DNA from: Amoebidium appalachense
Taxonomy: Eukaryota > Protista > Ichthyosporea
Direction: 5' to 3'
NCBI GenBank assembly: GCA_963693365.1
Contig: CAVNZM010000014.1
Coordinates: forward strand, 6,882,001 to 6,946,000
DNA length: 64,000 nt
This document shows, one piece after another, positions 1 to 64,000 of this stretch. The translations under genes and the position numbers were made by a program. Position 1 is the stretch's first letter. The number at the start of each line of letters is the position of its first letter. Below the pieces are notes generated by a model, which worked only from the letters and a program-made list of their open reading frames with translations, ran no database searches and had not been told where the DNA came from.

Positions 1-162
1 ACCTTTTTTTTTCGGTGCCTTAAATGTAGGTAGCAGATCCGGAGGCCCTTTTTTTCCCCTTCCCAGCTGCTTTTAATTGGGGCTGACATGTATTCAGTAC
101 TAGTGATACTTATGGAGCTCCAAAACAGGCATGGATGGCCAACACTTGGGTGACTTGAAGAG

Positions 163-1641
163 ATGCTTGCGGCGGGGGGCGAGTGCGAAAACGGGCAGAG
201 CCCAAATTACTGTGCAGGTTGTATACAGTTAGACGCGCACAGGCCACCAGGAACGTTCCATTTAGGCAAGGCGACAACAACATCCCAACTTGACGGCATG
301 AACGGGGAGGTGGAAGTGGTTGACATGGTTCTAGAAGCAACAGGGCCGTCAAACGTATCCAACCGTGGCAGTTGTGAGCACGAATCCACACACGGTGGCC
401 AGGCGAAAGCGACCTCCAAAATTGGAAACACGGAAGGGCAGGTTGTAGTGGTTGATTTTGGTTCAGGAGCAACAGGGCCGTTAAGTAAAATCAACCGTGG
501 CGCGTGTGAGAACGAATTGCCACGCAGTGGCCGATCTGAGGAAAAAGGGGAAAACGTTAAGATTAAGTCTCGCGAAACCGATGTACGGACATATCTCTAT
601 GCAACGTTTCTGATTCATTTGGTCATTCTATTCACACTCGTCACCTATGAGGGCGTCTACCTATTTTTGGTAGGCCGTGTGCGAAAAACCAGTCCTTATC
701 ACGATGTCAAGGTTGCGGCCGACAGTCTCCAAGAGGCCATCACGGCTCGAGACAGCGCCAAGCTGCGTGTTCCCGCCAACACCACCCTCCTCTCCTACCT
801 GTCCGTTAAAGCCCAAAACGAGTGTGCCGAATTCAACAACATCCTTGCGCAAGCGAAAGCAGACGGCTGGAAGATCCTCTGCTATGACATCACTTTCACG
901 TCCATCATTGTAGTCATCACATGTTTGGTTATGCACATTGTTTACCAGAATAGGAATCACCCTACTGTCCGGTCGCGTGGGGGCGTGTACCTCGTGGGCA
1001 TGTTCGGAACCGGGCTGTTGGCAGAAGTCAGTGCGGTTTTGCTTACTCTCTGCTGCATGCTTCAACTCCGTGCGTTCCCTATGGGTGCTGATTACCTACA
1101 GCTAGAAGTAATCACAGCAAACAAATCGCTCCTTGCAGATGAAACGCTGTACGTGTTCCTATTTGCGGTGCTCGTCTTCTGTTTTTTCTTAGCGCTTATG
1201 GTCGGCCGGCAGAGGCTGATTGCCTATGTTTTCACGACGATGATGTTCGAGCCGAAGGATCCGACCGCTGAGCAGTTACGATTTGCGGCAGTTGCCACGC
1301 TCTGCGGCTTTGCCCTCAGCGCTCCCTTCTTCTTTATTTGGTGGGCAAGAGACGGCTTTAGCCTGAGCGGGGCCTGGTATGGTCTGCTGGGAACAGTGCC
1401 CATGGGTGTTTTCTACAGTGTCTTTACGGTGTATTACTCGTATACGGCGCGAAAATCGACCCTCCGGTTCAACGATTTTTTCTGCAGCATCCGGTGTGTG
1501 GCCGCCGAGAATGTTCTGTTCTTTGGTGTCATTGTGTTCTGTGAGTTGAACCCACATCATGTTTTGGTCACATCGGCCACTTATTGTGCAATGATCCGCG
1601 CCATCGTCTTGACACACCTGCTGGACCAGTTTAGTACACAG
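163..1641 (+). CDS. Large first exon of a multi-pass membrane protein, GPCR-like (7TM region resembling class C / 7TM-RGS receptors); downstream exons uncertain
   Basis: 502-codon non-repetitive ORF with about 8 hydrophobic segments. A basic loop motif RNHPTVRSRG follows a TM helix, and LRFNDFF occurs before TM6. Probable donor CAG|GTGTGT at 1641/1642. Possible later exons near 2278-2433 and 3537-3661 were not resolved. Confidence 0.6.
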
Positions 1642-1954
1642 GTGTGTTTTTCTTTTCTCTCTCCTTTTTGAACACTAAACGATGAACATGATTCACAGGC
1701 AGTCTTTGAGGTTTTATAAGCTTAACCCTCCTCCTCTTTAAGCTTACCGCCATTCCCCCTAGCTCTCTTGCACTCTGTGTGACTCAAGTAATCGGTCAGT
1801 TACTACCTATGCAGACACTGTGCACACGCCCCGAGAGCACATGTCACGTGGGCCACATAGATCAACTATGGTGCATATTGAAACACTTGCACATTCACGG
1901 TGAGTACGCATCATACTTGAATCCATTCAACACATGCGCGCGCGCACCCACACC

Positions 1955-2000
<46 letters not shown>

Positions 2001-2762
2001 ACTCTGACGTGCGCTGTGTTCGGTCAATCGCATGGTTTTCCTTAGCAGGTCTGGAAATTTATGCACATCACTGACTCGTACACGTGTACATGGCTATGAC
2101 TGTCCCCCCCCCCCCCCCCCCCCCCCCCCTCCCCATCCCTTACCCCAAACAGAACTGTAATCATCAATTACGCCAGTTGCCTGAGCTGTATTGAAAAGAT
2201 ATGTTGCTTGATGGATAACCCCGCTATAGAGGTATAGTAGTAATGTAGTACATGATAGATAACCCTCCGAAATGCAGGTAGTCCAGGCATATATGGAGTT
2301 ACCGGATGTCAGGGCTGATCTTGGGCGGCTCACCATAACCACGGCCCTGCGAGTAGTCTGCATGAACACGCCATCCCACATCGCCCAACGTGAAAATGTC
2401 TTGGTTAGGCAAACGGTATCTCCCATTGCTGAAGTATGTCCACTGCGCCCCCTTATCCTTCGCCCCCTCCGCTCAAACACACACATACACACGAGCCATC
2501 ACGGGCACACACTGTGACACACACACGTGCCCAGCACGCACACATGCACACATACAGCACGCACACACACACACCGTAATGTTGGTCGCATTTCTTGCGG
2601 GTTTTCAGGCTGCTTAACCCGCATTGCAGTATTCTCATACCAGAAATATTTGACATTGGTCTAAGACCTTAGTTTCAACACGTGCTGTTGTACTTTCCGG
2701 TTTCCCCCCTTCAGATACACTCAACCATCCACCCTTGGGTGTGTGTGTGTGTGTGTGGGGGG

Positions 2763-2799
<37 letters not shown>

Positions 2800-2989
2800 T
2801 TCACAGAGAGCAGAGCAGTAATCGGAGTGCTGTACGTTTCCTCACCGTGACTCGCAAGCTCCTGCTCCCCCCCCCCCCCCCCCCCCCTCCCTCCCCCCGG
2901 TGCCCCCCTCACCTCCCCCCGAGGCAAAAGCACCAGCACATTTACATGACACACGCACAGGCAGACATGCAGTTACGTACATACGTGCG

Positions 2990-3033
<44 letters not shown>

Positions 3034-3420
3034 CAAAGTTAACCCATACACACATCACACCCTGACCGCGTGTAAACACTAGGATTTTGTGCGCACAGGC
3101 ACAGCATAAGCAACCATGCTTGAAACACACAGAAATGCAAGCAGGAATTTTAGTATACCACTGCACTACACACGATATGAACGTGTCGCGATTCCCATGA
3201 ATACAGTGTGGTTATCTCATGCAGAGTGTCACGCACATGTATGCAAACACACTGGCATTGAAATGGTAAAAGGGTAGGCATAGAGGCATCTTGAGACGTA
3301 TAAACGAGCACTCACAGAGAAAATACAGTAACAGTCTGACTGACAAACGTTATATGCACCCATGGTGATGGTGAGAACAGCCAAACATAACCACGAACAC
3401 TGGTTGTGTGACTTTGTGTG

Positions 3421-3460
<40 letters not shown>

Positions 3461-3469
3461 CGCGCGTGT

Positions 3470-3535
<66 letters not shown>

Positions 3536-4448
3536 AGTCTGACGGGCATCATGAATCCAACTTCACAGGAACCATTGGAGCTCGAGAACCGCATGCCGCA
3601 AGCAAGCCGTACAACTACAGCCGGATCCGGACAGGCCGATGTGGCACAAATAAGTACATAATAGTTAGTATTTAGGTTTATCGGAAACCAAGAATTCTCA
3701 TTGTCTCGGGACTACGAACGGTTCTTGGAGATATTATCGCAGCATCGAGTATTTTTATTTTCATTTCGTGTTGCTTTGATTGCATCCTAGTAGTAGTTAT
3801 GTAGTGATCCGGGCCGTATGAAATAGCAAGCTTGGATGAATGAAGTGTACAATGACTATTTTAATTAGCCATTTCTTTGGTTTTGATTTCCCTTTTGCAA
3901 ACGGGCGTATATACGAGCTGCGAAATCGTTTTTCGAAAGTCCGTTGATGGCTTTTGTTTTGTGAGACTTTTTTTTTTTTTTTTTTTTTTTTTTGCCCATT
4001 TCCCCTTTTACAAATCTGGAAACGAACGGGTGCCAGTAGTACTAGTTAGGCTAGTGGTAAGGATTTTGAATGCAGTTTTCTGGAACTACAGCTGTCGGGT
4101 AAACTTTGAATAGCTCTTGTACTGTGATAAGCGCAGACGTAACGTACATATACCTCGTGTCCAAGGACATGTCGAATGCAATGTATTCTAATTAGCATTC
4201 AGGTGTCCATAACTATCGATTTGATTGACCCATATATCGATATCGTCCCTTGTTGACATGCGCACACACTAATCGCCCGGCATACACGTATGTACACAAA
4301 ACATTCGTAAACACACATCATCCCCCCTTCCCCACCCCCAATTTGAAAGCGCACACACACCAAACACCCACTGGAGTCCCGCCTCATCATTATTGGCCGG
4401 CCCTCCCATTTGCTTTCAATGCTCTGTTGCACAAGCGCCCGACAGTAT

Positions 4449-4483
<35 letters not shown>

Positions 4484-4878
4484 TCCTCCTCCTCCTGCCC
4501 CGCTCCCCCGACCACATTCACGTTAGCTGAGTACGCACAAGTGCGGACATGTCACCATGCACGTGTGCCCACATAATATACTACATGTGCATGTGCGCAG
4601 AGATAAACCGATGCGTATGCATGTGTGCATCAACGGGCCCCAGGCACATAAAATCACTTTAAAAATTATATGGGCACCCTATGCATACTCCACTTTCCAA
4701 AAACTGCCAACACACTTGCATGTCTTTATCACCGTGATTCAAATTGGATTCTCCCGTTTTTTTCCCCAAATCACTGCAGCCGAGCAAAGATCCATGCAAG
4801 CACATATATACAACAACAGGCTATGGCTGCCTGCAGCCAGAAGGATCCAGTGGCACAGTTCATACCTTTTCATTTTCA

Positions 4879-4910
<32 letters not shown>

Positions 4911-5393
4911 CTCCTCCACTGTTCATGCAATTTCATCTTCATACACCCCCCCCCCCCCCTCCCCCCCCCCAAACCCCACCTCAGCCCTTTTTACCCAAGG
5001 CAGGATAGAAGCGGTTAGCGGGGCTCGATAATCAAAATTCCTCGTGTGCAGCAACACCTTCATGCCCCAAGGAGAAACCATTGGCAAGAGTGATCGTGTG
5101 CACAATGCTACACCCTTGCCCTGGTTCCACCGCCATCACCACCAAAACGTAACAGTACAAGCAGCCTCTCACAAGGCTCGGTCTAGTACTAATGACCCAG
5201 GAAAAAGAGCTGGATGGGAGCCAGCACGAAAGAAGAGAAAAAAAGATGAAAAAAGAAAAAGGGAAACGAAGCTGGCAGCAAACTATTAGTAACACTGACT
5301 AACAACAAATATATATCAGCACCCCTTCCTAATCAGCAGATCAAAAAGAAAGAAAGAAAGAAAGAAAGAGAGGAAGAAAGAAAAAAATGGTGT

Positions 5394-11700
<6,307 letters not shown>

Positions 11701-12663
11701 GGTGAAGTTGAGGCCCCTTCCTAGCGCGTGTGTGGATGGGTGTAAGGAGACAGAACTCTAAACTCACTTACACCTTGCTTTTAACTTGAACTTATCTTTA
11801 AATCTGGCAGAAAACTTTTGGCTGTAGTGTGGTCTTGAAAGCTTTGTAACCTTTTTTTTGTTTTCTCATAGCCTGAGATTCTGGCAGAGGTTCACACGTG
11901 CAATTTTTCGCACCCTGTCAACACGAACGGCCCAGAGGAGTGCAACACGAAAACCAATTCAAGTTGAAGCATAGACTGCAAGAGCAAGCCTTGAAATAGA
12001 AAGAAACAAAAAAATTGACTCGATTATACAAGAGGCATCAACATAAATATATGCGTTGATAATTTTTGTTTTTCTACTTTCTTACTAGCTGGCATATACT
12101 CTTTGAGTGGTTGGTGTCTGTGACTTCACGACGCACGGTTCTGTCCACACTGAGGAATGTGCAAAAGCTTTACCCCGCTCTGTACACTTACCTAATATGG
12201 CATGTGCATATCACAACACGAACGTATTTTGGTGGGAACCTGAACGTCGCTCAGCCGGTCTGTGTGGGACCAACTTATGTTTTGTGTGCACACACGTGTG
12301 CAGTATAGCTGTCTTACTAGGCTCCACATGCATATGTTACTACGCAGAAGGATTTTGTGTTTTCATAGCATCCTGTTTGTCAATCGTCGTTATCATGCGT
12401 TACTAATATAGTAAATCTTTTACACTCAAGTTTGAACATGGCCTGGAGGTGTGGGTCCATGTTTTGGGGTTGATAGTAATCACACGAGAGAGCACGGGTG
12501 TGATATAGCTGTAGGCTTGAGAAGGAGGAGGTTGGATAGTTTCAGAACGGTGGTATAGACACGCAAAAGAGGTTTTGTGCAAGACAAAAGGGTGGTGAAC
12601 GATAGAGACATCGGGACCAGGAGTTAGTGTAATCTATGTGGGCTAGATCCATTTGCAACCAAG

Positions 12664-35135
<22,472 letters not shown>

Positions 35136-35145
35136 TACTAGCGAA

Positions 35146-35183
<38 letters not shown>

Positions 35184-35323
35184 TTAGAATGTGTTATGGC
35201 TCTGGAGTGTAAAGTACACATATAACGGGACTCAAGGCAAATAGCGCATAGCACTTTGGCATAACAGACACAATACTATAGGGATATGGTTGTTGTTTTT
35301 TGTTTTTGTTTTTCGCGTGCACG

Positions 35324-35359
<36 letters not shown>

Positions 35360-36891
35360 GAACTTTAGTTGGATTTCGGATTACGGTGCATGCTTTTTGA
35401 TCGCCTACGACCAAATTCCTATCTTTTTGTATGATCGTGTCTTGGGGACAAACAAACTGAACGCAATTGTAAAAACACTTACACACATGATGTTGAACAG
35501 TTGTGCGTTTTGCATCACCCAGCTTATGCTCTTAGGCGGACCGCCATTGCAAGCATGATAGGTATCATAGGACTTATGATTTGAACTAACCAGCTCCATA
35601 CGTATGATTTGAGCTAACCAGCTCCAAGTGAATAATGTAGTGTGTTTTTGTTTACGCCATATGATTATGTAAAGATATAGTGTGCATAGAGCAAGTTAAA
35701 CCTCAATACAAAGCATGACATGAATTTAGATTCACACAGTGCACTCCCACACGCAATCCACCAACCACCCGATCCCCCCCCAAAAAACTGACACATGTAC
35801 ACACCCCGATTATAATGCATACTCCACGGATCATTTTCGGCTTTCACTCTCGCATGCGCAACTTGAAATTGCTCACAATATTTGGTACAACTCAAAACCG
35901 ACAATATGGTTGCATTCTGCGCAGATGCGGCAATGCAAAAGAGTAAGGCACAAGTTGATTAGCACACAAGCCTTATATATTAGAAGAGCCCTTTCTTGGG
36001 GCGGTCCCCGCGCGGGGGGGGGGGGGGGGGGGGGGTTAGGATTACTCATTTCATCAGAGGTGTGAATTGATTTACACCTCGGACTGTATGATGAAGAGAT
36101 GTTATTAGAAAAGCAACATTTGAAGGACAACATACATTAAAACTACAACGCGGATAAAAAGAAGGTATGATTTTTTTTGGGGGGGGGGAGGAGGGTTGGG
36201 AGGGAATGTGCAGCATAGGCAGAGCACCCGTACATTTCAACCCACAAACCGTGAGGGTGTAACCCAAATTTAGGTTGAAAAGCTTGAATAAATGTGTGAA
36301 GGTCACCCGTCTTGATCAGCAGCAGTATTGCCCACTGCCACGAACACGAACATTTTTTTTTTTTTTTGGGGGGGGGGGGGGGGGACACGTACGGTTGGGG
36401 GAGGTGAACACGTGTGAGCATAAAATACAGAATGTACAGGTACTGTATTGAAAAGAGGTTCATTTGACCCAGTCATATGCACACCTGTAAGATCACCGTG
36501 TGACGTAGTGGGGCTATAACACGTGTGTGGCTGTGCATAAGTGTGTGTGTCTGCATGTGTGTGTGTGTGTATGTTCGTGTGCACTGCATGTATGCATGTG
36601 TGTGTAGTCAAGTGCACACAATCAATCACTGTGTCCATACATTCAGAGCTCACCCAGTGGTGTCACGCCTACTATACCCTCTCAACTTAAAAGAGAAGTA
36701 TATCGATACACATGTATAAGAGTACCCCACAAACCTATCCTCCAATCAGAACACTCCGAGTCCAGCCCAGAACATTCCACCACCACCCTTCAGCCTCAAA
36801 CACCCTCTACCCCCTCGTGACACTTAGCCAATCACATCAAAATCCCGTGCCAGCCGACCAATGAAATTCCTCCATGTCGATCAGCAACCAA

Positions 36892-37383
36892 TCACAGTTG
36901 GGGAGCCAGTGCGGCGAGTTTTGCCGTGTTGCGCGCATTCACCAACTCACTAAGTGCACCCGTGCGGCTCAAAAACCTCGTCCCCAAAGGCTCACCCTTC
37001 TTGTTTATGAGCACACACGCATTGTCTCCAAACGTGAGCGTGCGTCCGTCCCACCCTTGGGCACGTGCCTGTAAACACGTGGGGGAGACCCAAATTAGTC
37101 GAGAAGTGAGTCATGGAGGCAGGGGGGGGGGGGGGGGGGGAGGTATGCATAAGGGTTGGAATTATAGTGGTGGAAACTCAAAAGGAAAAACACAAACCGT
37201 CACAAGAATATAAAAAAGGGGGGGTGGGGGTGGGGGGGGTGATGTATGCGTTAGAGGGTTGGAAATATGGAGGAGACAACAAAGAGCAACAACAAAGCGT
37301 CACAAAAGTGGGAAACCCAAAATCAAACAATTCAAGAGTGCAGGCAGAAGACACTTGAACAGAGCCCATCATCAGGGGGGGAA

Positions 37384-37423
<40 letters not shown>

Positions 37424-37867
37424 AGGGAAATGAAAAGAAGGGGAGGGGGGATGGCATGGATGTGAAATGTGCATCCTGTGGTTTCCCAGCATCTCCCATC
37501 CCCTTTGCACATGTACACTGAATATCTCTATTCGTCCGATAAAAGAAGAAGGAAACTACAAGGCACCTATACGCGTGTGTACCAGGTCTGCGTGCATGTG
37601 GGAATGTGCATTTATGTGTACACATTGGTGTGTTTGCCATATAGGCATGGGTGTGTGTGGGTGCTCGGGTGTGTATCTGTGTGTGTGTGCATGCATGGCT
37701 GTGTGTGAGCTCACAGCACAATGAGCTGTGTGTGTGTGCACGTGCCAATGCACATGCAGGTGCAAGTGTACAACAGTGAGCCACATGTGCACGTGACGGT
37801 ATGTGTATCTGCATGCACAAACACGGCTGGTCAGTCACCGTGTGTCTGTGTGTGTGTGGTGTGTGTG

Positions 37868-37906
<39 letters not shown>

Positions 37907-38278
37907 CGTGTGTGCGCGCGCGCGTGTGCCCACGGCTACCCGTAGAGCATGGTGCTGCCTGCCACATAACAACATAAAGCGGAGAAATAAGTTAGCATAA
38001 ATATCTTCGTCCCCCCCCCCTCTCTCCCCCTCCCTCTTCCCCCCATTTTTTTCTTTCTTTTCTGGGCCATCTGGGGTGTACGTACGCGTGTTCTGACGAC
38101 CACAGCCCTGTGTACCTCTGCCTTTTTGACTTGCTGCTTTGTGCTGGCCGCAGAGGCAGGGGGCAGGTTCTTCGTTTTCTTGATAACCACCGCTATCTCA
38201 TCACCTATCTTGGCTGGCTTGGTCGGCGCCGCTATGTTTTTAATGCACTGTGTGTGTGTGTGTGTGGGGGGGGGGGGG

Positions 38279-38321
<43 letters not shown>

Positions 38322-39225
38322 TGAATGCGGAACACGGTACGAAGTACGCATACACGAAGGACACATGCAAAGGCAAACATTCATGTATGCAACATCAGCC
38401 ATGCGCACAGTATGTGTCATAAGCAGAGCCCATCCTCGGGGAGGGCCCAAGCCATCAATTGCGTCTGAGTTTCGACCCCTTAGCCGGCGTATATACGACT
38501 CTCGAACTCAGACAGCAGCATCAACTGAACTTGGGAGGGTCAGCCCGTCTTGATCAAAGACGAGCAGGGTTGCTTATGCAAGCAAGGGAGCAAAACGGTG
38601 AATATGTGTGTGCAAATTAATGCAGTGCAGATGAAAATGCGTATGTGCTTACAGATGCACGACACAGAGCAACCATGCCCGGTTGCATGGAAGTAAAGCG
38701 GTCTCCACACACTGGTCTGTCCTGAAAGGACACCTCTGAAAGAAGACGGGGGGGGTTTGAATGCGGAACTGCACGGTACGAAGTACGCATACACGAAGGA
38801 CACATGCAAAGGCAAACATTCAAGTATGCAACATCAGCCATGCGCACAGTATGCGTCATAAGCAGAGCCCATCCTCAGGGAGGGCCCAAGTCATCAATTG
38901 CGTCTCAATTTCGACCCCTTAGCCCGCGTATATACGACTCTCCAACTCAGACAGCAGCATCAACTGAACTTAGGAGGGTCAACCAAAGACAAGCAGGGTT
39001 GCTTATGCAAGCAAGGTGAGCAAAAAGGTGAATATGTGTGTGCAAACTAATGCAGTGCAGCGGAAAATGCGTATGTGCTTACAGATGCACGACACAGAGC
39101 AACCATGCCCGGTTGCATGGAAGTAAAGCGGTCTCCGGGGGGAATGTGTGTGAGTGTGAGTGTGAGAGTGTGAGAGTGTGAGAGTGTGAGAGTGTGAGTG
39201 AGTGAGTGAGTGAGTGAGTGAGTGA

Positions 39226-39290
<65 letters not shown>

Positions 39291-39755
39291 TGTGGTGTGT
39301 GCGTGTGTGCTAGAAGGAGGGGGGGGGTGGGGAGATGTGAGGTATGCATTAGGGTTAGGAATATGGAGGAGACACCAAAGGATAAAACGTCACAAAAATG
39401 AAAAACCCTGAAATCAAACAATTAAGGACGGAACAAACAAAGATCGTGCAGGCAGGAAAGCAGAGCCCATCGTCAGGGGGGTTCCTATGCCTCCACAAAA
39501 GAATGTGTTTTGTCTCTTTAACCTCTCATGCGTGGCTCCCTACCCATACTTTGTTTCAACATCAATAGGGTGTGGCAAGGGGAGGGGGGGGAGGGGAGGA
39601 CTATGAATTAGAGGCTGGCAAACATGCAAGCAAATAGATGAAGACACCTGGAAGAGCAAAAGCACAAAACCGAAACCAAAACTGATGTGACTCGTGTAGA
39701 TGAAAAGACACTTGAACAAAGCCTTTCTTAGTCAGGTTGTTTTCGGGGGATATGT

Positions 39756-39788
<33 letters not shown>

Positions 39789-40534
39789 GGGGGAGGGGAT
39801 GGAAGGAAGGCAGTGGGTCGGGGGTTGGGGGAAAACTGGATGCATCCGCGGGGGGAGGGGAGGCGGGGGAGAGGAGGAAGGGGGGGGGGGGGGGGGGGGG
39901 GATAGTGGTTTGTGGTGGTAGCAGCGGGGATGAGGAGAGAAGAATATAAGGTTCAGATTTGGTGTAGAGGGGGCCTCAAAAAGAGAAGGATTGTGTTCAA
40001 GTTCAAGTTACGAATTGGAAAACGTGTATGTGCAGGCGCGTGCCTGCATGGCTGCATGTGAGTGCCGTTGTATGCAGTTGAGCATGTGAGCGTGTGACCG
40101 TGTGTGTGGTGTGTGTGTGGATAGGTGTGTGCTTGTGCATGTGTAAGTGGATGTAGGTGTGTGCAAGTGCAACAAGCTTGCACCTGCGCGTTTATGTGTG
40201 GTGTGTGCATGTGTCCGTTCTGTGCTATGCACCTGCACTTAAAGAAACACGTGCACATAACAACACACACATGCTTGGCGGTACGTTCAGCTTCCACCGC
40301 TAAACGCCAGAAGTGTGTGTGTCACAGTAACGGAGTGTGTATAAACAGGCATGAATGCAAGTGGGTTAAAATTAAGGGGACTATTGTTGTGTGCGTTGAA
40401 GCACGGGCACTTGCCCTCGTCGTGTGCGCGTGTCAAGTAAGCGTGCTCGATGCACGTGCCCAGGGGCAGTTGTGTGTGTGTGTTTGTTGTGTGTGTGTGT
40501 GTGTGTGTGTGTGTTGTGTGTGTGTGGGTGTGTG

Positions 40535-40576
<42 letters not shown>

Positions 40577-41009
40577 GTGTGTGCGTGTGTGTGTGCGTGT
40601 GTTGAGCAACACGCTCGGGCATATGCAGGTGCCCGTGCGTGTGTGTGGGTGTGTCAAAGTGGGGTGCAACTGAGCTGAGTATGCACGGGCAAACATGCCT
40701 GTCTACAAAGAAGAGGATATGTGTGTGTAAGCAGGTAAGCATGCTCTTGCTAGCGTGTATGTGCCTGTGTGTACGTGTATTGGTGTGTTTGTGTGCGTAT
40801 GGGTACCGGCACACGTGCGTTCAAGCGTCGGTGCTTGTATGGGTGAAACTTTAAGGTGGGCCTGTGTGTGCCGTGTGCGTCGATGTCAGCGGGTAAGCGT
40901 GTGTACGTGCCTGAAGAAGGGGGGGTGATGTGGAAAGGGGGGGGCGGGGGGGAGAGGGGGGACGTGGACGTGAGAAAGCGGGGAGCGGAGGGGGGGGGGG
41001 AGAGGGGAA

Positions 41010-41041
<32 letters not shown>

Positions 41042-42630
41042 AAGGAACGGGGGGGGATTGCCAACCATAGCGAGACGGGCACCCGTGTTGTCGATAACAT
41101 TCAACATGGTCATGTGCTGGATACCCATCGTGAAGTGAGGGAGGGAGGACCCTGGTGACTGGGGGCAAGAGAGGGTGTTATTCTGCTTGCAATAGAGAGT
41201 AAATCGTGGCGTGTGCGTGTATTTTCAATGTGTTTCTCGGCCTTGGTTTCTCTCCTTCACTACCCAATACACTTAATACCCCCAATACATATACTTCACC
41301 CTCTCTTTTCTGCACCTTGTCGAAGTGCTTCTTCCGCGTTGCATGCACATCTCTGTCGCAAGTTTTACGCAAAAACAAAACGACGTTTGATTGGTTGAGT
41401 GTCATGGGTGGCATTTGCAACCGGTGTGTTTGGCCAAGCTACCAGAATATGTATGACATGGCGGAGAATCCGAGAGATGGCTTGTTTTTAAAAAAGTTGA
41501 TAAACACTGATCGCCATTTAATGTGTTTATTAGTACTGCAAACCGTCCGCATCTACATGGGAACAATATATTAGTACTTGCGCCGCAGCCGTCGACGTCG
41601 TACCGTACGGTCATATGCATCACGCACCAGCCAACTGCACCAGCCTACACTAGAAACAAGGAACTTGCAGACAAGATTTTAAGGCAAGGGGTCAGGTTTT
41701 CCTTTCTCAACATGGCTTCTGACCTGAAAATTTTCTTGTGTGCCTATTCGTCCTGTATTTAATTCTTAGCAATGTTAGCTTACTGTACTTTGTGACATAC
41801 TTGGACACCGTTGAAGTACCGGCATTTGACCAGTCCGCTTCCTATTGGCCCATAGAGCATCACTGTGGTTCCCCCCAAACAGAAATATCTCGTGTGGCAA
41901 CTTGCAAAGTGAGACAAGGCTCTATCGTTGTTCGACACTATTGTAGAGGGTAGTGGTCATGTTTCTTACCTGGTCTCTTTTATATAACTAATTTGTGTTT
42001 CCTGAGCAAATCAAATGAAGTCATTGACATTGTGGAAAATGGTTAGCATACAAACCACATCCCCACATTGGTAGGTTTTGAGGCCCTCTAGCTATAGATC
42101 CGACAGTTCCGACTCCCTGTGAGCAGGGTGTGAAATTTGTTGTTGGTCACACAGTGCCATTTTGGCCACCAGCCTGGATGGCTCTAATAGAGCCCACAGA
42201 CGTTTTTTTTGTATGTATTTTCTATCATGCTTGGCCCTGTATTGTTAGGGCCAATTTTTTAAAGATTGATGAACCTGAACCTCAAAAAGTTAGGGACGAT
42301 TTTCGTACTTTTACTTAGGGGCATTTTTGCCCGGCCTGGCATGACTTATTTGGATCGGCCAATTCCGAGTTCGAAGCACTCACAGTGAGCGGTTCGTAGG
42401 CTCAGGTTGTGCTTTTCTGTTATTTTTCATAGTGGTTTTATCATTATCGTTAGCAGACCACAGAAACAGTGCACTATACAACTACCATGTGCTTGAAGTC
42501 AATACTGTTGGGACTTCGCATCTCACATGTACATGCACGTGCCTATTAAGATATAGTAATGGCCAATGCGCTAACTTACAATAATTGGCCATGACGGGCG
42601 AAGCCCTTCAGTGTGCGCCCGCGCAATCAT
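36892..42630 (-). CDS. MRPL14: Nuclear-encoded mitochondrial ribosomal protein uL14m (bacterial-type L14)
   Basis: Minus-strand exons: probable 42630-42580 (MIARAHTEGLRPSWPII|GTAAGT, presequence-like), 41158-41066 (..MGIQHMTMLNVIDNTGARLAM), 38247-38086 (CIKNIAAPTKPAKIGDEIAVVIKK..VKKAEVHRAVVVRTR), 37068-36892 (WDGRTLTFGDNACVLINKKGEPLGTRF..APQL*). All junctions are phase 0. The first exon is tentative. Confidence 0.88.
38316..39136. repeat. Near-tandem direct duplication (~390 bp x2) in a uL14m intron
   Basis: Copies at about 38316-38706 and 38753-39136 both run from GGGGTTTGAATGCGGAAC to GTAAAGCGGTCTCC, with scattered substitutions and indels. Confidence 0.9.
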
Positions 42631-42868
42631 TCTTTCGCAGCTCCGTGCACATATGGTGGGCTTGGGTGTGTGTGTGTGGGGGGGGGGGGGGGGGGGGGGG
42701 GGGGCACTCCACCCCACCGAACAGGTGGGCACCCACCCCATAACCGCGGCCACTTGCGGTGTGTACGAACATGCACGCGCATTTGTGGATGTTGTTTGGT
42801 TTGTCTCAAGGCCTACATGATCTGTATGTATAAGCCTGAAAGTGTATGTGTATGTGATGGGGAGAAAA

Positions 42869-42903
<35 letters not shown>

Positions 42904-43736
42904 AGGGGGGCTGGAGGGATATCGAGAGGATTGTGAGAGTATTAACTCTAGTCCCTATATATGTGTAATACATAACTTTCGGGTACGGTACCGGGGGGGG
43001 GGGGGGGGGAGGCACCTACTCGGAGATAGTAATGGGCCCACGTGTGTGTACGTGTGTGTGCATGTGTATGCATTGGTGTGTGTGTTTGAAAATGTGTGCC
43101 ACGGTAAATTGTTTGAGTCAGGTAGAAGAACAGTCGTCAATCGAGTTGGAGTCGAGTCGTACGCGTTGGGAAACCCCCGATTGACAAAATCTCAAGTCAA
43201 GTCGGAGTCGTCCCGATCGGCCGAGATCGGCTGGCCCGACGCGACGGTTGTGGCACGCACCAGAAGAAGCCTACACGTACGGTACCAGCCCTCCCTGACA
43301 AACAGGGAACTAGCATAAAAAAACACAGGCTCCAAGCTTTCTTCTACAAAGTAAGTTTGACTTACCAATCTAAAAGAAAAAAAGGTAATTATACCGTACG
43401 GTGCTGATTTTTTTTATTATTTTTTACATATTAGCATACTTTCAGCAGATTTTTGATTGGCCAAATGAACCAACCGTGTTTCCTATTAGTCCACGGAGCA
43501 TCGCGGCGGATCTCCCTAACCATGATTGGTTGGTCAACGTCGGAGTCTGGAGACAATTTTTCAGACAACCCAAATTGAAGAATGAAAATCGGGGTTAAGC
43601 TTCGAACTGCAAGTTGTCACAATAATTGGTCCCAATTTCTTTTTTTTTTTTTACAAAAAAAAAAAAAAAAAAAAGAAAATAAGATAGAGATCTGTTGGTC
43701 ACAAATGATAGTAGCTCCCTGGCTTGGCAAGGCTCC

Positions 43737-43787
<51 letters not shown>

Positions 43788-44491
43788 TATATAATCATGA
43801 ATGTACTCGTCACAGTATATATATATATATATATATAGTATAGTATATGGTATATATATATATATATATATATGTATATAAAACACAATTAGGCTATATA
43901 TATATGATTATTATATACATGTGCAATCCCGCGAGCATTACCATTATTGGTGTACGCGTATGTACGTATGCGCCTAAACCAATACCGGTCGACCTTATTG
44001 ACATTTTTCTTATTTTTTTTGTCTTTATCTGATAATGCAAAATAATTAAAGTCATCAGTATGAAACACAAGTACTAATCACACCCCACAACTGTAGGTTT
44101 TGGGGGAATCCACTTCGTGCACACAAAAATTTGCCTGGGCGATCGAGTCAAACTGAGCAAAGCTTCCACGCGTTCCAGGCACTCACATAATAAGTTCGCT
44201 CTCTATTCACGACACATAAGCTACTATGTTGGTTTGTTCGTTATCGTTAGCACACAACTATGATAGTAACACATGAGTGTGCATGGTGCAAGTTGTATGT
44301 AGTGTAGTTAATACATGGATTGTTAACACTCGCCTAAACCTGTTACTTAGTAGGACTTTGAATATACACGTACAGCCGTCTCCTTCATTCCGGGTAGGCT
44401 CTCAAGGGGATCTAACATAAGTTTTTGGTTTTTCTCGAACTCTATAGGTTACTTGCAATATCAGGGTACAGCTGCTACGAACGTACAGACA

Positions 44492-44543
<52 letters not shown>

Positions 44544-44812
44544 AGCCCAACAATTAGGTCATTTTTGCACACGCACAAGCCCCCTTCCTTCATCACTCCC
44601 ATTCCTTGGGCAGTTACTAGGTTAGAAAAAATGACAAACACCCGATCGTAGACAATTGGCCTTGCTTGCCTTTTATTCTCCCCTCCTTCCCCCTCCCCTC
44701 CCCCCCCTCTCCACGCGCCCACCCAGCAAACCCACCCACCCATCGAACCCGCGGCTTTTTTCGCCCCTGCCATACTGTGTCACACAAAGCCTTCATGTTA
44801 CCCTAGTGTACA

Positions 44813-47197
44813 ATGAGCAACTCCGAGGATGTTATACCCTGTATTTCTGCCATCACCGACCTCCAGCGCGGTGTTATGTGGGTGCGCATAACCGTGGAGC
44901 CAGTAGTCATTCTGCTTTCTTTAATAGCCCTTGGCCTATACATCCACCGCCGCCACCAGTTCCCCATATCCGAACAATGGCCCACCAACGGGATAATCAC
45001 CTGCGTGTCGGTGATATTATGGGCAATAAACGACGTTTTCTACGCGCTATACACCTACGGAAGCTTTAGTGGTGTCAATATTGTGCATTGCGTTTGGGGA
45101 AACCGGGTTTCTTCTTTGTTGGACATTAGCTGGTGTGCGTTGGTTTTAACGGCCGCAGCGTCTGAGTCATCTCGTGCACTTTGGGTGTGTGCCAATCACT
45201 ACCGTACACACTTCATGTTGGATCCTGTTAATAGTTTCGACGTGATGGCACAACTCAACAACTCTAGTGCTAGCCACGTGCACGATTGGGAGAACACCCC
45301 GCACTCGTCCACAAGCAGCAACGGGAAGAGGATGTCGAGGACGGAGAGGTATGTGTCTGTCTGTGTGCCTGTATGCCTGCACGTGCATACTCCGCGGCGC
45401 GTGTGTCTGTCTCCGTGTTTAGACCCGCTTCTATTCGCGTGTTGGACGCTTCCATTCAAGTGTTGGATTGTGTGCGCTTGTGTGCTTGTGTCTGTATATG
45501 TATGTGTGCATCTAGTCGAGAATCCTGTGTCGGATTTTCTGCCTCTGTATATCGTGTAATTGGGGGGGGGAAATGTGCTGTTTATTAACAACATTTAGGT
45601 AAGCTGTGATGAGTTGTCGGCACCAAGGCCAACCGTACTTCCACCCAACAAGATATACATGTAGTAAAATCGGTGTTGCACTTAAATCATATACATTTTA
45701 AGTGGCGATATAACGTATCAAATAAACATCATATGTGGAGATTTAATTTTTTTATTCTTTTTTTTTTTTCGTGTTCTTACGCTGAGAGATCTCTGTCTCT
45801 GCACGACGTGTGCAGTTGTGTGCACTGTGAGCTCTTTACCGTATGCACACAGTACCAACATTTTCCCACCTTCTGCAGTGGTTTGACGTTCTGTTTCTGG
45901 ACGTGGAACTCGCACCAAACAGCCCGGTTTGTGCGCCTCGTGACCACCTACGTGGTGCCCCTCTTTGCCGCACTGTTTGCACTTGCCTGTGTGGCCGTGT
46001 ACATTCCTGCGCTGCTCACACAGGACGGCAAGCGATATGACATGGCCTATGATGCAAGCACCGTGCTGATGGCAGTTGGGGTGTCAATGTGCACACCCAT
46101 AGTCCACGCCGTGTCCATTCTGCTGATCATGAGGGTGTCGACATTTGCCGACACAACAAACATTACAACACAGCTCAAGGTGGGTACTGGGTGGACGGCT
46201 CCACGTGTGAAAAACTTGGGGCACGTTTAAACCCGTTCCGAACACCCACTCATGCAGGAAATGCCCACTCGGTACGCTGATGGCACACAAAAAGCGCACA
46301 ATAGGTCAATATTGACTTTTGCACACAAGAACGATTTCAGCGGATGGAGATCGAGTTGTGGCAAGTGCACTTCATGTGCAATTTTGGAACATGGTTGGTT
46401 ACATAAAGTATAGATTGATGGCAACCCACCAACCTACACAACCGTTGTGCTTACTGGATTCGCACATAAAACACAACACACACACACACACACACACACA
46501 CGTGCAGGTTCTAGCAGTCTTCTGGTGGTTTTGGCTCATCCCCTCCCTCTGCGACATGACCACCATCCGTGTTCCCAGCATCGGCCTACTGATTTCACTG
46601 CAGCCCCTGTGCACGTGTTTGGTTGTCATAACAACGCTAGCCACGTGGCCCCTGGCGCTGTCCTACCGGGCACACAAACTGACCAATCAGAGGAAAGGAA
46701 GCGTCACAACCACCTGCCGAGAGCTGATTGGCACCTTGGAAGACAGGGAGAAGAGGAATGCGCTGAGGGTGTTTATGGCCTGCGAATTTGCCGTGGAAAA
46801 CGTATGTTTTACACACATCCCCGTATTAGTGTGCATGCAAGGGTTTGGGTGTGTGTGTGTTCGTACAAAGTGGCATACAAAAACAAACACGTGCGCGCAC
46901 ACACACACAGCACAAACATCGACAAGCACAAGCTTAGTAAAAACGCACGCACGCACAAGCATGCACCCGAGCATGTACGCACACAGATATACAATAAACC
47001 TATAGACACATACACGTGTGTGTGCACGCGTGCACACACACACACACACACACACACATGCACAGGCACACACTAGCAAACGGTACCTATCAAAATAACA
47101 CTCCATCCCCCCCCCCCTATACACCCATTTTTGTTTGGGCGCTTTGCAGACATAATCGGTTAACCACTGCTGATCAACGAATGCACACACGCGCGGG

Positions 47198-47290
<93 letters not shown>

Positions 47291-47847
47291 GCATTTTTGG
47301 GAGGCAGTGGAGGGCTACAAGCGGCGCCTCGCGAATGCGCCAGCATTTTCGTCCCACGGGGGGGACCTACACTCCATGTGTGGCCGCATAGGGGGATTCG
47401 TTACAATTGCAGAGAGGCTGTATGACGTCTACATCGACAGCACGGCTATCTGCCAGGTGGGTAGCCTAATATGGCTAGTGGTGGAGAGATTTGATTGGGT
47501 GCACACGGGGATAGAGTTAAACATAGTGTAAGATTACCTTCACGTGTTCATGCCATTTCAGCAATGGTTTTCCAGTTCGGACGCACTTGGCATTGAAGCT
47601 TATTTGCGCTTGTTTGGGAGCTAGCGGGTTATCCAGTCTATGCACAAACATCGCCTGCTTTTTGTACAACATTCTACGCCATTGTGTACCATTTTTTGGT
47701 TTCATGTCGGTGATTCCTACTTGCACCAGATTCTGACTCTACCCTCCCCCCTCCCCCCCCCTCCCCCCCCCCCCCCCCCCCCACCACCACCACCACCACC
47801 ACCACCCCTAATTTTTCAACCCTCCCCCTTTCAGCACACACACATGT

Positions 47848-47883
<36 letters not shown>

Positions 47884-48427
47884 GTACACACACACACACA
47901 CACACACACAGGTCAATGTTCCTGGTAACGTCAGAACACACATCCACCAACAGCTGGAGTCCATCCGCGAGCACCACCTATTACTGCGTGCATATTGCCG
48001 GAAACGCCCGCAGGGGCATTTTGCCGGCGCAAGTTTTATGCGGAAAAAATTGTCTCTTAACGCAAACAACCAATTTTCACAATCCAGCCTTAGCCAGATC
48101 GAAAGAACGAAAAGTTCGTTTACGTTAAAGAGTACCCCTGTTTCCAACGTGCATGCACCCACGTTGAGTATTGAGGTGGGTTTGGATCACGTGACAGAGG
48201 TTCCAAGATGCGGCACTGACGAGATCGTGATTAACAGCCAATCGGATGCCGTGATTGGGCCGTTGGACGACACGCACTATGCGCAGTGGGCAAACGATGC
48301 ACGTGCGATTTTAACGACCATTTTTGATTCGGCGGAAACGCACGTGGTGAATATCATTGCTACGGATGTGTTTCCTCGTTACCTTGCTCATGTCAACGGT
48401 GCAACAGCACTCAGTAATGAGGTATAG
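44813..48427 (+). CDS. 7TM-RGS fusion protein (seven TM helices + C-terminal regulator of G-protein signalling domain)
   Basis: Phase-consistent exons 44813-45348, 45879-46179, 46508-46801, 47289-47456, 47912-48427. About 7 hydrophobic helices, then RGS motifs RNALRVFMACEFAVEN|LHFWEAVEGYK, AERLYDVYIDSTAICQ|VNVP and IFDSAETHVVNIIATDVFPRYL. Confidence 0.9.
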
Positions 48428-48742
48428 ATAGGGTATGAACGGGGCATGGGGAGGGAGGAGAGCTAATTTTTGAGATTCTGAATATCGTATTGTAGAAGAG
48501 CTTTCTGTTAATGAACACTAGCATCCATCTATAAAGGTGATGTTTAATTCTTTTATTCTTAGAGGGACGGATGCATGTAATGAGTCTCGATCGTTTTTTT
48601 TTTTTTTAAAGCACACCTTTTTTGAATGCTAGTTTGGTCTAATGCACGTTGTGATAGGTTTGGAAAATATGCAACTACACGGGTGCAAACACAGACAGAC
48701 GCCCTCACGCACTCATACACTCTCGCGGGTGATATTGTTTCA

Positions 48743-48803
<61 letters not shown>

Positions 48804-49332
48804 CACCTGCCTTTTCTCCCCCGTATTTGGGTTGCTTAGGTTACCTTGTATGACCTGTAGCAGCGTCAATGCTTTCCTTTTAACCCTTTTGACACCATTG
48901 ATGACCGTATTCCATAGCAAGTATATGGGTTAAACGAACTATTTATGAGTTGGTCTGGTCGATTCAAGAATACCACATTGTATTTCAAGTAGTTGATTAA
49001 TTTCATAAAGTAATAATTCAAGTACAGTAGTTGATTATTTCATAAATTTTAGTAAGTATAATAAACTACACCTGGTGCGAAGGAGTGAAATCTTTTTCCG
49101 GGGACAAGACAGTGCACAAAGCAGCATTTCTGTTTCCAGGTACCACTGCATCTCATCTGTTGGCGTCCTAACAGTTGTTTTGATTATTGCTGCTGTTGTC
49201 TTCAAGTTGTTGCTGTTGTCATCCCTCGTTGCCTTTCATGGCTGCAAATCACTTTGGAGCCATGGGCCGGTTCTGTCAAGTCGGTTACACCAAGTCATTC
49301 CGTCATTCCGTCCTCGACTACACAATATGGAC

Positions 49333-49377
<45 letters not shown>

Positions 49378-49390
49378 ACCCACCCAATCG

Positions 49391-52300
49391 ATTTTTTTTA
49401 AATTTTTTTTTTAATCACGTTTTGTTCCCGGAGGGCCTTATCAGGCCCTCTAGGGAAACTACCGTCTACCACACAGCACCGACAGTACACTAGTTAAGGT
49501 GCTCTCTATGAGTTCAGCTAAGCTAAAACCATCCTTCACAACCTAACTATAAGTACACACTTTGCCCAGGGCTACTACCCCAGCCACGCCGGCAGGAGGC
49601 TCCAGTCCTCCCCTCCGATTCAAAACCTATCAATAAACGTTAACCGAGGGTTCTCATAGGTCGATCGACAGTATTGGGAAGTCCTAAGTGTTGTGTATGG
49701 TATTTACGGTGGGTATGGGTGGATGATGGGGTGTGGTGGTGGTGGTGGGGGGGGGTTGGTGCCTAACATTATGTGTTGTTGTACGTATGTTGTGGCGATG
49801 TTTTTGTGGACTAAAAGGTGGGTTTTACAGGGCACACTGGGTCTGTGTGTGTTCCGGCAGTCAGAACAGGTTGGCCGGGTGTGTGTGGGGGGTGTATTTG
49901 TTGGTGTCTTGGGTTTTTGGGGAGCCATACGTTTCTTTCTACGGGTGGTGGGTATATGGTGGTGTTTTTGCATTTTGGGGTGGGTGGGGGGGAGTGTTGT
50001 GTTCCCTGGGTGCCAATTTTTGAAAAGAAAAAGGACTGCAACTCTACTGTGATTTTTCCTAAGATGGTTCGGGTGGTGGTCTTGGTGGTGCCGGTGGCTG
50101 CAAGTAGTGGGCCCACCGATCGTGGCCAGAATCCCCGACGGCGTTCGACCCACTTGATGTCTTCGGGGTCTGGTGGGTCACCGTTGCCTCCTATCCAGTT
50201 TATCCATGCACATTGGTCTACCACCGTGGCTGCCGTATGGTGGTGCTGTGCCGTGGGGGTGTTTGGATGACGAGTGTGCAGGACGTTGTGGATGCAGGCT
50301 GTGATGGCCGTGGTCAGGGTGGTGGGTGGTGGTCTCAGGGTGCTGGCTGCACCGGGGGCATGTGGGCTGTGTAACGACGGTGGGGTGATCTTGGTGTAGC
50401 CGTGTCATGGTAGGCAGGGTGCCCATGGCCAGGGACAGGCTACGAATGTTGCCTCTGACGGCCCCGATGGTTGCCTGTGCGGGCCCCTTGTTGAGCTTGA
50501 GGGGGTTCCGTTCGGCTGGGAGCAGTCTGGGGTCGGCTAGTATGGACATAGCCTTGGTCTTGCCGGCCATGTCGGTGAGGAAGTCCTTGTTCAACCGGTT
50601 CAGTGTACCGGGAATGTTGCCGGGGATACGGTGGCCTTGTAGTCGTAGGAAGTATTTCCCCCCCCCCCCGGGCCCGAGGTAGGGGGGGGGGGCGGAGGGG
50701 GAGGGCTCTTCCTGCATTGGCTGCCTTGTCTGCCTCGTTATTCCGTTGATCGTACCGTTTGGTGTTGGATTGGTGCCCCTTCACCCACGATACCTGTACA
50801 GAGCCTGGTCGCCGTAGGGTGAGTTGGTCTCGTACGTGGGCCCATTCCACCTTCACCCACGATACCTGTACAGGACCTGGTTGCCGTAGGGAGAGTTGGT
50901 CTCGTACGTGAGCCCATTCCACTAAGTATGTGGGGGAACTTTAGCTTACGTCGAGGGGGTGTGGTGGGGTCCATGTTTGCCCCCCATCGCGATCGGTCGA
51001 CTACTCCGAGGTTATCGAGCTTGATGTGGATGGGGGTGGGGGTGGGGGTGAGCAGGAGGGCTAGTAGTACCCCTGTGAGTTCGGCTTGGGTGGATGATAG
51101 GGCCGTATGGAGCCTGGTCTTGGCCGTCACTGGTAGTGCTTTCCGGTCCGAGGTGTCCAGCACATGTAGCCCCGGCTCCGGCCTGGGCTATCCTCGTGCC
51201 CGGGTGGATGAGGCTGCCGTCCGTATAAACGGTGATCGGTTGGTCTGGGGGGATCAGGGTGATTTGCTGCTGCCACTCGTCATAGGTGGCCTGGGGCACC
51301 AAGTCGGTGTAGGTGAGCCTACGGGGAGTGGGTGGGCTCGGCAGGTCAGCCGGGTGGGCCATGCACTTGTGTCCTGGTGGTGACCCTGCCGGTGGTGGCT
51401 GCTGGGGGGGTGGTGGGCCGGGGAGGTCCCCCGGCAAGGGTGTGGCCTCCTCGTTGGCTTGCAGGTGGAGCATCTGGGGTGATGCCTGTTGGTGGGGGGG
51501 AAGATGCCGCTGAAAATGGTGTATCTTCCTCCACTGCTCGGCCGGATCGGAGCCATCCTTCAGTGCGATGACTTGGTAGATGTCGATGCTGTCGGGTGTT
51601 GATGAAGTCCTTGTGGTACTTCGGGACTACCGTGTGGGTGGTGATTCGGGTCTTGAAGGCCACGTAGGGGTCTGCCCGTATCACCTCCACAGCACGGGTC
51701 CACCCCACACACTGCTTGTTGTGGGTGTGGTTATCGGCTGGGGGCTCAGGGGGCTTGTATTTGCTGTTGGTGCTGTCGGTGCTAGAGTCCTCTGAGTCGT
51801 CGGAGTCGTCGCTGGGCCCCGTCGACTCCGATTCTGGCTCCGTGTCTGACCCTTCCCCCTCTCCGTCTGCGTACCCGGGGCTGGTGGAGAGGGTGGCCGG
51901 GGTGTAGGCCAGGTTCCATTGGGAGTGGCCGTATTTGCAGTCACCGGGGCAAAAGCGGAAATGGGCTGTTCCATGTGGGTCGTTCCACGTGGGTCGATGC
52001 CATCTCAGCCCCTCCTCCTCTGTGTTGTCCCGTAGATGGGCTATTTTGACCCAAGCCTCCCCGTTGTGGGTGGTGTGGGCCACCACCTGGCTGAGTTCGT
52101 ATTGCCCGTTCTTGACTATTTCCACCACGAATGCACCGACGCGGTGGTTTGCCACGAGGTCAATGGTGTGGTGGGTGTGTGGTCTGGGTGCTGGCCGTAG
52201 TAGGGCTGCGATGGGGGTGGCCCCCTTGATGATGGACCTGTACCACTGTGTAGCTTCCGGGCGTAGTAGGTCTGGGGTGTGGGGCCCCACCAATCGATCA

Positions 52301-52620
52301 TGTGCCTCTCTCAGCCCTCCCTCCTTCTGCCCCCTCCTTCTAAGCCCAGGCCACAGCATAACAGTATGGCTATGAAGTAAACCTTACTCCTTCCACTTCG
52401 AGTGGCACCGACTGTACGCTAACATGTAACCATAAGTCAACGGGGTGCTATATATTGTCGCAGCCAATCGCCCGGATTAAACGGGTCGTGGTATTTATGA
52501 ATCCCCCAGGGCTTGGGAATGCAACACGGCCTGCTAAATGGTGGCGTTGCTGCTGGGAGATGCCATTGGGCAGGGAAGGTGCAGTTAACACCGCTCGAGG
52601 GCAATGGTTATGGTCCCGTG
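49391..52620 (-). mobile_element. 5'-truncated, frameshifted non-LTR retrotransposon 3' portion with RNase H and a C-terminal Zn-knuckle
   Basis: Minus-strand fragments in shifting frames: ITVYTDGS..AGAG, SSTQAELTGVLLAL, IKLDNLGVV, VSWVKGH..RNNEADKAA (all RNase HI motifs), then CPRCSQHPETTTHH. T-runs at 49392-49412 would be a poly-A tail on the element strand. No introns. Boundaries approximate. Confidence 0.8.
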
Positions 52621-53092
52621 GGTCGTTGGGGAAGAGGAGGAGGAGAAGAAAGGGGGAGGGGGGGAAGGGGGGAAGGGGGGAGGGGAGAGGGGGGGGGGGG
52701 GTCGGGGGGGGGGGGGGTTGGGGGGGGGGGGGGGGGGGGGGGGTTCGTCACCCACTTATGAACAGTACTGCAACAGTTGACGTCGGCTGATGAGGGTACC
52801 ATATGGTCGTTGTGGGGGCACGTCCACAGGCCGGGGTTGGGGTTAACTCAGCTGCTTTGACTTGGGGGCCCAATGTGAAAAAGACAGGACTGGTGGGTTT
52901 AAACGAAAATCAAAGACTTCAAGCGGCCGTCTCTTTCCAAGACAGTAAAACCCTCCCCCCACCCTCCCCCCCCACACTGTCCCCCTCCCCCCCCCCCCCC
53001 CCCCCCCCCTCGCCCGCCCCAATGCACACACACGCATGCGCGCGCACACACACACACACACATACACACACGCATGCGCGCGCACACACACA

Positions 53093-53180
<88 letters not shown>

Positions 53181-53436
53181 CGCGCACACACACACACACA
53201 CAAAAAAAAAAGAGAAGAAAAGAAAAGAAGAGAAAAAAAAAAAAGAAAAAAGAAAAAAAAAGAAAAGAAAAGAAGGTAGCAGGTACCCCATCACCACCAA
53301 AGAAAATTCTGATCGACTAAGTTTGCCTCCGGAGGATTCCCCTCATTTCCATCTTACTCTCTAACTAAGAGTTTATTTATTTATTTTTTTTTATTTTTTT
53401 GGGGGGGGCGGGGGGAGAGGGGGGAGGAAATCGAGG

Positions 53437-53472
<36 letters not shown>

Positions 53473-53787
53473 GGGGGGGGGGGGAGGGGGGGGGGGGGGG
53501 GGGGGAGCTTGGGGTGCAATAGAAATCAGCACAGCCCTCTTGATGAGGTAACACCCCCCTCCCCCCCCCACGTGAGCTCCCCCCCACTCCCCCTCTTCCC
53601 CCCTTCCGCTCCCCAATCTCTCTCCCTCTCCCACACCCACCCACCAACTTCTTCCATGTGCATGTAGTTCGGGAAAAGTTTTCAAATTGTTTGTCATTTT
53701 ATTCGCGTCTGCCTGTATTTTGCGCGAAGCGTGGATGTGTGCCGCCTATGCCTGGGTGTGTGACAGTGATGTGTAGATGAGCGGGTG

Positions 53788-53818
<31 letters not shown>

Positions 53819-54298
53819 TGTAAACAACTGTACACATGAACTGTACATGTTTACTAAAGAATGTGATCTACTAGCACACAATTCGTTCTTTGTCATGAAT
53901 ATCACATAAATATTATGTCCACACCAATAGGAATCAATCTTACCTAAGAAATGAACCATGTATGATTCTACCGCTGCATACCACATAAACGAAGTGAACC
54001 AATAAGATGTTTGCATAAATAGGACGAAGGTCTGACTGGCTTGGACCGCACCAGAATCACGAATGGCATGTTGCCACCCGCGCTGGCCGCGGATGAAGCA
54101 ATCCTGGGCCTTGATCCGAAACCTGGGGGCTATATAACAAAGCCGTCCCAGTACGGGGATCACATCAGTGAAGTCTGAGACAGACTGAGTCGGCCCATAG
54201 TAAAAGCAACTTGGCCGCGTGTGCCTTTCTACCCGTTCTCTGTCTTTATTCTGATTCAGTTGTTCTCTGCCTTATCCCAACTAGTCCAACTGTTTACA
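53819..54298 (+). repeat. 5' LTR
   Basis: 480 bp, TG...CA ends with an 8-bp terminal inverted repeat, followed by the PBS. Confidence 0.93.
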
Positions 54299-56877
54299 TT
54301 GGCGACCGCGCAGTTCAAGAATCTCGCATCCTTCGAATCTCACATCTTTCAATCAGTTCAAGAATCTCACATCTTTCAATCAGCTCAAGAATCTCCCATG
54401 GCCGATCACAATCCTTATTACCCCGATGATAGGCACATCTTTCCTTGTCCGGCTTAGAATATATACACCGACAAGTTTGAAGTGGCCAGCCCACCTACAC
54501 GGAAAGAATTGAAAGCATGTAAAACTTCTTTTGCTACGACACATCAAAAATGTGAAGAAAAACGAATACACAACGAAACAACGAATACACGAACAAACGA
54601 ATAAAGAATTGCTAACGAAGCAATGAACCAACGAAAAACGAACCATCACGAATACGCAATGAAATAAAGAATTAACGACAAGCGAATGCATAGAGGAAAT
54701 ACGAATGAATGCAACACAAAACAAAACAAAGTAACGAAGTTATCAAACGACAAAAAACGAAAAACGAAAGCAAAATGAAATGGAAATACGAAAATGAAAG
54801 AACGAATGCACAACACTGCTTGGGTTGCAATGCACACAGCCCCCTCTATGTTACGAAGAAAAGAAAACCGTTGCCCTTGCGTGCATTGCGCTATTGCACA
54901 CTGTCATCGTGTCCATGCCACCGCATGCACCTCCACACTCGCAAGCCAGATGCACGGCCACTTTCAGCACGAATGCATTTAAAGAAGAAGATAGTCGCTG
55001 TTCCTATAGCATTGAGGACATAAGGTGCTGTGAAAGTAGTTTTGCATGCATGCTTCGAATTTCTTGCTGTTTTCGAATACAGCATGCCCCATAGTTTAGC
55101 GCACAGGATGCACAACATGCGCATGAATGTATGCTGGCATGCCTAAACACATTACGAACATATGCCTCATGTATGGCGGCCCTTCCTGGTGCCACGCCCT
55201 AACGAATTTGCACTCTTGGTGCACAAAAGGCATGTAATAAAGTCGATGCAGAACTTTTGTTCATGCATGTGAAAAACAAAGAAGGTGTTGGGTACGAATT
55301 TTAAGGTGAATGCCCGTCTGTGGCAATACTGTGTAACATACCAATTACACTGTCAAGCCTTGCACTAGCTGCCGGCACACCCCCACCAGAACAAAAGAAT
55401 GTGGTATGGGCACCGTTCCCTCACAACCCCAGCATACAGTGTCAGTATTTTGGCTGGAAGCCTTTCAGTTTCGAATTACGAATACCCTCCTTCACTACTG
55501 AAGAAAGTGACGTGGAAGACGAATACGAATACGAATGCAAGGTGTTGTTGACTAACACATCGGACCATCATGTGTACCTAGGCCCTGGTACGGAGGTGAC
55601 CATGTTATTCCCTTGCAATATGATGACACTGTAACAATTTAGCACGTGCATACCCCACCAATGGGCACATGCGGGAGACAACCCCACAAGCTGCCTTATT
55701 GGGCACCTCTGCTAAAACGAATATTCTTCTCACGAAGGAACAGAAGAATGCCACGAACACGAACCACACACCCCCCAGGCAGCTACTTACGTCTGATGTA
55801 TGAAAGTAGTAGGTGTGTGAATGGGGTAACTACATGAACACCAACACGAAAGAAAGCACAGCACAAAGCAGTTCCACGAATACGAATGGTTTTGGTATTC
55901 CACATAACGAACAGAACCTACAGTAGGGCCACCTACAAATGAAGCAGAGGATGGGGCACCATCCAGACCTGCACTGGAGGATATGAAGATACGAAGCGCG
56001 CTCACGAAGTTGCTTACAAAAGAAAGGGCGACTGTGACGACTTTTCTTTTTAGGCCAAGCCTCCAGAAGAATGTATTATGCCTGGAATCCCCCTGCTCAA
56101 CGAAAATGGCTGGCAAATGGGATACGAAAACTGCTCACGAATGGAAGCATGTGTTTTCTGAAGAAGACTTGCTCTGCCTACCCTCTTCTTATGAATTATG
56201 AACCGGGTTTTTACTGGTTCTGACGGGCTGATATATTTCTTTATGTCGCCCAACGAAGAACACTTAGGGCATTTTTATTCATGTTTTTCCCAGCTCCGAT
56301 GATGCAGGGTTAAAGCTGAAAGGAAAGAAGTGCTATTTGTTCATGAAAGAAGTGGCTTTTCTGGCCATGGCGACTCGCCTTACAGTCTTAAGGTAGAACC
56401 GGGATAAGGAGCAGTGGCTAAGCCTTGAAGCTATCCACCACTACCTGAGCTACGAAGTGACCTAAGGCTTGAGTTATATTCATTATCGAATGCTTGGTAT
56501 GATCATTCATCCACACAACCAAATTACTCGCAATTGAAAACGAATCTGCGGGAGTATCCTAAAAAGGAAAAATTCCCAAAAAGGAAAATATTACTTCTAC
56601 AGAAAAAGCCAAGCACAGAGACGAAGCGAACAATTCGCACGAACACTCTGCAACAATCTTCGCCACGAAAATGAACGCACAGAAGAATGCTGCATGAATT
56701 TACGTTTTGGCAAACGAAGAAGTGCTCATAGACGTGCACAACTCTATTCAACCATCCTTGCTCTGTTCTGCCCAGCAGCTCGGCGCACAAGAATTTTCGC
56801 TGAAGGTTGTTTATCGCCTCTCAGCCTGGTGGTTTGCTTGTCTAACGACACCACCAGGCTCCCGACAAGGGGGGGAG

Positions 56878-57357
56878 TGTAAACAACTGTACACATGAAC
56901 TGTACATGTTTACTAAAGAATGTGATCTACTAGCACACGATTCGTGCTTTGTCATGAATATCACATAAATATTATGTCCGCACCAATAGGACTCACTCTG
57001 ACCTAAGAATTGAACCATATATGGTTCTTCCGCTGCATACCACATAAACGAAGTGAACCAATAAGAGGTTTGCATAAATAGGACAAAGGTCTGACTGGCT
57101 CGGACCGCACCAGAATCACGAATGGCATGTTGCCACCCGCGCTGGCCGCGGATGAAGCAATCCTGGGCCTTGATCCGAAACCTGGGGGCTATATAACAAA
57201 GCCGTCCCAGTACGGGGATCACATCAGTGAAGTCTGAGACAGACTGAGTCGGCCCATAGTAAAAGCAACCTGGCCGCGTGTGCCTTTCTACCCGTTCTCT
57301 GTCTTTATTTTGATTCAGTTGTACTCTGCCTTATCCTAACTAGTCCAACTGTTTACA
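56878..57357 (+). repeat. 3' LTR
   Basis: 480 bp, preceded by the polypurine tract; about 17 substitutions versus the 5' LTR by eye. Confidence 0.93.
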
Positions 57358-57388
57358 AGTGAGTGAGAGAGAAGAGAGAGAGACAGAC

Positions 57389-57444
<56 letters not shown>

Positions 57445-57467
57445 TGAGTGAGAGAGAAGAGAGAGAG

Positions 57468-57631
<164 letters not shown>

Positions 57632-57949
57632 TCGGGGGGGGGGGGGGGGGGGGGGGGGGGAAGAGTAGGAGGCGGGCGACGAAAAGGGCATGCCCGTGTT
57701 GCAAGCGGTGTGAAAAGCCGTGTCATATTAAGGGATACGGGATCGCGCGGCTCGAATACTTTCTGGCGCCGCTCAGATCGATATCTATCTGGATTGAGTG
57801 GGCTTGATCTGCCTATTGGGCACCTAAGATCGTGTGGCCGAGCTATACCATGTACACACGGCATGCCACACACGTGTCCGGACAAAACTGCGCTGCACAT
57901 TTTTCATGAAGGCGGGTTGTTTTCTAAATATATATGATAGGCACTCACA

Positions 57950-58270
57950 ATGCCAACTTGCGCGGCTAACTACTGCAAAAATGACGAAGAAACAGTCTCT
58001 CCCAAAGATCCTACCAGGAAGATAAAGCTTTTTACTGTTCCATATGGATGCAAACCAAATGTATTGGCTAGGAGGCATGCTTGGTTAAATGCTATAGGCA
58101 GGCAGGAGCAAACAAAGTATGAGCGGAAACAGCTGTTTAGCAATCAGGTGCAGATGTCGATGGTAGGCACCCATTGGATGGTAGCTAAGGCTGTGGCTTT
58201 CTTGTGTAACATGCAAGAGCCACTATATAAGGATATGGTGGGGCCCAGGCACACCAAAAGCATGGTGTAG
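57950..58270 (+). pseudogene. Internally deleted THAP-domain transposase (THAP N-terminus joined to a Harbinger/ISL2EU-like C-terminus)
   Basis: MPTCAANYCKN..LFTVP..RRHAWLNAIGR matches the first part of a THAP finger, but the closing C..HF is missing. The end, VAKAVAFLCNMQEPL, resembles the LcN...PL terminus of DDE_Tnp_4 transposases. No DDE core. Confidence 0.7.
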
Positions 58271-58313
58271 AATTTTCGTTTTCGATTGCCTCTCCCTAAA
58301 GCCCCCTTCTCTG

Positions 58314-58390
<77 letters not shown>

Positions 58391-58596
58391 GGGGGCAAAA
58401 ATATGAATGAATGCTTGCATGTATGTATTCGGCCAGTAGGGCTCCACTTTTCCTGTATAGGAAAATAATAATAATAATTGAAATTATTATGTATTTGTGT
58501 GCCAAGTACAACCTTGAGTCGTTCTCCCCCCCCCCCCCCCTCCCCCCCCCCCCTCCCCCCCCCTTCACACACACACACAACCACGCACACACGGAA

Positions 58597-58695
<99 letters not shown>

Positions 58696-58949
58696 CGGAT
58701 TTGCACACACGCACGCATGCACGCCCCCCCCCCCCCCCACACACACGGGGGGGGGGGGGGGGGGGGGGGGGGGGCGAGGTAGGCACGTATGCAAACACCA
58801 AGGGGGGAGGAGGGACCGGGGGGAGGGGGGGGGGGGGGGGGGGTAGGAAACATATGCAGGCACCAGGGTCTGGTACATTGCTCTCAGATTTGACACACGG
58901 TCTTCATTCATTCATTATAGGTTCACTAGATCGGTCAGAAGATTACTAA

Positions 58950-58980
<31 letters not shown>

Positions 58981-59049
58981 ACACATTATGAAAGATAACG
59001 TAAACAAAAAAAAAAAAAAAAAAAAAAAAAGGAAGGAAGGAAAACAGAA

Positions 59050-61424
59050 TCATTCAGTTGCATTTTCAGTGTTCGTGTTCTTCTTCTTCTTCTTCCTGTT
59101 TTTGTGGTTTTCTGCCCTGTATGATGGATACATTTGCATCATAAACTTTTCATTCCAGGTAAAACTATACTTGTGTCCAGTAGGGTCTATTTGCTGTACA
59201 AATGCACGGAGCCCTACAAGGTCAGGCTTGTATGATTGGGCCAATTCTTCTACACTTGGTCCTACTATCCGCCTCTTTTTCGTACCATCTACATATTGCA
59301 TCTCTATAACCTCTTCACCCTCATCATTACGTGCCCTTTTAGTTTTCACCACGTCTGCAGTTCTGTACTCTTGCACCAACACACGTGCAGGTTTCATTAA
59401 GAGCTCAGGTTTTGCTTCTCCCTTTGGTACTTTCCATTCACATTTTTTGGCCGTACATATGCCCTCAGTAAACTGCCATATCTCTTTCATGGCAATTAGT
59501 GACCAAACCAGACAACTACCATGCGAGCAACCAGCACTGGGACCAATAGTACACACACATTTTACCTCCACTATCTCTTTCACTTTGTTATCTTTCCCCA
59601 CAATGAATTTAACAACACAGAAAAAGAACCCCTTCCGAAACGAGCGTTGCACCATACCCCGCCACCAGAAATGGCAGTCACCCTCCTCACAGCCCTCCGG
59701 AAGATCATGTTTTGGATAGCAAAAGCCAAGTGTGGTTGCATCGTGTATGTATGCGCGGGCGTGTCCCCGCTTTATCGCTTGTGGGTTGTTCCGAGCCACA
59801 AGGACCGTCCCCCCTCCCACCTTCATCGTAACCTTTTTGTGCACGAAATAGTCTTCCAAAACCTGCCGGTCACAAACGGGTATTTCCTTCTGCTGATCAG
59901 CAGGATTGTAATCCCAAATTTCCCCCCCTGCCATATTGTTAATTTCCTGCATCAAAGATTTGTTTTTTGCTTTCAGTTCTTCCGCCCGCAAGCCATCTTC
60001 ATCGAGAATTTTCTCACCTGTGTGTCTATCAACCCGTCCGGTGACGTGTTTGTGCACCCCACCTTGACCATGTTGATCCAAACGTAAATTTTTTTCAAGG
60101 GCCCCTTCGATAAATCTGTAAGCACGCAAACGCCGTGGCGATACCGACTGGGAGCCGCGGGGAATGGGCGTCAAATAGTCCACCACCCAAGCTCGTGTAT
60201 TTGGGTGCCTGTACGTGATTGGCTGGTGCAAAAAAATAATGTTTGCCTTCACGCATGCCCCAACATAATCATCTGGTACTTCCCCCTGCACCCCTTCCTC
60301 CTCCACGTCCATCTCTCCATTCTCCTCCTCTTCCTCCCCCTCCTCCTCTACAGCCCCGTTTTCATACGTTCCATGTTCGTATTCAAGATCCCACCACTCA
60401 ACCTCTTCCTCCACTGCTTCACCTCCTTTCCGTCCGATTTCGACTCTTCCTGCCCGTTCGTCCCCACCCTGCTTGTTTTCTGTGCTTTTAACGGGCTTTT
60501 CCTTCCCTCTTTTCCCCTTTCTGACCCGTTGTATATGCTGGAGCAGATCTGTGAACACAACCCCCGCAGCTACCGGCCTTCCCTCGCGTCCCCAGGCCCG
60601 GCACGCCTCACTTACAGCTGCGTGCAAAGTGCCCATGTCGATTCCCCTGAGCTTTTTCACATAATCACAGCCATTCACAATAGCAAAATAACGCAGTATT
60701 TCTATATCCCATCCGTCGAAGTTGTACTTCGTGCTTCTGGTAAAAACATCGGCGGGGGTTACAATCACTCCGTACAGTTTGGGAATGCGCACCGCATTAG
60801 CGGTCCCAGGGATGACCGCCGCATCCGCAATGCGCAGTTTGTATACAACCCGCGGGATGTTATACAGAAGAAGGTCGGCATCCTCAGTGACAACAGTGTG
60901 TGCCAAACCGGTACGTGCCATATAGGCAAGCTGGGGGTCTGCTTCGTATGGAGCTACTGTGTAATCGACATTCTCATCTTTCAGTCTAGGTGGATGATTG
61001 CATGTAAAACTCTGTTATCTAACTCTGCAGCGCTTCTCCATTTGTTTTTAGTTACCTCCTCCTGTTTCTCTCTTTTTGTGGCTATTTCTTGGCGGGCTTT
61101 GACCACCTTTTCTGCACGGTCGTTATCAACTAGTTTTCCCTCTTTCAATCTGCGCCCATCAAACACATAGTGTGGCTGGACCCCTGCTAGCCTATACGTA
61201 TTAACTTTGGACATAAAGTGATTTGCAATAGCTGCATATGTGTCGTCTGTGACTTTTTTGTCATCTATTTGCTGTTTGGCTACTGTGTCAGCGAAAACTG
61301 AAAAGGACTTGTGGACCTGCACCATCCCGTCAAAAGCAACTACCCCACGTTGCAACTCTGCAGTAACATCTGTGGCTTTTTCGGCACTAATGCCGAGTGC
61401 TGGGAGCAAGCCCTGCACACCCAT
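59050..61424 (-). CDS. Exo1/XPG/FEN1-family 5' nuclease fused to a C-terminal SWIM zinc finger; one frameshift near 60990
   Basis: XPG-N: MGVQGLL (ATG 61424), VAFDG, YVFDG. After the frame change: RLKDENVDYTVAPYEADPQLAYM, VTEDADLL, H3TH NGCDY, FLHQPI. Then CVCTIGPSAGCSHGSCL (SWIM CxC..CxH) and ICTAKKCEWKVP. Intronless. Confidence 0.88.
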
Positions 61425-62489
61425 GGTAAAAGTGCATGTATTCAAAGTAGTTTCTTTTCATGAAAAAAATTCTTTCGGGTTGTGCGCCCTCTGCGTTAAC
61501 GTGCGAACACAAAACTCGTTGTACGGTGTGGGTGCGTAGCAACGCGTTACGTAATCAGGGGAAAAAAATGCGGCGCCAGAAAGAAATCGGGGACCACTCA
61601 AAATCGCCGATCCCGTATCCCTCCATCACTACCAACTTGGTTCCTGGTTCCAACTTGGTTTTAGATTCGAATTCGGCCGCGCATTCTTATCCCACTGATT
61701 GGCTGAATGCGCACCAGTTTTAAAAGGTGATTGGATGACTTGCTCAAACCTCTCTGCCTATCAGAACGCAGATCTGAATTCTCATTCTTCTGATTCGACA
61801 CAAAGGTATCGGTCGGTGTGAGGAGTGTAGAGAATTGAAAATGTCAACACGAAGGTTCCCATGACGCTGACAAGACACCGATAACTAAGATTTACATTTT
61901 ACCTGAATATGAATACCCTGTATATAACACGATTACCTATTCAAAAGTTCAAATATATCTGTATAAATTGTACAATTTTTTTTTAAATATATCTGTATAA
62001 ATTGTACAAAAATTGGAGGGCAAAATCATCTCTGCCTGTACAAACCGCACAGCAATTGGCATACTACACCAAATTCTATTTACATACCGTTGCGTTGGCA
62101 TGGGATTTTTTGCTTTGCTCTCGTTCGCCCACAAACGCCATCGAAACGCCAGACCCTCACGGCCCACCCCGGCTTCATAATCCCAGTTGTGTCTGTCTGT
62201 TATTCGACGTTTACTTGTGCTGTGTGTACCCTCATGTTTTATCTTTGTGCAAGGGCACCAAAATATAAATAGAGTTTAGTGGTATGTGAGAAGAAACGAA
62301 GGAGAAATTTGAGATAGTACTCTAGGTGCACTGCAGGAAAGTACACATGTACAGACAGCTTGGCCCAGCAAAATCCTCCCAAGGGGGTCAAGCAGGCTGT
62401 GTGGATTTTCCACGTGAATACCTACACACTGTGCCACCAAGCGGTACGGGTGGCTGAGGGTTAGAAAGAAACACACAAACAGCTAAGTT

Positions 62490-62885
62490 TGGTCACCCAG
62501 ACACCGTACTGACTGGCCTTTCGTTTCATTCGTAGGCTGCCCTGAGGTGGGATTTTCTTTCATTTAAAGCCAAGCTGACCTCGAGCTGAGTGGTATGGAG
62601 AAACGTAGCTAATAATCACCACTCGTGCTACAAAGAACATCTTCTCAAATTTCTGCAAGAAAACGACGGATATAGGCTCAGTACTGCTCTACAAGCAACA
62701 TGAGTGACACCGGTTCCATGGTAAACCTCGTTCTCTTTCCTTCCTGCAGGAGATTAAAAAATTTTTTGCTCTTCGCTTCTTTTTTTTGTGTTTACAAGAT
62801 TCATTTTTGAGTGATTTTGGGTCTTTATTAGAACACTTTTGAGAGGAGCGGGAGGATTTTTTGTGTGTGCGTGTGTGTGTATGCT

Positions 62886-62931
<46 letters not shown>

Positions 62932-63119
62932 ACGCGTGTGTGTGTGCGTGCGTGTGTGTGTGCGTGTGTGTCTGTGTGTCTGTGTGTGTATGTGTGTCGT
63001 ATGTGTATGTGTGCGGGGGGAGGGGGTGGGGGGAAAGGGGGTTGGATGTGTGTGAGTGGGTGTGTGTGTGCGCGCGCATGTGTGTGCACAAGCGCGTGTG
63101 TTTGTAAATTAGAGTGGGG

Positions 63120-63152
<33 letters not shown>

Positions 63153-63520
63153 GCAACTTGCACCCGCGCAAGTGAGTGAGAGACACACGAAAGGGAGCCG
63201 GAGGGGAGGTGGAGGGGGGAGATGCGGAGAGGGGGGCTTGAGGGGTGTATGTTTGTAGTAAAATGCATGCTAAACGGACCTTATAATTAGTAAATTTATA
63301 CCCGATTCGAAACGGTGCTTGCTTGGTACTCATTCTTGTTACTATAACAGACTCTAAGAGAGTTTGCGCTTGACGCTTTTTCAAAGGTGTTATCTAGCAC
63401 ATCTATTGATATTACTCGATACATGACTTTCCCATTGCACCTTTACTGTCTTTCACAGGTTTGTGTGGTTGATTTCACAGGCAGATATGAAATTCCTTTT
63501 GTTTAGTCATTTGGAGGATG
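62490..63520 (-). pseudogene. Possible decayed PARP/ADP-ribosyltransferase-like gene fragment
   Basis: Minus-strand fragments YRVISIDVLDNT..KKRQAQTL..KFTNYK and KENEVYHGT, interrupted by stops and frameshifts. Confidence 0.3.
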
Positions 63521-64000
63521 ATTAGAAGGTCTAAAACTCAGGGGTCATCGTATCCCCTAATTGGCTAGCTCTTGTTCACATAATACATACATATATATAT
63601 GCATCACACACTGTTATGTTCTAGTTGTCTTTTTCGTCTTCTTTTTTCTAAGTTGTTTCTGGTTAACCTTTTCGTATGAAATGTCATGTAGAAGATGGCA
63701 AAGGAATGTTTAATCGATGTTAAGAATACGACAGCATTCACATAGTTGACCCGGTTGCCCACCCATCCACATACACCGTGCACACACGCGCACATGCACA
63801 TATCTACGTGCCACACATACATCGTATATGCGCACGAGCATGATGCGTTGTGAGCAGATGCCCGATCACACACACACAAAGACCACACCCAAACCCTCAC
63901 ACAGTGTGCCGCATATGCACCCACAAACATCGGCAATCACATACACCCACCCACATCTAAGCACTAAACAAGCACTGGCACACAAACACGTGGTGGACAC

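What the first reader, a model, noticed from the sequence alone, without database searches (positions are those of the whole stretch)
57731..61622. ISL2EU/Harbinger-like transposon whose accessory gene is an Exo1/XPG nuclease-SWIM fusion instead of YqaJ
Seen: 15-bp perfect TIRs plus 14-bp subterminal inverted repeats enclose two tail-to-tail intronless genes, a THAP transposase remnant and an Exo1-like nuclease with a C-terminal SWIM finger and CT..C.W..P motif. Established: ISL2EU elements carry a THAP-DDE transposase and an oppositely oriented ORF with SWIM plus a YqaJ/lambda-type 5'-3' exonuclease. Here the SWIM module is kept, no YqaJ follows it (the ORF ends in a Lys-rich tail), and a structurally unrelated 5'-3' nuclease of the PIN/XPG fold sits upstream. 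Inference: a non-orthologous nuclease swap, defining a transposon lineage I do not know to be described, which may use 5' resection or flap cleavage during transposition or repair.
Basis: partly seen in the sequence, partly recalled or inferred. Interest (0 to 1): 0.88.

Follow-up and report, generated by a model that had tools for sequence, protein, structure and literature searches.

The report
Transposon carrying its own EXO1-like nuclease
This is a broken copy of a multi-copy jumping gene in a single-celled relative of animals; beside a transposase remnant it carries an EXO1-like DNA nuclease gene where its closest described relatives carry an unrelated nuclease, which suggests that this kind of jumping likely needs a second enzyme to trim 5' DNA ends.

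Summary
15-bp TIRs and 14-bp inner repeats bound a THAP/DDE_Tnp_4 transposase remnant and a convergent EXO1-like gene ending in a SWIM-like module, with no YqaJ. Public runs show a mobile family: an empty site in one run, another insertion flank in a second, and element depth above the flank. The window copy is defective (deleted transposase, 2-nt frameshift); the frameshift is absent from the copies in 3 of 3 runs covering it. Near-identical remnant proteins are named Amoebidium parasiticum. Two distant metagenomic protein clusters share the nuclease-SWIM architecture; their DNA context was not retrievable. Ten paper searches found no description; Repbase and Dfam could not be searched. This scan noted the same kind of element before in picoalgae and a diatom (unchecked notes); the new point here is a holozoan host. 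Open: target duplication (AT favoured), ISL2EU clade membership, direction of the swap, single origin of the nuclease, any activity. Best mechanism (inferred, about 0.45): the nuclease cuts or trims the non-transferred 5' strand during transposition. New variant of a known kind; interest 0.6.

The parts
57727..57728 (.). AT dinucleotide, left copy of the likely 2-bp target duplication (right copy 61625-61626)
   Evidence: A contig of run X9 joins 57697-57726 directly to 61625 (table 7; geometry). One empty site only.
57731..57745 (+). Left terminal inverted repeat, 15 bp (17 bp from 57729 under the AT reading)
   Evidence: another copy's right end carries the 2 extra complementary bases (X11 loose end at 61622).
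57759..57772 (+). Left subterminal inverted repeat, 14 bp
57950..58270 (+). Internally deleted transposase: first 60 codons of THAP joined in frame to the last 46 codons of a DDE_Tnp_4-type transposase
   Evidence: Relative P0001 (278 aa) has a complete THAP (E 1.1e-8) and a DDE_Tnp_4 C-terminal piece (profile 102-158, E 0.012, below cut-off).
58271..59049 (.). Spacer between the convergent genes, rich in homopolymer runs and (GCAC)n / (CA)n microsatellites
   Evidence: no tblastn match to P0001 or P0002
59050..61424 (-). EXO1-like nuclease gene with C-terminal SWIM-like module; 790 codons read through, broken here by a 2-nt frameshift near 60989-60990
   Evidence: 2 letters left out at this place in runs X9, X2 and X11 (table 4)
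60661..61424 (-). XPG_N, XPG_I and H3TH-type motif with the acidic active-site motifs present (FDG, VFDG, EAD, EDAD, GCDY)
59434..59769 (-). Conserved C-terminal module: RGHA, CxC-x7-CxH (SWIM-like) and C.W..P motifs, shared with P0005 and P0006
61570..61583 (-). Right subterminal inverted repeat, 14 bp
61608..61622 (-). Right terminal inverted repeat, 15 bp; the next two bases (61623-61624) do not match the left end
   Evidence: X2 contig 61611-62300 has no other letters, so the mismatch is not an assembly error of the window (table 8)

Best explanation
This is a defective copy of a multi-copy cut-and-paste DNA transposon of the PHIS (Harbinger/ISL2EU-like) kind whose second gene encodes an EXO1-like 5' nuclease fused to a SWIM-like module, and that nuclease likely cuts or trims the non-transferred 5' strand at the element ends during transposition. 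Shown: the anatomy, the empty site, a second insertion flank, copies without the frameshift, the active-site motifs, and the same nuclease-module fusion in two distant protein clusters. Inferred: the DDE transposase would nick the 3' ends and join them to an AT target; this would leave donor DNA on the 5' ends as a flap or branch, the substrate class of FEN1/EXO1 enzymes (established family knowledge); the SWIM-like module would dock the nuclease on the transposase or the ends, as the related module would do for the YqaJ nuclease of animal ISL2EU elements. The role would resemble that of TnsA in Tn7 (recalled).
For: Empty site in X9, filled site in X2, another right flank in X11. Depth in the SWIM-coding core is about 4.6x (X9) and 3.8x (X2) the flank, and about 12x and 49x nearer the right end (the tool warns that depth is not a copy number). 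Frame restored in 3 of 3 runs that cover the place; the 12 fixed differences in X9 make 0 stops. A diverged sister contig over the SWIM-coding stretch has 7 of 10 listed changes synonymous at third positions, binomial p 0.02 (10 of its 20 differences were listed). All five acidic motif groups are present in the window protein, P0005 and P0006. The family profile is closest to EXO1 (E 4e-26) ahead of RAD2 (4e-14) and FEN1 (1e-13). The only hit of the C-terminal 416 aa among 1.84 billion representatives has the same XPG-first architecture. The C-terminal module resembles animal clusters carrying SWIM (11% of members) and Viral_alk_exo (13-15%), cosine 0.95 and 0.91 for P0004. ISL2EU has THAP-HTH-DDE plus a YqaJ exonuclease ORF of unknown function and AT TSDs (PMC4482050, passages; supplement Table S2 rows).
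Against: No activity, interaction or requirement was tested. No full-length transposase was recovered, so an autonomous two-gene copy in this host is not shown. The context of P0004-P0006 is unknown (searches found no locus). The window's own module scores only 0.83 in the Atlas, a lead only. The target context is T|AT|C, not the A|AT|T of ISL2EU, and the two outermost bases differ between the ends. PIF/Harbinger elements transpose with a Myb-like partner and Spy with one ORF, so a second nuclease is not a general need of the superfamily. The highest-depth copies in X11 lack 59330-60350, the module-coding part (table 8).
Confidence: 0.45

Rival explanations
1. The element is as described, but the nuclease acts after excision: it resects the 5' ends of the donor break so that the gap is repaired from a sister chromatid or homologue, restoring the element and raising copy number.
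For: EXO1 is the long-range 5' resection nuclease (established knowledge) and is the closest structure. Internal deletion derivatives are abundant (P0001, P0002 and the window remnant). PMC10288884 (passages) gives limited support for homology-directed replication of a Harbinger-type element and cites deletion derivatives arising from interrupted repair.
Against: Deletion derivatives are common to DNA transposons without any own nuclease (own knowledge). The host presumably has its own EXO1 (not testable here). The one empty site looks clean.
Confidence: 0.27
2. The nuclease gene is captured cargo (a host EXO1 or an independent capture into the SWIM-module ORF) that does not serve transposition, or serves only counter-defence such as degrading silencing triggers.
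For: The nuclease domain scores higher against host-type EXO1 P0007 (92 bits) than against P0005 and P0006 (60-64 bits). The commonest copies in X11 have lost the module.
Against: The fusion recurs in clusters only about 25% identical with intact motifs; sister-family changes are mostly synonymous; the module is shared with animal SWIM/alkaline-exonuclease proteins. Long branches can explain higher scores to a slow host gene (inference).
Confidence: 0.15
3. The element is not ISL2EU-like but a canonical Harbinger (TWA target duplication) or Kolobok-like (TTAA) element; the right duplication copy was mutated and the X9 site is an excision or deletion footprint.
For: The left flank reads TTA/TTAA next to the repeat and the X11 right flank reads TAA/TTAA. 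Kolobok lineages carry several different accessory nucleases (PMC9587614, passages).
Against: The window's right flank is not TTA or TTAA, and the empty site holds neither; two extra events are needed. The remnant matches DDE_Tnp_4 (weakly) and has THAP with no Myb/SANT partner.
Confidence: 0.13

Closest known systems
ISL2EU group of the PHIS superfamily (PMC4482050, PMC4122938, PMC9179366)
   Same: Short TIRs, THAP-bearing DDE_Tnp_4 transposase, a second ORF with a nuclease, likely AT duplication, size near 4-5 kb; SWIM-like module resembling animal SWIM/alkaline-exonuclease proteins.
   Different: The nuclease is XPG/EXO1-type and N-terminal to the module, not YqaJ; target context is not A|AT|T; the host is an ichthyosporean, whereas the 25 families of PMC4482050 were all from animals. 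XPG had 0 occurrences in that paper's 3 supplements.
PIF/Harbinger (canonical)
   Same: DDE_Tnp_4 transposase with an obligatory second ORF; short TIRs.
   Different: Second ORF is a nuclease, not Myb/SANT; a TWA duplication is not seen on both sides.
Kolobok lineages D, E, H, P (PMC9587614)
   Same: Precedent for exchangeable accessory nucleases within one superfamily.
   Different: Different transposase superfamily and TTAA duplication; XPG had 0 occurrences in that paper's main text.
AcademX
   Same: A DNA transposon with an accessory nuclease (PMC10045372, passage); that this nuclease is XPG-like is recalled, not seen in a call.
   Different: One large protein with an Academ transposase (recalled), 3-4 bp duplications; no THAP-DDE_Tnp_4 partner or SWIM-like module known to me.
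Host Exonuclease 1 (EXO1), FEN1/XPG superfamily
   Same: XPG_N, XPG_I, H3TH-type motif and acidic active-site motifs.
   Different: Multi-copy, inside TIRs, no introns seen, C-terminal SWIM-like module where the host-type P0007 has a low-complexity tail.

Membership tests
ISL2EU (PHIS) | Transposase with THAP, HTH and DDE domains | tested here: inconclusive
   THAP met (E 1.1e-8 in P0001); only the C-terminal DDE_Tnp_4 piece is left (E 0.012, below cut-off); HTH and the first two aspartates are deleted in all three relatives found.
ISL2EU (PHIS) | Second ORF with a YqaJ exonuclease domain | tested here: not met
   No YqaJ hit in the window protein, P0004, P0005 or P0006; 122-134 residues follow the C.W..P motif; XPG_N and XPG_I are found instead.
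ISL2EU (PHIS) | AT target duplication in an A|AT|T site | tested here: inconclusive
   One empty site fits an AT duplication, but the context is T|AT|C and the outer two bases of the ends differ.
ISL2EU (PHIS) | TIRs of 6-259 bp, usually starting GG | tested here: inconclusive
   15-17 bp TIR fits the range; under the AT reading the right end starts GG and the left end TA.
ISL2EU (PHIS) | DDE domain groups with the ISL2EU clade | not testable with these tools
   No complete DDE domain was recovered; no host genome is held.
PIF/Harbinger (canonical) | Second ORF with Myb/SANT domain | tested here: not met
   Pfam scan of both ORFs.
PIF/Harbinger (canonical) | TWA 3-bp target duplication | tested here: not met
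   Left flank TTA, right flank CCA; empty site lacks TTA.
Kolobok | TTAA target duplication | tested here: not met
   Left TTAA, right TCCA; empty site lacks TTAA.
FEN1/EXO1/XPG nucleases | XPG_N and XPG_I domains with conserved acidic active-site residues | tested here: met
   (human EXO1 residue labels in the script are recalled; D150-D173 and GCDY align to EXO1).
Host EXO1 orthologue | Single-copy chromosomal gene outside mobile DNA | tested here: not met
   Empty site, second flank and raised depth.
SWIM zinc finger | CxC...CxH motif matching Pfam PF04434 | tested here: inconclusive
   Motif present in 3 of 3 aligned fusion proteins; no Pfam SWIM hit; Atlas likeness 0.95 for P0004, 0.83 for the window.

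The most novel reading that the evidence does not exclude
ISL2EU-like transposons are two-component machines in which a conserved SWIM-like adaptor carries an exchangeable 5' nuclease. The EXO1 version spans eukaryotes (holozoan here; green algae and diatoms in unchecked scan notes) and may be the older state, with the animal YqaJ version a later replacement. That would make a dedicated 5'-strand nuclease an obligatory part of a eukaryotic cut-and-paste pathway, like TnsA in Tn7.
Probability: 0.3. Interest if true: 0.82.

Novelty: new variant of a known kind. Interest (0 to 1): 0.6.

Why it matters
The function of the ISL2EU second ORF is stated as unknown (PMC4482050). If two unrelated folds that are both 5'-directed nucleases occupy the same slot next to the same module, the shared need is probably 5'-end processing, which turns an open question into a direct test: mutate the active site, or exchange the two nucleases, in a transposition assay. 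A copy in a close unicellular relative of animals also helps to place the exchange between the EXO1 and YqaJ forms.

Tried and rejected
No host genome is held, so copies could not be counted or aligned. Word-indexed search with the C-terminal region: 0 of 2698 candidates scored. Locus scans found nothing confirmed: viral contigs 4 of 4 blank, metagenome contigs 2 of 2 blank, prokaryote genomes 1 of 1 blank; no viral origin of the nuclease is indicated, but these scans see close relatives only. Both structure predictions were unusable (mean pLDDT 34.9 and 33.2), so no fold search was run. P0007 is a host-type EXO1 without the module and was dropped from the fusion set. No RNA holder is listed for the nuclease gene; run X11 is only guessed to be RNA, and its lack of cover on the right flank is not used as evidence. 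Run X20 covers 6 of 30 bins and was not used. Left ends of other copies were not examined. An intron as the cause of the frame change was rejected: other copies simply lack 2 bases there. A CACTA element starting at 61627 was considered from its first six letters and left unsupported. No tree was built: only one host-type EXO1 sequence was on hand. No complex was predicted: no full transposase. Paper searches gave no description of an XPG/EXO1-bearing Harbinger or ISL2EU element; the AcademH paper is not held.
Full report
Observation. In 1000 shuffles of the end regions none reached 14. The 15-mer occurs nowhere else in the window at up to 3 mismatches. Inside lie two convergent genes. On the plus strand a 106-codon ORF matches THAP (E 2.5e-4). 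On the minus strand XPG_N (E 9.5e-6) and XPG_I (E 5.2e-13) lie in two frames. The XPG_I piece is closest to Exonuclease 1 among solved structures; the XPG_N piece alone is ambiguous, FEN1 E 0.014 against EXO1 E 0.094. Read through with X at the break the gene has 790 codons and all five acidic motif groups.

It is a mobile family. Twenty of 24 listed runs hold the stretch or part of it; I laid 4 of them on 59060-62300. A contig of X9 joins the left flank (57697-57726) straight to 61625, an empty site. X2 has the filled right junction with no difference from the window. X11 has the right end followed by a different flank. Depth over the module-coding core is about 4.6x and 3.8x the flank in X9 and X2, and higher nearer the right end; the tool warns that this is no copy number, so I read it only as 'more than one'. 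X9, X2 and X11 all lack 2 bases at the frameshift, so the break is private to the window's copy, and the 12 fixed differences in X9 add no stop. Other contigs show deletion derivatives (59325 joined to 60353 in X11) and a diverged sister family over 59614-59703, with 7 of 10 listed changes synonymous at third positions.

Ends and target. The simplest reading of the empty site is an AT duplication (57727-57728 and 61625-61626) around an element of 57729-61624. The left end and the X11 right end then agree over 17 bp, while the window's right end differs in its last two bases. The context is T|AT|C, not the A|AT|T reported for ISL2EU (PMC4482050, passages; supplement 2 read whole). A TWA or TTAA duplication with a mutated right copy and a footprint in X9 needs more events but is not excluded. 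Left ends of other copies were not examined.

The transposase. One protein matched the remnant among 25 candidates. Its cluster has three members, all named Amoebidium parasiticum in EukProt, which places the host in or near that ichthyosporean genus; the names have the form of a transcript assembly (own knowledge), so the transposase side is probably transcribed. P0001 is identical over the first 60 residues and 44 of the last 46. It has a complete THAP and a C-terminal piece matching DDE_Tnp_4 positions 102-158 at E 0.012. All relatives found are themselves deleted, so no full catalytic domain was seen and the ISL2EU placement rests on THAP, a weak DDE_Tnp_4 match, the likely AT duplication and the module described next.

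The nuclease fusion recurs. The C-terminal 416 residues, which exclude the nuclease, found 1 protein among 1.84 billion representatives (P0004, E 1.9e-4). It carries XPG_N and XPG_I at its N-terminus, which the query could not have selected for. A search with P0004 gave 3 hits among 7979 candidates: itself, P0006 (48% identical, same architecture) and a host-type EXO1, P0007. P0005 is P0004's cluster mate. The RGHA, CxC-x7-CxH and C.W..P motifs align in the window protein, P0005 and P0006, not in P0007. None has YqaJ, and only 122-134 residues follow the last motif. A profile of the three is closest to EXO1 (E 4e-26). In the ESM Atlas the module of P0004 resembles animal clusters with SWIM (11% of members, score 0.95) and Viral_alk_exo (13%, score 0.91); the window's module ranks the same five listed clusters at 0.76-0.83, a lead only. 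That these clusters are ISL2EU second ORFs is my inference. Against a simple story: the window nuclease scores 92 bits to P0007 but 60-64 to P0005 and P0006, and the DNA around P0004-P0006 could not be fetched.

Mechanism. Shown: anatomy, mobility, intact frames in other copies, conserved active-site motifs. Inferred: DDE transposases transfer 3' ends and must free the 5' strand by some other step (established knowledge). EXO1/FEN1 enzymes cut 5' flaps and resect 5' ends, and YqaJ/lambda-type enzymes are also 5'-3' nucleases (established knowledge). Two unrelated folds with that polarity on one module point to a 5'-processing job. I put 0.45 on cutting or trimming of the non-transferred strand, 0.27 on resection of the donor break to favour copy-restoring repair (PMC10288884, passages), 0.15 on cargo or counter-defence, and 0.13 on a different target rule and superfamily placement.

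What is known. PMC4482050, PMC4122938 and PMC9179366 (passages) describe ISL2EU with YqaJ; the first calls the function of the second ORFs unknown. In the 18 rows of its Table S2 that I saw (of 25 families), 12 list YqaJ and none another domain; XPG has 0 occurrences in its supplements. PMC9587614 (passages) shows accessory nucleases changing between Kolobok lineages. PMC10045372 (passages) mentions a nuclease in AcademX; that it is XPG-like is recalled, and the source paper is not held. PMC11244446 on an Amoebidium genome has 0 occurrences of Harbinger, ISL2EU or XPG in its main text (supplements not searched). PMC12730594 (passages) has none of XPG or SWIM. Ten full-text searches gave no description of this pairing; most subscription papers, Repbase Reports, Repbase and Dfam were out of reach.

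Earlier notes of this scan. Six notes from other genomes describe the same pairing in marine picoalgae and a diatom, some as one fused protein. They are unchecked, and none overlapped P0005 or this stretch by sequence. My reading was written before I saw them; they agree with it and suggested the wide range used in the novel case.

Verdict. A real, defective member of a multi-copy transposon family that works like ISL2EU in layout but fails its YqaJ criterion. New variant of a known kind, interest 0.6.

Noticed in passing
window 53819-57357: LTR-type element just upstream: two 480-bp direct repeats (53819-54298, 56878-57357; 96% identical over 472 bp) with TG...CA ends, a TGGCG primer-site-like start after the first and a purine tract before the second; the 2.6-kb interior has only short ORFs, and the 2 of them scanned had no Pfam hit. 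Likely a non-autonomous LTR element.
   Followed up: partly
window 25508-26799 (+): Two exon-sized pieces match Pfam RdRP (E 1.5e-15 and 4.7e-19), so an intron-rich RNA-dependent RNA polymerase gene lies here.
   Followed up: partly
window 50181-52383 (-): GC-rich stretch with overlapping broken ORFs that look by eye like a retroelement RNase H region; 0 of 4 pieces hit Pfam at E 0.01.
   Followed up: partly
window 154-1668 (+) and 45613-48424 (+): Two genes with several hydrophobic, membrane-like segments; the piece at 47714-48424 has a weak RGS match (E 0.008), which may mean a membrane receptor-RGS protein.
   Followed up: partly
window 59299-60722: The highest-depth copies in run X11 skip about 59330-60350 and carry small insertions at 59079, 59231 and 60921, so a non-coding derivative dominates that run.
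   Followed up: partly
P0005 residues 454-469, P0006 residues 421-437: Weak SAP domain matches (E 0.07, 0.24) between the nuclease and the SWIM-like module; not detected in the window protein.
   Followed up: no
window 26790-27330: Degenerate 9-bp tandem array.
   Followed up: no
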